Positions 1 through 64,000 of a stretch of DNA of 64,000 nucleotides are shown here, piece after piece. The notes below the pieces were generated by a model that was given only the letters and a program-made list of their open reading frames with translations, was not told the DNA's origin and ran no database searches. The translations under genes were made by a program, and so were the position numbers. This DNA is from an uncultured Eubacteriales bacterium (GTDB taxonomy: Bacteria > Bacillota > Clostridia > Lachnospirales > Lachnospiraceae): contig ONED01000004.1 in the NCBI GenBank assembly GCA_900316755.1, positions 713 to 64,712 of the forward strand, read 5' to 3'. Within the stretch, counting starts at the first letter, position 1; each line of letters begins with the position of its first letter.

Positions 1-385
1 GGCAGGAGATATTAATCTCCATCATATCAATGTCTTCATCGGCAAGACGCTCTACTACTTCACAATAATCTTCCGTAGATTTCCCGCATACGTTCACAAT
101 AATCTTTGTATCATATTGTCTCAGAAACGGGATATCTCTTTTGCAGAACAAGTCTATCCCCGGATTCTGAAGTCCCACCGCGTTCATCATGCCGCCGCAG
201 GTTTCCGCCACTCTTGGCGTAGGATTTCCCGCCCACGGAATATTTGCAACTCCTTTTGTCGTTACTGCGCCTAAGCGGTTTAAGTCTACAAACGCATCAA
301 ATTCTGCCCCGGAGCCGAACGTGCCGGAGGCAACCGTCACCGGATTCTTCCACTCCACTCCTGCAATATTTACACTCATGTTCAT
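1..385 (-). CDS. pyrD: Dihydroorotate dehydrogenase catalytic subunit, 5' part (runs off the window start)
   Basis: Manual translation from ATG at 385 (ATGA overlap with the pyrK stop): MNMSVNIAGVEWKNPVTVASGTFGSG...LGAVTTKG...GNPTPRVAET..GMMNAVGLQNPG, typical of family 1B DHOD. Not in the ORF track because it is truncated. Confidence 0.93.
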   Translation of the reverse strand, partial: MNMSVNIAGVEWKNPVTVASGTFGSGAEFDAFVDLNRLGAVTTKGVANIPWAGNPTPRVAETCGGMMNAVGLQNPGIDLFCKRDIPFLRQYDTKIIVNVCGKSTEDYCEVVERLADEDIDMMEINISC

Positions 386-1167
386 CCGATTTCCACCTCC
401 GTAGACAAGAATACCGGACCATCCTTGCAGATGCGTTTATTATTCACATTCGTGTGATGGTCTTTTTCCTTCGATTTACACACACACGCAAGACATGCTC
501 CGATTCCGCATGCCATTCGCTCCTCCAGAGAAAGATAGCATTCCACGTTCTGCTCCGCCGCGTACGCCTTTATTGCGCGAAGCATCGGCGTCGGACCACA
601 GGCAAAAATGATATCTGCACTCAGCCCGTTTTCCGCAATGGCATTCATGACATTTCCGCGTGTTCCCACGCTTCCGTCTTCCGTGGAGATATAAACCGTA
701 CCATTCTTTTCGAACTGCTCACGAAGAAACGTCCGGCTGTCCCGATACCCCACTATAATCTGTTTTTCACAAGGAAGTTGTTTCGCCAGTTCCAGAATGG
801 GCGGTACCCCGATACCGCCGCCAATCAAAAACGCCTTTCTCCCTTCGGCTCTCTCCAGTGGAAATCCGTTTCCCAAAGGTCCGATTACCGGTATCGTATC
901 TCCCGCTTTCTTTTTGGAAAACTGCTCCGTACCGGTATCTGTTCCGGTCACGCGATAAACGATGCGAATTCTTCCCATCTCCCTGTCAATTTCACAAATA
1001 CTGATGGGTCTTGGAAGCAGCTTTGTCCCGTCCTCGGTATACACGGAAAGGAATTGTCCCGGCTTTGCATCTTTTGCAGCCTCCGTTTGAATCCACATAC
1101 TGAAAATCCCGTCTGCAAGCTCCTCTTGCGAGACAACGACTGCCGTCTCTTTTTTCCTGTCTGCCAT
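382..1167 (-). CDS. pyrK: Dihydroorotate dehydrogenase electron transfer subunit
   Basis: LLPRPISI FAD motif, GGGIGVPP, CGPTPML, and EERMACGIGACLAC...C 2Fe-2S motif; directly upstream of pyrD. Confidence 0.95.
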   Translation of the reverse strand: MADRKKETAVVVSQEELADGIFSMWIQTEAAKDAKPGQFLSVYTEDGTKLLPRPISICEIDREMGRIRIVYRVTGTDTGTEQFSKKKAGDTIPVIGPLGNGFPLERAEGRKAFLIGGGIGVPPILELAKQLPCEKQIIVGYRDSRTFLREQFEKNGTVYISTEDGSVGTRGNVMNAIAENGLSADIIFACGPTPMLRAIKAYAAEQNVECYLSLEERMACGIGACLACVCKSKEKDHHTNVNNKRICKDGPVFLSTEVEIG

Positions 1168-1180
1168 ATCTGTATTCTCC

Positions 1181-2107
1181 TTAGCGATTTTCTAAAGCTT
1201 CTTTGATATCTTTTATCATATCCTCCACGGCCGCTCTGGATGCATCTCCAAAATGTTCCGCTCCAAATTTTGCATAGTTTTCCTGCTTGTATGCTGCAAT
1301 GATTCCACGGGAAGAATTTACGATTGCACCCAGTCCGTCTTCATTAAAGAAATGGATAAGGTCTTTTCCTTTTCCACCCTGTGCCCCGTATCCCGGCACT
1401 AAGATGTAGGACTTTGGCATAATCTTGCGAAGCACTTTTCCCATCTCCGGATAAGTTGCTCCGACTACTGCCCCTACATAGCTGTACTCGTCGCCCATGT
1501 GTTCCTCGCCCCATAAGGCCACTTTCTCGCCGACCAATTCATACAATGGCCTGCCGTTTATGAGCTGATCCTGAAATTCTCCGCTGGAAGGATTCGACGT
1601 TTTTACAAGTACAAAAATCCCTTTCTTTTCTTCTTTACAAACTTTGATGAAAGGATTGACACCGTCAGAACCCAGATACGGATTTACCGTTACAAAGTCT
1701 TCAGCAAAAGGAGTGTATGTGTGGCTTCCCACCTGCACGCGTCCTACGTGTCCCACTGCATAGGCTGCAGAAGTAGAGCCAATATCTCCGCGCTTGATAT
1801 CGCCGATGACAACCAGTCCTTTTTCCTTACAATAATCCACCGTTTTCTTGAACGCCGCAAGCCCCGGGATTCCAAATTGTTCATACATGGCAATCTGTGG
1901 TTTTACCGCCGGAATCAAATCGCAGGTCTTATCTACGATTTCTTTGTTGAATTGCCAGATTGCCTCTGCTGCGCCCTCCAGAGTTTCCCCGTATTCGGCA
2001 AATGCCTTTTTCTGCACATGCTCCGGAATATAATTTAACATCGGGTCTAAGCCCACCACGATTGGTGCATTTGTTTTTTTGATGTTCTCCACTAATTTGT
2101 TAATCAT
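1181..2107 (-). CDS. pyrF: Orotidine-5'-phosphate decarboxylase
   Basis: VGLDP, KPQIAMYE, DIKRGDIGST and LVPGYGAQGG motifs. Start moved from ORF-track 2185 to ATG 2107, which follows a GGAGG RBS. Confidence 0.95.
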   Translation of the reverse strand: MINKLVENIKKTNAPIVVGLDPMLNYIPEHVQKKAFAEYGETLEGAAEAIWQFNKEIVDKTCDLIPAVKPQIAMYEQFGIPGLAAFKKTVDYCKEKGLVVIGDIKRGDIGSTSAAYAVGHVGRVQVGSHTYTPFAEDFVTVNPYLGSDGVNPFIKVCKEEKKGIFVLVKTSNPSSGEFQDQLINGRPLYELVGEKVALWGEEHMGDEYSYVGAVVGATYPEMGKVLRKIMPKSYILVPGYGAQGGKGKDLIHFFNEDGLGAIVNSSRGIIAAYKQENYAKFGAEHFGDASRAAVEDMIKDIKEALENR

Positions 2108-2120
2108 ATTTTTCCTCCTC

Positions 2121-3287
2121 CTACTTTTGAAGCGCTTCCATTGCCGCTTCCAGTTGATTGTCCCTTTCCGGATTGGTTTCATCATACTCGTATTCTACCA
2201 CGATATCCGGCTCCACACCAATTCCATGGATATGGTTTCCATTTGGTGTACAGTATTCAGATACTGTGAGCTTCAGACTCGTACCATCATTCAGCCGAAA
2301 TACATTCTGTACGATGCCCTTTCCGTATGTCTTCGTTCCTACTAAATTGCCGATTCCATAGTCTTTTACAGCGCCGGCAAAAATCTCGGACGCGCTGGCA
2401 CTGTTTCCATTGATTAAAACCGCCATCGGAAGACTTAACTTCCGCTCCTCATCCGAGTAAATCACTTCTTCCTTCCCGTTTTTATCCTTCGTCGAAACAA
2501 TCCTTCCCTCGGGCAGAATCAAATCCAGCATGTCGCACACCGTAGAAAGATTTCCGCCGGGATTCTCTCTGAGATCAATAATCACCGCTTGCATTCCCTG
2601 CGCATTCAGGTGATTGAGCGCCTCCTCAAACTGACTGCCTGTCACCTGTTCGAATCCGGAAACATAAATGTAGCCGATTTGATTTTCCTTCATTTCATAA
2701 GCCACTGTTTTGCTGACAACCGTGTCCCTTTTGGCTGTGCAGGAATATTCCTCCCGGCTCTCCCCGCGAAGCACGGTAATCTCCACCGTGGTTCCCTTTT
2801 CTCCGCGAATCTTTGATACAATCGTATCCAAATCCAGCCCCGTGACGTCTTCTCCGTCTACCTTGTAGAAAATATCTCCTTCCAAAAGCCCTGCTTCCTC
2901 GGCGGGGGAGTCCTCGTAGAGTTCTCTTAAGGTCACCTGGCCGGTCACTTTGTCCTGACTTAAAACTGCTCCGATTCCGACAAACTCTCCGGTCGTCATC
3001 TCCATCAGTTTTTTCGTCTCCTCTTCCGTATAATATACCGAATACGGATCGCCCAATCCGGCAACATACCCTTTCATCAACAGTTCCTGCAGCTGCGTCT
3101 CATCGATTTCATCTTCATACAGGTATTCCTTTTCAATAAGATGACGTATCATCTCTAATTTATACTCTGTATCTGCAGTAACAACTTTTCCTCCCATAAG
3201 ACGCGGTGCCAGTAAAACTGCCGCAATCAATAACGTAACAAGGGCACCACAAAGTGCCCCCTTGATAAAACTCTTGTGATTTTCCAT
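2121..3287 (-). CDS. ctpA: S41 family C-terminal processing protease with PDZ domain
   Basis: GLGDPYSVYY, PDZ GIGA motif, DLRENPGG, NSASASEIF, GTKTYGKG; N-terminal TM segment. Confidence 0.9.
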   Translation of the reverse strand: MENHKSFIKGALCGALVTLLIAAVLLAPRLMGGKVVTADTEYKLEMIRHLIEKEYLYEDEIDETQLQELLMKGYVAGLGDPYSVYYTEEETKKLMEMTTGEFVGIGAVLSQDKVTGQVTLRELYEDSPAEEAGLLEGDIFYKVDGEDVTGLDLDTIVSKIRGEKGTTVEITVLRGESREEYSCTAKRDTVVSKTVAYEMKENQIGYIYVSGFEQVTGSQFEEALNHLNAQGMQAVIIDLRENPGGNLSTVCDMLDLILPEGRIVSTKDKNGKEEVIYSDEERKLSLPMAVLINGNSASASEIFAGAVKDYGIGNLVGTKTYGKGIVQNVFRLNDGTSLKLTVSEYCTPNGNHIHGIGVEPDIVVEYEYDETNPERDNQLEAAMEALQK

Positions 3288-3307
3288 GAAGTATGTACCT
3301 TTCTACA

Positions 3308-4444
3308 CTACAAATAATTGGATGGATTCACCGGCTTTCCATTGAGTTCCACCTGAAAATGCAGGTGGTTTCCCGTAGACTGCCCGGTTGAGCCCACGCC
3401 GCCGATATGCTGTCCTTTTACCACCTTTTGTTTTGCGGATACATAGGGTCTTTCAAACATATGCATATACTTGGTAACCAGACCGTTTCCATGGTCGATT
3501 ACTACCCAATAGCCTGCGGAAGAGCTGTATCCGGCTATAATCACCGTGCCCGCCGCAGCTGCATAGATTGGTGTCCCCCTAGGAGCAGCATAGTCATTCC
3601 CCTTATGTGGGGTCGTGTCGCCGATTCCCTGTCTTACTTCTTCAAAATAACTGGACTGATAAGACATTCCGGGACAGGGATGCGTAAAAAATCCGTTTCC
3701 GCTCACAACCGGCGTCTCTGTCTGACCGGAGGAAGAGGAGCTTCCGCTTCCCGAACCATTTGGCTTCTGATTTGCTTCCGCAAGCTCCTGCTGTCTCTTT
3801 GCCTCATCCTCTGCCCTTTTTATCTGTCCTTTCAGCGTACTTAAATCGGCATTGATTTTTGCAAGCTCAGATGCTTTCTCCGCAAGAAGCGCCTTTGCCT
3901 CTGCCTGCTGTGTTGCGATAGTCTCCTGCAGCTTTGCCAGTGTCTGATACTCTGCCTGAAGCTCCAGTTCCTTTTCCTCTACCGCCCGTACCGTAAGCTG
4001 AAATTCCTCCAGCTTTTTTCGGTCGTACTCCGAGATTTTGGAGATGCTCTCCGTCTTTGCGAAAAAATCTGCCAGACTATTCGATTCGATAAAAATCTCG
4101 ATGAAGTTTACATTTCCGTTTTCATACATATAACGGATGCGCAGCTTCATGTTTTCATACTGTTTGTTTTCGTCGAGCTTTGCCGCAATGAGTTCCTCTT
4201 CTGCGACTTCAATCTCCGACTGTTTCTGCTTAAGGTCTGCTTCTGCCTGCTGCATCGATGCAGATAGTGCATTCACCTTTGCTGCCAGCGAAGCTTTCTC
4301 AGACTCTGCCTTCTTTTGCTGGTCTTCCAACTGTTGCTGCTTATCCTTCATGTCGGAAACATTTGCAGCTTTTGCAGTCCACACCATGCCAACTGTCAAT
4401 GCTCCCACGAGCAAAATTCCAAGTAATCGTTTCCCCTTATTCAT
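3308..4444 (-). CDS. EnvC/CwlO-like coiled-coil protein with C-terminal M23 peptidase (FtsEX partner)
   Basis: Signal peptide, long coiled coil, M23 motifs HKGND, YMHM and HLHF. Start at MNKGK after GGAG (ORF track starts at 4456). Confidence 0.88.
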   Translation of the reverse strand: MNKGKRLLGILLVGALTVGMVWTAKAANVSDMKDKQQQLEDQQKKAESEKASLAAKVNALSASMQQAEADLKQKQSEIEVAEEELIAAKLDENKQYENMKLRIRYMYENGNVNFIEIFIESNSLADFFAKTESISKISEYDRKKLEEFQLTVRAVEEKELELQAEYQTLAKLQETIATQQAEAKALLAEKASELAKINADLSTLKGQIKRAEDEAKRQQELAEANQKPNGSGSGSSSSSGQTETPVVSGNGFFTHPCPGMSYQSSYFEEVRQGIGDTTPHKGNDYAAPRGTPIYAAAAGTVIIAGYSSSAGYWVVIDHGNGLVTKYMHMFERPYVSAKQKVVKGQHIGGVGSTGQSTGNHLHFQVELNGKPVNPSNYL

Positions 4445-4456
4445 ATATACTCCCAT

Positions 4457-5365
4457 CTACGCTTTCAAATGCTTCCGAATGGTAAAAAAGCTTCCAATAA
4501 AACCGATTCCGACTCCCAAAAGAAGTCCCACCGGAAGCAGTGTTTTGTATACTTCTGACGCCGGCAGAAAATCCAGTATCGAATTCAAAACAGAAAACTT
4601 ACTCATAATACTGCTGACTGCCTTTTCATATGCAAAATAAAGAATCACCAGTGGAATGGCGGCTCCAGCCAGTCCAATCAGAACACCTTCAATAATGAAC
4701 GGTGCTCTTACAAAGGAATCCTTTGCCCCGATGTACTTCATAATCGCAATCTCTTCCCGCCGGATGGTAATCCCCATAGATACCGTATTGCTAATCAGGA
4801 AGATTGCAACAACTAAAAGAATCAGGATAATTGCTCCGGAAATATATGCAAGAAGCACGTTAAAATTCTCCAGCGTCTTTGCAACTACATCCGATTTTTT
4901 CACCCTGCGAACCCCGTCCAGTCCTTCGATAAAGCTGACCACATCCTCCTGTTGTTCTACCGACTCCAGATAGACCTCATAATTGTCTGAATCTACCAGT
5001 GGATTATCTTCCTTAAAGCCTTCTGCCAACTCTTCATTCCCTTCCAGATAGTCGGAAAGGAAACTGTCCAGTGCTTCCTCCGCCGACACATATTTTACTT
5101 CTGCCACGCCGTCGCACTTGGAAATCTCTTTTCCGATTTCCTTTACCCTCTCATCCGTGGCATCCGCGTCGAAGTAAACGACAACCGCCACACCTTCTTC
5201 TGCCTTCTGTACAATATAATTAAAGTTCGTAATAATGGAATAGAATATGCCGAACAAGAAAATACAGGCCGCCATGGTCGCAATAGACGCAATGGAAAAC
5301 ATCCTGTTCCTTGAAATATTCTTCACTCCCTGTTTTACCGAGTATCTTACTGTGCCGAATCTCAT
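4457..5365 (-). CDS. ftsX: Cell division ABC transporter permease
   Basis: Four-TM FtsX topology, RREEIAIMKYIGA motif, adjacent to ftsE. Confidence 0.93.
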   Translation of the reverse strand: MRFGTVRYSVKQGVKNISRNRMFSIASIATMAACIFLFGIFYSIITNFNYIVQKAEEGVAVVVYFDADATDERVKEIGKEISKCDGVAEVKYVSAEEALDSFLSDYLEGNEELAEGFKEDNPLVDSDNYEVYLESVEQQEDVVSFIEGLDGVRRVKKSDVVAKTLENFNVLLAYISGAIILILLVVAIFLISNTVSMGITIRREEIAIMKYIGAKDSFVRAPFIIEGVLIGLAGAAIPLVILYFAYEKAVSSIMSKFSVLNSILDFLPASEVYKTLLPVGLLLGVGIGFIGSFFTIRKHLKA

Positions 5366-6040
5366 TTATACACCCACCCTTTTCTCGTCGCTTACAATAA
5401 TCCCCTTATTCATTGTAATGACACGTTTTTTCATTGCTTTCACAATTTCATGGTTATGAGTTACAACGACAACGGTTGTTCCTCTTTCGTTTGCTTCCTC
5501 CAGTAACTTCATGATTTCCCATGAGTTTGCAGGGTCCAGATTACCGGTCGGCTCATCTGCCAGCAAAATTGAAGGCTCATTTACAACAGCTCTTGCAATC
5601 GCAACACGCTGCTGCTCTCCTCCGGATAACTCCTTTGGAAAAGATTTATATTTTTGTGCCAGACCTACCAGCGAGAGTGCCGCAGGTACTTTCTTCTTAA
5701 TCAAACGGCTCGGTGCCTCCGTTACCCGTAGCGCAAAAGCAATATTCTCATATACATTTCGGTCTTTTAGTAAACGGAAATCCTGAAACACCACCCCTAT
5801 TTTTCTGCGGTAAAACGGAATCTCCTTGTGTGTCATGCTCCCAAGATCCTGTCCCATAATCCGAATCTCCCCGGAGGTGGGTTCCAGTTCTTTCATCAAC
5901 AGGCGAATCAAAGTGGATTTCCCCGATCCGCTGTCACCTACAACGAACACAAACTCCCCCTGCTCAATCTTCAGGCTGATTCCATTCAGCGCAGCAATCC
6001 CCTTAGAGTACTCTTTCGTTACTTCTCTTAATTCTATCAT
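5366..6040 (-). CDS. ftsE: Cell division ATP-binding protein
   Basis: Walker A GDSGSGKST, VFQDFRLL, LSGGEQQRVAIARA, DEPTGNLD. Confidence 0.95.
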   Translation of the reverse strand: MIELREVTKEYSKGIAALNGISLKIEQGEFVFVVGDSGSGKSTLIRLLMKELEPTSGEIRIMGQDLGSMTHKEIPFYRRKIGVVFQDFRLLKDRNVYENIAFALRVTEAPSRLIKKKVPAALSLVGLAQKYKSFPKELSGGEQQRVAIARAVVNEPSILLADEPTGNLDPANSWEIMKLLEEANERGTTVVVVTHNHEIVKAMKKRVITMNKGIIVSDEKRVGV

Positions 6041-6056
6041 ATGCTCCTCCTAATTA

Positions 6057-7145
6057 TCAATACTCCAATGACTCCATGTATTTCATGTATTTCACAACCA
6101 TAAGGGCAATCTTAAATGTGATTGCATCTTCAAACACACGCAAATCCAGCCCCGTAATCCTCTGAATCTTATCCAGACGGTAAACCAGCGTATTTCTGTG
6201 AATATACAGCTGTCTTGATGTCTCCGAAACATTCAGGCTGTTCTCAAAAAACTTATTAATCGTCGTCAGCGTCTCATCATCAAAGTTATCCGGCGATTTC
6301 CCCTCAAATATCTCCCGGATAAACATCTTACAGAGCGGAATCGGCAGTTGGTAAATCAATCTTCCGATGCCCAATGTATTATACGCGACAATATCCTTCT
6401 CTGTAAAGAAGATTTTCCCCACGTCCAGAGCAAGCTTTGCTTCTTTGTAGGACTTAGAGACCTCTTTCATATCGCTGATAATGGTGCCGTAAGCAATATG
6501 GAAATCTTTTAAGCCCTCCCCCTTTAGCATCGCTAAAAGCTCATTTGCAAATCTCCCGACTTCTTTGTATCCGTCGTCTTCCTCCAGTTCTTTCACAACG
6601 ATAATATTTTTTTCATCCACAGCCGTCACAAAATCCTTGCTGTTTCCTCCCAGCAGGCTGCGCATACGCTCCAGCGCATTTGCATCTCTTTCGGATGAAA
6701 TCTCAATAATAAAAATAACACGTTTCACATCTGTGTCAATGTGTAACTTCTTAGCACGATTGTAAATATCCACCAGCAGCATATTATCGAGAAGCAGATT
6801 CTTGATAAAATTGTCCTTGTCAAACCGTTCTTTATACGCAACCAAAAGGCTCTGAATCTGGAAAGCGGCAAGCTTTCCGACGGTATAGACATCCTCACTT
6901 TCTCCATATGCCAAAAGCACATACTCTAAATGGCATTCATCATATATTTTGAAAAACTGGCAGCCCTGCACCACCTGACTGTCGGCAGGTGACTCTACGA
7001 ATGCACGCACAGCGGCAGAATGCTCTTCCGAGCCGGTAAGTGTACCTGCCACTTCCTTTCCTTCCACATCCATGACACATAAATCGATTCTGGTAATGGC
7101 CTTAAGGCCTTCCATTGTACTTTGCAGTATTTGATTTGAAATCAT
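6057..7145 (-). CDS. CdaR/PucR family transcriptional regulator
   Basis: C-terminal PucR-type HTH (LNVSETSRQLYIHRNTLVYRLDKI) with a GGDEF-like middle region. Confidence 0.88.
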   Translation of the reverse strand: MISNQILQSTMEGLKAITRIDLCVMDVEGKEVAGTLTGSEEHSAAVRAFVESPADSQVVQGCQFFKIYDECHLEYVLLAYGESEDVYTVGKLAAFQIQSLLVAYKERFDKDNFIKNLLLDNMLLVDIYNRAKKLHIDTDVKRVIFIIEISSERDANALERMRSLLGGNSKDFVTAVDEKNIIVVKELEEDDGYKEVGRFANELLAMLKGEGLKDFHIAYGTIISDMKEVSKSYKEAKLALDVGKIFFTEKDIVAYNTLGIGRLIYQLPIPLCKMFIREIFEGKSPDNFDDETLTTINKFFENSLNVSETSRQLYIHRNTLVYRLDKIQRITGLDLRVFEDAITFKIALMVVKYMKYMESLEY

Positions 7146-7205
7146 TTTCTTCCCTCCAAATGGTCTTCTTCTGTCTTTTTCTATCTTAATGCAAAATGCT
7201 AAAAA

Positions 7206-7248
7206 AAGAAAGAGGAAATAACAAATTTTTAGCTATTTCCTCTTTCTT
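7206..7248 (-). terminator. Rho-independent terminator after the TagA-like gene
   Basis: 15-bp inverted arms (aagaaagaggaaata 7206-7220 / tatttcctctttctt 7234-7248) followed by a T run on the minus strand. Confidence 0.7.
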
Positions 7249-7253
7249 CTCTT

Positions 7254-7799
7254 TTATTTGCCATTTCGATGTTCAAATTGTCGAATAAAATGCTTCCACA
7301 GCTTCTGAAAATCCCATCTTTTCTTTCTGTTTTTCAGGCGCGTCCCAAGACCAATCCAGATTTTTGCATCCAGCGACGTACGATAACGGCTGATAAATTC
7401 CTCCTGTACCGGACCGGACAGTGCAGCGAAAATGCAGTCTGCCTCTCCTCCGTTAATCCGATTCAAAATCATATCATCCGAAATGCCCGGCTCGTCCAGC
7501 GTCGCCATCTCCACAATCCGAATGCCGGTATATCTCTCCGGAAGGACCTCTATCATTTTGGAAAGAAGCGTCTCCGTCTCTGCAAACAAGAAAACCTTCC
7601 CCTGACTTTTATGTAGAAAACGCCCGAACATCTTCACAAACAATTCTGCTTCCGACTCCGGCTCCTTTCCATGTTCGAATGTAATAATCTGAATGGCATG
7701 CGCAGTCTCGCTCTGTAAATACTCCACTGCATGCTGCATTGCTTCTTTCGCTGTATAGCTGTCATGTTGTCCGTCTAGTATTTGTATATTACCGCTCAT
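7254..7799 (-). CDS. WecB/TagA/CpsF-like protein, degenerate
   Basis: KVFLF...ILNRINGGEADCIFAALSGPVQEEFI...IWIGLG resembles the TagA C-terminal half. Start at ATG 7799 after an AGGTGA RBS (ORF track starts at 7868). Confidence 0.65.
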   Translation of the reverse strand: MSGNIQILDGQHDSYTAKEAMQHAVEYLQSETAHAIQIITFEHGKEPESEAELFVKMFGRFLHKSQGKVFLFAETETLLSKMIEVLPERYTGIRIVEMATLDEPGISDDMILNRINGGEADCIFAALSGPVQEEFISRYRTSLDAKIWIGLGTRLKNRKKRWDFQKLWKHFIRQFEHRNGK

Positions 7800-7896
7800 A
7801 AGCTTCACCTGTTGATATTTAATTTGTTGATTATAACAAATCCTTTGTACTTTTTCAAGTTTATCCACAGATTATTTACAATAGTTAATGATTTCG

Positions 7897-8073
7897 TTAT
7901 TTATTTTCCATTTCTCGACGTTTTTTTGTAATCAATCCGCCGATTCTGCCCGTTTCTTTGGAAGTCAGGGAACGCCATCCGCCTTCCTTCACTTTATCAA
8001 GCAGCCCCAGTTCCTCTGCAATTTCATATTTTAGCTTTTCATTTAACTCATCTTTCTTTTTTTCTACTGCCAT
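7897..8073 (-). CDS. Small acid-soluble spore protein, alpha/beta type (58 aa)
   Basis: Manual translation: MAVEKKKDELNEKLKYEIAEELGLLDKVKEGGWRSLTSKETGRIGGLITKKRREMENK, with the SASP motifs KYEIAEELG and SKETGRIGG. Too short for the ORF track. Confidence 0.88.
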   Translation of the reverse strand: MAVEKKKDELNEKLKYEIAEELGLLDKVKEGGWRSLTSKETGRIGGLITKKRREMENK

Positions 8074-8124
8074 CACCGGAATCCCCTTTCTGTATCGCTA
8101 AGAGGATTCCCTGTTTTTTTATTC

Positions 8125-11100
8125 TTATTCCGCTATCTCAATCTCTTTCTGCAGGGCAAACGAATAAATCATCTTTTCTTTCACATGCTTTCCGGTAATC
8201 TGTTCCAATGCCTTTGCATAATATGCAAGCTGGAGCTGATATTTATCTATAAGCTCCTGCTCCTTGTGTACCCGGTCCGTTTTATAGTCCAGCACCACCA
8301 GTTCCCCCTCTTCCTCAAAGTACACGTCAATAATTCCCTGAATCAGAATCATCTCTCCTCCGGTTCCATCATCGCCAAGTACAAATGGCTGTTCCGTATG
8401 GAGGAGCTTCTTTTGACATGCCCTTTTCAACCGTTGACCGATTGGAGCATGCAAAAAATGAAGAATCTCCGGAATCTCAACGCACTCCGCCATCTCCTCC
8501 GCCAAAAATCCCTTTTTCGTCATCTCATGGATGGCTTCCCAAAGCGCTGTCTCCTCATATTCCTTTGAGAAGTCTAAAAGCTCCAGCACTTTATGATAGG
8601 CACTGCCGCGGGAAGCGCCCGTAATTTTTACTTCTTTTTGCAAGAACTTCGGAAAAAGCGGAATCACCTCTTCTTCCTCCATTTCCTCTTCTTCCAGATA
8701 AGCTTTCTTTTTTAGTTCTGAGACAGACACCTTCTGTTTGGTTTTTGAATCTGACACGAACGGATACCGGAACCCGAACTGTTCTTCAAGCTGTTCTCTG
8801 ACCTTGGCATCGTACACCGCATCCGTATCCCACCGTTCTAGAATCTGCCTCGTAAACTGTTCCATGACCGTCTCTCTTATCTCCTCCTCGCAAAGCAGAG
8901 CCGGATTAAGCCAGTTTACTTTCATCGGCGCCTCAAAAGCCGGATTCCGGTATAAAGCCGGAATAACCCAGTCAAAATAGCTCCGGGCTTTCACAAGGCT
9001 TGTATACGGAAGCGCCTTCTCTTTACGTCCTTTCAATCGGATACAGCGCGAAAGCCTTGCTTCCGGATTCGTCACAGTTCCCGTAAGGATTAATTTTTCT
9101 TTGGCACGGGTCATGGCAACATAAAGAATGCGAAGCTCCTCTGCCGTCGTCTCTTTCTGGACTTCCTTTTGAATCATGCGTTTCAAAAGCGTAGGGGTTT
9201 TCGTTCTCCTCTCTAAATCTACCGCATCCAGACCTACTCCGAGGTTCGGATGAAGAACAATACCTGCATTTGCATCCTGCATATTGAACCGCTTATCCAT
9301 ACCGGCCACAAACACGATGGGAAATTCCAGCCCCTTGCTTTTATGGATACTCATAATCCGCACCACATCCGTGGACTCTTCGACGACATTTGCCTCCCCA
9401 TAGTCCACATCATATTTATGGAGCTGTTCAATATAACGTACAAAATGAAACAGCCCCTTATAGCTGGTTGATTCGAAACGAATGGCTTTTTCCACCAACA
9501 TTTCTAAGTTTGCACGTCGCTGCTCTCCTCCCGGCAATGCTGTCGTATAAGTTCCGTATCCGGTTTCATCCATAAGATTCCAAAGCAGAGTGTGGATTGC
9601 CGTATAAGGTACTCTTTTTCGCAGGCTTTCATATTGAGTCAGAAAGGTCTCAAGCTTCCTTTTCAAACTGCTGCATTCCCCCTGCTTCGCATAGGCGCAG
9701 GTTTTCTCATAAAAACAGATTCCTTCAAACCCATTCTGAATCTGTGCAAGCTCTTCCTCTGAAATTCCGGCGAAAGGAGAGGTAAGTACCGCCGCAAACG
9801 GAATATCCTGTCTCGGATTATCCAAAATGCGCAGATAATCCAGAATCATCCGAATTTCCCTCGTCTCAAAGTATCCTTCCTTGGAGCCGCTGTAGGCAGG
9901 CACCCCTTCCTGTCCCAGCGCACGGACGAACACATCCGCCCATCCTTTCAGGCTTCTCACCAGAATCACAATATCGCTGTATCTTGCCTTACGGTATTCT
10001 CCTGTCTTTGTATCCAGAATCTCATGGTTTCCCACCAGACTCTTGATTTTTCCGGCAAGAGCCCTTGCCTCCAGCTCCCGCAGATTTTCTTCCCCGGACA
10101 ATTCCGACGCATCTATAAGACAGACCTCCGTCTCATTTCCTGCGCGGTCTTCATAAGCCGCACCCACATGAAGGGCTGCTTTCTCGTCATAAGAAATTCC
10201 TCCAAAGCCCTCTGTCATAATCTGTTCGAACACAAAATTAGTGCTTTCCAGAACTTCCCGTCTGCTGCGGAAATTCTTGTGCAGGTCAATCTTCTGCATG
10301 GGACCGTCTTTGGCGCTGTAGGTACGGTATTTTTCCATAAAAAGCTCCGGTCTGGAAAGCCGGAACCGATAAATGCTCTGCTTCACATCCCCTACCATAA
10401 AGAGATTCGGTTTTCCCTGCGAAACCCTGGACACACTGGTCAAAATTGCCTCCTGAATCAGATTGCTGTCCTGATATTCATCAATCATGACCTCTAAGAA
10501 TTTTTCCTGATACTCTTTTGCCGCAGGACTCGGAAGATATTCTCCATTTACTTCCTCCGTCAGAATTTGGAGCGCATAATGCTCCATATCTCCAAAATCA
10601 ATCATATTTTTACTCTGCTTTTTCTGGGTATATGCAGCCGAAAATTCTTTCACCAACTTTGCCAGTACTCCCATGTTGGTCTTTGCCCCACACATATCCT
10701 TCTGCAGTTCTTCTGCAGACGCAAAGAAATAATCCTCCCGAATTGTCGAAACTGTCTTTTTCCATTCTTCCCGCAGTTCCTTTACCAGTTTGATTTTCTC
10801 TTCAGAGACTGTTTTATCCCGATTGCGTGCAAGGCTTTCCCATGAAAGACCGGAAAAGCCTTCCTGCATCGCCGCAAAGCTTTCTGCCTCCCGAATCCTT
10901 TTCAACCGGCTTTTGTCGGATTCCAGAGCACCAAGATACGCCTTCGGTCCGTCTTCCTCCCGGCAAATCCCCTCTGCAAACAAAATCGTTTCCTCAACAT
11001 CCACAAGAAGCTTCTCTGCCTCCTTCCGGACATTCATCACAAAAGGCGCCTCTTCCAGTTCAGAAACCGACCGGATATCATAGCGTGCTTCGTTTGTGTC

Positions 11101-11676
11101 AAGCCACGCCTTCGGATTCGGATAGCTTCTGGAATACTCGTATAGCTGCAGTAGGATCTCTTCCAGTCTTTTATCGTCCTTTCCCGCTGCAAAGCTCTCC
11201 ACAAAATCTAAAAATTCCGGATTTCCTTCCGCATAGCAGTTCTCCAAAAGCTCCTCCAAAACATCCCGTTTCAGAAGCTTTAGCTCGCCTTCCTCACCGA
11301 TACGGAATCCCGGATCCAAATCTATCGTATGAAAGTAGTCCCGTATGACCGAAAGGCAAAAGCTGTGAATGGTCGTCACCTGCGCATGATGAATCAGCGT
11401 GGACTGCCGTTGCAAATGGGCATTCTCCGGGTGCTCCTCCAGTTCTTTTTCAATGGCACTTCGAATTCGTTCCTTCATCTCAGAAGCAGCCGCCTCTGTG
11501 TACGTCACAATGAGAAGCCGGTCCACGTCAATCGGGTCAGGGTCTTTTGTAAGCCTTGCAATAATACGCTCTACCAGAACCGCTGTCTTTCCGGAACCGG
11601 CTGCCGCAGAGACCAGGATATTGCGGTCTCTAAGGTCAATTACCTGTTGTTGTTCCTTTGTAAATTTGATTCCCAA
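8125..11676 (-). CDS. addA: ATP-dependent helicase/nuclease subunit A
   Basis: SAAAGSGKT, DEYQD, VGDVKQSIYRFR, MSIHKSKGLEF, YVAMTRA; C-terminal nuclease GIID...LDYKTD. Confidence 0.96.
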   Translation of the reverse strand: MGIKFTKEQQQVIDLRDRNILVSAAAGSGKTAVLVERIIARLTKDPDPIDVDRLLIVTYTEAAASEMKERIRSAIEKELEEHPENAHLQRQSTLIHHAQVTTIHSFCLSVIRDYFHTIDLDPGFRIGEEGELKLLKRDVLEELLENCYAEGNPEFLDFVESFAAGKDDKRLEEILLQLYEYSRSYPNPKAWLDTNEARYDIRSVSELEEAPFVMNVRKEAEKLLVDVEETILFAEGICREEDGPKAYLGALESDKSRLKRIREAESFAAMQEGFSGLSWESLARNRDKTVSEEKIKLVKELREEWKKTVSTIREDYFFASAEELQKDMCGAKTNMGVLAKLVKEFSAAYTQKKQSKNMIDFGDMEHYALQILTEEVNGEYLPSPAAKEYQEKFLEVMIDEYQDSNLIQEAILTSVSRVSQGKPNLFMVGDVKQSIYRFRLSRPELFMEKYRTYSAKDGPMQKIDLHKNFRSRREVLESTNFVFEQIMTEGFGGISYDEKAALHVGAAYEDRAGNETEVCLIDASELSGEENLRELEARALAGKIKSLVGNHEILDTKTGEYRKARYSDIVILVRSLKGWADVFVRALGQEGVPAYSGSKEGYFETREIRMILDYLRILDNPRQDIPFAAVLTSPFAGISEEELAQIQNGFEGICFYEKTCAYAKQGECSSLKRKLETFLTQYESLRKRVPYTAIHTLLWNLMDETGYGTYTTALPGGEQRRANLEMLVEKAIRFESTSYKGLFHFVRYIEQLHKYDVDYGEANVVEESTDVVRIMSIHKSKGLEFPIVFVAGMDKRFNMQDANAGIVLHPNLGVGLDAVDLERRTKTPTLLKRMIQKEVQKETTAEELRILYVAMTRAKEKLILTGTVTNPEARLSRCIRLKGRKEKALPYTSLVKARSYFDWVIPALYRNPAFEAPMKVNWLNPALLCEEEIRETVMEQFTRQILERWDTDAVYDAKVREQLEEQFGFRYPFVSDSKTKQKVSVSELKKKAYLEEEEMEEEEVIPLFPKFLQKEVKITGASRGSAYHKVLELLDFSKEYEETALWEAIHEMTKKGFLAEEMAECVEIPEILHFLHAPIGQRLKRACQKKLLHTEQPFVLGDDGTGGEMILIQGIIDVYFEEEGELVVLDYKTDRVHKEQELIDKYQLQLAYYAKALEQITGKHVKEKMIYSFALQKEIEIAE

Positions 11677-14600
11677 GCTTCTGTCTCCTTTCTCATGTTT
11701 GCAAGTGCCTCTTCTTTTCCAATTTTTTTCAGATGCCGGTACTCATACCCCGGAAGTGTTTCATCAAACCCGCAGATTCCGCGGTACGGGCAAAAATCGC
11801 AGCCCTCTCTCCCATCCATTTCATACGGAGAGGCGCTCACTTCTCCCGCCAGAATTGCATTTCCGATTTGTGTCATCTTTTGCTCTGCAAATGTGGAAAT
11901 CACCCTGAAATCTTCCTCCCCAAGTGTCTTGGAAGTCTTGGAAAGGCTCCCGTCTTTGTTCCTCGCCACAGGAAGAACCGCCGACTGCCCTGTCAGATGA
12001 TGTTCCAAATGCTCCAAAACCTCCTCTGAGTGATTCACCACCCCGTCGGGTCTTAACGCCTTAAGTAGCTTTTCAGACTGTTTTTCGTCCCCTTCTTCCT
12101 TTGGAAGAAGCGGATCCTTCATCCGGTAGTAAAACAGTCCTGCAGGTACAATTCGTTTCCCGGGATGTTTTTTCGCCTCCATATCCATGGCTGCATTCAA
12201 GTAAACAACCAGCTGCATCTGCAGACCCTGGTACAGCTCTCCTAAATCAAAGACCTTCTCTCCTGTTTTATAATCAATGACCTTTACATAGACATCGTCC
12301 CCCGCTTCACAGACATCCACCCGGTCAATTTTTCCATGCAGGCGCATAGCATGACTGTCCGCAAGCGGGATAGCTCCGCTGTCGTATACAATCTCATACC
12401 CCTGTGGCAGAAAATCCCCTTTTTCAAGCTGCTGCCTAAGCGCCCAGACTGTGCGGTGCATCATCCTCTTAAGACGGGTAATCATGTATTCGTTTCTGGC
12501 ACTGCTGTACAGAATCGTATTGCCATAATCCACCACACATTCTTCCACACTTTCTTCAATCATCGTTTCCCGTTTTTCCTCCGGAACCGTAGTCCATGTA
12601 AAACCACTCCGTTCCAGCTTTTTAGAAAACCGCTCCATTGCACCATGAAACAAATTTCCCAAATCCACTGCCTGAAACCGGTACACCTCCCGCTCCCGAA
12701 GCCTAAGACCATATGTCAAAAAATGGGCACATGCACATGCCGAAAATGTTTCGAGCCTGCTCACACTGTTGGCCAATACTGTGCCATACAGTTCCTTGGC
12801 TGTCTCCTTCGAAAGTCTTTCCTCCGGTCTGCGATAAAAAGCCGCGTCTATCACCTGCCGGAGATTCTCCGCCTGCCCCGGATTCTTTTTGTACCATGTA
12901 TAGAGCTCCTGCCACTCTCCGGAAAGTCCCTGACTCTTTTTCTGCAGCCCTTCTGCCAGACAGGCAATCCCGCTTGCAGGTGTAAATTCCCTCCCCCGGA
13001 TGTCCTGTCCTATTCTCTGCACCCGCATCAGGGGATACAGCCGGAGCAAATCCGGAATCAAATATGCCGGGCGAAGTGCTTCTCCTTCCGCGGACGCCCT
13101 GCTGTATGTCAAAAACACCTGCTCTGACGGCTTTGTTAAAATCAAGTACAGATAGAACTTTTGAATGAATGCCTTCTCCTTTGCTCCCGGTGCCAGCATC
13201 ACACCGCTTTCTTCAAACTTCGTCCGGTCATGTTCCGAAAGCAGTCCTCCTGCTTTGACCTTTCCCGGAATATATGCGTCATTCATTCCCACAAAAAAGA
13301 GTACCTTAATATCCTTAACACGCGTTCTTTCAATATCGCCCACAACCACCTGATCCGGACTTGGCGGAATAATCCCCACCTTTGCCTCCTCAAGTCCTGC
13401 GTCCAGCAAATCACAATACTCCTGCAAAGAGAGCTTTTCCTCTCCCAAAAGCTCTACAAACTGGTCAAACAGCTCCATGACAATGCGGTAAATCTGCGCA
13501 TATTCTTTCTCAAGTGCCAATTCTCCCGCTTCGCGGAATGAGGTTTCATATTCCTTCACCTTTTTCTGCAGTTCATTCTCAAACAAAAATGTATGAAGCG
13601 CCCTCGTAATGCTCTCCACCGTTTTCGAACGGCTCTTCAGCGCTTCCATTACACCTTCCGTATTCTTCATAAATCGTTGGCGGATTTCATTTACCACAGC
13701 CAAATCCGCTTCTTCCATATCGGCAGTCCTGCGAATCCACTTTGACTGCCATTTTTTATAACCGCGGATTCCCATCGCCACGCAATAGTTTTCCAAAATA
13801 TCTATCTCCTCACAGGTAAACTCTGTAAGACCGGTTCTCAGATAACGGAATACACTTTCATAAGAAAAATTTTGCTGTGCCATTGCAAGGAGACTCCGCA
13901 GATATTCCACAAAAGAATTCAGAAGAATACTCCTCTTATGGTCCATAAAAACAGGAATTTCATAATCCGAAAATACCTTTTCCACATGGTTTGCGTAAGA
14001 TTCCATATCGCTGGTAATCACTGCAATCTCCCGATAGCGCATTCCCTCCGTGCGAACCAGATGCCGGATACGCTGCGCCACGAAATCCATTTCCTCTCTC
14101 GGATGCTTCGCACTGAAAACCTGAATACTGTCCTGCTCTTTCTGATAGACTGCCCTCCCATATCGGAACAAATGGGATTCCAAAAATCCCAGTGCCTCCC
14201 TCTCCCGGAAACGATATACCGGAATCCGGAACAATTCGATTGGCTCTTCTGTCTCGGTCCTGCACGCTCTTGCGATTTTTACCAGCGAATCTATCATCTT
14301 TTCGCTCAAATCAAACAAGGGAACCGACTTTACATTTCTCCCAATCGTCACCGTCACCACGACTTTTTCACACACGCAAAAAAGCTCCCGCAGGAGTTTA
14401 TTCTGCACCGGAGTAAATCCGGTAAACCCGTCCAGAACCACCACACTGTCCCTCAAAAGTTTTGATTTTGGAACCACTTCACAGAGCACCTCTAAAAGTT
14501 CTTCCCCGGTGATGTATTTTCCCTGCAGGTATTCTAAAAAGCCCCGATAGATGGCACTCATGTCTTTTAATTTATAATAAAAATTGGAATTCGGACCGTT

Positions 14601-15035
14601 TTCTTCCATCATTTGTTCCAGCGTTTCAAGCGGAATATCATACTGGGTGAACTCCGAAATGACGGATTTTACTTCCCCGATAAATCCGGTCTTTTTTAGG
14701 CTTCCTCTCAAAAGCGTAAGCTTTGGCTCCAAATCTCCCGCAATCTTCCGAAGGACAAAACTTTTCCCCACATCGCTTAACACAATGGGCTGATTCCCCC
14801 CTGTCTCCTCAAAAATACGATACGCCAGACGGTTAAAACTCAGTACATCCACATTCATAATGCCCCTCTTCGGACTTGCCATTACCAAATCCTTCTGGGT
14901 CTGCATGGTAAACTGCTCCGGAACGATGACAAAATAATTTTTATCCGGATGTTTTAGTGATTCCTCTGTCACTTTTTGATACAAATAATGAGACTTTCCG
15001 GAGCCGGAAGGTCCCATGACAAATTGTAAGCTCAT
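11640..15035 (-). CDS. addB: ATP-dependent helicase/nuclease subunit B
   Basis: GPSGSGKS, VPEQFT, GKIDRVD..DYKTG nuclease motif, Fe-S cysteines (SACAC; CDFCPYRGIC). Confidence 0.95.
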   Translation of the reverse strand: MSLQFVMGPSGSGKSHYLYQKVTEESLKHPDKNYFVIVPEQFTMQTQKDLVMASPKRGIMNVDVLSFNRLAYRIFEETGGNQPIVLSDVGKSFVLRKIAGDLEPKLTLLRGSLKKTGFIGEVKSVISEFTQYDIPLETLEQMMEENGPNSNFYYKLKDMSAIYRGFLEYLQGKYITGEELLEVLCEVVPKSKLLRDSVVVLDGFTGFTPVQNKLLRELFCVCEKVVVTVTIGRNVKSVPLFDLSEKMIDSLVKIARACRTETEEPIELFRIPVYRFREREALGFLESHLFRYGRAVYQKEQDSIQVFSAKHPREEMDFVAQRIRHLVRTEGMRYREIAVITSDMESYANHVEKVFSDYEIPVFMDHKRSILLNSFVEYLRSLLAMAQQNFSYESVFRYLRTGLTEFTCEEIDILENYCVAMGIRGYKKWQSKWIRRTADMEEADLAVVNEIRQRFMKNTEGVMEALKSRSKTVESITRALHTFLFENELQKKVKEYETSFREAGELALEKEYAQIYRIVMELFDQFVELLGEEKLSLQEYCDLLDAGLEEAKVGIIPPSPDQVVVGDIERTRVKDIKVLFFVGMNDAYIPGKVKAGGLLSEHDRTKFEESGVMLAPGAKEKAFIQKFYLYLILTKPSEQVFLTYSRASAEGEALRPAYLIPDLLRLYPLMRVQRIGQDIRGREFTPASGIACLAEGLQKKSQGLSGEWQELYTWYKKNPGQAENLRQVIDAAFYRRPEERLSKETAKELYGTVLANSVSRLETFSACACAHFLTYGLRLREREVYRFQAVDLGNLFHGAMERFSKKLERSGFTWTTVPEEKRETMIEESVEECVVDYGNTILYSSARNEYMITRLKRMMHRTVWALRQQLEKGDFLPQGYEIVYDSGAIPLADSHAMRLHGKIDRVDVCEAGDDVYVKVIDYKTGEKVFDLGELYQGLQMQLVVYLNAAMDMEAKKHPGKRIVPAGLFYYRMKDPLLPKEEGDEKQSEKLLKALRPDGVVNHSEEVLEHLEHHLTGQSAVLPVARNKDGSLSKTSKTLGEEDFRVISTFAEQKMTQIGNAILAGEVSASPYEMDGREGCDFCPYRGICGFDETLPGYEYRHLKKIGKEEALANMRKETEAWESNLQRNNNR

Positions 15036-15056
15036 CCTTGTCCTCCTGAACTGATG

Positions 15057-16304
15057 CTATTTTACTCTTTCATAAATTTCTGCCGGCACGTAGCCTTGTA
15101 CCAAAATGCCGTTCTCTTGATAGACTTCTGAAAGAAGCTCCCCGTATTTTCGAATAAGCTGAATCTTCCCTGCCTCCGCATAGGAATATCGTTTTTCGAT
15201 GAAAACCTTCTGCTCCCGGAGCACATCTTCTATCACTTGCAAAAGTATGCAAAGACCTTCCCCTGTCTTTGCAGAAATTCGCACAACATGGTCTGCTTTA
15301 AAATCTCGTAAAATAAAGTTGCCTTCCACCTTGTCCTGCTTGTTAAATGCAGTAATCACTGTCTTGTCTGTTACCTCCAGATTTTTAAGCGTCTCATATA
15401 CAATGTACATCTGCTCGTCCACCTGCGGATTTGACGCATCTACTACATGCAGAATGATATCGGCATATTTTGCCTCCTCCAGCGTGCTTCGGAACGCATC
15501 AATCAAGTGGTGCGGCAGTTTTCGAATGAATCCGACCGTATCCGTAATCAATACCTCCTGCCCGCTTGGCAGTTTTAAGTTTCTCGTCGTGGGATCCAGC
15601 GTCGCAAACAGCTTGTCCTCTTCTAACACCCCCGCGCCTGTCAGCCGGTTTAACAGCGTGGATTTCCCCGCATTGGTATACCCCACGATGGCAATCACCG
15701 GAATTTTGGTCTTATTCCTCTGCTCTCTCGTCACCTCCCGGTGCCGCTTCACATCCTTTAATTCCCTGCCAAGCTGGGCAATCCGATGCTGAATCAGCCG
15801 CCGGTCCGTCTCCAGCTTCTTCTCTCCGGGACCTCTGGTGCCGATTCCTCCGCCCAGTCTGGAAAGAGATTTTCCAAGACCGGCAAGTCTCGACTGACGA
15901 TACTTTAGCTGTGCCAGTTCTACCTGAATCTTTCCTTCATTGGTGGAGGATCTTTCCGCAAAAATATCAAGAATAATCAATGTCCGGTCCATCACCTTAG
16001 TATTTAACGCATCTTCCAGATTTCCAAGCTGCACCGGCGTCAGTTCGTCATCGCAGAGAATCCCGGTTGCTTCTGTCTCCCAGAGCAAATCCTTAATCTC
16101 CTCCAGTTTTCCCTTTCCCACATATGTTCCCGAATGAATCTGTTCCAGATTCTGCACCACTCTCCCCACTGCCACAGCTCCTGCTGTCGCCGCAAGCTCT
16201 TCCAGCTCATCCAGCGATTTTTCCGTATCATCCCTGTCATCAGTGCTGACGCCGACCAAAATCACCCTTTCCTCTATTTCCTGCAACTCTATCATCTCTG
16301 CCAT
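15057..16304 (-). CDS. hflX: Ribosome-splitting GTPase
   Basis: GKIQVELAQL, GIGTRGPGE, GYTNAGKS, LFATLDPT, DTVGFI, NKQD. Confidence 0.96.
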   Translation of the reverse strand: MAEMIELQEIEERVILVGVSTDDRDDTEKSLDELEELAATAGAVAVGRVVQNLEQIHSGTYVGKGKLEEIKDLLWETEATGILCDDELTPVQLGNLEDALNTKVMDRTLIILDIFAERSSTNEGKIQVELAQLKYRQSRLAGLGKSLSRLGGGIGTRGPGEKKLETDRRLIQHRIAQLGRELKDVKRHREVTREQRNKTKIPVIAIVGYTNAGKSTLLNRLTGAGVLEEDKLFATLDPTTRNLKLPSGQEVLITDTVGFIRKLPHHLIDAFRSTLEEAKYADIILHVVDASNPQVDEQMYIVYETLKNLEVTDKTVITAFNKQDKVEGNFILRDFKADHVVRISAKTGEGLCILLQVIEDVLREQKVFIEKRYSYAEAGKIQLIRKYGELLSEVYQENGILVQGYVPAEIYERVK

Positions 16305-16315
16305 ACAAGTCTCCC

Positions 16316-16834
16316 TTATCTGGTTTCCAAAAATTCCACGGTTTTGTCCATGCGGGTATCCTCCGGATAGTCTTCCACATAGGATGCCACCTTCTCTTTC
16401 ACCGTCTCCCAGTCTCCCATCGTCTGGTAGACTGCAATCTCATTATAGCGGATTTCCTGCTTCAGTTCTTCCGTGCAGTCCTCCATCTTCCGTGCTTTCT
16501 CGTAATAAGTCAGAGCGTCTTCATATGCCTCTAATTTTAGAGCACTCGCCGCCATCAGGCTGTAGAGTGTCGCCGTTTCTTCCGTTTTATTCTCCAGCGC
16601 CTGTTCGAACGAATCAAGCGCATCCGAATATTCCCCCAGCTCATACTGAGCAATTCCCATTCCCCGGTATGCTTCATCCAAATGCTTTCCGTCTGCAATC
16701 TCCTGTTCAAAACAGCCCAGCGCTTCTTCATATTTGTTTTCTTCCAAAAATGTAATTCCATCTTTCATATTGGAAGCACACCCTGTTATCAGGCATGCCG
16801 CCACAAGTAATAATCCCAATTTCCACCTGTTCAT
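16316..16834 (-). CDS. TPR-repeat lipoprotein
   Basis: Lipobox LITGC and TPR-like helices (EAYRGMGIAQYELGEYSDA). Start MNRWK after GGAGG (ORF track starts at 16849). Confidence 0.75.
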   Translation of the reverse strand: MNRWKLGLLLVAACLITGCASNMKDGITFLEENKYEEALGCFEQEIADGKHLDEAYRGMGIAQYELGEYSDALDSFEQALENKTEETATLYSLMAASALKLEAYEDALTYYEKARKMEDCTEELKQEIRYNEIAVYQTMGDWETVKEKVASYVEDYPEDTRMDKTVEFLETR

Positions 16835-16855
16835 CTGCTCTTCCTCCACAAAACC

Positions 16856-17221
16856 TTACTCCGCAATATGTTCCATACCCTGATTCAAAATACTCTGAAT
16901 ATGTCCATCTGCCAAAGAGTAATATACCGTCTTTCCCTCTCTTCTATTTTTAACCAGCTTCATCTGTTTTAACACACGGAGCTGGTGGGAAACCGCGGAC
17001 TGGGTCATCCCTGTGACCTCTGCCAAATCACAAACACACAGCTCGGACTGAAATAACACACACAAAATTTTAATCCTTGTCGGTTCTCCGAATATTTTGT
17101 AAAATTCTGCAAGACTCTGCATCATTTCCTCGTCCGGCATGCCGTCCTCTATCTGATGTACCAAACTGGTGTGCACATGATGTTCCTCACAACACATGCT
17201 CTCTGTTATCTGTTCTTTCAT
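16856..17221 (-). CDS. ArsR/SmtB (CadC-like) metal-sensing repressor
   Basis: FGEPTRIKIL, ELCVCDLA, SAVSHQLRVLK; N-terminal CC..HHVH and C-terminal DGH..MEH metal ligands. Confidence 0.92.
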   Translation of the reverse strand: MKEQITESMCCEEHHVHTSLVHQIEDGMPDEEMMQSLAEFYKIFGEPTRIKILCVLFQSELCVCDLAEVTGMTQSAVSHQLRVLKQMKLVKNRREGKTVYYSLADGHIQSILNQGMEHIAE

Positions 17222-17253
17222 GCTTTTCCTTCTTTCTATCTTCTATGAAGTCC

Positions 17254-19554
17254 TTATTTTCTTCGCAAAATTCGAATGGAATTTAACACACACAGCATTG
17301 CAACTCCGGTATCTGCAAATACCGCCATCCACATGTTTGCATATCCCAGAAGTCCCAAAACCATAACCAGTGCTTTGATGACTAACGCAAACACCACATT
17401 CTGCATTGCAATACGACCTGTCGCTTTCGCAATTGTAATAGCCTCGGGTACTGCCTCCATGGAAGAAGTCATAAATACCACATCCGCCGCTTCGATTGCT
17501 GCATCCGCGCCGCTTCCCATGGCTGCTCCGACATCCGCCCCCGCCAGCACCGGTGCATCATTGATGCCGTCTCCGACAAACATCACGGAGCCATACTGCT
17601 CGCGGATTTCTTGTAACTTGGCAAGTTTCTCTTCCGGCAAAAGCTTTGCGTAAGATGCTTCCACTCCGGTCTGCTCTGCAATCATTTGGGCACACTCGGG
17701 TGTGTCACCGGTCAGCATCACCGTCTTAAGCCCGGCTTTCTTTAATTCACCAATGGCTTTTTTCGATTCCTCTTTCACCGTATCTGCAATCACCAGATAA
17801 CCGATACAGATTCCGTTCAGCGCTACCAAGGCCTCCGTTCCGTAAGTGATTGACTCATGATTTTCCATATTCACACGGAACAACTCGAAAAGCTCCCGAT
17901 TGCCGCACAGCACCTCGCCCTCTTTCATCTGTGCCCGGATGCCTTTTCCTGCAATCTCTTCTACAGATTCCGGTCTTTCCAGGTCCAGAAATCGCTTCTT
18001 TGCCGCTGTCACAATACTGTAGCCGATGGGATGGGTGGAATCCATTTCACAGCTCGCAGCTAACGCAAGGATTTGTTCTTCTCTGTATGCACTTGTGGAA
18101 ACGCATTGCTGCACTTCAAAGTTCCCTTTGGTAATCGTTCCGGTCTTATCCATCACGACCGCCTTTACATGTTTCAAAGTTTCCAGTGCCAATCCGCCTT
18201 TAAATAAAATGCCTTGTTTCGAACCCGTTCCGATTCCGGAAAAGAATGCAAGGGGCACACTCAGCACCAATGCACACGGGCAGCTGATAACCAAAAATGT
18301 AATCGCCGTATATATCCAGAATCTCCACTCTCCCGTGATAAGGGATGGTAAAATCGCAGTGCCCAGTGCCAGCACTACTACAAACGGAGTATACACGCGG
18401 GCAAACCGGGTGATAAACCGATCGATTTTCGGTTTGCTTGCAGCCGCATTCTCCACGGAATTCAGAATTCGTGTCACCATGGAGTCCTCCAAAGTCTTTT
18501 CCACCCGGATTTGAATCGCACCTGATGTGTTCACACAGCCGGAAATCACAGTGTCTCCTTTTGCCGCCTTCACCGGCACAGGTTCCCCTGTCACCGGAGC
18601 CGTATCAATCCGGCTTTCGCCCTGCACAATTACACCATCCAGCGGAATCCGGTCTCCCGGTCTCACTAACAGAATATCCCCGATTTTTGCCTCTTTTGCA
18701 GGAATGATTTGTACGATACGTCCCTGTACCAGATTCACAACCTCCGGTCTTAAATCCACTGCCTCCATAATCTGACTGCGGCTTTTTTCTACTGCAATGT
18801 CTTCAAATAATTCTCCGATACGGAAGAACAGCATTACTCCCACCGCTTCCGCAAAATCTCCAATCGCAAACGCCGCCAGTGTTGCAAGACTCATTAAAAA
18901 ATTTTCATCAAACACATGCCCTTTCGTCAGGTTCTTTCCCGCTTTCCGGAGAATTCTTCCTCCGAGAATCACATAGGCTGCTACAAAGCTTACGAAAGCT
19001 CCCACAGAAAACACCCTGCCCGAAAGCAGATGTTCCAGAAATAATCCAAGTATAAATAAAACTGCGCCTGCTCCTATCTGTACGAAAGCTTTTTTATTTC
19101 CCTCTTCGACAGAAGCTTTTTCCGACTTTTGCTGCTCTTCCTTTGGTCTTACGATGACCTCTGACTCAATGGAGGAACAGATTTCCTGCAAAATTGGAAG
19201 CAACTGTTCCTGATGATTGGAAGCTACCCGGAGCTGCTTCGTAGCAAAGGTCAGCGTCGCCGCCTCTACCTCGGGAAGCTCATTGATTTTCTTTTCCATC
19301 TTCGCCGCACAGTTGGCACAGCCAAGATTTTCAACGATATATACCGTTTGCTTTACATCCGGTTTTATGTGTGAAAATCTGTCTCCTGCCGCAGCATCCT
19401 GTACATGGTCATGCCCACAGCCGCAGCCTTCGTGCTCGTGATGATGTTCATGCTCGTGATGGTCATGCTCATGATGGTCATGCTCATGATCATGATGTTG
19501 TCCATGTTCGTGTCCGCAATTGCACACTTCGTGTTCTTCCTGTATATGTCCCAT
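17254..19554 (-). CDS. cadA: Heavy-metal translocating P1B-type ATPase (Cd/Zn/Co type) with His-rich N-terminus
   Basis: CANC HMA domain, TGEP, CPC, DKTGTIT, HP, GDGINDAP. Start MGHIQ after GGAGG (ORF track starts at 19587). Confidence 0.88.
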   Translation of the reverse strand: MGHIQEEHEVCNCGHEHGQHHDHEHDHHEHDHHEHEHHHEHEGCGCGHDHVQDAAAGDRFSHIKPDVKQTVYIVENLGCANCAAKMEKKINELPEVEAATLTFATKQLRVASNHQEQLLPILQEICSSIESEVIVRPKEEQQKSEKASVEEGNKKAFVQIGAGAVLFILGLFLEHLLSGRVFSVGAFVSFVAAYVILGGRILRKAGKNLTKGHVFDENFLMSLATLAAFAIGDFAEAVGVMLFFRIGELFEDIAVEKSRSQIMEAVDLRPEVVNLVQGRIVQIIPAKEAKIGDILLVRPGDRIPLDGVIVQGESRIDTAPVTGEPVPVKAAKGDTVISGCVNTSGAIQIRVEKTLEDSMVTRILNSVENAAASKPKIDRFITRFARVYTPFVVVLALGTAILPSLITGEWRFWIYTAITFLVISCPCALVLSVPLAFFSGIGTGSKQGILFKGGLALETLKHVKAVVMDKTGTITKGNFEVQQCVSTSAYREEQILALAASCEMDSTHPIGYSIVTAAKKRFLDLERPESVEEIAGKGIRAQMKEGEVLCGNRELFELFRVNMENHESITYGTEALVALNGICIGYLVIADTVKEESKKAIGELKKAGLKTVMLTGDTPECAQMIAEQTGVEASYAKLLPEEKLAKLQEIREQYGSVMFVGDGINDAPVLAGADVGAAMGSGADAAIEAADVVFMTSSMEAVPEAITIAKATGRIAMQNVVFALVIKALVMVLGLLGYANMWMAVFADTGVAMLCVLNSIRILRRK

Positions 19555-19567
19555 AGTGATACCTCCA

Positions 19568-19591
19568 ACATATGAATGATTGTTCATATGT
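19568..19591. promoter_or_regulatory. ArsR/SmtB-type operator
   Basis: Perfect inverted repeat ACATATGAA-N6-TTCATATGT just upstream of the ATPase RBS, in the style of SmtB/CadC operators. Confidence 0.75.
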
Positions 19592-19605
19592 TCATTTAAT
19601 CACTT

Positions 19606-20304
19606 TTAGATACGTTTGTCAACACAAATTTCCATTGATTCAATCTGCCAGTCTATCGGCGTCTCCCCATGCGCCTCCAAAAATGCATTTGTCTGACTAA
19701 AAGGCTTACTTCCAAAAAATCCGCGATAAGCTGACAGCGGACTTGGATGGGGTGCCTCCAGAATCAAATGTTTCGGATTGTTCAGCATCGTTTTTTTGAG
19801 TTGTGCCGGTCTTCCCCAGAGGATAAAGACAATTGGTCGGTCTTCCCTATTGAGTGCGCGAATCGCGGCATCGGTAAACTCTTCCCAGCCAATCCCCCGA
19901 TGAGAATTTGCCTGATGGGCACGCACAGTCAGCACCGTATTCAGTAGCAGCACGCCCTGCTTTGCCCACTTTACGAGACATCCGTGATTCGGAACCTTGC
20001 ATCCCAAATCATCATGCAGTTCTTTATAAATATTTTCCAGCGATGGTGGAATTTCCACCCCCGGTTTCACGGAAAAGCAGAGTCCATGAGCTTGTCCTTC
20101 TCCGTGATATGGGTCCTGGCCCAAGATTACCACCTTCACATCCTTCAACGGAGCATAATGAAATGCATTAAAAATGTCATTTGCCGGCGGAAAAATGGTA
20201 TGCGTCTTATACTCCTCCCCCACTTTTTGAAACAGTTTCCGATAATACTCCTTTTTAAACTCTCCCTGCAGGACCTCTAACCAGTCTCCGGTAATCGCTG
20301 CCAT
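19606..20304 (-). CDS. ung: Uracil-DNA glycosylase
   Basis: GQDPYH, GVLLLNTVLTV, HPSPLS. Confidence 0.96.
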   Translation of the reverse strand: MAAITGDWLEVLQGEFKKEYYRKLFQKVGEEYKTHTIFPPANDIFNAFHYAPLKDVKVVILGQDPYHGEGQAHGLCFSVKPGVEIPPSLENIYKELHDDLGCKVPNHGCLVKWAKQGVLLLNTVLTVRAHQANSHRGIGWEEFTDAAIRALNREDRPIVFILWGRPAQLKKTMLNNPKHLILEAPHPSPLSAYRGFFGSKPFSQTNAFLEAHGETPIDWQIESMEICVDKRI

Positions 20305-20316
20305 CTTTTGTCCTCC

Positions 20317-21078
20317 TTACGATCTGACGGATACGCCCTTGTCCCTCAGATACTGTTTTACTTCTCTGATTTCCAGTTCTTTAAAATGAAACAGGGATGC
20401 CGCCAGAGCCGCATCTGCCTTTCCTTCTGTCAATGCTTCATAAAAATGTTCCAGTGTTCCGGCTCCTCCTGAGGCAATGACCGGAATAGAAACTGCCTCT
20501 GAGATTGCTCTTGTCAGTTCCAAATCATACCCTGCCTTCGTGCCGTCACAGTCCATGCTGGTAAGCAGGATTTCTCCTGCGCCGAGAGCTTCTGCCCTTC
20601 TCGCCCATTCCACCGCATCAATGCCTACATCAATACGACCTCCGTTTTTATAAATATTCCAGCCGCTTCCATCCGCACGACGTTTTGCATCAATCGCAAC
20701 GACTACGCACTGGCTTCCAAATTTCTCCGCAGCCTCCGAAATCAGCTCCGGCCGGTTAATGGCAGAAGAGTTAATGGAAATCTTATCTGCCCCCTCCCGC
20801 AATAGTGCCTTAAAATCGTCCACGGTACGGATACCGCCACCTACCGTAAACGGGATAAACACGTTGGCCGCCACCTTCCTGACCATGTCAACTACAGTAT
20901 CCCGTGCGTCGGAGGACGCAGTAATATCCAAAAAGACTAATTCGTCCGCCCCGGCAGCATCATACGCCTTTGCCACCGCAACCGGGTCTCCGGCATCTAC
21001 CAAATCAACAAAATTCACACCTTTTACCACTCGTCCGTTATGTACATCCAGACAGGGAATAATCCTTTTTGTAAACAT
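20317..21078 (-). CDS. hisF: Imidazole glycerol phosphate synthase cyclase subunit
   Basis: [37 protein letters not shown]. Confidence 0.97.
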
Positions 21079-21093
21079 TCTCTTTCCTCCCGA

Positions 21094-21699
21094 CTATAGC
21101 TCCACAAAATTCTTCAAAATCTGCATGCCCACATCGCTGCTCTTTTCCGGATGAAACTGGCAGGCAAACACATTTCCCTTTTCTACCGAAGCATGAATAT
21201 GAGTGCTGTATTCCGTTGTTGCCTTGACGATTGCTTCGTCCTTTGCCTTCAGATAATAGGAATGCACAAAATAGACGTACGCCCCCTCTTCTATCCCATG
21301 AAACAATCTTCCATCGTTTGTAAGATGCAGGGAATTCCACCCCATGTGCGGAATCTTAAGTCCTTCGCAATCCGGAATCCTGCAGATTTCCCCTTCTAAA
21401 ATACCAAGTCCTGCTACTCCTTTTGACTCTTCACTTTTTTCGAATAAGAGCTGCAATCCGAGGCAGATACCAAGAAACGGAGTGCCTTTCTCCACCACTT
21501 GATAAATCACCTCGTCCAACCGATACTTTTTTAAATTGGACATAGCATCGCCGAAAGCACCTACCCCCGGCAAAATCACCTTGTCCGCATGCAAAATAAC
21601 TTCTGCATCCCGGGTGATGGAGACCTCCTGTCCCAGCTTCTTTAGCGCCTTTTCTACGCTTTTAATATTTCCCGCATCATAATCGATTATTGCTATCAT
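21094..21699 (-). CDS. hisH: Imidazole glycerol phosphate synthase glutamine amidotransferase subunit
   Basis: IDYDAGN, LPGVGAF, GICLG, PHMGWN, YFVHSY, QFHPEKS. Start MIAII (ORF track starts at 21720). Confidence 0.96.
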   Translation of the reverse strand: MIAIIDYDAGNIKSVEKALKKLGQEVSITRDAEVILHADKVILPGVGAFGDAMSNLKKYRLDEVIYQVVEKGTPFLGICLGLQLLFEKSEESKGVAGLGILEGEICRIPDCEGLKIPHMGWNSLHLTNDGRLFHGIEEGAYVYFVHSYYLKAKDEAIVKATTEYSTHIHASVEKGNVFACQFHPEKSSDVGMQILKNFVEL

Positions 21700-21716
21700 T
21701 TTCCTCATTCCTCTCG

Positions 21717-23198
21717 TCACTTCACGTCTAATTCAAACCAGAATTCTACGCCATTGTTGTAATTTTTCACCCCGTATCCTTTTTTCAGAGATTCCATAAT
21801 GGCTTTCACGATAGAAAGACCGATGCCGTTGCCGCCATACTCTCTGGTACGAGCCTTATCTACTTTATAAAACTTATTCCAGATTTGGTCAATATCTTCT
21901 TCCGGAATCTGCTTTCCTGTATTAAACACCGAGATACGCGCCGTAGCGGTTTCTTCATTCACCACTACCCGGATGTCGATGACCTTGTCCCCCTCCAAAT
22001 GGTTCAGCGCATTACTGAAATAATTGCGGAACACCTGCTCCACCTTCCATTCGTCTGCCCAGACATAAACAGCTTCCCCGGCATTCATCCTCACATCTGC
22101 GCCCTTTTGCTGTACCAGAATATCGCAGCTCTGTACAATCCCCCGGATCAGTTCCATGACGTCAAAACGCTCGAATGACACTTCTTCCTCCCCCACTTCA
22201 AGCTGATTGAGCGTCAGAAGATTTTTTACCAGCTTATTCATCTTGGTCGCTTCATCTATGATAACATCACAATAAAACGCCCGGCTCTCCGGATCCTCCG
22301 AAATTCCCTCTTTCAATCCTTCCGCATACCCTTGTATCAGTGCAATCGGCGTCTTTAATTCGTGGGAAACATTGCCGATAAATTCTGTCCGCATCGTCTC
22401 CATCTTCTCTTTTTTCTCGATGTCCTTCTGCAGCTCATAGTTTGCACTCTTAAGCTCGGATACCGTTCGCTCCAGCCTTTCAGACATAATATTAAAGTTT
22501 TCACCCAAAACACCAATCTCATTTTTTCCGCCACTGGTATATTTTGCGTCAAAATCCAGATTTGCCATGCGTTTAGAAAGCTCTGCCAGCTCTAAAATCG
22601 GATTGGCAATCCGCTTCGAAATATACCATACAAAAATACAACCAAGGACTGCCGTGGCAAGTGTAATGTAAATCAGAAATTGATTGGATAACAACACACT
22701 CTCCCGGATGCTTTCCAGCGGACTTCGAATCAGGAAGGAGCTTCCGTCATTCAAATGCCCCCACATCTCAATATATTCCTCGCCGCCTGCCACGTCTCTG
22801 GTACTTCGAATCTGATAGCTTTCGCTCTCTTTGAGCAGTTCTCCTCTTGCCTGATTGATATTCAAAAGATACCCGATAAGCTGCGCACACATTTCTTCCG
22901 TCTGCCGCTTGCTGGAGGTGGATGCAAGAAGCTGCTGGCTGTTTCCCATAATTACAAATGTAAGATTGCCTGCCTCAGTCACCCCACTAAGCTCTTCCGC
23001 CATTCCCTCGTAGGAAGAATCTGTATCTTTCACTGCCTGTTCCATTTTTTCATAAACGTCAATCAGCGTTTTCTGTTTGTTGAAAACATAAAAGCGTTCC
23101 AGAAACTGACTGTTAATGAAAGTGAAAATCAACATAATCGCAATCACCAGTCCGATGAAAATGGTCGCAATCTGTCTCTTAATTGATTTATTCATCAT
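21717..23198 (-). CDS. HAMP-domain sensor histidine kinase
   Basis: Two TM segments, HAMP domain, H-box SHELKTP, N-box NALNH, G boxes KFYKVDKAR..GGNGIGLSI. Confidence 0.93.
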   Translation of the reverse strand: MMNKSIKRQIATIFIGLVIAIMLIFTFINSQFLERFYVFNKQKTLIDVYEKMEQAVKDTDSSYEGMAEELSGVTEAGNLTFVIMGNSQQLLASTSSKRQTEEMCAQLIGYLLNINQARGELLKESESYQIRSTRDVAGGEEYIEMWGHLNDGSSFLIRSPLESIRESVLLSNQFLIYITLATAVLGCIFVWYISKRIANPILELAELSKRMANLDFDAKYTSGGKNEIGVLGENFNIMSERLERTVSELKSANYELQKDIEKKEKMETMRTEFIGNVSHELKTPIALIQGYAEGLKEGISEDPESRAFYCDVIIDEATKMNKLVKNLLTLNQLEVGEEEVSFERFDVMELIRGIVQSCDILVQQKGADVRMNAGEAVYVWADEWKVEQVFRNYFSNALNHLEGDKVIDIRVVVNEETATARISVFNTGKQIPEEDIDQIWNKFYKVDKARTREYGGNGIGLSIVKAIMESLKKGYGVKNYNNGVEFWFELDVK

Positions 23199-23207
23199 TT
23201 CCCACCG

Positions 23208-23885
23208 CTATTCTACTTCAAATTTATAGCCCATCCCCCAGATGGTTTTAATATAATTTCCCTTGTCGCCCAATTTGCTTCGAAGCTTCTTCACATGCGT
23301 GTCAATCGTTCTTGCATCTCCGAAATAATCATAATTCCAGACACTGTTTAAAATCTTTTCCCGCGTAAGCGCTATCTTCTGATTTTCCACAAAATAAAGC
23401 AAAAGTTCAAATTCCTTGACGCTGAGTTCAATTTCCTTTCCGTCAATTGTGACGATGTGGGCAGCTTTATCAATTTCAATCCCACCTGCGCAGATGGTCT
23501 CAAAGGCCGCCGCACCTTTAGTACGCTTTAGAAGCGCATTCACACGCGCAACCAGAATTTTGGGACTGAATGGTTTGGAAATATATTCATCCACACCCAG
23601 TTCAAATCCCTTCAGTTCATCCCGTTCTTCACTCCGCGCTGTCAGCATCAGAACCGGCATCGTCGAGCGTTCCCGAATCTCCCGGCATACCTCCCATCCA
23701 TCCATACGCGGCATCATCACATCCAGAATCACCATAGCAAGATCCGGAGTCTCGTAAAAAATATCGAGTGCTTCCACGCCATCTGCCGCTTCTAAAATAA
23801 AATATCCCTCTCTTTCCAGAAAGTCTTTAATCAATTTCCGCATTCTGCTCTCATCATCTACAACCAGAATTTTTAATTTCTCCAT
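23208..23885 (-). CDS. OmpR-family response regulator
   Basis: LVVDDE, LDVMMP, KPF, winged-helix RTIDTHVKKLR..TIWGMGY. Start MEKLK (ORF track starts at 23894). Confidence 0.94.
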   Translation of the reverse strand: MEKLKILVVDDESRMRKLIKDFLEREGYFILEAADGVEALDIFYETPDLAMVILDVMMPRMDGWEVCREIRERSTMPVLMLTARSEERDELKGFELGVDEYISKPFSPKILVARVNALLKRTKGAAAFETICAGGIEIDKAAHIVTIDGKEIELSVKEFELLLYFVENQKIALTREKILNSVWNYDYFGDARTIDTHVKKLRSKLGDKGNYIKTIWGMGYKFEVE

Positions 23886-23976
23886 ATCATTCACCCCGTC
23901 CGGTTCTTTTTTCTCTATCCTATCAGAGATTTATGTCTATTCTGTGTCCACTTTCAATCTCAGCAGTTCTTCCGCC

Positions 23977-24006
23977 ATTGTACCACAGACCCCTTTTGAT
24001 ATGCAA
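23977..24006 (-). promoter_or_regulatory. Putative sigma-A promoter of the two-component operon
   Basis: Minus strand TTGCAT (24006-24001), 18 nt, TACAAT (23982-23977). Confidence 0.45.
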
Positions 24007-24026
24007 TGTTTCTCGCGCAAAGGGTC

Positions 24027-24055
24027 TTGACATTTTTAAAAACGCGCCATATAAT
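24027..24055 (+). promoter_or_regulatory. Consensus sigma-A promoter of ssrA
   Basis: TTGACA (24027-24032), 17 nt, TATAAT (24050-24055). Confidence 0.9.
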
Positions 24056-24090
24056 AACACTACGTTTGCGAAACAGTGCGCCATATTTCA

Positions 24091-24432
24091 GGGCTTGTAC
24101 TGGTTTCGACGGGGGTTTTGAAGTTAGGGAAGCCATCCGCGGTGCGGACCGCGTAAAAACTGCAAATTAAAATTAAACGCAAACGATAATTTAGCGTACG
24201 CTGCCTAGTGGCAGCAGTCGGCTTTAAGTCGCTCACTGCTTAAACGTCCGGCTTCAACAAGGTGAGGCACTTCGTTTCCTAAGCTTTGCGGAAATGGAAG
24301 AATTTATGAAGCTACTAAAACAGGCAGCCTGTCATTAGGCGGCTTGTGGAGGGAATGTCAAAATAATGACTGTGATGGGAGATGCCTTAAGGGATAGGCT
24401 TTCGGACAGGGGTTCGATTCCCCTCAGGTCCA
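24091..24432 (+). ncRNA. ssrA: tmRNA; tag peptide (A)NDNLAYAA
   Basis: 5' GGGCTTG...GGTTTCGAC pairs with 3' CAGGTCC-A; T arm GACAGGGGTTCGATTCCCCTC; resume frame GCA AAC GAT AAT TTA GCG TAC GCT GCC TAG at 24179-24208. CCA is not encoded (ATTA follows). Confidence 0.95.
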
Positions 24433-24434
24433 TT

Positions 24435-24474
24435 AAAAACAGAGAGCACATTGTAATATGCTCTCTGCTTTTTT
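24435..24474. terminator. Bidirectional terminator between ssrA and the HEPN gene
   Basis: cagagagca (24440-24448) / tgctctctg (24459-24467), flanked by A and T runs. Confidence 0.8.
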
Positions 24475-24862
24475 ATGCATTCAGGTATTCTTTTACTGAT
24501 CGAATTACTGATTCGGCTGTTTTAATCTGTTCTTCTGTTTCTTCTTTAGATGCAACATAAAAATCATCATAATCGCTATCTTCTCTAATCTGTTTCAGAT
24601 TTCCAATTTTTCGCCCTAGGGTTTTAGGAAATTTTTCTGTAGCAACATACTCTTTATTGAAATAGGAAACCACATCTTTATGCCTCTTAAAGTCCACAGA
24701 GCCAAGAGCGAGGACTGCTTTAATTGCATAGAATACAGAATAGTACGAACGATTAATCGAATCTTTGTAAAATTCACCTTCTAAACACGTTTTTGCAACA
24801 GTCAGACTTTCTTCTGCTTGTTGCAATCTGTAATTACTCAATTCTTTCTGTCTATCATTCAC
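24473..24862 (-). CDS. HEPN-domain protein, putative toxin
   Basis: AEESL..A....G.Y..SINRSYYSVFYAIKAVL and REDSDY (Rx4Y); overlaps the MNT gene by 8 bp. Confidence 0.85.
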   Translation of the reverse strand: MNDRQKELSNYRLQQAEESLTVAKTCLEGEFYKDSINRSYYSVFYAIKAVLALGSVDFKRHKDVVSYFNKEYVATEKFPKTLGRKIGNLKQIREDSDYDDFYVASKEETEEQIKTAESVIRSVKEYLNA

Positions 24863-25187
24863 TCAGAACAACTCCTTCCTTTTGGACATTGTCATAAAAT
24901 GGCAGTACACCAAGCCAATAATTGAAATGTTCCTCATTCTTGATAACTACGCTTATATCCACTCCGTACTCCATTTGGAAATCAAAAGCCAAATCATAAA
25001 TGGATGTTTTCGTCTTTCTAATCTCTTCATCTGTAAGAGTAGTCAATATCATAATATCAATATCTGAGTTTTCTCTATAATCTCCACGCGCATAAGAACC
25101 ATATAAAATGACTTTCTTTAAATTCTTTCCAAGAATCCTTTTTACTTGCCCAGTAAACTCTAAAAGAATATCGTGTGTACTTTTCAT
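24855..25187 (-). CDS. Minimal nucleotidyltransferase (MNT), putative antitoxin
   Basis: Exact GSx10DxD motif (GSYARGDYRENSDID). Start MKSTH after AAAGGAG (ORF track starts at 25235). Confidence 0.88.
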   Translation of the reverse strand: MKSTHDILLEFTGQVKRILGKNLKKVILYGSYARGDYRENSDIDIMILTTLTDEEIRKTKTSIYDLAFDFQMEYGVDISVVIKNEEHFNYWLGVLPFYDNVQKEGVVLSE

Positions 25188-25286
25188 ATATCCAACTCCT
25201 TTCCCAAATTTATTACTATAGGTATTATACATCATTTATACCTCTCAATCACGCATTCGTGCGTCTTATCATTTTTGTTCATATAG

Positions 25287-25330
25287 AAAATCCGTTATAC
25301 CAAAGTTTTTTCTTTAGTATAACGGATTTT
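25287..25330 (-). terminator. Long hairpin, probable terminator of the 33556->25404 operon
   Basis: 14-bp perfect arms aaaatccgttatac (25287-25300) / gtataacggatttt (25317-25330). Confidence 0.65.
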
Positions 25331-25403
25331 TACGCAAAAAACAACGTGTCATTTTATAATCTCAAATTCCACAAACATGCCTTTGATATGATGGTAAAAG
25401 TTC

Positions 25404-25514
25404 TCAAACCAATGGGAGTTTTTCTGTTTCATCTTCCTCACCGGACGTACGAATTATCTCTCTGTCATTGATCCAAAGCACCACCATATCTGGAATCTCA
25501 TATTTCTGTTTCAT
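25404..25514 (-). CDS. Unannotated 36-aa peptide, MKQKYEIPDMVVLWINDREIIRTSGEEDETEKLPLV
   Basis: Manual translation; strong RBS (TAAGGAGGGG) fused to the stop codon of the 812-aa gene; paralogous to the peptide at 61374-61505. Confidence 0.8.
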   Translation of the reverse strand: MKQKYEIPDMVVLWINDREIIRTSGEEDETEKLPLV

Positions 25515-25527
25515 GTTACTCCCCTCC

Positions 25528-27966
25528 TTATTTCGTTAGGCAGCTTTCAGCAGCCTGATTATACAAATAAAGTGATTTTACAAGGTTCTGTAATGTTGCT
25601 TTCGTAGAACCAGTCAGTGCGTAATATCCATATGTAAGTGCACTTACCGTACAGGTATCTGTTTCTCCCGTTACAGTGTTTTTTACGGTAATCGTATGCA
25701 TATCGCCCAGACTGCCTGCTACAATGTTTTCAATTGCGATATAATAGCTTCCGCCCTCTGTCTGACGAATAACCGGAGTACAAGTAGATGATGTAACTTC
25801 CAAAGCATCTGCTGTAACACCTGATGCACATGTAAAATACAACCTTAATGTTGTTTCTGATTTTAGTACCAGACTAATATTCTGCATGGCAATCACATTT
25901 TGCGACTGCAATGGCTGATATTTGTATTCTAAAAAGGCATCTGTCACTACATCTTCGAGTAAGCCCTGATCCGCCGATTCTAAACCTGCATTTGTCAGAT
26001 TATCCGCATTATAGTTAAAATATTGCTGTGCATATGCGCCATAATTTAACATGGTTTTCACAAGTTTCTGAATGTTTGGATCCGTTGTCTGGGTAAGAAC
26101 ACTCTCTGCATACTGTTTTATACTGTAATTATATTCCTGACTCTTCACACCATCGTAATATACAACAATCTTCACTGAATCTGCCATTTCTTTGGCAGGA
26201 ACGAGGCAACTGAATGGATAACCATTCTCTGTAGCTGTCCCTGCATCTTCGAACCTAAGATGCTCTATCGTTCCATCCAGGAATTCAAAACGAACATTTG
26301 CCTTGCTCTTCTCCTGCTCCGTAACTGTTCCATCAAAATCCAAGAAGAACTGAAATTTAATCGTCCCTTCCAAAGTCGCACTCGAGCCGGAAATAGATGC
26401 CTTCTTCGTCCAGACTTTCACGTTGGAAACGGTAGTAGTTCCGCTGTTTGCATAAATGTATGGTGCTCCTGCCACTCCATCCGTGTTGCCCGTGGTACAC
26501 TTCTCAACCACCTTCTCGCCATTCATCCACATACTGACCTTCTGTGGCTCCACGCAGAAAGTAATCCGAATGCCGTCTGCAAGACCGGTCGCTCCACTTT
26601 TCTCTGCAAGGTGTACGTTTGACGCAGAATAAATACACCAATAATTTTTCTGTAACAACAGTCTGCCGTGATTTCCACGGTTATAAAGCCAACAGTCTCC
26701 GTCTGATTTTATCGTATAGCTCACATAGAAAGTATCCTCCGCCGGGATGGCATCCGTGTACATATTTCCATACCTCGCTTCACTGTCCACGCTCAGAGTT
26801 TCTGTTCCATATTTTAAGGAATCTGTTGTTTCGCAATACACCGGCTCATCTGATAACGACACCTTTTCTGTCCAAACCTGAATATTAGAGACTTCAGATT
26901 TTTCAAAACTCCAGAGAATCATTGGTCTGGCCGCACCTACATCCAAAACCGCATCATCAAAAATCTTCACATTACCCAGCCAGATTTTCAGCGTGTTCAT
27001 GGCAGAATAAAATGTCAGCGTAACACCTGCACCTCCCCCGCCGTATTTACTGGTCAGATTCGAAAGCGCGTCATTTCGAATTTGTTCTGTTTTGGGAGTA
27101 TCGTTTCCATTAAATATTCGGTAGAAAAATGGTGTCAGTTGGATATAAGAACCATCTGCACGACACTGGATTTCTACGTTTCCTTCATTTTTCAATGTCA
27201 TCGTGCAGTAATATGCCGAATCTGCAGGCATATCTGTCTGAATCGCCGCGTCCCCTTGGCTTGGAACTGTCAGAACTTTGCTTTCTGCATCATAAGTTCC
27301 TCCCAGAGAGCCCTGAACCTCATACAACACCTCTGAGGATGGGTCATATTGGGGGAGAGCAGTCGCAACAGTCCAAAGCTGTATATCTGTAATCGTCACT
27401 TCACTGTATGTCCATGTGACCTTTGGCTGTGATGCCCCCGAATCCGTCACAGCAATGTCAAACACCTGCTTTCCTCCTGCCCAGAATGCCATTCTGTCAG
27501 TAGACGAATAAATAGTAACACGCAGTCCATCCGTAAAATTTCCGGACACTCCCGTACCGTAATTATACCAATTGCCCAAACTGCTACTCCCGCAACCGCC
27601 ACTTTGGATATTAAAATAAATGCCACCTAAGCGTGCCTGCCAGTTAAATCCCCTGTAATCCGAGGTCTTCACTGTCATGCTAAGACAATAGGCCGCTTCT
27701 GCCGGCAAGTCCGACAGAATCTCTGCACTTGAGATTGCCGATACAGTGAGCATTCCATCCGTATAATTTCCTCCGTTTGATCCTGTAACAGGATACCGCG
27801 TATCCTTCCCTTCTTGAAAGACCGGCTCCGTGTTTCCCGGCTCTGCTGCCAGAACCGGTGTATCTGGTTGTAATTTTAAATACGCAATTGACAAACCTGT
27901 AACTAATGTTAATGTTAACAAGAATCCCAAGAGGGATTTTCCGCTATTTTTGATTTTATATAACAT
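25528..27966 (-). CDS. Exported 812-aa protein: three beta-sandwich-like modules plus a conserved C-terminal domain (LVKTMLNYGAYAQQYF)
   Basis: Signal peptide; three repeats ending DIQLWT, NIQVWT, NVKVWT; C-terminal ~290 aa aligns by eye with the 61524 gene; no TM or LPxTG anchor. Confidence 0.85.
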   Translation of the reverse strand: MLYKIKNSGKSLLGFLLTLTLVTGLSIAYLKLQPDTPVLAAEPGNTEPVFQEGKDTRYPVTGSNGGNYTDGMLTVSAISSAEILSDLPAEAAYCLSMTVKTSDYRGFNWQARLGGIYFNIQSGGCGSSSLGNWYNYGTGVSGNFTDGLRVTIYSSTDRMAFWAGGKQVFDIAVTDSGASQPKVTWTYSEVTITDIQLWTVATALPQYDPSSEVLYEVQGSLGGTYDAESKVLTVPSQGDAAIQTDMPADSAYYCTMTLKNEGNVEIQCRADGSYIQLTPFFYRIFNGNDTPKTEQIRNDALSNLTSKYGGGGAGVTLTFYSAMNTLKIWLGNVKIFDDAVLDVGAARPMILWSFEKSEVSNIQVWTEKVSLSDEPVYCETTDSLKYGTETLSVDSEARYGNMYTDAIPAEDTFYVSYTIKSDGDCWLYNRGNHGRLLLQKNYWCIYSASNVHLAEKSGATGLADGIRITFCVEPQKVSMWMNGEKVVEKCTTGNTDGVAGAPYIYANSGTTTVSNVKVWTKKASISGSSATLEGTIKFQFFLDFDGTVTEQEKSKANVRFEFLDGTIEHLRFEDAGTATENGYPFSCLVPAKEMADSVKIVVYYDGVKSQEYNYSIKQYAESVLTQTTDPNIQKLVKTMLNYGAYAQQYFNYNADNLTNAGLESADQGLLEDVVTDAFLEYKYQPLQSQNVIAMQNISLVLKSETTLRLYFTCASGVTADALEVTSSTCTPVIRQTEGGSYYIAIENIVAGSLGDMHTITVKNTVTGETDTCTVSALTYGYYALTGSTKATLQNLVKSLYLYNQAAESCLTK

Positions 27967-27979
27967 CTTTTGTCCCTCC

Positions 27980-30900
27980 TTACTTTCCTTCCCAGATTTT
28001 TACATCTTCCACATTGGTGTATGTTCCACCGTATGCCGAAAATGCCACATAGGTACCCGGATAATCACTTAAATTGCCAGTCAGGCACAAATCTTTTACC
28101 TTCTGTCCATTTATCCAGAACTCAGCCTGATTATACTTTATTTTTACAGTGCAGTACATTTTTTGCGATGTCCATTTCGTCTGTAAATATCCCAGACCGG
28201 AGTTGACAAATTGTGGCCAATTACTAATCTGTACATTATTCTTCTTTGCTTCCAAGAGAACGCACTGGTTTGGATAAATGCGCAGTGCAATATTCCTACT
28301 CTCCGTTCCCCTTAAGGATACCTGATAATACTGGGCATCCGTATCAACTGCAAAAGACATACAGAACTCGTTTCCGGAAATTGGCATCTCCGGGAGTGCC
28401 ATCGTCTGTGCTGATCCGGTACTGTTTCCAATTTTCATAAGGTTCTGACTCGCTATAAGCCTGCCCCTTCCACTTGCGTATACCGGTCTGTCACAAGGTG
28501 TCTCTCTCCAGACTGTAATGTCAGAAACGGCTGCGTTCTTTCCGGCATAGACGTAAACGCCGGGACTTGCAGCGACATACGCAGACACATTTTTGGTATA
28601 GGCAAAGTCCTGTATTTTCTGACCATTCATCCAGATTTCCATGTCATTGCCTGCCACATGCATGGTCACACGATTTTTATCTTTTAGATTCAAATTGCTG
28701 ATTCCACTCTTGGAAAATGGATTCCAATTTGTAAACGTCTGATTTCCTCCTTGATTTACTACCACATACTGCGTAGGATATACACGGAGAGCAATGTACT
28801 CACTTCCGTTGGACAAATATGCCACGTGGAAGCAATCCGCCGTCACATCTGAAATAGTGAAGGAATAATAATAGTCCTCCCCATCCGCTAAACCGGTAGT
28901 CAGGATTGCACTCGTCGCATTGTCTCCGCCAAGAAGGACTCCGTTATTCTTGGCATCCACTATGGTGCTGCCTGTGTATACCCCATCGCTTAACAATACA
29001 TGACGTTCGGCATCATAATAAGGTTCATCTGTTCCCTTGGACCATATTTGAACATTGGAAACAACTGCTGTTTCCCCACTTGCGAGTGAGAAGCAAAGTC
29101 CCTGTACACTACCTGTCATTCCGATATCCGACAAGAATCCATCCGACAGTCCAATCGGGATACCATTCACCCATAATTGCACGCTTCCATCTGTCACGGA
29201 CACTGTCACATTCTGCATCTTTGAAATGATTAGCCAGTCAACAGACTTACTATTTCTTATGCTATCTCCTACATAACCGAAAACCATTCCATCCTGCAAG
29301 CGCAGCTTCGAATACTGCGTCCCATCACTGTGACAATAAATATCCAATGCATCCCCTGTCGTTTCCACGTCAAAGGACATCGCATAGTCTCCTTCTGTGA
29401 TTGTCGTATCAAACCATGCCTCCGGTGCAAGATTAGCGAAAGTAATCTCTAGATTAGCGAAAGTAATCTCTCCGTTCACACAAGTAGGTTCGGTAATACA
29501 GGTAATTGTGCCTATTTGATCCTTTCTGTTCGGAACCGGGCATCCGCTGATACCGGACTTTTCTTCCCAAACTGTCAAATTCGAGATCTCAGCACTCTGG
29601 GAGTCCTTCAAAGGTAAATATACTCCACAGTAGGGACTTGCATAAGTCGAACTCACATAACTATCAGTATAAGTAATCGCCGGCATCTCCACTCCGTTAA
29701 TCCAAAGCTTTACGCTGTTCGCATCAGAGCGCAGCACCACATGATGATTCTCGGATAAAGTAACGCTACCAAGAGACGTGTTCTTAAACTGCGTCCAGTC
29801 GCTTACTCCACCCCCGTCTACGACCGCCACACACTGGTTACTATAGATACGAAGTGCCAACACCGCATTGGTTGCTGTTCTGTATCGTATTTCATAGTTG
29901 TTTCCATCCGTTTTCACATCAAAAGAAATACATCTGTCATCCCCGGTCAAATTCGTGGCAAAATCTGCATATGCATTTTTGCCCGTCACACGATATACGT
30001 TGTTTACTGCGTCATAGTTTCCGCCCTTGATTTTCACATCACCGGAAATCACATGGTCATATTTACCGGGTTTAACCGGTAATTCTTCATTTGTAAGATC
30101 GGTAAGACAAAGCTCACTAAAAGTGCTGTTCGTGTTATAGGAAGCAATTCCTACTACGCCACCGTCAAATGAACCTATTATCATCGATAATTCTTCGCAA
30201 TATACCCCGTTAACATAGACTTCCAGATGATTCTCCTTTTGCATCATCCATAGCTTTGCACTGCTTCCGTAAGTCGTGTTGCTCTTTGCAAGCTCTTTCC
30301 CGTTTCTTTTTAGTCTTACATATCCATCCTTATACAAAGCCAGATAATAACCGTCAGATTGTTCCACAACCGTACGCTGCTTTGCTCCGATGACAAAACC
30401 TGCATAGCAGTCTTCATCTGTCTTTACCTGATTTACGGTTACATTACCGCCAAACATTACATCCGTAAAACCAATTGCAGAAATATGGTCAAATGTGGAC
30501 ATGCGATAGTAAACGTCGTTCCATAGTTTTGTATCAGATACAATTTTATTTCCACTCTGTACAAATGACGCCTGATAATCGCCCAGAATATCCGTCCAGT
30601 TCTGTGTCAGGCTGTGTACCGAATCATTGAGAATTTTACCTATACCATCCAGATAATATGTCATATATCCCTGTTCTATACTTACTCCGTCTACTGAAAA
30701 GACAAAATCTCTTTCTTCTCCCACGTAAACCCAAATGGTGTCACCCACACGCTCCACTGCCACAGCAAGACCGGTGGAAGGAACTGTCACGTTCACGCTC
30801 TTTAATTCTGTACCATTATAACTCAGGGCTAATTTCCCTGCAGAAGTAAGACTCAAGACATACGCCTGTCCTATCGTCTCATCCAATGTTGCACGCAGCA

Positions 30901-33556
30901 TCGTAATACCCGCAGTGCTTCCGGAATCCGGTAGCAGATTTACTAAAATACGGAAATCAGAAAACTTTCTGTTTTTGATTGCAAGCTGGGAAATACCCGT
31001 TCCTGTTTTTCGTGCAATTCCTCCGTTTACATACTCCCATTCCGTTTTAGTTCCTTTTATACTCATACTTATCCGGGTTGCGTTGGCACTATTTGATGAG
31101 AATTCACAGTTTCTCTCCTCAGGATAACAGGGAGTACATACCGTTACGCCGTCCCTGATGCTATCACCAAAGCATACATATTCCATCGTTGCCGACGCAC
31201 CGGAAGCCACATAAATTCCTGCTTTATGGGTACTGTAATTCGCCCTTACATTCTTCCCGATGGTCTTCCATTCTGTATCGTCATAGGAGTAGACAGCGCT
31301 GAAATCTGTGCCAATTTTCTGGAGTTGCACAATGCATGCACTGTCAGGCGCTGTGTCCTGTACTTTTGCCCGAACAATCACCTCACCATTTAAGATTTCA
31401 CCCAGTGCCAGATAAGAAGTTCCATCAATCTTTATCCTGCCGGCAAAAATCAAGTTATTCTCATCCTGAATAGCACCCACACCTACCGGTGCAGTCTCAT
31501 TTCCTGTTGCAGCCCCCATCTTACATTTGATGGTATAATCAGACTGCGGTGGATTCTGAAGAAAACTCAATGCTTGTCCCTCTGCAAACTCTTTAGAAAG
31601 AACCAGCTCTGCCTTTGTATCGTTTACTGCATACACATCATCATAGCCATAATTTGCAGATTTTTTACCCGTCACCAGCACATTTCCGCCCGGCAAGATT
31701 GTCATCTGAATCTTTCCATTTGAAACGGTATACTGACTTCCTGTAATATAGTCAGTCAGTACTGCACCATCTTTTACATTGTATTTTTTCACATCAATTG
31801 TTTTTGTGTAAGTGTTATCCGTCTGGTTGGTAACCGCAAGCACTGTTCCGTTTTCATCAAAACGCCCAAATGCCATCAGCTTATCAGCATCACTTAGAAC
31901 TTCATAGTAATTCGCCCCTGTTTTCAGAGCAGAATACTCCCTTCTGAGTTGCCCTAATGCGCATTGCAGGTTGTAGACAGACTTGTCCCATTCGTCTTCA
32001 TTCCAGTTAAAACTATTGAATCTCTGTGCACCGAATCCGTCTTCCTCATTGCTTTCTGTTCCGACTTCATCCCCATAGTAGGTACATGGCGAACCCACAA
32101 AAACCATCTGACACAGATTCAAGGCACGGAGCTTCGCCGCATCGACCTTCGAGTCATTCGTAATACGCACTTCATCGTGCAAGTCATACAGATTCAGTGT
32201 ACAAAGTCCCAGAGAACGAGTACGGCAGATGTAATCCAACAAATCTGTTGCGAAGCTTGTCTGATTATATGTGTTTCCATAATTATCAACCCCGTTAAAC
32301 CATCTCCGAAAGTACCCACGCTCTCCGTAAGTGGTATCCCAGTCGTCTGAACTTAAAACATTGTTATGCGACGCAACACGCGAAAACTCTTCACAAATTA
32401 GCAACGCATCCGAATTTTCCGCTTTGGCTGAATCGGTGATTTCTTTCACAATCTGTGCATAGCCCTGCGTACCTGTATAGTAGGAATTTACCGCATCAAA
32501 ACGCCACGAGTCAATATTGTAAGGAGTCTTCAGATATCTCTTCAACACAGAATCCGCCCCCGTATATAACAACTCTTTGGCTCTTGCATTGGTAAGGTCG
32601 ATCTGTGGATTGCCCCATACATAAGACACATTTCCCCCGGAGTCCTTTACAAAAATATCCTCCTTGTCCAACGGATTCCTCGTACTGTTCGCCCAGATGC
32701 CATCCCCCATCGCATAAGAGAAAATTGCATCCAAAGAAAGCTTCATCCCGTTGTCATGCAGCGTCTGACTAAGGTTTATCAAATCTGCGTCTGTCCCGAG
32801 ATTCGGTGAAATTTTATAGTAGGACAGGGGACCAAATCCCATATTCTGTCGCGTATCCCAAATCGGATTAACATAGACCGCATCAATACTTAAGGTCTTC
32901 AGATAGTTTACCTTATCTGTGATTCCCTGCAAATCGCCTCCATACCGTTCCATCAGACCACTGGTGTTACTATTCCATGCAATTCCCTTCTGAGTCTCCG
33001 TATCCACCGCATCATTGTGGATGTCCCCATTATAGAATCCGTCCGGATTGATGAAATACCAGTTTGCCCCCTTTGCCCAGTCGGGAGTAGAAAATCCCGG
33101 AGTAATCGTAAAACTGTAGGCATACCATGGAGCAGAAGGGGTCCTTCCTCTCGCACCATAATAAACACTTGCGCCATTATTTGCAGTCGCCTGAAAATGA
33201 TAATAGTATGTATTCTGATGTCCGGGAATCGTTGCTTCCCAGTATTCATAATACCCAGTCGCATCAGTACTACCCTTCTTCATGGCAATTTGATCCCAGT
33301 TAGCACCATAATTGTCAGCAGAAAAATTATCTGTCGTATACCTTAATACAGCAGACTGCAAATTGCCTTTTTCCGCCCGCAGTTTTACCGTAATCGCTTC
33401 GCCTTTCCCAGGTTCTATGTTCGAAATATACACATATCCCTGGTCATGAAATACTTCGCCTACCTCTGAAGCTGAAAATACGATAAAACCGACTGCGCAT
33501 AATGCAAGTGCCACAAAAGCAATGAGCCACTTGTATTTTTTAATTCGCAACTTCAT
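27980..33556 (-). CDS. Exported multimodular GH13 enzyme (MalZ/neopullulanase-like), 1858 aa, with ConA-like domains and four C-terminal repeat modules
   Basis: N-terminal Ig-like domain, FSTPDWAKGANWY.INPDGFYNGD, GGDLQGI..KVNYLKTL, catalytic WRFDAV / CEEF / LHDEVR; N-terminal hydrophobic signal. Confidence 0.85.
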   Translation of the reverse strand: MKLRIKKYKWLIAFVALALCAVGFIVFSASEVGEVFHDQGYVYISNIEPGKGEAITVKLRAEKGNLQSAVLRYTTDNFSADNYGANWDQIAMKKGSTDATGYYEYWEATIPGHQNTYYYHFQATANNGASVYYGARGRTPSAPWYAYSFTITPGFSTPDWAKGANWYFINPDGFYNGDIHNDAVDTETQKGIAWNSNTSGLMERYGGDLQGITDKVNYLKTLSIDAVYVNPIWDTRQNMGFGPLSYYKISPNLGTDADLINLSQTLHDNGMKLSLDAIFSYAMGDGIWANSTRNPLDKEDIFVKDSGGNVSYVWGNPQIDLTNARAKELLYTGADSVLKRYLKTPYNIDSWRFDAVNSYYTGTQGYAQIVKEITDSAKAENSDALLICEEFSRVASHNNVLSSDDWDTTYGERGYFRRWFNGVDNYGNTYNQTSFATDLLDYICRTRSLGLCTLNLYDLHDEVRITNDSKVDAAKLRALNLCQMVFVGSPCTYYGDEVGTESNEEDGFGAQRFNSFNWNEDEWDKSVYNLQCALGQLRREYSALKTGANYYEVLSDADKLMAFGRFDENGTVLAVTNQTDNTYTKTIDVKKYNVKDGAVLTDYITGSQYTVSNGKIQMTILPGGNVLVTGKKSANYGYDDVYAVNDTKAELVLSKEFAEGQALSFLQNPPQSDYTIKCKMGAATGNETAPVGVGAIQDENNLIFAGRIKIDGTSYLALGEILNGEVIVRAKVQDTAPDSACIVQLQKIGTDFSAVYSYDDTEWKTIGKNVRANYSTHKAGIYVASGASATMEYVCFGDSIRDGVTVCTPCYPEERNCEFSSNSANATRISMSIKGTKTEWEYVNGGIARKTGTGISQLAIKNRKFSDFRILVNLLPDSGSTAGITMLRATLDETIGQAYVLSLTSAGKLALSYNGTELKSVNVTVPSTGLAVAVERVGDTIWVYVGEERDFVFSVDGVSIEQGYMTYYLDGIGKILNDSVHSLTQNWTDILGDYQASFVQSGNKIVSDTKLWNDVYYRMSTFDHISAIGFTDVMFGGNVTVNQVKTDEDCYAGFVIGAKQRTVVEQSDGYYLALYKDGYVRLKRNGKELAKSNTTYGSSAKLWMMQKENHLEVYVNGVYCEELSMIIGSFDGGVVGIASYNTNSTFSELCLTDLTNEELPVKPGKYDHVISGDVKIKGGNYDAVNNVYRVTGKNAYADFATNLTGDDRCISFDVKTDGNNYEIRYRTATNAVLALRIYSNQCVAVVDGGGVSDWTQFKNTSLGSVTLSENHHVVLRSDANSVKLWINGVEMPAITYTDSYVSSTYASPYCGVYLPLKDSQSAEISNLTVWEEKSGISGCPVPNRKDQIGTITCITEPTCVNGEITFANLEITFANLAPEAWFDTTITEGDYAMSFDVETTGDALDIYCHSDGTQYSKLRLQDGMVFGYVGDSIRNSKSVDWLIISKMQNVTVSVTDGSVQLWVNGIPIGLSDGFLSDIGMTGSVQGLCFSLASGETAVVSNVQIWSKGTDEPYYDAERHVLLSDGVYTGSTIVDAKNNGVLLGGDNATSAILTTGLADGEDYYYSFTISDVTADCFHVAYLSNGSEYIALRVYPTQYVVVNQGGNQTFTNWNPFSKSGISNLNLKDKNRVTMHVAGNDMEIWMNGQKIQDFAYTKNVSAYVAASPGVYVYAGKNAAVSDITVWRETPCDRPVYASGRGRLIASQNLMKIGNSTGSAQTMALPEMPISGNEFCMSFAVDTDAQYYQVSLRGTESRNIALRIYPNQCVLLEAKKNNVQISNWPQFVNSGLGYLQTKWTSQKMYCTVKIKYNQAEFWINGQKVKDLCLTGNLSDYPGTYVAFSAYGGTYTNVEDVKIWEGK
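29430..29471. repeat. Exact 21-bp tandem duplication, in frame
   Basis: agattagcgaaagtaatctct x2; protein EITFANL-EITFANL. Confidence 0.95.
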
Positions 33557-33592
33557 GATTTTGTAAACCTCCCTAAAAAAAATTCTGTTTTC

Positions 33593-33665
33593 AGTATACT
33601 TTTATTCAATGATAACAGGAATGGATAAAGCCCCATGCTTTTCATGCTTTTAGCAGTTTTATCCA
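33593..33665 (-). promoter_or_regulatory. Putative activator-dependent promoter of the GH13/812-aa/peptide operon
   Basis: -10 TATACT (33598-33593), element TTTATCCATTCC 19 nt upstream, TGGATAAAACTGCTA 52 nt upstream; same layout as 59697-59768. Confidence 0.6.
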
Positions 33666-36601
33666 TTTTCCAGACATATTCTTCCGCAAGATAACTTTAC
33701 GAAAGAATAGCTGTCCACATGGGTATCCTCCTCCGTAATCTGCGGATAAATAAAATCTGTAAATCCTTTTTTTCCCACAAAAGTCGGCACACCCACAAAA
33801 TGCGGATTTCCCATCCTGTGATGATGCGGTCCAAGGAGATTTCGGTTACTTCCATAAAGAACAATTTCCAATGTATTCGTACCCTCTTTCACACAGTCTG
33901 AAATTGGCAATCGATAGGGAGCACGATAAATGATTCCGGCGTACTTCCCATTTACAAAGACTTCTGCAGCCGTTCCCTGCATTCCATCAAGACAAAGCAC
34001 CTGCTTTTGTGACGTTTTCTCAAACGCAGCTTTGTACCTTATATTTCCGCGATAGAACCATAATCCCTGACGGGTCAGCTCACTACTATTTTTTTTGCTT
34101 GCATCTGTGAGAACAAATTCGCCGTCCACACGGATATCCTCAACCGCTTCCACTATCTGTCCCATGGCAGTCACATCAAAATCACCCCGGATATAAATAT
34201 TCTCAGGCTCAATATCGTAGAAGAAACGATTCCGATAGCCTTCAAATTCACCCTGTTCTTCTTCCTCCTGCGGGCGAAGGATTCCAAATTCCAGCCGCAC
34301 CTCATTGACTCCATTCTGCACATATCCCCCGATTGGGAATACATGGAAAGACTTATCCACCCACCAGCCGGCTTTTTGATTTAGAACTTCCACTCCATTA
34401 ATAAGCACCGAGGTAAGACCGTCACTCTCCGCAACCAGCGTCAGATTCTCAGGAATATTCGACTGAAAATCTGCCTGAAAACGATACAACAGCTCCACCT
34501 TCGTCTCCTCTGCCATCTGATAAGCACTCTCATATACCATATCGGCACAGGCTGCCGGCAACACATCCCTGCACAGCAGTTCTCCATTCAGGAAGATATC
34601 ACACTTGTCAATCGTCAGAGCATTTTCATCCTGCAATTCCACATTTGAAACCGGTATTTCCACGCAATGATAAGCTTCCTTTTCGCTTACTTTTTCTACC
34701 GGAGGAATATTTTTTACCACAAAACATCGACTTTCCGTCGGTGTCAGCACAAATGCCGCATAGCTGTACTCCCCATCAAAGATGCTCTCTATGCCTTCAA
34801 TCTCTCTGTTTCCTCTCACCTTCAGCCAAACCTTTTTCGTATCACTCCGAGAAGGATTCATACAGAAAACCCTCTGCTCTTTCTCCAAAACCCTTTTCGA
34901 AAGTACAATCCCCTGTGCCGCCTGACCGGAAAATCCGTCAATCACCGACACCTCATCCGTCTGATTGGTAACCAGAAAATATTTTTCCAACAACCCGCGG
35001 CGATTGTCAACAATCTCCCCGCAGATTCTATCTGCCTTATCCGAAGAATTCCCTTCGCACAAAACAGGACGTCGGTTGACAAATACCACATTTCCGCCGC
35101 TCTCTGACAATGTTTCCAATTGATGATAGGTAGCATCATCCAATGAAACACTATCCGGAACAAAGACAGTTGCACACGAAATATCCTCCCGAAGCACTTT
35201 TCCGTTCTCTATCCGGAATTTTCCGAATTCCTCTTCTGTCACGAGCAGAAAATCTTTCTGCAAATCCAAAAGATTCTCAACCAACAAGCGGAATTGATTG
35301 GAGATGTGGCGGGATTCATCCGAATGTCTTTTTGTCCCCGCAAGCAGACACCACATACTTGTAACCGGATATAGCACCAGCAACTGAATGTCCCGTCTTC
35401 CTTCACTCAGAAAACGATTCCTCTTCTCAATATGCCGGCTCACTGTCTGAAACACTTCCCACCATGGTTCCTGGTAGGAAAAGAACGCAGGATAATCCCG
35501 CTTGCGGCGTCCCTTCATGGAATATGCAGAGAGGTGCGTTACAATCGAATTAATTCCAAACGCCGCCTGCCAGTCTGCAATCCATGCAAGATCATTGAAA
35601 GTCACATCCCAGCCGCTGCACCCAAAGCTTTCACTCGTAATGATCTGTTTTCCGGCTAAATACGAACCGTCTGATACCTGTTTTACCAAAACCGGCGAAG
35701 TCAGCCTTCTCCCAAGGAAATCAATTCCCGGACGTTCCATATGACTATATTGTGCCAACAGATTATAGTTTGCATTGGTCTGTTCGCAAAGCCCGTCTTC
35801 GTTTGAAAAATGCCCTGTAAATATCAAATCATTTGCATTACACCACGCATTCAATTTTTCTGTAAAGCTTGACTTGAAAATTTCTGCAACCAATTTGGAA
35901 GCCTGATACTTAAACGGTGCATAGGAAAGACCGTCCCTGCAAAGCATCCACGCGCAGTCAAAAAAATCATAGCCGTAGGCTTCTCTGAATTTTTCCGGAT
36001 ACGCAAATGTGTAGGGGAACTTCCCGACTAACTGCGGTTCATCCGTAAAAATTCCCGGAATCACATTTCCGAAATATTCTCCCAGTTCCTCTTTATATTT
36101 TTCATGAGTAAAATGAATAAATGCATCCATGGCCTTCGGATTCAGCAAGTCAGCATATCCCTTTAATCTTCCGAGACAGCAGTACATATCCGCTTCAGCA
36201 TTTTCCGGTACTCTTCTATAATCGCCGTTCTCCAGCCGTTTGTAAGCTGCCAGTACTTCTCCGTCACCTGCACCCGGTGCATGACAGATAAAATATAAAT
36301 GCTTTGCCGTGTAATCATCTCCGAGAGCCGGAACCAGACCTCCCGCGAATCCACTCGGCCATCCGTTTTCATCATACAGCCATGCCTGCATATCCATTTT
36401 TTTAGCCTCTTCTACTGCAACCCGGCAGGCATGTATCCAATCATCTCCGAGATATTGAAGTGTCATCCCTGCCCTTGCATGCATATAAAAGCCACCATAC
36501 CCTTGTTCTTTTAACTGGTGAATCTGGCTTTTGATTTCCATATCTTCCATGTCACCGTTAAAGCTCCAAAAAGATAATGGTCTAAAATCCATATTCTTCA
36601 T
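33659..36601 (-). CDS. GH106-like glycoside hydrolase (putative alpha-L-rhamnosidase family), cytoplasmic
   Basis: FWSFNG..., GYGGFYMHARAG, WLYDENGWPSGFAGG, IFTDEP, ESFGCSGW, HLSAYS.KGRRKRDYP; no signal peptide. Confidence 0.75.
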   Translation of the reverse strand: MKNMDFRPLSFWSFNGDMEDMEIKSQIHQLKEQGYGGFYMHARAGMTLQYLGDDWIHACRVAVEEAKKMDMQAWLYDENGWPSGFAGGLVPALGDDYTAKHLYFICHAPGAGDGEVLAAYKRLENGDYRRVPENAEADMYCCLGRLKGYADLLNPKAMDAFIHFTHEKYKEELGEYFGNVIPGIFTDEPQLVGKFPYTFAYPEKFREAYGYDFFDCAWMLCRDGLSYAPFKYQASKLVAEIFKSSFTEKLNAWCNANDLIFTGHFSNEDGLCEQTNANYNLLAQYSHMERPGIDFLGRRLTSPVLVKQVSDGSYLAGKQIITSESFGCSGWDVTFNDLAWIADWQAAFGINSIVTHLSAYSMKGRRKRDYPAFFSYQEPWWEVFQTVSRHIEKRNRFLSEGRRDIQLLVLYPVTSMWCLLAGTKRHSDESRHISNQFRLLVENLLDLQKDFLLVTEEEFGKFRIENGKVLREDISCATVFVPDSVSLDDATYHQLETLSESGGNVVFVNRRPVLCEGNSSDKADRICGEIVDNRRGLLEKYFLVTNQTDEVSVIDGFSGQAAQGIVLSKRVLEKEQRVFCMNPSRSDTKKVWLKVRGNREIEGIESIFDGEYSYAAFVLTPTESRCFVVKNIPPVEKVSEKEAYHCVEIPVSNVELQDENALTIDKCDIFLNGELLCRDVLPAACADMVYESAYQMAEETKVELLYRFQADFQSNIPENLTLVAESDGLTSVLINGVEVLNQKAGWWVDKSFHVFPIGGYVQNGVNEVRLEFGILRPQEEEEQGEFEGYRNRFFYDIEPENIYIRGDFDVTAMGQIVEAVEDIRVDGEFVLTDASKKNSSELTRQGLWFYRGNIRYKAAFEKTSQKQVLCLDGMQGTAAEVFVNGKYAGIIYRAPYRLPISDCVKEGTNTLEIVLYGSNRNLLGPHHHRMGNPHFVGVPTFVGKKGFTDFIYPQITEEDTHVDSYSFVKLSCGRICLENG

Positions 36602-36639
36602 TTTCTCCTTTTCCCTCTGCCTTTCCCTATATTATATAG

Positions 36640-36664
36640 AAAGACCCGATAAAACCGGGTCTTT
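36640..36664 (-). terminator. Hairpin after the 1556-aa GH13 gene
   Basis: aaagacccg (36640-36648) / cgggtcttt (36656-36664). Confidence 0.65.
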
Positions 36665-36681
36665 CCTCTTACACTTGTCCT

Positions 36682-39600
36682 TTATGAAAGTGGCTTAATT
36701 GTAAATTCATCAATCTCCAGATTTACGTATTCGGAATGCAATGCAACGTATCCGTTCTGTACATCCTTCAGCGGTCCGCTGAACAATTCTGTACCATTGA
36801 AACTGATGGTCACGGTATTTCCGGATACCCTCATTTTCATTTCAAACCAGTCGTCCAGACCATCCACGTACGTATTCCAATCATTCATGTGTACTCCTGA
36901 ATCCACCAGATTTACAAATCCGTTTCCGTAGATAGTAAATACCACTCCGTTCTCTCTCCCCGCATAAACATTCTGCTTACCGGTACTGATACTGATGCTG
37001 CTTCCAAGATCTTTTGCATAATCCGTAAACCGCACCTTCATGCTCACTTCTACATTCTTATACAGACCACTTGTTACAGTTGCGATATTCCAGCCTCGAA
37101 TCAATGATTCTGCCTTCAGTTTGCCATCTTCGATAAACCAGTCAGCACCTTCCGCCTTAATCTTATAGAAGTTTTCATTCCATCCGCTATAGCTTGAAAA
37201 ATCATCTGAGAATGCCTTTCCGTCACTCTTTGCCACATCCATGGTGTATCTCTTCACAGGTGCCACGCCTCTCCATGTCTTCACAATGTCAAGACTTTCG
37301 ATATCCGCAACTCCCGTAATGTCACGGACGGAAGTATTATAGAAGAACGTCGTTCCGCCACTGCTATACAAACTTACCGCACCGCCATTTGGCTTTTCTG
37401 TCTCAACCGACAGCACCGGTTCTGTGGACTGATTTGCATAAATATCATATTTCCCGTTGCGGAATACGACCATAAGGCTTAAGCTTTCCAATGCCTCGGG
37501 CTCTGCCAGCGTTGCTCTTCCAAGGCTCTTTTCTCCTTCTTTTGCCTCCAACACACCCTTCTTGTAGTTATACAAAAGTGTCACACCACCATAGATACTC
37601 TTTCTTCCGAAAGAACCACCAAGAATCGCACCTATCTGGTTTTCTTGCTTCTCATCAGTCATCAAAGTATCTGCCTGGAAAGTCACAATCCCTTCTGTGA
37701 GTCCCACACCCTCCAAGGAAACAAGAGAATCTCCTTGCACCATTTCTATTGCATTTGTAGTACCCATGACGGTCTTTGTCGCATTCCATACACTATCAAG
37801 CGCTGTGATATCATAGTTTGTAAATGCTGCCTTCGCATGATCCGTGTAATAAGACACATATCCTTTTTCAAATGTCGTATCGTAAACAGAAAGCACTAAT
37901 TTCGCATCTGTACCTGCAAATACATGCAGATATCCGTTTTCCCTGCGTACCACCAAGCGGGTTGTCGCTTCCTTAGAGTCCAGTTTACAAGAGCCCAGTT
38001 CTTTTCCGTTCAAAGTAACCGTCAATTCCTTGGCTTTATTCACTGCGACCTGATAGCAATCTTTCAAATCATTCTGATTCGTCTGTTTTCCAATCAGGAT
38101 ACCTGCCGTACCACTACCACCCTTGAAGGTAATCGTGGTCTCCGCCTTCACAGCTTCAAACAGCTTATTCTCACAGAGGAGAAGCGCAACTCCCTCGTCA
38201 CTGGTCTGTTCGTATCCTGCTCCAATATCCTCCCAGGAGTCCTGATTCCCCACATATGCCATCTTGTCGCCTTCCACATTCTGAAGTACGTCAGCATAGC
38301 TTGTATTGATATCACCCAGCGTCATCGGCGTGTTGGTGGTTACCTTGTCCTCAATGCTATTTCCAAAGCAGGCATACTCGAATTCCACCTTTGCATTCAG
38401 GGCACATACCCCTGCATACATTCCGGTATAATTGCTGTAAATGCTCTTCCCTACCGCAAACCATGCTTCATTGTCATAGCTTGCAACTGCGGTATAGAGG
38501 CTTCCAATTCTCTGTAATTGCAGAGTCACTTCCTTATCCGGCTCAGAATCCTTCACATAACCATTCATCTGCCATTTTCCGCCTATGAGCTTTGCAAATG
38601 CAATGACAGGCTCCCCTTCTTCCAGTGTTCTCACCAACAAAACAGCATCCTCTTCATCTGTCATGCTCATAACACCGGCCACCGATGTCTTTGCCTTTTT
38701 ATCTAATGTAACCTTGCCTACCTTTGATTTAAAGGTAAAGTCAGAAGAATGTGCATTTGCATCTGCATAAACCAATTCGTCTTTCACAGATTCGATGGTA
38801 AGCTTTCCATCCTTTAGCTCCATCCCCTCTGCAAGCGTTCCAAACATAGAGCCGAATCCATCCTGGTCAAATTCATCACAAATTTGGGCTTCTGTCTCTG
38901 TAAGAACCACCTGACTGAATTCAACCGTCCCCTTTAAGGCTGTCATACCTGCAAACATGGCTTCCGGAAGTGCTGCATAGCTTGCACTCTCTTCCACAAG
39001 AATCCATTCTGCTTCTTCATTTTCCCGGTAGAAAGTCACAAACCGATTGCCGTTTTCTCTCGCAATCCGAATCTGTGCATGTCTTGGTATCGTGACAGAG
39101 GTCACTTCAGACACCTTTCCACCATTCTTCTCTCTTACCTGTACTGTCAGTTTATCCTTTTGTACCACTGCCGCATAGAATGCACTGTCCTTCTCTATGG
39201 AAGCTCGGAACATGAGGGCTGCCTGCGCATTTTTGTCTGCTACAATGCCAGCTTCAAAAGCAACATTATTGAATACTTTTACAGTTGCAAGACCGATGGA
39301 ATCTTTTTTCTCTTTCAGTACGCCCTTTCCGGTCACTTCAAAAACATTCTGGTCTTTCTGGAGCACCTCGATCTCTTTTCCAATATTGGTAATCGTGTAT
39401 TTGCCGCGATTTTCACTGCTTTTCTTATCCGTAACAAGTAAGGTACCACCCGAAATCACATCTACTGTAACTTTTCCGTCCTTCACCTTGTAGGTTGCAC
39501 CTGTTAAGTAATCGGTAAGTGTCTGTCCGTCTTTTACATTATAACGGCTGACGTTGATTTCTTTTTCCAGAGTCTTGCCCTGCTTATTACATAATGTAAT

Positions 39601-41352
39601 TGCAGAACCATCTTCATCGAATCGTCCAAATACCAGGAACAATTCACTGTCTTCCACTTCACCCTGACAAATAGCACCGCTTCTTAGACAGCTATATTCC
39701 TGTCTGGCTTTTCCCAGTGTTCTCACCAGATTCAAAATATCATAGTTCCACTCTGATTCATCCCAGTTAAAGCCGGAATAACGTTGATCATGGTTGGCTC
39801 CGTTGGTAACTCCAATCTCGTCCCCAAAATAGACTACCGGGGAACCCAGATAAGTCATCTGGAGCAGCAATGCTGCACTGATATCATTCTTCTGCGCTTC
39901 CGTATCGTCCCACAGACGTATCACGTCATGCTGACCAAGGAAATTGTAGGAAGAAAGAGCTCTTGGTCTTGCAGTATTGATTAAGTTGTCCTGCAAAACC
40001 TTCAACATCTCAGATCCGGTAGACGTTCCACTGAACCACTTTTTCATCGCAAAATATCCGTTTTTCTGCCATGAAGAATCAAATAACGTATTGTACTGGT
40101 CTGCAATCCCTGTACAGTTTTCCGCCAGCACCAGCTTATCTTCCGATACGTTCTTAATGGATGCAATAATCTTCTCAAAATATTCTTCCGGCTCGTATTC
40201 AAATCCCAGATTACCGACACTTTCCTCTGCATCGAACCGGTAGCCGTCCAGCCCATACGCTTTGCTCATATACCGGAGTACCATGGAGTCTGTATTCAGA
40301 TAAATCAGCTTTGCGGCTTCCTCATCTGCCACATTCAGTCCCATAGAACCCCATATCTTTACTGCGTTATATGGCCATTCAGGGAAACGGAACAGATTAT
40401 AATACTGACTGTCCTGAGACTGATATGCTCCGTCCTCCGGGAATAATCTCAATGCATTAAAATACTTCGAGTAATTGGTGGCATAAGAGATAATCATATC
40501 TGTTGTAATTTTCATATCTCTGTCATGCACATTTTGAATCAATGCTTTTAGCTCTTCTTCTGTGCCGAATGCCGTCTCTACTGCAGCCATATTATCCGTA
40601 CCGAATCCTACGGTCTCAGAAGCACTGAAATAAGGTCCCAATGCCAGAGAAGTCACACCAAGTCCCTGAATATAATCTAACTTTTCCTGTACCCCGGCAA
40701 GGTCACCGCTTCCACGGTACATCGCCGTACTATCATTTCCATAAGTACTATCCTTTACCAGATATTCCCGCTGCAAATCATTGCTGGTGTCTCCGTTAAA
40801 GAACTGACCGGTATGTACATAATACCACATGGTTCCCTGAGACCATTCCGGTGTATCAAATCCGGGTATCACATAGAACATTTCTTCCTTGTCCATCTGA
40901 TAGGACTTTGCCCCTTCCACTCCAAGGTAGGTCGTCATATCGGATTCATTTGACACCGCAAACCGATAAAAATACGGCTCACTCTGTGCAGGAATCTTTC
41001 CCACCCAGAGGTCATAATAACCTGTCTCATCCGGTTTTTCATACTTCATTTCATAGCACTTCCACGTGGTTCCTTTATCTAAGGTCACCTGGATTTGCGC
41101 CTTCGTCACACCGTAACGACTGCACCGCATACGAATTGTTACATCATCTTTTTCTGTAGGGGCAACCGGCTGCATATAAATATCCCCTTGGTCATGGAAC
41201 AATTCCAGGTCTTCTGAGACCTTTCCTGCCGCCATCATTGCCTTTTCCTGTCTGTAAGCATTCCATGAGAAGAAAGCATATACGCCATATCCAAGAACAG
41301 CAGCAGCGCAAATGACACAAACTGCAATCTTAGCTATTTTCTTTTTTGTCAT
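36682..41352 (-). CDS. Membrane-anchored/exported multimodular GH13 enzyme (paralogue of the 27980 gene), 1556 aa, with several ConA/LamG-like domains
   Basis: LFHDQGDIY, FDTPEWSQGTMWY.V..GQFFNGD, SGDLAGV.EKLDYIQGLG, catalytic YRFDAE / LAEN / QHDVIR; N-terminal TM segment. Confidence 0.85.
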   Translation of the reverse strand: MTKKKIAKIAVCVICAAAVLGYGVYAFFSWNAYRQEKAMMAAGKVSEDLELFHDQGDIYMQPVAPTEKDDVTIRMRCSRYGVTKAQIQVTLDKGTTWKCYEMKYEKPDETGYYDLWVGKIPAQSEPYFYRFAVSNESDMTTYLGVEGAKSYQMDKEEMFYVIPGFDTPEWSQGTMWYYVHTGQFFNGDTSNDLQREYLVKDSTYGNDSTAMYRGSGDLAGVQEKLDYIQGLGVTSLALGPYFSASETVGFGTDNMAAVETAFGTEEELKALIQNVHDRDMKITTDMIISYATNYSKYFNALRLFPEDGAYQSQDSQYYNLFRFPEWPYNAVKIWGSMGLNVADEEAAKLIYLNTDSMVLRYMSKAYGLDGYRFDAEESVGNLGFEYEPEEYFEKIIASIKNVSEDKLVLAENCTGIADQYNTLFDSSWQKNGYFAMKKWFSGTSTGSEMLKVLQDNLINTARPRALSSYNFLGQHDVIRLWDDTEAQKNDISAALLLQMTYLGSPVVYFGDEIGVTNGANHDQRYSGFNWDESEWNYDILNLVRTLGKARQEYSCLRSGAICQGEVEDSELFLVFGRFDEDGSAITLCNKQGKTLEKEINVSRYNVKDGQTLTDYLTGATYKVKDGKVTVDVISGGTLLVTDKKSSENRGKYTITNIGKEIEVLQKDQNVFEVTGKGVLKEKKDSIGLATVKVFNNVAFEAGIVADKNAQAALMFRASIEKDSAFYAAVVQKDKLTVQVREKNGGKVSEVTSVTIPRHAQIRIARENGNRFVTFYRENEEAEWILVEESASYAALPEAMFAGMTALKGTVEFSQVVLTETEAQICDEFDQDGFGSMFGTLAEGMELKDGKLTIESVKDELVYADANAHSSDFTFKSKVGKVTLDKKAKTSVAGVMSMTDEEDAVLLVRTLEEGEPVIAFAKLIGGKWQMNGYVKDSEPDKEVTLQLQRIGSLYTAVASYDNEAWFAVGKSIYSNYTGMYAGVCALNAKVEFEYACFGNSIEDKVTTNTPMTLGDINTSYADVLQNVEGDKMAYVGNQDSWEDIGAGYEQTSDEGVALLLCENKLFEAVKAETTITFKGGSGTAGILIGKQTNQNDLKDCYQVAVNKAKELTVTLNGKELGSCKLDSKEATTRLVVRRENGYLHVFAGTDAKLVLSVYDTTFEKGYVSYYTDHAKAAFTNYDITALDSVWNATKTVMGTTNAIEMVQGDSLVSLEGVGLTEGIVTFQADTLMTDEKQENQIGAILGGSFGRKSIYGGVTLLYNYKKGVLEAKEGEKSLGRATLAEPEALESLSLMVVFRNGKYDIYANQSTEPVLSVETEKPNGGAVSLYSSGGTTFFYNTSVRDITGVADIESLDIVKTWRGVAPVKRYTMDVAKSDGKAFSDDFSSYSGWNENFYKIKAEGADWFIEDGKLKAESLIRGWNIATVTSGLYKNVEVSMKVRFTDYAKDLGSSISISTGKQNVYAGRENGVVFTIYGNGFVNLVDSGVHMNDWNTYVDGLDDWFEMKMRVSGNTVTISFNGTELFSGPLKDVQNGYVALHSEYVNLEIDEFTIKPLS

Positions 41353-43771
41353 GATAAACTGCCTCCTCTCCTTTTGTTTTCTTCCTGAAAGATTTCTTTT
41401 TTAGGTTGAAGACGAATACAACAACCGTAATCGCTGCTACCACAAGTAATAACACCAGCGCAATCACAAACGTCTTCTTTTTTGCATCTACGCGATCCTG
41501 TGCGGAAATCCCCTTCACATCATACAGAGTATCTCCAATCAGTTTAAAACTCTCCGTTTCTGCCTCTTCAAGCTCAGGCTCTGTGGGGTTGCTCAGATTA
41601 TATAGCTGGATATCTTTCACATCACAGCGAACCCTGCTGCTTTCAAATTCCAGCAGGAACGGATATTCCGGCAGTTCATCGTAGTATACCACAGGCTCTC
41701 CGTTAATCCACAGTTTCATTTTCCCCTGTTCGCAAAGCATCGTCACCTGATACTCTTTATTAAGCTCCGGTTCAAAAGTAGTCAGATAGTCCGTCGGAGC
41801 CGCATTATTATTCGCCCAAGACAATTTTGCACACTGACGGGTCATAAATGCAAACTGCGTACTATTTCTCGTCTTTTGTCCATTTCCGCCAATCGTATAT
41901 CCTGAAAAAGTAATACGGAGTCCCATCCATCCTGCGGTTGGTGTTTCGTAATAATACTCATATGGGATATAAGTAAACTTAATTAAATAGGTATCATCCG
42001 GTTTGATACCTTCAATTCCGTCGAATGGCGTCGTAACGTACTCTCCTGCTTCTTTGAAGGTAATCTTATGATTCAATGCATCATAATCTACCATGTTCCG
42101 ATTCGCAGCCGGAACATTAAGCGTACCTGTAGAAATCAGATTCACATAATCTTTCCGGACACCCGGAACTTCATCCTTCAAAAACAGGTAAGCGGCATCT
42201 CCCTTTTCTCTAAGGAAGGCTATCGCGCGTTCCAACCGTTCCAGCTTATTATAATTCGGAACATACTTTTGCTGCTCCTTGGAAAGTGCATCATAGGACT
42301 CCCGAATACGCCCAATCTCACCTGCATCAGCTAATGTTACATCCTTTAACTTTGGAAGGTCAAAGATTGCAACACGAATCTTATCTCCCACCGCATAGGT
42401 ATTCTGGTTGCTCCAGACGCGGATATTGCTAATGGTTCCCTCTGCCTGATCTTTTGAGAACGTAAACCCGGTGACTGTCTGAATACAATCCGGTTTTCCG
42501 GAAATTTTTGTCATGTAATCCGGCACCTCGTACTTCACTTCATCAATCCACAACGTCAGGGAGGTTGGACTGCTTTCTACGGTAATCACATGACTGCCTT
42601 CATAGATATTGGTCGCATAATTCACCCAGTCGCTCAACCGATTCTGCCTACTGTCCAACACAACGGCTGATCTTTTGAACATTCTAAGTGAGATATTTCC
42701 CGTCACACTCTTCCCATCAACTGTGTGCTGCTGATTCCTCAAAACAACATCAAAACAGTTACTGTCCTTTGCCATATTCACGACAAATTGGATATAATAA
42801 GTTGCTGTTCTGCCGATGTTGCTCTCAAACAGAAATTTTTCTGTCGACTCTTTCCTATGTGAAATCACGCCATCCGGGAAGACTTCCGAAAAAGCCCCTT
42901 CCTCAGTCCCGCTTACCTCAACGTAATAATTCTTTTCACCGCTTCCGCTTGTCTTCAAAAGCTGCTGCAGCTTGTCGTAGTTCGTTACATATGCTTTTTC
43001 CGTGTCGCTAAGCGCATCGTAAGCTTCTTTTGCTTTCTGTACATTGCTTGCGTCCGATGCTTTCAATGACACCGTATCCGGAAGGCTTTCTATCTTCTGC
43101 ACTACCCTGTCTGCAGGCATGACCGGATTTTCATCCGCTCCGTTATTCCACACACAGATATTCTTAATCGTACCTTCATTGTATCCTGCCATAGTTACTG
43201 CCGGACACGCGTAATTAGAAGTCAAATCTGATACATCCTGATTCAGATACAGTGCATTTGCTCTATCGCCGTCTACCCACAGTTCAAAACTGTCCGGAGT
43301 GGAGCGTACTACGACCGTGTGCCACTTGTTATCCTCCACGTTTTTAAAATCACTCCACGACTTTGCGCCGACACCCTTTCCTCCCACCTGCAGGGTTCCC
43401 TTGTTGGCAAAAAGATGGAATTGCATATTGCCGGTTACTGTCTCTCCCTTAATCTTACAGCTCGCATTCCTCAAACGGATGACCCAGCTGTGTGACTTGC
43501 TAAACTTCACCTGCATGGACATATAAAATGTCGCATTCCGGGTCAGCCTGCTGTCATTCACTTCGTATGTAGCTGTAGGAGTTCCCTCTCCCTTGTGCTC
43601 CAGCACGATACCGGCGCCTTCGCCGCCGGTGTAATCCACATCTTTCGTGCTGTCAAAAGAGCGGGCTGATGCCGCGTCTGCATGCATCGTCTCCCATGGG
43701 GAAAGTACAAAACACATGACAATAGCCAATGCACAAACCTTTTTGAGCCATATTTTAGCACTTATTTTCAT
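41330..43771 (-). CDS. Exported, C-terminally membrane-anchored protein with three divergent beta-sandwich modules and two helical spacer repeats
   Basis: Signal peptide; modules end KNICVWN, SNIRVWS, KDIQLYN; helical repeats AKEAYDALSDTEKAYVTNYDKL / IRESYDALSKEQQKYVPNYNKL; C-terminal TM plus KKKSFRKK. Start MKISA (ORF track starts at 43780). Confidence 0.8.
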   Translation of the reverse strand: MKISAKIWLKKVCALAIVMCFVLSPWETMHADAASARSFDSTKDVDYTGGEGAGIVLEHKGEGTPTATYEVNDSRLTRNATFYMSMQVKFSKSHSWVIRLRNASCKIKGETVTGNMQFHLFANKGTLQVGGKGVGAKSWSDFKNVEDNKWHTVVVRSTPDSFELWVDGDRANALYLNQDVSDLTSNYACPAVTMAGYNEGTIKNICVWNNGADENPVMPADRVVQKIESLPDTVSLKASDASNVQKAKEAYDALSDTEKAYVTNYDKLQQLLKTSGSGEKNYYVEVSGTEEGAFSEVFPDGVISHRKESTEKFLFESNIGRTATYYIQFVVNMAKDSNCFDVVLRNQQHTVDGKSVTGNISLRMFKRSAVVLDSRQNRLSDWVNYATNIYEGSHVITVESSPTSLTLWIDEVKYEVPDYMTKISGKPDCIQTVTGFTFSKDQAEGTISNIRVWSNQNTYAVGDKIRVAIFDLPKLKDVTLADAGEIGRIRESYDALSKEQQKYVPNYNKLERLERAIAFLREKGDAAYLFLKDEVPGVRKDYVNLISTGTLNVPAANRNMVDYDALNHKITFKEAGEYVTTPFDGIEGIKPDDTYLIKFTYIPYEYYYETPTAGWMGLRITFSGYTIGGNGQKTRNSTQFAFMTRQCAKLSWANNNAAPTDYLTTFEPELNKEYQVTMLCEQGKMKLWINGEPVVYYDELPEYPFLLEFESSRVRCDVKDIQLYNLSNPTEPELEEAETESFKLIGDTLYDVKGISAQDRVDAKKKTFVIALVLLLVVAAITVVVFVFNLKKKSFRKKTKGEEAVYHDKKENS

Positions 43772-43786
43772 GTGCGCCATTCCTCC

Positions 43787-45226
43787 TTATTTGTTGTAAA
43801 CCGTATCTAAGTAAGACTGCATGCTTCCTCGCATGGAGCTAAGCACACTTGCCGGACTTCCCTGATTCCACAATGCTGCCGGCTGTAATGCATTGTTATA
43901 CAATGCGTTCATATCACCAATACCATAAATATAGTCATAGTTTGAATTCTCATACAGCATTTTGTAATTATCTACACTGCCCTGATCTCCGTCCTGGAAG
44001 AACTGCACTTCAATCGCTGCATCAATCCAGTCATCCCCCTGATATGCTGCTGCGCGTTCAGCCAGTGCATTGATAATGACAACCGCTTTATCCAAATCCT
44101 TATTATTAACCGTCACACCAAACCCTAACATATAGTGTCCGTCACAAGAATAATCTTCTGCATCCGGTCCTTTCGGCATCGGAACAAAACCATATTCAAT
44201 ATTATCTGCTGCCGGTTTAATCAATTGATTCATAACCCAGGTCTCACACATATAGAAAGCAGCCTTTCCATTTACAAATTCCTGTACAAAGTCAGACTGT
44301 GTATATCCACCTGCAAGGAAGGTTGCCTTTGTTCTCCATGACTCCGGAATATAAGCTACATTGTATGTGTTCGCCAAATCTGTTGCAAACGTCAAACCAT
44401 TGATAACCTTTTGGTCAGAGAAATTTTCAACTACTTTGCCTTCTTCATTCATCACCGCAAGGCGACCTCCGTTTGCATTGATAAAGTCTGAACAATATTT
44501 ATCTCCGGACTGTGACATCACTCCGTAACTTTCCGGGATTCCGTCATCATTTGCATCTACCGTTGCCTTCTGGCAAATTTCCAGAAACTTATCAAATGTC
44601 CATTCCCCATTCTTCACTAACTGCTGAATATCGTCCTGAATTCCCAGTTTCTTTAACAGCGTCTTGTTATAAACCATTCCGCCACGCACTTCATACGGTA
44701 CTGCGTAAGACAATGCATACGGTCTGCCTTTATATGTGGCCAGTTCTGTATACTTTGATGTATAATCCCAGCGTGCATCCGACATATCAAGACCCTCTAT
44801 AGAATCCAACGGTCTCAGATAACCTGCCCCGATTGCATTGTATAAATCGCAGAGATCCATCTGCACTAAATCTCCTACCTTCTCACCTGCTAGAATCTTT
44901 GAAGAAAAATTATCCGGATTTGGTACTACCGTGATTTTACAGTTATATAACTTTTCTACCTCTTCCCGCCGATCCTGCCATGCCTGTTCGGAGATAATCA
45001 GATCTTTTCCCGTCGGATCCTCATAATACTGGAAGGTTGCTGCAATCGTAAACTCATAACCGCCTAAATCCTGCACCTCTGCATTCGTGTAAGGATCCAC
45101 TTTCGGAAATTCCTCCGTGCTGCCATCTGTCTGTTTTGTGTCCTTGTTCTTGTCCCCACATCCTGCGGCTGTCAAAATCATCATTGCAGCCATCCCCAGT
45201 GCGAGAAACCGTTTCATTTTTGTCAT
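43787..45226 (-). CDS. Carbohydrate ABC transporter substrate-binding lipoprotein
   Basis: Lipobox LTAAGC; GEWTFDKFLEIC, FVNGKAAF, YGFVPMPKGP. Confidence 0.9.
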   Translation of the reverse strand: MTKMKRFLALGMAAMMILTAAGCGDKNKDTKQTDGSTEEFPKVDPYTNAEVQDLGGYEFTIAATFQYYEDPTGKDLIISEQAWQDRREEVEKLYNCKITVVPNPDNFSSKILAGEKVGDLVQMDLCDLYNAIGAGYLRPLDSIEGLDMSDARWDYTSKYTELATYKGRPYALSYAVPYEVRGGMVYNKTLLKKLGIQDDIQQLVKNGEWTFDKFLEICQKATVDANDDGIPESYGVMSQSGDKYCSDFINANGGRLAVMNEEGKVVENFSDQKVINGLTFATDLANTYNVAYIPESWRTKATFLAGGYTQSDFVQEFVNGKAAFYMCETWVMNQLIKPAADNIEYGFVPMPKGPDAEDYSCDGHYMLGFGVTVNNKDLDKAVVIINALAERAAAYQGDDWIDAAIEVQFFQDGDQGSVDNYKMLYENSNYDYIYGIGDMNALYNNALQPAALWNQGSPASVLSSMRGSMQSYLDTVYNK

Positions 45227-45262
45227 ATACTTTTTCCTCCTTGAAAATAATTGGTTTTATGA

Positions 45263-46147
45263 TTAATTTGCCATACCACTGAGAGCTATACTCTTTACTA
45301 AGTGCTTCTGACAAAATACCATCAAAATTAGCATTGGTATCATCATGATAATCATACCTGCATAGGTCACATTTCCTGCCTGCATTCCCATCATACCATC
45401 CAGACTCAGCAGCGTACTGCTAAGAAGCGGTACATCCGGATAGAACGCGGTCGCAAAAGACGAATCCGTCCACGTCCAGCAGAATGCAAATAGAAACACA
45501 GTAATCATGAGTGCCTTCGCATTTGGAACAACCACCAGTGCAAAGGTCTTAAAAATCCCTGCGCCGTCGATATACGCAGCATTTTCCATATCTGTCGGCA
45601 TCTGTTCAAAGAGCGACTTCATCAGAAAAATATAAAGTGCCTGTTTTAATCCCAGACCGGTAGCGGACAGGATATAATACGGAACCAGCGTATTGATTAG
45701 ACTGATATGGAAACTTCCGATTCCGAAAAACCGAAATTGAAAATACTGCGGAAGCTGCAAAACTGTCATGGGCACCAACATGACTACAAACAGCATAAAG
45801 GTCAAAAACTTTCTTCCCCGAAACTTAAATCGCGCCAATCCATAGCCAATCACCAAACTGGACAACATCTGGACGATTGCAACAGAAACAGCAAAAAGAA
45901 TGGAACGAAGTCCTGCCCCTTTAAAAAGTTCCAAAAGCTCTGCCGCCTTCTTCCAATAAAACAAGGACCAGTTTTTTGGAATCATGGACACTGTAGGATC
46001 TCCATAATCCGCCTGAGACATAAATGCGTACAACACATACTGAATAATCGGTTTCAAAATGACATAACACAATCCAAAGATTAATACAAAACGTAAGATA
46101 CGAATCATCCATTTTGAAATTTTTTTGTAATTTATTCTCTCTTTCAT
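45263..46147 (-). CDS. Carbohydrate ABC transporter permease (MalG-like)
   Basis: GYGLARFKFRGR; EAA-like ENAAYIDGAG. Confidence 0.92.
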   Translation of the reverse strand: MKERINYKKISKWMIRILRFVLIFGLCYVILKPIIQYVLYAFMSQADYGDPTVSMIPKNWSLFYWKKAAELLELFKGAGLRSILFAVSVAIVQMLSSLVIGYGLARFKFRGRKFLTFMLFVVMLVPMTVLQLPQYFQFRFFGIGSFHISLINTLVPYYILSATGLGLKQALYIFLMKSLFEQMPTDMENAAYIDGAGIFKTFALVVVPNAKALMITVFLFAFCWTWTDSSFATAFYPDVPLLSSTLLSLDGMMGMQAGNVTYAGMIIMMIPMLILMVFCQKHLVKSIALSGMAN

Positions 46148-46161
46148 CCTGTCTCACCTCC

Positions 46162-47073
46162 CTAGTCATTATGCATATTCGCAAGTTTGATCACGCCGCC
46201 ACCCACAAGCAGGCATACACCAACTGCCAAAAGATACAATACATTCATTGCACCGGCAAATGACAACTGATTGTTTACAAACTCCTGATTCACGATGTAC
46301 TCGTAAATTTTTGTATCCGTCGCCGTAAAAATACTGATTAAGGTATATACGCCACAGATAATAATCTGTGGAACAACCGATGGAATGGTAATCTTCCAAA
46401 AGCATTCCCATGCAGAACATCCTTCCACCTTGGCCGCCTCATAAATGGAAGATGGTATCTCTTGCAAAGCAGCCAAAAGTACATAAATCTGCATTCCGGA
46501 AGAACGGATAATCTTATTCAATCCATTTGCTGCCTCCACAATTACCTGTATGAGACCTTTTCCGACGTCAATCCGTTCCAGAAGCGCATACACTCCGGAG
46601 CTTTCGGCATCTGCAAGTGCATTTCCCAAATCACTGACTGTCATAATAGAAACCCAGTTGTTCTGGACATAGGCAATGACCCCCGTGGAAACAATTACCG
46701 GAATGAAGAAAATCATTCTGGATACTGTCCTTCCACGAAATTCCTGATTTAAAATAGATGCAATCAGCAAACTGAAAATCAGGATAACCGGTGTCTGTAC
46801 GAGAACCGTTCCCAGAAGTTCCAAAAGCATTCGGTTAAACTGCGGATCCTCCATCAACGCCTTTCGATAATAAGACAATCCTACAAAGTCCAGAGAATAT
46901 CCCCTTCCTCCTGATAATACCTGTATATCACTCATAGAGAAACGGAACAGGTTAAAGAGAGCCGGAAGAAAGAACACAAATAATCCGATTATAAACGGAA
47001 GAACAAAAATAATTCCCATTCTGTCTCTTCTCGTAATTGCTATTTTTCTTTTCTTATTCTTTTTCATCTTCAT
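46162..47073 (-). CDS. Carbohydrate ABC transporter permease (MalF-like)
   Basis: LQEIPSSIYEAAKVEGCSAWECFWKITIP. Confidence 0.92.
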   Translation of the reverse strand: MKMKKNKKRKIAITRRDRMGIIFVLPFIIGLFVFFLPALFNLFRFSMSDIQVLSGGRGYSLDFVGLSYYRKALMEDPQFNRMLLELLGTVLVQTPVILIFSLLIASILNQEFRGRTVSRMIFFIPVIVSTGVIAYVQNNWVSIMTVSDLGNALADAESSGVYALLERIDVGKGLIQVIVEAANGLNKIIRSSGMQIYVLLAALQEIPSSIYEAAKVEGCSAWECFWKITIPSVVPQIIICGVYTLISIFTATDTKIYEYIVNQEFVNNQLSFAGAMNVLYLLAVGVCLLVGGGVIKLANMHND

Positions 47074-47077
47074 CGGA

Positions 47078-49645
47078 TCACTTCCTTACTATAATATGGT
47101 TTTTTGCCTCAATCTGCTGACCGTTCCACTCTGCATTATCCTTTGTTTCATTAAAGATGACAGAGACACCATTTTGGTAGGTCACCTGATAAAGACCATT
47201 CTGTAAAATCTCAAAACCGGTTACCTCTTCTCCTGCTCTCAATGAGTACAATTCTTGATTTTCAGAACAAACACGCTTAATCTCTTCCAGCACCACATCA
47301 AACGCAGTGGGATATAAATCCTGATCGCTTTTCAAGGATTCCAGAGCTTTCTTATCTGTCACGCAGGAGTAATATGGATTCGCACCCGATAACAGAGAAA
47401 CAAATCTCGTCTGCTCCTGATTCCTTGACAGGTTCCATGTCTCGCCTGCAAAACTCACATTGCCATGCAATACAAGCTGGTAAAACGGAATACTGAAGGT
47501 TTCTGCTGAGAAATTGGAATCCGAAAGTGCCATATTCAGGATATGATTTGCATATGGAAGCACATACTCATTTCCAACATCCGTCATCAAAAACGTCTCT
47601 CCCTTCAGAATCTCCAGAGTCTTAGAAAGTGCTCTGGCACTCTCAATTCTGTCATACTCATCCTTGCTATTAAAATCAGAAAGCAGCGTTTTTCCCGCAT
47701 CACCTGCAGAAATATTAATATTTCCTGTGCCGGAGCTTTTTTTCAGGCTCCCTGTAAATTGTTCTGCCATACTCTCGTATAATTTCGGAGACAGCAAATA
47801 TCTTACATGGACATGATTGTCTGTCTTTCCTGTGACCAAATCACTATCACTTACGTCAGCCAGCGTCTTATCCAATCTCCTGATTGTGTCTGAAGTAGAG
47901 GAGAAACTGTCAAATCGGGTATCCTTATACACTGAAATAAAATCGTCTTCCAGGAAAAGTCCTCCACCATGTTCTATAAGCAGGGAAGCCAACCTCTCTA
48001 ATTCTTCCATACTTCCCACCTTCGGTTCCAGAGAAAACCGATCTGATATCCCATGGTATTTTCCACCATTCTTTGCATATCCGCTCAGCCGCACATACAC
48101 ATTTTCCACTCCACAGTCGAACAGAGTTTCTACCGACTTCTGAATGTCTTTCAATGTAGAAAGTATCACTTTCTCTTTATAAGAAATTCCGAGAAAAGAC
48201 GCATCCTGCTCTATATAGCCGGTAAATTCAAGGTATAACTTCATGCCACTTCCATCATCTGTGTCAGATAACTTGCCGGCTTCCTTAAGCTCCTCGCGAT
48301 ACCAGGATGCCATGTCCATCACATCTGCCTGCTTCTCCATGAGATGATATTCTATGTAAGGACATTCCACCGGAAGATCTTTCGTGAATACAGCCAGTTC
48401 CACATTGGATTTTCTCATCGAAAAACTGTCCATGGAATAAATATCAAATTCCGAATACGCATGTGCCAGATATTCTGTGCTTCCTGCACGGAATGCATTC
48501 ACCTTTGCCATCGCTGCAGCACCGCCTATATAAGCAACATAGCTACCCTTTGTGCTACTGTAGCCCCAAAGAGGAATGGCAGCATTTTTTGTATTCATGG
48601 ACGTAATCTGATTCTCACAAATAATGTCATTGCCGTATATTTTCTGCGAATATCCGGCATTATCAATCTTATCCAGCTTCATGATGGAGCCGCTTCCATC
48701 CGGCAGCAGCATAAACCCTTCTTCATCAGAAAGCAGACCACAGTTCAAGTACGGAAGTAACGCCACTGACTGAAGTGTGTATTCCTCGCTTCCACTGACA
48801 ATGCCATCTGTAAGCACTCGAACTCCAAACCCATCTTCTATCAGGCTGTACTCCACAGGAATTGTAAAAAACATCCCCTCTTCCTGCGAAAGCACAATGC
48901 CCATTGTCTCAATATCCTTTTCATACTGCTCTTTCGTATAAGAAGCCTGTTCCATGTAGCGGCTGAGAGCTGCTCTGTCTGTATCACTCAGACTATTACT
49001 TAGCACATAAAGTGCCTGTTCCTTTCCATAGGGATATTTCGCCCTTATCTCCTGTGCCTCCGTCGTCTCATTGTCCGGCTCATATAGCTTATACATCAAC
49101 TTTAATTTGAACTTGGTCGTGGAATCCAGCTTCTCTGTAATCTTCTGATACAGTGCTTCATCTAAGACCTCCGGCACAAAGGGTGGGTCTGCCTTTAACT
49201 GCATCGTGTAATATACCCGGATTGCCTTACCATCTGTCAGCACCTCAAAATTCTGAAAGGCAACAGAATGCTGGTTGGAATTCATCTCCAGCTTCTGACT
49301 CTTTTCGTCATAATAAGAAATCACCAATTCCGATTTTTCTTTATCGCCCAATTCCATCCGGGCATCCGCCAATTCCTCAGTTACAGAAGAATAATATACC
49401 GTATCGCAGCTGCTATCCTGCAGCACAAAGTGCCCTGTTGCCGCATCCATGGAAAAACGCAGCCTTCCGTTCTGCAAATCGACCGTATCTGTCTCTACCC
49501 TCGTCCAATCCGCATCCTCCGCTGACTGTTCCCGCTCACCATATTCACTGCTTTTTCTTACTTCTTTTCCCTGACTGCAGCCTGTCAACATTCCCAGAAA
49601 AATCGCACAGGTAAGTGCCAGAACTATTATCTTCTTTCTTCGCAT
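47078..49645 (-). CDS. DUF5696-like lipoprotein (putative glycoside-hydrolase-like TIM barrel)
   Basis: Lipobox LTGC; LLPDGSGSIM, PFYQLVLHGNVSF, VTYQNGVSVIFN; typical position in NHL/YIP1 ABC clusters. Confidence 0.7.
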   Translation of the reverse strand: MRRKKIIVLALTCAIFLGMLTGCSQGKEVRKSSEYGEREQSAEDADWTRVETDTVDLQNGRLRFSMDAATGHFVLQDSSCDTVYYSSVTEELADARMELGDKEKSELVISYYDEKSQKLEMNSNQHSVAFQNFEVLTDGKAIRVYYTMQLKADPPFVPEVLDEALYQKITEKLDSTTKFKLKLMYKLYEPDNETTEAQEIRAKYPYGKEQALYVLSNSLSDTDRAALSRYMEQASYTKEQYEKDIETMGIVLSQEEGMFFTIPVEYSLIEDGFGVRVLTDGIVSGSEEYTLQSVALLPYLNCGLLSDEEGFMLLPDGSGSIMKLDKIDNAGYSQKIYGNDIICENQITSMNTKNAAIPLWGYSSTKGSYVAYIGGAAAMAKVNAFRAGSTEYLAHAYSEFDIYSMDSFSMRKSNVELAVFTKDLPVECPYIEYHLMEKQADVMDMASWYREELKEAGKLSDTDDGSGMKLYLEFTGYIEQDASFLGISYKEKVILSTLKDIQKSVETLFDCGVENVYVRLSGYAKNGGKYHGISDRFSLEPKVGSMEELERLASLLIEHGGGLFLEDDFISVYKDTRFDSFSSTSDTIRRLDKTLADVSDSDLVTGKTDNHVHVRYLLSPKLYESMAEQFTGSLKKSSGTGNINISAGDAGKTLLSDFNSKDEYDRIESARALSKTLEILKGETFLMTDVGNEYVLPYANHILNMALSDSNFSAETFSIPFYQLVLHGNVSFAGETWNLSRNQEQTRFVSLLSGANPYYSCVTDKKALESLKSDQDLYPTAFDVVLEEIKRVCSENQELYSLRAGEEVTGFEILQNGLYQVTYQNGVSVIFNETKDNAEWNGQQIEAKNHIIVRK

Positions 49646-49675
49646 CGTACATTCATACTCCTTTCCTGTGAATTA

Positions 49676-51739
49676 TCAAATCTTCCGGTACAGCAGTTCC
49701 CGATAAATGCTATAGAAAAATCTCACCATATCATCCACCAGATTAAAGAACACTAATGCTACAAATAAAATCAACGCCATTCCGACTATCGTAAGAATTA
49801 TGGTCTTGATTCCCTCTCCCAGCGAATAATCATGGGTCATCATCATTCCAAAGAAAATCAAACCTGCTATCCATATCATCAGAATCATCTTAATTGTCGA
49901 ATACAGGAAGGATTCCTGCAGAGACAACACCTGCGACATCACAAAGAGTGCAATTCCTCCTCCGATATAGGGATAAAGTGCATTCGCCATAGAAATGTAG
50001 ATATCCTTCATGGTTCCCTTCCCGTCCATCAGAGAGGTAAAACACCAGTTTCCTACACAGTATGTCACCATCAATACAACAGCGGCCAACAGGGATACAA
50101 TCGCATCCACATCCTCCGGCTGCCCGTTCAGAAACAGATAGCCACTGAACTGTACATTCATCAAATAAACAATTAAGAACAAAGCTACAATCACATTGGC
50201 TGTCAGCAGATTTCCCCGTTTTTCCCGTTTTAAGCACCAAAATCCGTCAAGAGGATGGAACGAACAATATTTCGCATAAGCCAACCCTTTTCCCAGCTTG
50301 CTTTCCCGGAACATTTGCGCCCATTTTCCTTTCAGCCAGACTTTCTTGTAAAGCAGGAAACAAGCAATCACCCCTACGAGAATGAATAAAAGAATCAGAT
50401 AATTCTCGTAGATAAAGTCACTTCGATAGGTGCGGAATGCATCCGAATATGCTGTTTTGTCTGCAGAACTTTTTGCATACTCCATGGATAGCTGATAATC
50501 TGAATCATAAAGTGCCAGCTTACCCAGCGACTGCATCGCCAACGTATAAGTACTACAATCATCCAATACCCGCTCCCAGCACTCCTTAGCAACCTCGTAA
50601 TCCCCTGCAGTCATAGTGGCATTCGCAGTCAGAATTGCTTTTCCAAACTGTGTGCAGTCATATACATTGATATAACCGGTAACGGTATCTGCAATCAAAA
50701 GCCGGTCTCCCACGCATTCGATTGCCAAGGGGGAATTCGTCAATCCATTCTGCGAACCGTTCCGTCCAAATGCAAACAACAATTTTCCGTCGGAATTATA
50801 TGCAAAAATATGTCCTAAATAAGAGTCTAAGGCATAATATACACCATCGCTGTTTACACAGACATCCACGAAAGCCGAGCTTGTGGGAATATATTCTGTA
50901 TCCCCTGCAGGCATCTCTCCATCTGCATATTTTAAGATATCAATCCCCTGCAGATTCAGACGCACAATAGGCTGTACTCCCTCTGATTTCGTCGTGGCAT
51001 ACAAAAATCCGCTCTCGTCGAAAATAATGGAATTGTACTCCGTCGGAACACTCTTCGTCAAAGCCTCTTTCTGCGTCTTTGTCATAAACATTTTCCAAAT
51101 TTCATCCAGAAAGTCTGTCTTCACCTGCGGTGCACCGATAAACGATTGAAACTTTCCATCCGTATCCAAAACAATAAAACCACTGTTCACGCCTTCCGCT
51201 ACCACATACATCTGTCCGGTGATTCCAACTGCCAGCCGAATCGGCTTGTATGTATAGCCTGCTCCGAGCTGGGTAATTTCCGGTTTGTCAAAAGTGCGGA
51301 TAAATGAATAATCCTCTGCCCGGAACGTAACGATTCTGCCGTTTCCGGAATCTGCCACATAAAGAATCCCATCCCTGACACAGACGCCACTGCAATTTAC
51401 AAAAGCATCTGCGGTTCCATGATTATCAAACGTCTTCAGTACATATGTCTTTTCAAACTCACTATCTAATACCACAATACTGTTTGCCTGGCGGTCTGCC
51501 ACATACAGTCTCTGGTTTTCTCGGCAGTAAAACAAATCACTGATTTCCTGAAATTTCTCTGTCAGCTTTTTTTCAAATGTATAAGGCATCTGTATCTCCA
51601 TGGGTTTCCCATTGTCGTACACATATGCATCATATACCGTATCTCCGTTCTGATAGTCTGCTGCTGAAACCGGAATCACAAACGAGAAAATAAGCATCAG
51701 ACACATCAGTATCATCCCAATTTTTTTTCTTCTATTCAT
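49676..51739 (-). CDS. NHL-repeat beta-propeller protein with TPR linker and C-terminal YIP1-like membrane domain
   Basis: LYVADRQAN, LYVADSGNGRI, FGRNGSQNG propeller repeats; FHPLDGFW.LKREKRG then a multi-TM domain. Confidence 0.8.
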   Translation of the reverse strand: MNRRKKIGMILMCLMLIFSFVIPVSAADYQNGDTVYDAYVYDNGKPMEIQMPYTFEKKLTEKFQEISDLFYCRENQRLYVADRQANSIVVLDSEFEKTYVLKTFDNHGTADAFVNCSGVCVRDGILYVADSGNGRIVTFRAEDYSFIRTFDKPEITQLGAGYTYKPIRLAVGITGQMYVVAEGVNSGFIVLDTDGKFQSFIGAPQVKTDFLDEIWKMFMTKTQKEALTKSVPTEYNSIIFDESGFLYATTKSEGVQPIVRLNLQGIDILKYADGEMPAGDTEYIPTSSAFVDVCVNSDGVYYALDSYLGHIFAYNSDGKLLFAFGRNGSQNGLTNSPLAIECVGDRLLIADTVTGYINVYDCTQFGKAILTANATMTAGDYEVAKECWERVLDDCSTYTLAMQSLGKLALYDSDYQLSMEYAKSSADKTAYSDAFRTYRSDFIYENYLILLFILVGVIACFLLYKKVWLKGKWAQMFRESKLGKGLAYAKYCSFHPLDGFWCLKREKRGNLLTANVIVALFLIVYLMNVQFSGYLFLNGQPEDVDAIVSLLAAVVLMVTYCVGNWCFTSLMDGKGTMKDIYISMANALYPYIGGGIALFVMSQVLSLQESFLYSTIKMILMIWIAGLIFFGMMMTHDYSLGEGIKTIILTIVGMALILFVALVFFNLVDDMVRFFYSIYRELLYRKI

Positions 51740-51743
51740 GCTC

Positions 51744-52589
51744 CTACTCCTTCATACCTGATGTTGCCATCGTCTGCAGCACCTGACTCTGACTCACAAC
51801 GAAGACCGTAATCGGTACAATCATCATGAACACGGTGATTGCTGCCGTCACGCCTGCTCTGGACAGACCGGATGCCGAAATCTGGTTCAACACATACGCT
51901 AATGTTTTCTTTTCCTCACTATAAATCAGCATGTTCGGCATCGTATTCCAATACGCCTGTACAGAGAGAAGAATTGCCGTACACCATGCCGGCTTAATAT
52001 TGGGCATAACAATGTCCCAGAACACCTTCCACTCACTGGCACCGTCCAGTCTTGCCGCCTCCAAAAGCGAATCCGGAATGGACTGTTCCATAAACTGTTT
52101 AATCAGATACAGGCTGAGGGTAGAGCCCAAGGTTGGCAGGATAACCGCCCAAATCGAATCCACGATTCCAAGATTTGACATAATCACATAAAGCGGAATC
52201 GCTGTTACGGTTGTATTAAACATCAATGCCTTCACCACCAGACTGAAGATGAACTCACGTCCCGGGTAATGAAGCTTACACAAAGAATACGCCGCCATGG
52301 ATCCGGCCACCACATTTGCCAGAGTCCCACATACTGTAATCAGCACTGTATTCAGCAAATATCTGGAAAATGGTACAACTGAGCTTGACATCGCATTTAC
52401 CATGTCAATATAGTTCTTAATCGTAGGATTCTCCGGGAAAATCGTCGGTGGGAATTTCCACAATTCCGACAGACTTTTCAAAGAGTTACCAACTACCAGC
52501 ACCATAGGAAATGCGCTTAAACATGCTACCACAGCAATAAAGGCGAATAAGGCTATCGTACCGCCTCTGGAACGATTTAATCTTTTCAT
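51744..52589 (-). CDS. Carbohydrate ABC transporter permease (MalG-like)
   Basis: IPDSLLEAARLDGASEWKVFWDIVMP. Start MKRLN (ORF track starts at 52598). Confidence 0.92.
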   Translation of the reverse strand: MKRLNRSRGGTIALFAFIAVVACLSAFPMVLVVGNSLKSLSELWKFPPTIFPENPTIKNYIDMVNAMSSSVVPFSRYLLNTVLITVCGTLANVVAGSMAAYSLCKLHYPGREFIFSLVVKALMFNTTVTAIPLYVIMSNLGIVDSIWAVILPTLGSTLSLYLIKQFMEQSIPDSLLEAARLDGASEWKVFWDIVMPNIKPAWCTAILLSVQAYWNTMPNMLIYSEEKKTLAYVLNQISASGLSRAGVTAAITVFMMIVPITVFVVSQSQVLQTMATSGMKE

Positions 52590-52590
52590 G

Positions 52591-53484
52591 CTACTCACCC
52601 ACCTTCGAAATAATTTTTTGTATCACGCTATTGGCAATTAACATGATGGCAAACAGCACAGTTGCAATTGCCGACGCATACCCCAGCTCCAACCGGGTGT
52701 TGGCATAATCTTGAAGTTCATGTACCATAGTATACAGTGCATAGTCTGTACTTGGATTTCCGAAAACACCGTCAAGAATCGGTCCTACACCAAAGGAACC
52801 GGTAATACTCATAACCGCACCGAACAACAACTGTGGTTTCATCGACGGAAGCGTAATGTACCAGAGTTCCTGCCAGCGGTTGGAAACCCCGTCTATGGCT
52901 CCCGCTTCATATAATGTTGTATCGATATTTAAGAATCCTGCAATAAATGCCAGGAAACTGCTCCCCAAACTACTCCACAAAATAATGAGGATCGCAACAT
53001 ACATCATATAGGTGGGGTCTGTCGTCCACTGGATTGGTTCATATATGATATTGTTATTCAGCAAGAACGAGTTAATCCAACCATACCGGTCACCGCTAAA
53101 AATAACCGTGAATACCAGAAATACCCCGCCACAGATAGATGGTGCATAGAATATCAGTGTCAGAATCGCACGAATCTTCGGCGAAAATTCACTGATAATC
53201 CATGCCAGGACAAAACTCATGAAATACCCTACCGGCCCTGTAATCAGCGCAAATACCAGTGTATTGGATATCGCCTTCATGAACAATTCGTCCTTTAAAA
53301 ACAGCTTAATATAATTGCTGAGGCCGACAAAATTAGGCCACGTAAACCCATTGAAATAAGTAAAACTTAAAACAACAGATGCAATCATTGGCAAAACCGT
53401 AAATACAATAAACGCTATGAGGAAAGGCGCAATAAATGCATAGCCTGTTAAAATCTGTCTTTTTGTATATTTTTTCTGCTTCAT
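52591..53484 (-). CDS. Carbohydrate ABC transporter permease (MalF-like)
   Basis: TLYEAGAIDGVSNRWQELWYITLP; ELGYASAIA. Confidence 0.92.
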   Translation of the reverse strand: MKQKKYTKRQILTGYAFIAPFLIAFIVFTVLPMIASVVLSFTYFNGFTWPNFVGLSNYIKLFLKDELFMKAISNTLVFALITGPVGYFMSFVLAWIISEFSPKIRAILTLIFYAPSICGGVFLVFTVIFSGDRYGWINSFLLNNNIIYEPIQWTTDPTYMMYVAILIILWSSLGSSFLAFIAGFLNIDTTLYEAGAIDGVSNRWQELWYITLPSMKPQLLFGAVMSITGSFGVGPILDGVFGNPSTDYALYTMVHELQDYANTRLELGYASAIATVLFAIMLIANSVIQKIISKVGE

Positions 53485-53500
53485 TTGCTCTCCTCACTTT

Positions 53501-56317
53501 CTACTTTTGCCCCTTTAATTCGATGGTCTTTTCCTGAACTTCCGTATTGATATCATCTGTAACAGAAATCAAAGTCTGTACAATATCATCTCCATCATAA
53601 ACCACATCACGAAATGCGAAATTAAAATATCTTTCTACATAATACGAACCCGGCACCTGCGGTACGCCCTTACAGTAGGAAAGCTGTTCCTGCAACAAGC
53701 CCTGTATCTCTTTCGTCCACGGAATCGTTTGTCTCGCTCCATTGGCTGCCGGATTTACCCGCCCTGCAATTCCTAATACCGTTTCAATATTTCGTGCGTA
53801 TTTTGCCTGGGTATCACTCCCTGCCCACCATTTCAGGAACTCCCATGCATCGTCCTTGCAATCTGTACCTGACATAATGGAAGCTCCGGTTACCGTGCAG
53901 GCCGTAGCATGATTCACCTTTCCGTTTTCATCTTTCGTACCCGGTACCAGTGCCATTCCCCATTTTCCTTCAATCTCCGGTGCAAACACGGATAACTGAT
54001 AGTACTGCGAATATGGCATTACCGCTATCGGCATCTCTCCGCTACGGAACAGGTTCACAAAGTTAAAAGTGAGATCCTGCTTATATTCCGTATAAATACT
54101 TGTATAATCCTTGAATGCGTTGATTCCTTCCTTAGAATCTAAAAGGATGTTCAAACAATCGTCGGTATACAGATTATTGTCTCCCTGATAATAAAACGTC
54201 AGATAAGAGACCAAACCGGGCGTCAGGCCAAACTTCAGGTTTTTTATCTGCAATTTGGGCAACACTACCTGCAGCATGGTATCCCATGTCTCGCATTCTT
54301 CCATAGAGATATCCATTCCTTCCAGCACGTCCTTCCGATAAAAAAGTACCGGATAATCCAGGGTAGTCGGGAGCGCATAGAGACCTCCGTCTGACTGGAA
54401 TGATGCATAGGAACACGGCTCATACTGTGCCAACACTTCATCTATATCCTCAAATTCATTCAAATCCGCTACCACGCCACGAAGCGCATAGTTGACCGGC
54501 GTTGCCTCTGTCAGATTCAGAACCACATCCGGTCCTGTACCCGCAAACAGCGCAGGCATCAGTGCACCTTCTGCAACATTCTGCATCTTCACGGGAATGG
54601 AGCTATTTGGAACAAATTCCTCATTGATGAGTTTTTGAATCACCTGCGCCTGCTCCGTTCCTGCAATTACCCACACCTGAAGAGGTTCCTCGTCTTCTGC
54701 TATCTCATTGGTGTTCCCAATGCTGGTGTAATCCACAATGTAAGAAGCAATGAGCTGTTTTAGTTGAAACCAGAGATTCTGAAAAAACCCTTTCCCGGCT
54801 TTTGGAATCTCTCCCTCCGGTTTCGTTACAAAGAGATAATCCACTTCCAGCGGCTGACTTCTGCTCGTTGATACCCAGGAAGCCAGAGAGGAAATGTTCG
54901 ATGCCAAATCGCTCATTCTCTTTGCAGTCGTCTCCGGATCTTCATAGAGCTGTCGTAATAAATCACGCATCGCTTCAAATTCTGTAATGCTCTGCTCCCC
55001 GTCTGTGATTTTGTCAATCTCATCGACTAAAACATCAATTTTATCCGCCACCGTATTGTACTGTTCAATGACATCCGGAATCAGTGCCTTGAAGTTATAG
55101 TCCCTCTTTAAGTCCGGTGAAGTTCCACTGACCATAATAATCTGCATGTACATGCCATTCAGCTCTTCCAACAATTCATTTGTCTGTTGCAGCACGCCGG
55201 ACAGTTCACCCAGACGCACTGTCATACGAAGCGTATGTTCTCCCGCTGTCAAATAGAAGCGGTATGGTTCTTCCCCTCCAAAGCAGCTCGTTTTCCAAGA
55301 GTTATCATAGGCAAAGGACAACCTGCGTGCCTCCTCAAACGGAATCTCTCCATCAATGGATAGGCTTCGATAAGACATGCCTCCGATTTTTGTATGCTGT
55401 CTCCAACGCATCCCAAGCTGGTACCAGCCATCCTCCGGAACCTCAATCTTCCATTCTATCCACTGTCCCACAGTTCCCCAGGAGCTGCCTCCAATCGTAT
55501 TATACACAATGACATCCGGCGAGTTCGGCTCCGTTGCAGCCGAACTTCTGTCATTCTGAATCAAAATACTTGCATCGGACTTTGCAGAGTAGTTCTCTCC
55601 CTGCACCTTCCGAAGCTCTGTATCGGCATCTTTTGCTCCGTCTGCCTGATTTTTTGCAAGAATTTCCTCATATGCCACCACCTCTGCCCGCTTTGTCGTT
55701 AGCGTGACAGAGCCTATCGCCATACGATCCAGTACCGAATCCAGAATCAGCGTATGCTCTCCCGCTGTCAGCGAAAAAGCATAGGCTTCTTCCTTGTAAC
55801 CATTCGTATCTGTTAAAAAAACTTCCTGCCAGCAAACATTCTCTTTCTCTTCCCGTCGAATTTCATTTCCCTGCAGGTCATATCGTTTTTCTCCGGTTGC
55901 AGAATAAGAACGTTTGAATGAAATGGCAGTTGAAGTCGCCCTCTCCCCGTCAATCAAGAGCCTGCGCTCCATCTGAAGAGAGCTGCCGGATACCGTATAG
56001 TAAGCCACCTTTATAAAATAGGTGCTATCCGCTTTCGTCGAAAATTTCCATGCGACCCGGCCTTCCTCTTCCGTAACCACTGCCGCATTTCCATTTCCGT
56101 CAATATCAGATTCCAGAACCGTCTCCTGTGACTGTTCCTTGTCATAATCTACCGCGCGAAGGACAATATCCTCTGAAACAATTCCGCTCACTCCCCCGGA
56201 CAATGCCTCAGGCTGTCCTTCTTCTGCAAGTAAAGTCATATTGCCTGATACTGCCAGACACACGGCAAGCAGTATACTTAAGACTGTCTTTCTTTGTCTT
56301 TGACTTTGCCTCTTCAT
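53501..56317 (-). CDS. Large (938 aa) extracellular solute-binding protein with N-terminal CBM-like domains and a coiled region
   Basis: Signal peptide; two CBM6/35-like segments (GTVGQWIEWKIEVPEDGWYQLGMR; LTAGEHTL x2); C-terminal SBP (LFYRKDVLE, FRSGEMPI, AWEFLKWW). Confidence 0.85.
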   Translation of the reverse strand: MKRQSQRQRKTVLSILLAVCLAVSGNMTLLAEEGQPEALSGGVSGIVSEDIVLRAVDYDKEQSQETVLESDIDGNGNAAVVTEEEGRVAWKFSTKADSTYFIKVAYYTVSGSSLQMERRLLIDGERATSTAISFKRSYSATGEKRYDLQGNEIRREEKENVCWQEVFLTDTNGYKEEAYAFSLTAGEHTLILDSVLDRMAIGSVTLTTKRAEVVAYEEILAKNQADGAKDADTELRKVQGENYSAKSDASILIQNDRSSAATEPNSPDVIVYNTIGGSSWGTVGQWIEWKIEVPEDGWYQLGMRWRQHTKIGGMSYRSLSIDGEIPFEEARRLSFAYDNSWKTSCFGGEEPYRFYLTAGEHTLRMTVRLGELSGVLQQTNELLEELNGMYMQIIMVSGTSPDLKRDYNFKALIPDVIEQYNTVADKIDVLVDEIDKITDGEQSITEFEAMRDLLRQLYEDPETTAKRMSDLASNISSLASWVSTSRSQPLEVDYLFVTKPEGEIPKAGKGFFQNLWFQLKQLIASYIVDYTSIGNTNEIAEDEEPLQVWVIAGTEQAQVIQKLINEEFVPNSSIPVKMQNVAEGALMPALFAGTGPDVVLNLTEATPVNYALRGVVADLNEFEDIDEVLAQYEPCSYASFQSDGGLYALPTTLDYPVLFYRKDVLEGMDISMEECETWDTMLQVVLPKLQIKNLKFGLTPGLVSYLTFYYQGDNNLYTDDCLNILLDSKEGINAFKDYTSIYTEYKQDLTFNFVNLFRSGEMPIAVMPYSQYYQLSVFAPEIEGKWGMALVPGTKDENGKVNHATACTVTGASIMSGTDCKDDAWEFLKWWAGSDTQAKYARNIETVLGIAGRVNPAANGARQTIPWTKEIQGLLQEQLSYCKGVPQVPGSYYVERYFNFAFRDVVYDGDDIVQTLISVTDDINTEVQEKTIELKGQK

Positions 56318-59300
56318 CTTTCTTTTTTCCTCTTTGCATTTACAAATTGAATGACTGCAATTCCAAGTAAAATCACTACACCGGCAATGGGAACCGCAGC
56401 TTTTACAAGATTTCTCTTTTCTTTTGCAACCTCGACATCTGATGAAACGACCTCACTCTGTCCATCTTTCACAGCTACCTTTTCTTTGGTAACATTGGTT
56501 CCTATCGGCTGCGTGTCCACATACTTTCCGGTATCTTTCGATGGCTTCAATGCTGCCCCATACTCTTTATCCTGAGAAAGCTTGTTCTTGGCCGTCTCTT
56601 CGATTTCTCCCATATACTCTGTGTCCGTCCCTGCCACTGTCCATATCTTTACATCTGATACTTTGACAACATCATTAAAGGACCAAGAAATACCCGGTTT
56701 GCTTTCACCTGCGTTTGTATATGCCTTATCAATTATTTTCTCTCCGTTCAGCCAAATTGTAATATGATTTGGTGTGGAATGAACGGCAACCGGCAGACCG
56801 GAACTCAGTTTCGGTAATCTCTTATTCACCCAGCCTTCGCTTGCTCCGATAGACTTATACCCACTGCTCTGTATATTCAGTTGTCCGCTTGGATAGCGGT
56901 AACTGATATTTACATAATTATTTGTCTGCACAATGTAGCTCATGTAATAATCTGCATCTGCATCCAAATCGGTTTTAAAATATGCAGAGCTTTCACTATC
57001 TACCGACAGCACTCCGTTTTTCCATGTACCACCGGTCACACCTGCAATCTCATGCAGCTCATGCTCCTTTGCATCATATTTTGGTTCGTCCGATACAGCG
57101 GTCTCTTTCGTCCAGATACAAATATCACTTACTTCCACCGGATTACTAAATGTCCATGTCAAGGACGGAGCCGCTGAACCACCATTGTCGTATGCTCTAT
57201 CCACAATCTTTTCACCGTCTACCCATACCTTGACTGCTTCCGGAGAAGAATAGAATGCCACTCTCGCTCCGGTCGCCAGCGTCGGGAAAGCTTTGTCGTG
57301 CCACTCTCTGCCACTTCCAACTGCTTCGTTGTATCCGTTTGACTGCAACTGTACGAAACCATTCTTATCATCACGATATCCAATGTTGACTGCTCCTGCT
57401 GTCTTCACCTTCATCGTCACATAGTATGCGGCATTATAAGGTAAATCACTAAGCAGCATAGAACTTGACTCCTTCGGAACCGTAAGGGTTCCATCCTCAT
57501 AAGTACCACTTGTTACATTCAAAACCTCATACTTCTTATCGGTTTCCGCATTATACTGTGGTTCATCTGCTCCAATCGGAGCCTCCCCACCCGCTTCCTT
57601 TGCGATCCAGATTTGGATGTCTGATAAAGTCACGCCACCCCGATTCCACGTAATATCCGGTTTTGCGGCTTCATTAGCGGTTACATAGGCGGCATCCACT
57701 ATCTTCACCCCGTCTGCCCAGAGTGTAAAATTCTCCGGAGTAGAGTGAATCGTAATCTTGACACCGTCCGTCTGAATATTGGAAAACGCTGTGCTTTTTT
57801 CCCATTCCTCGTCTCCAATTCCCACAGGCTTATAACCGCCTTTCTGAATATGGAAGTATGCTCCGCCACGTGATCCGATATTTACAAACGCTGTGCCCGA
57901 GTTGGGTATCCCGAGTTTCACTTTCATCGTCATGTAATACTCTGCATTTCCTGCCAAGCCCGTGGTCATGCCTGTGGCTGCTTCGTCTGCCGTCGTGAGC
58001 ACTCCTTCGTTATATGTGCTGGATTTGCCTACTCCGGTAATCTCAGATGTTTTGTGGTTCTCTTCCTCATACCGTGGTTCATCTGATAGTGGCGGCTCTT
58101 CTTCTCCACCATCCTTCGCAGTCCAAATCTGAATATCCGATAAAATAACACCGCCCTGATTCCATGTAATATCCGGTTTTGCAGCTTTCCCACCCGTTTT
58201 ATATGTAGTGTCAATAATCTTCTCTCCATCCGCCCAGAGCGTAAAACTCTCTGAAGAGGAATGAATCGTAATCTTCACACCTTCTGACTGAAGTTTGGAG
58301 AACACTGTGCTGTTTACCCACTTTTCATCTCCAATCCCCACAGGCTGATAACCACCTTTCTGGAGTTGAATATACTGTCCCTCTCTCGAACCGATATTTA
58401 CAAACGGTGTTCTCTGGGTATCCGTTCCCACCTTTACCTTCATCGTCATATAGTAATCCGCATCCGCCGGAAGCTCTGTCACGATGCCGGCGCTCTTGCT
58501 GTCAGATATTGTTAACTTTCCGTTTTCATAGACCGTATTCGGACCTACGTCTGTAATCTCATATAAGGTATCTTTCTCGACATCATACTTCGGATCATTC
58601 GATACAGGCGGTTCTTCTCCGCTCTTTTCGGTCCAGACAGTTATCCCTGTCATAGTCGTATTCGTCGACGCCCAGCTTATCTTAGGTGTACCTGCGGCAG
58701 CTTCTGCGATAGGGATATCTTCGTAAGCCTTTACTCCATTTACCCAAATCGTCGTCTTATCCGGATTACTTTGTAGTGTTATCTTAGCACCTGTACTTAA
58801 TCCTATATTTCCCTGTGGCCATAATTGACCGCTGGGATAAGAGTTCTTATCCAAACCAAGTAAAGCATATTGGGTCTGTCCCAGATACAACCGGACATTA
58901 CTTCCTCTGTAATCAAAATACACATCACCTGCGGTCTTGGCTGTGAAGCTGACATAATAAGTCTCATCGGCAGGAACAGGAGCCGTTATATCAAATGCTT
59001 TATTTCCCTGCCCCATTTCCAGACTTTCCTCATGGTACAGCAGATTTCCTGTCTCTTCACTATAGCTCGGCTCTGCATCACCCGGTTTCTCTGTCCAGAT
59101 AGTAATATCCGTTATGGTTGTGTTCGTCGATGCCCAGCTTATCGTCGGAATTCCCTGCAGTCCGGTAGCCTGATCACTCAATGCAGCATCGGTTACAATC
59201 TCCTTGCCACCTATCCAAAACGATGATTTATCCGGGGCACTCTTAAATGTAACCTTCACACCATCCTTCAACCCAACATTCCCTTGTGGCCACTTATCCG

Positions 59301-59646
59301 TTGCAAGATGAATCAGACCGCACTGAGTCTGTCCCAAATAAAAGCGCGCCGTGTCAGCACCACCACTCGTACCTGCTCCTCTGTAGTTAAAATACACCTC
59401 ACCCGTTGTCTTTACAGTAAAGCTCATATAATAGGTCTCATCTGCCGGAACAGTTACACCAAAACCGTGATTTCCCTGCCCCATTTCCACCTTATCCTCG
59501 CTATACAACAAGTTGCCCGTCTTTGCACTGTAGCTTGGTTCGCCACCTCCGGCATTTACCACACCGGCATACTGTAAAAAACAGCTTCCAACAAGCACTG
59601 CCGTCAATATCAAGCTACATAGTTTTTTTGCTTTTTCAAATTTCAT
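56314..59646 (-). CDS. Exported, C-terminally anchored 1110-aa protein made of six tandem beta-sandwich-like modules
   Basis: Signal peptide; six repeats starting EPxY and ending (D/G)I(T/Q/C)(I/V)W or DVKIW; C-terminal TM plus KRKKER; no recognisable catalytic domain. Confidence 0.85.
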   Translation of the reverse strand: MKFEKAKKLCSLILTAVLVGSCFLQYAGVVNAGGGEPSYSAKTGNLLYSEDKVEMGQGNHGFGVTVPADETYYMSFTVKTTGEVYFNYRGAGTSGGADTARFYLGQTQCGLIHLATDKWPQGNVGLKDGVKVTFKSAPDKSSFWIGGKEIVTDAALSDQATGLQGIPTISWASTNTTITDITIWTEKPGDAEPSYSEETGNLLYHEESLEMGQGNKAFDITAPVPADETYYVSFTAKTAGDVYFDYRGSNVRLYLGQTQYALLGLDKNSYPSGQLWPQGNIGLSTGAKITLQSNPDKTTIWVNGVKAYEDIPIAEAAAGTPKISWASTNTTMTGITVWTEKSGEEPPVSNDPKYDVEKDTLYEITDVGPNTVYENGKLTISDSKSAGIVTELPADADYYMTMKVKVGTDTQRTPFVNIGSREGQYIQLQKGGYQPVGIGDEKWVNSTVFSKLQSEGVKITIHSSSESFTLWADGEKIIDTTYKTGGKAAKPDITWNQGGVILSDIQIWTAKDGGEEEPPLSDEPRYEEENHKTSEITGVGKSSTYNEGVLTTADEAATGMTTGLAGNAEYYMTMKVKLGIPNSGTAFVNIGSRGGAYFHIQKGGYKPVGIGDEEWEKSTAFSNIQTDGVKITIHSTPENFTLWADGVKIVDAAYVTANEAAKPDITWNRGGVTLSDIQIWIAKEAGGEAPIGADEPQYNAETDKKYEVLNVTSGTYEDGTLTVPKESSSMLLSDLPYNAAYYVTMKVKTAGAVNIGYRDDKNGFVQLQSNGYNEAVGSGREWHDKAFPTLATGARVAFYSSPEAVKVWVDGEKIVDRAYDNGGSAAPSLTWTFSNPVEVSDICIWTKETAVSDEPKYDAKEHELHEIAGVTGGTWKNGVLSVDSESSAYFKTDLDADADYYMSYIVQTNNYVNISYRYPSGQLNIQSSGYKSIGASEGWVNKRLPKLSSGLPVAVHSTPNHITIWLNGEKIIDKAYTNAGESKPGISWSFNDVVKVSDVKIWTVAGTDTEYMGEIEETAKNKLSQDKEYGAALKPSKDTGKYVDTQPIGTNVTKEKVAVKDGQSEVVSSDVEVAKEKRNLVKAAVPIAGVVILLGIAVIQFVNAKRKKER

Positions 59647-59696
59647 TTTGAATAGCCTCCTTTCTAATTTTCCCCCTATTTTTTCCTAATAAATAC

Positions 59697-59768
59697 AGTA
59701 TATCTTTTTCGCCTTTACCATGGAATAGAAAAAATCTTCTCTTTTTGTACAAATAGCAGTTTTGTCCA
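59697..59768 (-). promoter_or_regulatory. Putative activator-dependent promoter of the 59646->36682 operon
   Basis: -10 TATACT (59702-59697), TTTTTCTATTCC 19 nt upstream, TGGACAAAACTGCTA 51 nt upstream; matches 33593-33665. Confidence 0.6.
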
Positions 59769-59799
59769 GCTTTTTCTTTGTTATAAACCGTCAATTTTC

Positions 59800-59828
59800 T
59801 TGACATCCCTTCCCATCCTATGTAAAAT
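59800..59828 (+). promoter_or_regulatory. Sigma-A promoter of the araC-family gene
   Basis: TTGACA (59800-59805), 17 nt, TAAAAT (59823-59828), with an extended -10 TG-like context. Confidence 0.75.
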
Positions 59829-59855
59829 TATCATATACGAAAGGAGAGGATTCTT

Positions 59856-60776
59856 ATGAGAATAATAACATCAGTCTCACATCAGGATGAGCCTCTAATC
59901 GGCTGTAATCCTTCCAGATACCTGAGAATAATAACATCAGTCTCACATCAGGATGAGCCTCTAATCGGCTGTAATCCTTCCAGATACCTTGAGCTTTTGG
60001 GCTGTGGTCTCTATGATTTACGAGGTACGACCTCCACTTTTACCTGTAACCGTCCCGCCAACACCTGCCAAAACTATATGCTGCAGATTCTGGTAACAGG
60101 ACAGGGCTTCCATATCATAGACGGGGTGACCCATATGCTTCAGGCAGGTCAGTGTATCCTTTACAAGCCAAATCAGTCGCAACAAATCATACATTATGGA
60201 AAAGATGACCCATTATTTATGTGGCTGCATTTTGACGGAAACGGAGCTTCGAACATCATTACCGATTTGCAGCTCGAGGGCATCCACACCTTAACCGGCA
60301 CCTCCGCGTTAAGAAAACTCCTCTTGCAACTGGTAAGTGAAAAACGCTCCTCTCTCCCCAACAATGAGTACCTGTGCCAGAGTCAACTGCTCTACTTTCT
60401 TGTGACGCTGTCCCATACATTTGCAGAAAACTCTTCCCATGTGCTTTATTCCGGAAAAGTCGCCCCTGCCATGAATCATATGATGACACACTACGCAAAG
60501 CAGGGGTTATGCAATCAGGATTATGCAGAAATGTGTTGTCTGAGTGAATCTAGATTTTCACACATATTCAAAGAGGTGACCGGAACCACTCCCAAAAAAT
60601 ACGTGGAGCAGAAAAGAGTAGATGCCGCAAAAGAACTACTCGCTTCCTCTCAGCTTCAGATTTTTGAAATTGCTACATCCGTAGGTTATGATGACCCCTA
60701 CCATTTCAGCCGTGTCTTTAAGAAAATCGTCGGAGTTTCTCCACAACTCTATCGCAAGGAACATAGCAATACCTAA
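59856..60776 (+). CDS. AraC/XylS family transcriptional regulator with a duplicated N-terminal 22 aa
   Basis: Cupin-like sensor (LYKPNQSQ..W.HFDG) and double HTH (SESRFSHIFKEVTG; IATSVGYDDPYHFSRVFKKIVGVSP); divergent from the glycan operon. Confidence 0.92.
   Translation: MRIITSVSHQDEPLIGCNPSRYLRIITSVSHQDEPLIGCNPSRYLELLGCGLYDLRGTTSTFTCNRPANTCQNYMLQILVTGQGFHIIDGVTHMLQAGQCILYKPNQSQQIIHYGKDDPLFMWLHFDGNGASNIITDLQLEGIHTLTGTSALRKLLLQLVSEKRSSLPNNEYLCQSQLLYFLVTLSHTFAENSSHVLYSGKVAPAMNHMMTHYAKQGLCNQDYAEMCCLSESRFSHIFKEVTGTTPKKYVEQKRVDAAKELLASSQLQIFEIATSVGYDDPYHFSRVFKKIVGVSPQLYRKEHSNT
59857..59988. repeat. Exact 66-bp tandem duplication, in frame
   Basis: Unit 59857-59922 is repeated at 59923-59988 (RIITSVSHQDEPLIGCNPSRYL x2). 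Confidence 0.95.
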
Positions 60777-60785
60777 TACCTTCGG

Positions 60786-60827
60786 TGATGACGGACTATC
60801 TGCCTTGATAAGTCCGTCATCATTTTT
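60786..60827 (+). terminator. Rho-independent terminator of the araC-family gene
   Basis: tgatgacggact (60786-60797) / agtccgtcatca (60811-60822) followed by TTTTT. Confidence 0.8.
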
Positions 60828-60890
60828 CCTTTCTACTCGAATGTACCATAAATTTTCCGATTTTTTACTGGTAATTTTTGTTAATCTCTA

Positions 60891-61310
60891 CTACTCAAAT
60901 GGTACAAACGGAAGCTCAATGGGCTTAGAATTTCCCGGCTGTGGGTCTTCCTGATTCGGTTTCTCCGGTTGTTCTTCGTCAGGCTCTGACGGGAGCGGCA
61001 TAGGTTCTTCACTTTCCGCAACGATTGGTAATTCTCCCTTTTCCTTATCCGTAGTCCCGGCCTGATTTTCTTTTGATGCTGAACTATCTTTATTCGTAAC
61101 TCCTTGGTTTTCTTCCGAAGAATCCTCCGTCTTCTCCGTCCCGTCCTTTTTTGAATCGTCCGGTTGTTCCTGCCCCTGCTCCTGATTTATGGTCGGCTTC
61201 GTGACATCATTCTCCTTTTTAGACCTCTGTTTCCAAAAAAAGAGGCTGCCAACTGCGGCAACCAATAAAATTACCACACCGATTACAATCCATTTTTTCT
61301 TGTTTTTCAT
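60891..61310 (-). CDS. 139-aa single-pass membrane protein with an acidic disordered linker ending IELPFVPFE
   Basis: MKNKKK plus TM helix, low-complexity E/D/Q/P/K tail with ELPIV and ELPFVP motifs; GAGAGGAG RBS. Confidence 0.8.
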   Translation of the reverse strand: MKNKKKWIVIGVVILLVAAVGSLFFWKQRSKKENDVTKPTINQEQGQEQPDDSKKDGTEKTEDSSEENQGVTNKDSSASKENQAGTTDKEKGELPIVAESEEPMPLPSEPDEEQPEKPNQEDPQPGNSKPIELPFVPFE

Positions 61311-61336
61311 ATTTCTCTCCTCTCAAAACGTAGAAA

Positions 61337-61362
61337 GCAGACACCCTGATTAGATGTCTGCT
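61337..61362 (-). terminator. Hairpin between the small peptide and the 139-aa gene (possible attenuator or mRNA-stabilising stem)
   Basis: agcagaca...tgtctgct arms. Confidence 0.45.
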
Positions 61363-61373
61363 CCCAAAATCCC

Positions 61374-61505
61374 CTATGAGGACGGCAATTCCACCGACGT
61401 AGCTGCCGGCACAAACGGCAGTTCATTCTCTCCGCTTGTACGTATGATATCATCACTATCAAAGGATACCATTTCCATCTCTGGAGTACTATATATTTCT
61501 TTCAT
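61374..61505 (-). CDS. Unannotated 43-aa peptide, MKEIYSTPEMEMVSFDSDDIIRTSGENELPFVPAATSVELPSS
   Basis: Manual translation; RBS GAAGGAGG directly after the stop of the upstream gene; paralogue of 25404-25514. Confidence 0.82.
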   Translation of the reverse strand: MKEIYSTPEMEMVSFDSDDIIRTSGENELPFVPAATSVELPSS

Positions 61506-63459
61506 ACTGATTCCTCCTTCTCATTATGCAGAAAAATAAGCATTTGCTTTACTATTATACAGATACAACGCTCTGACGACATTTTTTAATTCTTCTGCCT
61601 TATCCCCGGTATAGCCCTTCAAGACATTGTAACAATAGGTCATCGGGCTATAAGTTACTTCTAAAGAATTTTCTCCGTATTTGACTGTAACCTTATAATC
61701 TGTATCCAAATTCTTTGCATCAATATCCTGAATAGTCACATAATAGTATATTCCACTCTTCACCGGCTTCAAATCTTCACTTCCATTTGAGAACGTATAA
61801 AGCGACACATCAGCCCCAGCTGGTAGTGTGAAATACAACTTCAGGGTAGTCTCTGACTCCAGAATCAGACTGGCACCTGCTAATCCGGCAAACTCATTTG
61901 ATGGTGCAGACTTCGCAAAACGTTCAAGATCTGTTTCTGTTACACCAGAAACATCCGTATCGACCAAACCATCGTTTGCAAGAGCCTCTGTATTGTATCC
62001 AAAATAGGTCTGTGCATATGCACCGTAATTCAACATCGCTTTTACCAGAGGAATCGCTTTTCCGTATGTAGCTTCATCATTCAAAATCGAGTCTGCATAA
62101 TCCTTCACACTATAAGTATATTCCTTGCTGACTGCATCTCCCGCAACAACCTGCGCCTTAATCTCCTTTGTCATTTCCTTTGCAGCAACCTCACAGGTAT
62201 ATTGATATCCTTTATCCGTAGAAACACCTGTCACCTGCTGAGTACTTCCATCCGGAAGTGTAAAGTTCATCACTGCCTCTTCAGGATTAATTGCTGCACC
62301 CAGATTCATATAAAAGTTTACACCAATGTTTCCATCCAGAGTGATATTGTGTCCTGCAGGCTCTGCCACATTCAATGTCCAGATTTGAATATCTGACGCT
62401 GTTACCTCAGAAGCAAAACTCCATGGTATATCCGGATTCGTACTACTGTTTGCTGTACTATATGTTCTTTCTATAGCTTTCTCACCATCTACCCATATCT
62501 TAAATCCAACCGTGTCTGAATATATCGTAATCTTTACTCCGGTTGCCAACTTAGCAAACAATTTCTGGTCACTCACCCATGTATTTTCTGTTGTACCATC
62601 GAAACTATAACCTACTTTCTCAATATGAATTAGTGAACCAACTCGTGTCCCAATATTGACATAATTATCGGTTTTAACCCGCATCGTCATATAATATGCT
62701 GCATTACTCGGAAGTTCCGTTGTCACTCCAGCACCTTTTTGAGCAGGTACTTTGAGTTCTCCATCTGCATATGTACAACCTTCTGCCACACTTGTGATAT
62801 TATATTGCTTATCTTTGGTTTCATCATAAACAGGCTCGTCATTTGCATCTTTTGTCTTCCAAAATGCAATATCCGTTATCGTTGCATCAGCAGTTGCTGC
62901 CCAAGTCACCCATGGTACACCAACCTGTCCAGTCGTTGCCATCGCAGCATCGTCTGCCAGTTTTTCTCCGTTTATCCAAATCGTCGTCTTATCCGGTTCA
63001 CTTCGAAAAGTAACCTTAATACCGTCATCACTTAGACCCCTGTCTCCCTGTGGCCACATATTCTGAACTAATCCGTAAAACCCACATTGTTTCTGGTCTA
63101 ATAACATTCGTCCTGCTGTATCGTCTGCAGTCCCCCTATATCTAAACCAGATTGAACCTGTTGTCACTACTTTAAATGTCCCAAAATATGTTGTGTCTCC
63201 CGGGATTGTAACGCCCCAACTCTGTCCGGCAGTCCCAGCTGAAACTATTTCACTAGTTGACATATATTTTAAGGTATCTGTTTCTGCGTTATAAACCGGC
63301 TCATCTGATACGGGCGGTTCTTCAGCACCATCTTTTGCTGTCCAAACCTTGATGTCGGACATAGTTGTATCTGCTACTGCCCAACTCACCTGTGGTTTCC
63401 CTGCCTTTTCAGCTGCACTAGTTGTTAATGAGATGTTTTCTTCTACCTTTTCACCATTA

Positions 63460-63495
63460 ATCCATAATGTAGTTTTCATCCATAATGTAGTTTTC
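63460..63495. repeat. Exact 18-bp tandem duplication, in frame
   Basis: atccataatgtagttttc x2; protein KTTLWM-KTTLWI. Confidence 0.95.
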
Positions 63496-63746
63496 GTTGA
63501 TTCACTACAAAGGGTGACCTTTACGCCATCTGCACCATTCAAACCAGTATTGATACTCCCCCACAATTGATTATTGTCAGCATCTGCTACACCAAGTAAG
63601 CCGTATCCATTCGTTTTTATGACTAGTCGTCCTTCTGATCCTTTGTAATTAAAATAAAATGTATCAGTTGACTTTGCCGTGAAGCTTACATAATATGTCT
63701 GGTCTGCAGCAATTGAATCATACCATACATTACCAGCGCTTTCGGC

Positions 63747-63778
63747 TGAAATCGTTTCGCTATGAAATCGTTTCGCTA
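63747..63778. repeat. Exact 16-bp tandem duplication, frameshifting
   Basis: tgaaatcgtttcgcta x2. Confidence 0.95.
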
Positions 63779-64000
63779 GCATTTTCGTACTTGAGTATGC
63801 ATGTACTTGCAGCATAGCTTGGCTCTTCTCCTTCTGCTTCCGCCACCCCGGTGTACTGCATGAAGGAACTTCCGACAAGTACTGCCGCGAGTAACAAACC
63901 ACATAGTCTTTTCCATTTTTTTAGTTTCATCTCATTTTCCTCCTCGTTTTTTACTATCTTAAGACTTTATATAAATACTATACAGCTTTCTTTTTTTGTT

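Follow-up and report, generated by a model that had tools for sequence, protein, structure and literature searches.

The window analysed here, a 64,000-nucleotide stretch of contig ONED01000004.1 from an uncultured Eubacteriales bacterium, carries two long genes on the minus strand whose products are exported proteins with homologous C-terminal ends (Table 1). Each of the two proteins has an N-terminal signal peptide, three ConA-like repeat modules and a C-terminal domain of ~290 residues, and each gene precedes a small peptide gene on the same strand. A gene for a small membrane-tethered stalk protein is found beyond the second peptide gene.

Table 1. Features of the two loci, with positions given in the window
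Feature	Position	Strand	Size	Description
Exported protein 1 gene	25528-27966	-	812 aa	Signal-peptide-like N-terminus MLYKIKNSGKSLLGFLLTLTLVTGLSIA, three ConA-like modules, C-terminal domain
C-terminal domain, copy 1	25528-26406	-	residues ~521-812	Predicted two Ig-like beta-sandwiches, each followed by conserved helices (LVKTMLNYGAYAQQYF and LVKSLYLYNQAA)
Repeat modules of protein 1	26407-27849	-	~150-170 aa each	Three divergent ConA/LamG-like modules, probably glycan-binding
Peptide gene 1 (pep1)	25404-25514	-	36 aa	MKQKYEIPDMVVLWINDREIIRTS followed by GEEDETEKLPLV; starts 13 nt after the stop of the domain gene; RBS GGAGGGGAG; followed by a hairpin
Exported protein 2 gene	61524-63930	-		Signal peptide MKLKKWKRLCGLLLAAVLVGSSFMQYTGVAEA, three modules, C-terminal domain; split by a frameshift in this assembly
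ORF with the signal peptide of protein 2	63760-63930	-	56 aa	
ORF with the rest of protein 2	61524-63902	-	792 aa	From GTG
C-terminal domain, copy 2	61524-62372	-	residues ~511-792	
Tandem duplication in gene 2	63747-63778		16 nt x2	Perfect repeat of TGAAATCGTTTCGCTA, right after the signal peptide
Peptide gene 2 (pep2)	61374-61505	-	43 aa	MKEIYSTPEMEMVSFDSDDIIRTS followed by GENELPFVPAATSVELPSS; lies 18 nt after the domain gene; has an RBS; followed by a terminator hairpin
Stalk protein gene	60891-61310	-	139 aa	N-terminal membrane helix, ~100-aa acidic low-complexity stalk, C-terminal tag ...KPIELPFVPFE

A shared C-terminal domain in two exported proteins

The two whole proteins align at 29% identity with an E value of 8e-72. 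Their last ~290 residues align at 36.6% identity (E 1e-41), and a tblastn search places these at 26406-25531 and 62366-61539, with no third copy in the window. The original prediction, that the two proteins share a conserved C-terminal domain, is confirmed by these alignments. Its coordinates are correct, although the strand was not stated, and all of the motifs that it listed (AKEM, YS[IV]K.YA, LVK.MLNYGAYAQ.YF, SETTL[RK]LYF and LYLYN) are present in the alignment. The three upstream modules of each protein are also real. Self-BLAST did not show these internal repeats, but when the modules were cut out and compared against each other, all pairwise E values were ≤3e-4 (1e-25 to 3e-4 for protein 1), and relatives carry PF06439 and PF21708 hits. 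Orthologues of protein 1 exist at 73-85% identity. Both peptide genes are real ORFs with Shine-Dalgarno sites, and pep1 is conserved behind the 73%-identical orthologue of protein 1 (LKQNYEIPKMEVSWVDAQDVILTSGEEDELEKLPLDW). It should be mentioned that the frameshift in gene 2 results from a perfect tandem duplication, which may be either real or an artefact of the assembly. Further perfect tandem duplications, at 63460-63495, 59857-59989 and 29430-29471 and in the contig C87 peptide, may likewise be real or artefacts.

The domain cannot be assigned to any named family. Searches of Pfam and NCBIfam with both proteins and both peptides gave nothing usable, with only chance-level hits (Sel1 at 13 bits and TcaA_3rd_4th at 15 bits), and precomputed Pfam annotation of 72 homologues shows hits only in their N-terminal parts. 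AlphaFold2 folds copy 1 confidently (pLDDT 88.7, pTM 0.85) as two Ig-like sandwiches, each followed by conserved aromatic helices. A Foldseek search of the PDB with this model returned only antibody Fab chains at TM ~0.2 and rmsd ~17 Å, reflecting generic tandem Ig-like sandwiches, and no cohesin was among the 50 matches listed. A profile search of PDB sequences found nothing below an E value of 0.17. The invariant columns of the family alignment are Y, Y, Q, F and I, plus hydrophobic core positions, and an enzymatic role was rejected for lack of conserved catalytic-type residues.

Copies 1 and 2 match the family profile with E values of 1.8e-93 and 3e-108, respectively. The family is very large, with 16,311 representative clusters at E≤1e-3 and 4,651 at E≤1e-30, and is found on secreted proteins of gut and rumen Clostridia. 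Cultured carriers include Ruminococcus callidus MSK.21.81 and the Ruminococcaceae bacteria AB4001 and YRB3002. Among the best 150 representatives, 143 end within 10 residues of the C-terminus, although in about 10-15% of cases the domain is internal. In a crude test of 130 representatives that begin with M, 83 have signal-peptide-like N-termini, and none of 136 representatives has LPxT[GAN] in the last 60 residues. No SLH, CWB2, LysM, GW or WxL module was found at the C-terminus in the Pfam and NCBIfam searches. The N-terminal parts are highly varied. The proposal that the domain always follows three repeat modules holds only for these two proteins and their close relatives; elsewhere it follows F5/8-C, beta-helix, transglutaminase, LRR, heparinase, CotH, Big_2 and other modules.

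The C-terminal position on many unrelated secreted proteins without a sortase signal could suggest a conventional non-covalent cell-wall anchor that binds a wall glycopolymer or peptidoglycan, as SLH, CWB2, GW and WxL modules do, with the neighbouring genes serving another purpose. The conserved surface-type aromatic residues (Y, Y, Q and F) could bind sugars as well as peptides, and a third of the loci have no neighbouring peptide gene. However, the domain shows no similarity to any known wall-binding module in the searches above, and this reading, which we consider unlikely, does not explain the tight gene-order coupling to tag-bearing peptides and stalks, the matching tags within a locus or the confident placement of the tag by AlphaFold, all described below.

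Neighbouring peptides, stalk proteins and a candidate maturation gene set

The link to a small peptide gene is general. All four domain genes in this 2.1-Mb genome are followed by a peptide of one family, and only five such peptides exist in the genome; the remaining one, on contig C89, sits beside proteins that lack the domain. Among domain loci collected from other genomes with an 8-sequence alignment, 45 of 70 eligible loci have such a peptide, plus one more missed by the regular expression (46 of 70), leaving about a third of the loci without one. The original prediction had named two outcomes that would count against it, a match to a characterised domain of unrelated function and the absence of any peptide association elsewhere, and neither was observed.

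The peptides have a fixed 20-residue leader-like head, with the consensus YExPEMEIVxFxxEDVITTS, and a short acidic tail, often ELPxxP, although only about half of the tails carry an [ED][LMT]P motif. The same tag ends small membrane-tethered stalk proteins encoded beside domain genes. In the window, pep2 and the neighbouring stalk both carry ELPFVP; on contig C87 the pair is EMPEIP and ELPVVP, and in one of the loci elsewhere, L059, it is ELPWVP and ELPWIP. Ten downstream ORFs in the 80 loci compared end in the tag, six of them in [IV]ELPFVPxx and the others in YELPFVPN, EDELPW[IL]PA or TLPIIPAM. Further stalks end in ELPFVPAD, QLPFVPYE.., LLPEVPI and SFPIVP. In this genome the only real ORFs that end this way are the two stalk proteins. 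It is noted that most loci show no stalk gene within 2.4 kb. ELPFVP-coding hexamers are not enriched overall in genomes with the domain relative to a reversed-pattern control; only their positions are informative, because all three hits in domain-positive genomes lie just downstream of domain genes.

A cluster of genes for a kinase-like protein, a PqqD recognition protein, a peptidase-like protein, DUF624 and an exporter lies on contig C69 of this genome, with no precursor gene of its own. The set resembles that of linear polyphosphorylated peptides (LPP; lppA-K-B-S-D-N), and the PqqD, peptidase-like, P-loop HprK-like and MsbA-like exporter genes are in the same order as in lpp. The discrete PqqD-type protein matches PF05402 at 65 bits on C69 and at 47.9 bits beside the domain gene in another genome, G035. 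The exporter (ABC_membrane plus ABC_tran) is found on C69 and in a further genome, G156, and an NTP_transf_5 nucleotidyltransferase is found in G035 at 141 bits. The peptidase assignment rests on a TIGR02228 hit at E 7e-8 and 32.5 bits, below the curated cut-off of 51.85, with an SGVSMEP motif, and the kinase assignment, also below the curated cut-offs, rests only on weak ScmC and HprK_rel_A hits plus a P-loop (SGTGKST). The peptidase-like gene co-occurs with the domain in 7 of 9 against 24 of 192 genomes (Fisher p = 3e-5). In G035, kinase-like, PqqD, peptidase-like and NTP_transf_5 genes, the domain protein, the peptide and the stalk form one gene run, and adjacency is also seen in genomes G156, G023 and G165.

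We compared the peptides with the LPP precursors (Popov et al., Nat Commun 2026, PMC13381572) and paeninodin-type lasso pathways. The peptides share a conserved head starting Y-x-x-P-x-[ML] and a variable tail, and we regard the RRE-binding leader motif [Y/W]xxPx[L/V/I/F/A] as present, in the forms YEIPDM, YSTPEM and YEEPIM in this genome. Across 50 family peptides Y or F is invariant, but the proline is kept in only 18. The extended LppA consensus YxxPxVLxHQxIxFETxxS is absent: there is no HQ, and FET is either absent or at a different distance. The head is 2-3 residues longer, and the precursors are scattered behind surface-protein genes rather than inside the cluster. A strict LppA reading of the peptides was rejected because the extended consensus is absent. 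The LPP study covers Bacilli, states that the biological role is unknown and does not mention a receptor domain.

The co-occurrence and adjacency of the peptidase-like and exporter genes might also suggest that the domain itself is a sorting or processing signal, recognised by the putative archaeal-type signal peptidase and the ABC exporter, as SipW processes TasA and TapA, and removed or modified during export. The C-terminal position is similar to that of other sorting domains. However, the proteins already have classical N-terminal signal peptides, the domain is predicted to be a large, well-folded two-sandwich unit unlike short sorting tags, and the PqqD protein and the putative kinase point to a small leader peptide as the substrate, with five orphan leader-type peptides in the genome. 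We consider this reading improbable.

A proposed tag-docking role of the domain

AlphaFold2 was applied to the natural read-through of domain copy 2, pep2 and the stalk. The terminal ELPFVPFE block has a pLDDT of 82, with DSSP strand or bridge at residues 491 and 495-496, against 37-49 for its flanks and 88-98 for the domain itself. It should be noted that this is a single run on an artificial single chain, judged without coordinates, PAE or a scrambled-tag control. The internal ELPFVP of pep2 stayed below pLDDT 50, so that peptide binding is not predicted directly. The conserved head of the peptide as the piece that binds the domain is not supported either, since it stays at pLDDT 37-52.

Considering these observations together, we propose, with moderate confidence, that the domain is a modular, non-catalytic tag-receptor placed at the C-terminus of secreted proteins, attached in this window to two triple-lectin-module glycan-binding proteins in an alpha-glucan utilisation locus. 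In this view, the protein is exported by its ordinary signal peptide, and outside the cell the end domain binds a short proline-containing tag, consensus [E]-L-P-[FVWI]-[VI]-P plus 0-4 residues, non-covalently and probably by strand addition. One carrier of the tag would be the extreme C-terminus of a small protein with an N-terminal membrane helix or lipobox and a long acidic disordered stalk, and binding to it would tether the enzyme at a distance from the membrane. The other would be the tail of the peptide encoded directly downstream, which is probably recognised, modified, cleaved and exported by the trans-encoded LPP-type set, and which after maturation would be either a second, envelope-linked adaptor or a soluble competitor that releases the protein. 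The homology, the fold confidence, the family size, the C-terminal position and the gene-order and co-occurrence statistics are established by our analysis, whereas direct tag binding (from AlphaFold confidence only), surface tethering and the maturation of the peptide, including any leader cleavage or polyphosphorylation of a core serine, are inferred. The earlier interpretation, a dedicated sorting or assembly domain without a named family that precedes a peptide gene, is thus partly supported: an assembly or docking role is the best-supported reading, whereas sorting in the sense of a secretion signal has no support.

The peptide, rather than the stalk, could instead be the physiological ligand, with the exported, modified peptide occupying the domain to release the protein or to change its activity, for example in density-dependent shedding, so that the domain would be a signal receptor rather than an anchor. 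The peptide gene is the most frequent neighbour, far more frequent than stalk genes, the peptide tails end in the same motif as the stalks, and a dedicated export set is present. However, AlphaFold did not place the tag of pep2, although the stalk tag may simply have competed for the site, and there is no regulator or sensor domain in these proteins. This alternative is unlikely on present evidence.

A more far-reaching possibility, which remains tentative, is a previously unrecognised surface-display system of Gram-positive gut and rumen bacteria, in which an unannotated receptor domain on thousands of secreted enzymes and adhesins plugs onto an ELPFVP-type tag displayed both by a membrane stalk protein and by a ribosomally made, enzyme-matured (probably phosphorylated) exported peptide. 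This would give LPP-type peptides their first biological role, as adaptors or release factors for surface proteins. How Lachnospiraceae, Ruminococcus and Oscillospiraceae keep their glycan-degrading enzymes on the cell surface is largely unknown outside the cohesin-dockerin and sortase systems, and the domain marks more than 16,000 protein clusters that have no annotation. If it is a socket for a short peptide tag, it would be an undescribed way of holding enzymes on the cell surface, would explain the surface retention of a large share of the fibre-degrading and adhesive proteins of gut and rumen Firmicutes, would give a testable role to a RiPP class of reportedly unknown function, and would provide a small, natural tag-and-receptor pair for protein display.

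The proposed system can be compared with the cohesin-dockerin assembly of cellulosomes and amylosomes in Ruminococcus and Clostridium, in that a modular, non-catalytic beta-sandwich domain is appended to many different secreted enzymes and is proposed to hold them non-covalently on a cell-anchored partner in fibre-degrading gut and rumen Clostridia. There is no sequence or specific fold similarity to cohesin (PF00963), however. The enzyme here would carry the receptor rather than the dockerin, the candidate partner is a 6-9-residue linear tag at a chain end and not a ~70-aa dockerin with duplicated calcium-binding loops, and a small leader-type peptide carries the same tag. The WxL-domain surface protein clusters of Enterococcus and Lactobacillus also encode a C-terminal non-covalent surface-attachment domain together with small membrane- or wall-anchored partner proteins, but no sequence match was found, and the fold, the partners and the taxa all differ. 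By analogy only, without homology or evidence of a covalent bond, the domain can be likened to PDZ domains, pilin donor-strand complementation and SpyCatcher/SpyTag, in that a sandwich domain is predicted to bind a short terminal peptide by adding a strand, as indicated by the DSSP strand or bridge in the tag.

Two exported proteins with a shared C-terminal domain and their surroundings

The two stretches that the original prediction described as a conserved ~290-aa C-terminal domain of two exported proteins are the 3' ends of two minus-strand ORFs, the locations of which are listed in the table below together with those of the other features. The whole proteins align at 29% identity with an E value of 8e-72, while their last ~290 residues align at 36.6% identity with an E value of 1e-41. 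A tblastn search with the domain located both copies and found no third copy in the window. Every sequence motif listed in the original prediction is present in this alignment, and the observation is confirmed. Upstream of the domain, each protein has three divergent modules of ~150-170 aa that are homologous to one another, with pairwise E values from 1e-25 to 3e-4. These modules are of the ConA/LamG/DUF1080 type, based on PF06439 and PF21708 hits on a relative. Protein 1 has a signal-peptide-like N-terminus. In contrast, the signal peptide of protein 2 lies in another frame in a separate short ORF, the frame being shifted by a perfect 16-nt tandem duplication. It should be mentioned that several further perfect short tandem duplications are present in the assembly, and all of these, including the 16-nt one, may be assembly artefacts or a real mutational pattern.

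The window is a Lachnospiraceae glycan-utilisation region, holding two giant exported GH13 enzymes, a GH106-like enzyme, two sugar ABC importers, a DUF5696 protein and an AraC regulator. Directly after each domain gene, behind a Shine-Dalgarno site, lies a small ORF followed by a hairpin (pep1 and pep2). pep2 is followed by a 139-aa protein, referred to here as the stalk, with one N-terminal membrane helix, a ~100-residue acidic low-complexity stretch and the C-terminus ...KPIELPFVPFE, which contains the same ELPFVP as found in pep2. pep1 is followed by a nucleotidyltransferase (NTP_transf_2/Polbeta) and HEPN pair, which looks like an MNT/HEPN toxin-antitoxin pair and is absent from the orthologous locus (L129), and by a two-component system.

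Locations of the features described in the text (window positions unless a contig is named; contigs without a genome label belong to the window's own genome)
Feature	Position	Strand	Description
Domain gene 1	25528-27966	-	ORF of 812 aa
C-terminal domain, copy 1	26406-25531	-	placed by tblastn
Domain gene 2	61524-63902	-	ORF of 792 aa from a GTG
C-terminal domain, copy 2	62366-61539	-	placed by tblastn
Signal peptide ORF of protein 2	63760-63930		56 aa; signal peptide MKLKKWKRLCGLLLAAVLVGSSFMQYTGVAEA
pep1	25404-25514		MKQKYEIPDMVVLWINDREIIRTSGEEDETEKLPLV
pep2	61374-61505		MKEIYSTPEMEMVSFDSDDIIRTSGENELPFVPAATSVELPSS
Stalk protein	60891-61310		139 aa
Nucleotidyltransferase and HEPN pair	24473-25235	-	immediately downstream of pep1
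16-nt x2 tandem duplication	63747-63778		frameshifts domain gene 2
18-nt x2 tandem duplication	63460-63495		inserts KTTLWM into the first module of domain gene 2
66-nt x2 tandem duplication	59857-59989		at the very start of the AraC gene
21-nt x2 tandem duplication	29430-29471		inside the 1858-aa GH13
~23-nt x2 tandem duplication	contig C87, ~2760-3010		breaks the fourth peptide gene
Fifth family peptide	contig C89, ~9690-9827	+	MYECPSFEIMNFDKMDIVTSG-type head, proline-free tail VDQGEIDLTGLDTIG
Two further PqqD-domain matches	contigs C23:9186-9350 and C57:16162-16320		a 118-aa ORF and a domain inside a 461-aa ORF
Domain protein with C-terminal extension	locus L047, 10109-12028 (genome G156, contig C2)		22 residues after the domain, ending ...RYPLPDLF

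Predicted fold and distribution of the domain family

No Pfam or NCBIfam family reaches significance for the domain, in agreement with the original prediction, in which it could not be assigned to a named family. An alignment of 25 domains shows invariant Y, Y, Q, F and I, plus near-invariant positions that are mostly hydrophobic, and no residues of a catalytic type are conserved. The AlphaFold2 model based on this alignment has a pLDDT of 88.7 and a pTM of 0.85, and the predicted fold consists of two beta-sandwiches, each followed by helices that hold the most conserved motifs. A Foldseek search against the PDB returned only antibody Fab chains at TM ~0.2, which indicates generic tandem Ig-like sandwiches, and a profile search of PDB sequences found nothing below an E value of 0.17.

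A profile search of 1.84 billion representative proteins found 16,311 clusters at E<=1e-3, 13,026 at E<=1e-10 and 4,651 at E<=1e-30. In 143 of the best 150, the match ends within 10 residues of the C-terminus, while in a minority of relatives the domain is internal and followed by beta-helix repeats. The N-terminal parts of relatives carry many unrelated modules, including F5/8-C, beta-helix, transglutaminase core, Flg_new, LRR5, heparinase II/III, CotH, Big_2 and metallophosphoesterase. The claim of the original prediction that the domain always follows three repeat modules is therefore not upheld. In a crude test, 83 of 130 representatives that begin with M have signal-peptide-like N-termini, and none of 136 has an LPxTG signal. 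Named records come from gut and rumen Clostridia, among them Ruminococcus (including the isolate R. callidus MSK.21.81), Lachnospiraceae, Oscillospiraceae, Roseburia, Saccharofermentans and others. One 4.9-kb contig binned as Prevotella sp. (locus L051, record JBJFGK010000030.1) carries a typical domain gene, a peptide and an ORF ending in ELPFVPAK, and is probably a mis-binned Clostridia contig. Within the window's own family, Lachnospiraceae, the domain is sporadic, being present in 9 of 201 genomes.

Peptide, stalk and candidate maturation genes near the domain

The window's own genome (2.1 Mb, 90 contigs) has four domain genes, two in the window and two on contig C87. All four are followed by a peptide of the same family, although one of those on C87 is broken by a tandem duplication. 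Only five such peptides exist in the whole genome. The fifth, on contig C89, sits between two exported proteins that are built from ~160-aa tandem modules and lack the C-terminal domain, and the peptide family is therefore not exclusive to this domain. Among 80 loci from other genomes, 70 have a terminal domain and at least 200 nt of downstream sequence. Of these, 45 have a family peptide gene starting within -30 to +150 nt of the stop, as identified with a regular expression that missed one more (locus L089). A third of the loci lack the peptide, and most lack a nearby stalk. pep1 is conserved behind the 73%-identical orthologue.

The peptide has two parts, a fixed 20-residue head, Y-E-x-[PVA]-E-[ML]-E-[IV]-[IV]-x-F-x-x-E-D-[VI]-I-T-[TA]-S, and a short variable tail with a median length of 14 residues and a mean net charge of -3.3. 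Of 50 tails, 24 contain [ED][LMT]P and 21 contain xPxxP, so that only about half show the motif, which usually lies 0-4 residues from the end, as in ELPFVPAQ, ELPVIPVN, ELPWVPANE and DLPPMPIE. At locus L025 (genome G007, contig C85), the small ORF just after the domain gene starts like the family (MKKAYVKPKMYYESF...) but is 80 aa long and cysteine-rich, and it may be a different class of modified peptide using the same head.

Small proteins with an N-terminal membrane helix or lipobox and an acidic or Thr-rich stalk lie next to domain genes in this genome, both in the window and on C87 (...GSIELPVVPLE), and in five of the eight other domain-positive genomes of the family sample. Their C-terminal tags in these other genomes are ELPFVPAD, QLPFVPYE.., LLPEVPI, SFPIVP, RLPWIFD and ELEIIPSN. 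In the 80-locus set, ten downstream ORFs end in the tag, six of them in [IV]ELPFVPxx and the others in YELPFVPN, EDELPW[IL]PA or TLPIIPAM. In the window's own genome, the only real ORFs that end this way are the two stalks. The tags of peptide and stalk match within a locus in three cases, with ELPFVP and ELPFVP in the window, EMPEIP and ELPVVP on C87, and ELPWVP and ELPWIP in locus L059. However, ELPFVP-coding hexamers are not enriched family-wide over a reversed-pattern control, although the three hits in domain-positive genomes all lie just downstream of domain genes.

The peptides were also compared with linear polyphosphorylated peptides (LPP; Popov et al. 2026, PMC13381572), the biological role of which is stated to be unknown in that paper, where neither Clostridia nor surface proteins are mentioned. 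The LppA consensus is YxxPxVLxHQxIxFETxxS. The peptides described here share with it only the Y-x-x-P-x-hydrophobic start and a conserved serine at a similar distance, and they are not LppA in the strict sense. Nevertheless, the genome holds a cluster on contig C69 with no precursor of its own, which encodes a P-loop HprK-like protein (with only weak ScmC and HprK_rel_A hits), a discrete PqqD recognition protein (65 bits), an archaeal-type signal-peptidase-like protein (TIGR02228 at E 7e-8, below the cut-off, with an SGVSMEP motif), a DUF624 membrane protein and an MsbA-like exporter. Two further PqqD-domain matches lie elsewhere in this genome. In the 201-genome family sample, the peptidase homologue is present in 7 of 9 domain-positive genomes against 24 of 192 others (Fisher p = 3e-5).

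The genes are also physically linked in other genomes. In genome G035, VanZ, kinase-like, PqqD (47.9 bits), peptidase-like and NTP_transf_5 (141 bits) genes, the domain protein, the peptide and the stalk form one same-strand run. In G156, the domain protein, stalk, kinase-like, peptidase-like and exporter genes are contiguous. In G023 (Lachnospiraceae bacterium RUI338), the peptidase homologue lies about 4 kb from a domain gene, and in G165 a PqqD-like gene follows the stalk.

Predicted docking of the terminal tag

In the window, the domain, pep2 and the stalk are all in the same reading frame. To evaluate possible docking, the natural read-through, with stops read as Gly (498 residues), was folded with the domain alignment as the MSA. 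The domain has pLDDT values of 88-98, whereas pep2, including its internal ELPFVP, remains below 50. The membrane helix is helical at 66-82 and the rest of the stalk is at 37-49, but the last eight residues (ELPFVPFE) reach 82, with DSSP marking strand or bridge at residues 491 and 495-496. Based on this single run of an artificial single chain, judged without coordinates, PAE or a scrambled control, the result fits the terminal tag docking onto the domain by strand addition.

The domain is best explained as a tag-receptor that docks secreted proteins onto ELPxxP-type tags, which would be displayed by membrane stalks and by matured, exported peptides. We hold this reading with moderate confidence. 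The coupling of the domain, the peptide, the stalk and the machinery at the gene level is well supported by the data, whereas direct binding and surface tethering are inferences, and the mechanism is predicted only. The domain could alternatively be a wall-polymer anchor, a sorting or processing signal, or a receptor for a regulatory or releasing peptide. The interpretation given in the original prediction, a dedicated sorting or assembly domain, is partly supported, in that the linkage to peptide genes is borne out and an assembly role is likely, while a sorting role is unsupported. We found no described counterpart of the domain family or of the three-part system, which we consider to be new in kind. 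It is noted that one domain protein of G156 (locus L047) carries a 22-residue extension after the domain ending in ...RYPLPDLF, a tag-like sequence on the receptor protein itself, which could mean self-docking or chain formation.

Follow-up and report, generated by a model that had tools for sequence, protein, structure and literature searches.

The analysis indicates that a 43-codon gene at positions 61374-61505 (minus strand) of the window, the 64,000-nucleotide stretch of contig ONED01000004.1 that was analyzed, is real and encodes, with fair confidence, a dispersed precursor of an exported peptide pathway resembling that of the recently described linear polyphosphorylated peptides (LPP; Popov et al., Nat Commun 2026, PMC13381572). 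Its variable end carries the same short tag, ELPFVP, as a neighboring membrane-tethered stalk protein, and this tag is predicted to dock onto the C-terminal domain of the large surface protein encoded just upstream. Whether this predicted contact reflects a docking function in the cell is inferred, and somewhat less likely than not on present evidence.

A small gene from a very large peptide family

The open reading frame encodes MKEIYSTPEMEMVSFDSDDIIRTSGENELPFVPAATSVELPSS and ends in TAG. A GGAGG ribosome-binding site lies at 61513-61517, 7 nt before the ATG, and the gene starts 18 nt after the TAA (plus an in-frame TGA) of a 792-aa frame at 61524-63902 (minus strand). A paralog, peptide 1 (MKQKYEIPDMVVLWINDREIIRTSGEEDETEKLPLV, 36 aa, 25404-25514, minus strand), shares Y-x-x-P-x-M, IIRTSGE and LP(F/L)V with it and follows an 812-aa surface-protein gene at 25528-27966 (minus strand). 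Both large proteins contain MLNYGAYAQ near their C-terminus. Close homologs with 80-93% identity are called as genes on related metagenome contigs with the same gene order, namely large protein, peptide, 140-aa protein, AraC regulator, 1110-aa protein and SBP. The earlier note, which had reported this peptide gene, its paralog and their position behind genes with the MLNYGAYAQ domain, was therefore correct in what it observed.

The two genes are, however, not an isolated pair. The 2.14-Mb genome (90 contigs, 44% GC) contains about 11 paralogs, and 37 of 61 related genomes have matches, with up to 18 per genome. A profile search of 1.84 billion representatives returned 8088 clusters at E<=1e-3, nearly all 31-75 aa long with the match at the N-terminus. 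The consensus is MKEKYETPEMEIVEFETEDVITTS followed by a variable tail, with conservation of Y 97%, P 95%, E 90%, F 88%, D 97%, I 94%, T 87% and S 100% (149 sequences for the invariant Ser). After this Ser, conservation collapses into a core rich in G, D, E, P and N with a median length of 16 residues. Pfam and NCBIfam scans of 12 peptides and of the large proteins gave nothing, the family has no model in either, and the only names in the sources are 'hypothetical protein', for example in Ruminococcus flavefaciens. A conserved DNA repeat was ruled out as an alternative to a gene, because conservation across the 8088 clusters is at the amino-acid level and the ribosome-binding site and start codon are retained.

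Within peptide 2, the leader comprises residues 1-24 (61434-61505), in which Y5-S-T-P8-E-M corresponds to the [Y/W]xxPx[L/V/I/F/A] motif bound by RREs, and D19, I21, T23 and S24 form the conserved junction. The variable core comprises residues 25-43 (61377-61433; GENELPFVPAATSVELPSS), with the ELPFVP motif at residues 28-33 (61407-61424).

Could the gene be a decaying relic? An exact tandem 16-bp duplication (TGAAATCGTTTCGCTA x2) at 63747-63778 frameshifts the 792-aa gene near its 5' end and leaves its signal peptide in a separate 56-aa ORF (63760-63930), such that the predicted cognate receptor may not be exported in this assembly. This could represent a pseudogene, a phase switch or an assembly variant, and it may be reversible. 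Peptide 1, furthermore, deviates at conserved leader positions. Peptide 2, in contrast, keeps every conserved leader residue and its ribosome-binding site, and the stalk gene and the maturation cluster described below are intact. Orthologs in related contigs are intact as well, with 3 synonymous and 7 non-synonymous codon differences, a comparison from which dN/dS on the closest ortholog is uninformative. A relic is thus considered very unlikely.

A candidate maturation pathway on a separate contig

Motif scans of the genome identified a candidate maturation cluster on the minus strand of another contig (C69; C numbers denote contigs of this genome, and L numbers loci fetched from elsewhere), just downstream of leuS. 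It encodes a 245-aa P-loop protein (5793-6530; APSGTGKST) with only weak similarity to known kinases (ScmC 1.2e-6, HprK_rel_A 0.03), whose nearest homologs are from Faecalimonas MAGs, so that the genome is probably that of a Faecalimonas-like Lachnospiraceae. An 88-aa discrete PqqD-type RRE (5522-5788; Pfam PqqD 7e-18, lasso PqqD chaperone 5e-10, best PDB match the lasso RRE TbiB1) overlaps by 8 nt the start of a 161-aa archaeal-type, SipW-like signal peptidase I (5044-5529; TIGR02228 7e-8, PDB match SEC11A). A DUF624 membrane protein and an MsbA-like ABC exporter (2624 to about 4330; ABC_membrane 8e-29, ABC_tran 1e-24) complete the set. No PF14907 (NTP_transf_5) nucleotidyltransferase lies in the C69 cluster and no precursor gene lies on C69, but two adjacent PF14907 genes (4e-39 and 8e-38) sit within a polysaccharide-biosynthesis locus (C74, 4353-6866) as candidate equivalents of LppN.

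The link between the peptide family and this machinery is direct. Among 25 loci fetched with the kinase, the kinase-RRE-peptidase-DUF624 (K-B-S-D) order is conserved, and a family peptide lies immediately upstream on the same strand in L035, L037, L044, L045, L046 and L051. With about one copy per 200 kb, such adjacency cannot be chance. L059/L060 carry the full set in one operon, namely a CT-domain protein (see below), a peptide, a lipoprotein stalk ending VIELPFVPFG, an ScmC-like kinase (PF27840 in L059), PqqD, peptidase, ABC exporter and NTP_transf_5. A Piwi-domain, prokaryotic Argonaute-like gene (L059, 229-2454) lies divergently next to this operon. A family peptide lies directly in front of the cluster in at least 7 other genomes.

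The published pathway comprises lppA-K-B-S-D-N, in which a YxxP leader (consensus YxxPxVLxHQxIxFETxxS, motif Px9Fx[T/A]) is bound by a discrete PqqD-type RRE, a SipW-like signal peptidase removes the leader in an RRE-dependent manner, and an HprK-like kinase polyphosphorylates Ser+3, alongside an MsbA-like exporter and an NTP transferase (PMC13381572). The family described here does not fit the Px9Fx[T/A] register but shows P-x6-F-x-[ST] and P-x12-I-x-T-S, whereas the LppA leader, rebuilt from the primers of that study, is MEENTKREQKLYARPMVLSQQPVRFET|AQS. The conserved Ser nevertheless lies 19 residues after the Tyr, compared to 18 in LppA. Among the few supplement sequences retrieved, which left cluster 1 members out of the comparison, the peptidase (26-33% identity) and the RRE (26-35% for both together) match RRE-associated SpI sequences of SSN clusters 4 and 9, from Dehalobacter, Desulfosporosinus, Anaerocolumna and an uncultured Ruminococcus, which the authors did not study. 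Chemistry transferred from LppA may therefore not hold. A profile search of the PDB found neither an LppA leader nor LppB, although the copy searched may lack 9x8z or the chains may be too short or too distant.

The available data is most compatible with a model in which peptide 2, and likewise peptide 1, is co-transcribed with the upstream surface-protein gene, translated from its own ribosome-binding site and bound through its YxxPxM leader by the single discrete PqqD-type RRE of the genome. The RRE would present it to the kinase, which probably phosphorylates the invariant Ser24, and to the SipW/Sec11-type peptidase, which by analogy to LppA (F-3, E-2, T-1 | A, Q, pS) is expected to cut within I21-S24, at a site that cannot be fixed from sequence. 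The ABC exporter would then secrete an acidic product of roughly 20 residues, which the PF14907 enzymes may modify further. The family, the synteny, the machinery and the in silico docking described below are results of the analysis, whereas phosphorylation, the cut site, export and binding in vivo are inferred.

Other peptide classes fit less well. A lasso peptide, suggested by the YxxP leader, the T23-S24-G25 pattern and the lasso-type RRE match, is all but excluded, since core positions 7-9 are F, V and P rather than Asp or Glu, and no cyclase or B2 peptidase lies beside the RRE in any of the 25 loci. A radical-SAM RiPP of the ranthipeptide/SCIFF type is not supported, as Cys makes up 0.3% of core residues and the only SPASM-like radical-SAM enzyme found (C57, 14968-16350; 460 aa, with an RRE-like N-terminal region) resembles, by sequence motif alone, the usual SCIFF maturase of Clostridia, is not next to any peptide and appears unrelated to the peptide family. 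A double-glycine/PCAT export leader was also rejected, because a motif scan found no C39-ABC transporter in the genome and the hydrophobic spacing differs.

The C-terminal domain, the stalk and a predicted docking motif

In this genome, 10 of 11 peptide copies lie directly behind, or between, genes for large secreted proteins, and the same holds in R. flavefaciens and in other contigs. The MLNYGAYAQ region belongs to a domain of about 290 aa, termed CT here, that is shared by the 792-aa protein (61527-62390, residues about 505-792, MLNYGAYAQ ... ALYLYN), the 812-aa protein and two proteins on contig C87. At least 1099 proteins carry it, without a Pfam model, and it lies at the extreme C-terminus in 119 of 120 homologs, joined to N-terminal modules as different as LRR_5, Flg_new, Big_2, transglutaminase, NEAT, DUF6273 and peptidase C1. 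A family peptide follows the CT-domain gene in 12 of 14 independent cases, including three of three homologs chosen only for long contigs and different architectures, in which it lies 12-15 nt downstream. These peptides carry (E)LP(F/I)(V/E)P-type tails, and in a set of 37 distinct peptides not selected on tail or domain, the xPxxP tail type was found only behind CT-domain genes (3 of 5 against 0 of 32; Fisher p=0.0013). The tails of the C87 peptide (EMPEIPMP) and of L064 and L065 are degenerate, however, and peptide 1 has a shortened tail (...EKLPLV) that lacks the second Pro.

The gene downstream of peptide 2 (60891-61310, minus strand) encodes a 139-aa stalk protein with an N-terminal TM anchor, an acidic disordered region and a C-terminus (NSKPIELPFVPFE) whose ELPFVPFE tag (60894-60917) repeats the motif of the peptide core. 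A hairpin with a 14-bp stem and a T-rich tract (61333-61365) separates the two genes and may act as a partial terminator that sets different expression levels or as an RNA-stabilizing element. Stalk proteins of this build, anchored by a TM helix or a lipoprotein signal and ending in IELPFVPF[E/G/A/Y], are adjacent in 9 loci, with examples next to the peptides in C87, L009, L021, L027, L058 and L059, and one directly upstream of the kinase in L042. In R. flavefaciens (L027, 5363-6132; GCA_900143025.1), two family peptides flank a lipoprotein stalk. One of them has a core of only six residues (NELEQQ), whereas the tail of the other (EPIELPLVPLR) shares the 10-residue string PIELPLVPLR with the stalk end (KPIELPLVPLR). 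Peptide 1 has no stalk gene nearby, and in the corresponding position (24473-25235) lie genes for an MntA-like nucleotidyltransferase (126 aa) and a HEPN protein (129 aa) that look like a type VII toxin-antitoxin pair.

Because the peptide ORF is in frame with the 792-aa gene and separated only by TAA and TGA, the natural read-through (CT domain, GG, EGGIS, peptide) could be folded with AlphaFold2, using an 88-row alignment from which misaligning short peptides had been dropped. The model reached pLDDT 88.4 and pTM 0.86, with the CT domain above 90 and predicted to form two Ig-like sandwiches plus helices. The linker and the whole leader remained below 50, whereas residues 321-333 (GENELPFVPAATS) rose to about 90, with beta-bridges at E28 and at V32-P33. 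A second, independent pair (L030; a peptidase C1-lectin protein with a 42% identical CT domain and the tail GELPFVPVR) behaved the same way, with the leader below 50, the motif at about 87 and bridges on the same motif residues. As both models tether the peptide artificially to the domain and lack a negative control, they are supportive but not decisive. Foldseek of the CT domain against the PDB gave only generic Fab and tandem-Ig matches with TM<=0.2.

These data bear on how the peptide relates to its neighbor. The earlier note had proposed two cognate pairs in which the peptide is processed after TS and acts as ligand, chaperone, assembly subunit or signal, in a layout it did not recognize from any described system, and this interpretation is only partly supported. 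Specifically, the RRE-type leader and the conserved link to the CT domain hold, a PqqD RRE, peptidase, kinase and exporter exist in the genome, and 'ligand' is a reasonable reading of the predicted contact. Yet a related system has been described, and the peptides belong to a branch of a huge dispersed family, most members of which trail other secreted proteins or precede the maturation operon. The occurrence of the peptides independently of the domain, which had been named beforehand as a refutation, is therefore literally fulfilled for the family, though not for the ELPxVP-tail subset. Cleavage after TS is unlikely under the LPP model, because the invariant Ser is the probable phospho-acceptor and should stay in the product. 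An unmodified cytoplasmic chaperone or assembly subunit, compatible with the tight gene pairing and the predicted motif-domain contact, is very unlikely, since the partner proteins have Sec signal peptides and fold outside the cell, the leader is shared by thousands of peptides with unrelated neighbors, and family peptides head kinase-RRE-peptidase-exporter operons. A free secreted RiPP, such as a signal, bacteriocin or biofilm factor that merely borrows the promoters or co-regulation of surface-protein genes, is also unlikely but harder to dismiss, given that most members lack a CT-domain neighbor and that the biological role of LPPs is unknown (PMC13381572). Against it stand the correlation of tail type with the neighboring domain, the tag shared with the stalk and the predicted docking in two pairs.

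A possible second layer, put at slightly below even odds, is that ELPFVP serves as a docking tag for the CT domain. In this view, CT-domain proteins, which have no LPXTG, TM or other C-terminal anchor, would be held on the cell by the stalk, and the exported phosphopeptide would be either a competing, releasing ligand or a second, wall- or glycan-borne tag. The latter idea rests on the location of LPP clusters and of the PF14907 genes in polysaccharide loci, whereas no reason is evident why a cell would export a soluble copy of its own anchoring tag. More tentatively still, gut and rumen Clostridia might run an undescribed surface-display system with a tandem-Ig receptor domain on more than 1000 otherwise unrelated exported proteins, a 7-8-residue stalk tag (IELPFVPF) as the anchor, and an LPP-type pathway that makes exported, phosphorylated copies of this tag. 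Possibly joined to wall or capsule glycans through the phospho-Ser and the PF14907 transferases, these copies would provide extra docking sites or release the cargo. Other tail classes, W-ending and others, would then be tags for other receptor domains, which would explain why thousands of these precursor genes sit behind secreted-protein genes. Four family peptides with W- or G-rich tails (C70, 9801-10982; C72, 6302-7498; C78, 36820-38097; C80, 11838-12911) are each followed by a paralogous exported protein of about 360-425 aa that ends in a cohesin-like beta domain with the motif FC(D/N)W...W(D/N)I(Q/K)Y, and may represent a second cognate peptide-protein class.

Relation to known peptide and anchoring systems

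The LPP pathway itself is already known, whereas the literature searched contained nothing on the Clostridial family, the CT domain or the stalk. What this locus adds is a specific proposed receptor-tag-anchor triad with a structural prediction, and thus a concrete, testable proposal for the unknown role of LPP-type peptides, in which the variable core is a ligand for a domain encoded next door. It also defines three unannotated but very common parts of Clostridial genomes, namely the peptide family, the CT domain and a stalk-protein family with a fixed C-terminal tag. If the docking holds, it would constitute a new way for Gram-positive gut bacteria to hold enzymes and adhesins on the cell, the first case of a RiPP pathway producing protein-docking tags, and a short orthogonal tag/receptor pair of practical use.

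Compared to LppA precursors, the peptides share the YxxP leader with a discrete PqqD RRE, a SipW/archaeal-type leader peptidase, an HprK-like kinase, an MsbA-like exporter and, encoded away from the cluster in this genome, candidate PF14907 nucleotidyltransferases, the conserved Ser before a hypervariable C-terminus, and links to polysaccharide loci. They form a Clostridial branch that differs in the leader register, in much shorter cores (median 16 aa against 45), in precursors dispersed at about 10 or more per genome, mostly right behind secreted-protein genes, and in tails matched to the domain of the neighbor. Paeninodin-type phosphorylated lasso peptides likewise combine an RRE of the lasso-type clade with an HprK-like Ser kinase and a nucleotidyltransferase, but here there is no cyclase, B2 protease or ring-forming acidic residue, and the product would be linear. 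Prochlorosins and the Nif11- and NHLP-type dispersed precursors also have many scattered genes that share one leader with hypervariable cores and are served by a single remote maturation locus, yet leader, enzymes and chemistry differ, and the precursors here are positionally tied to surface-protein genes. Cohesin-dockerin and other non-covalent Gram-positive anchoring systems (SLH, CWB, GW modules), to which there is no sequence or fold relation, resemble the proposed arrangement in a C-terminal module shared by many otherwise unrelated exported proteins and a membrane-anchored partner that presents the ligand. In the arrangement proposed here, however, the receptor would sit on the cargo and the ligand would be a 7-8-residue linear C-terminal tag on a disordered stalk, with a RiPP-type peptide carrying the same tag.
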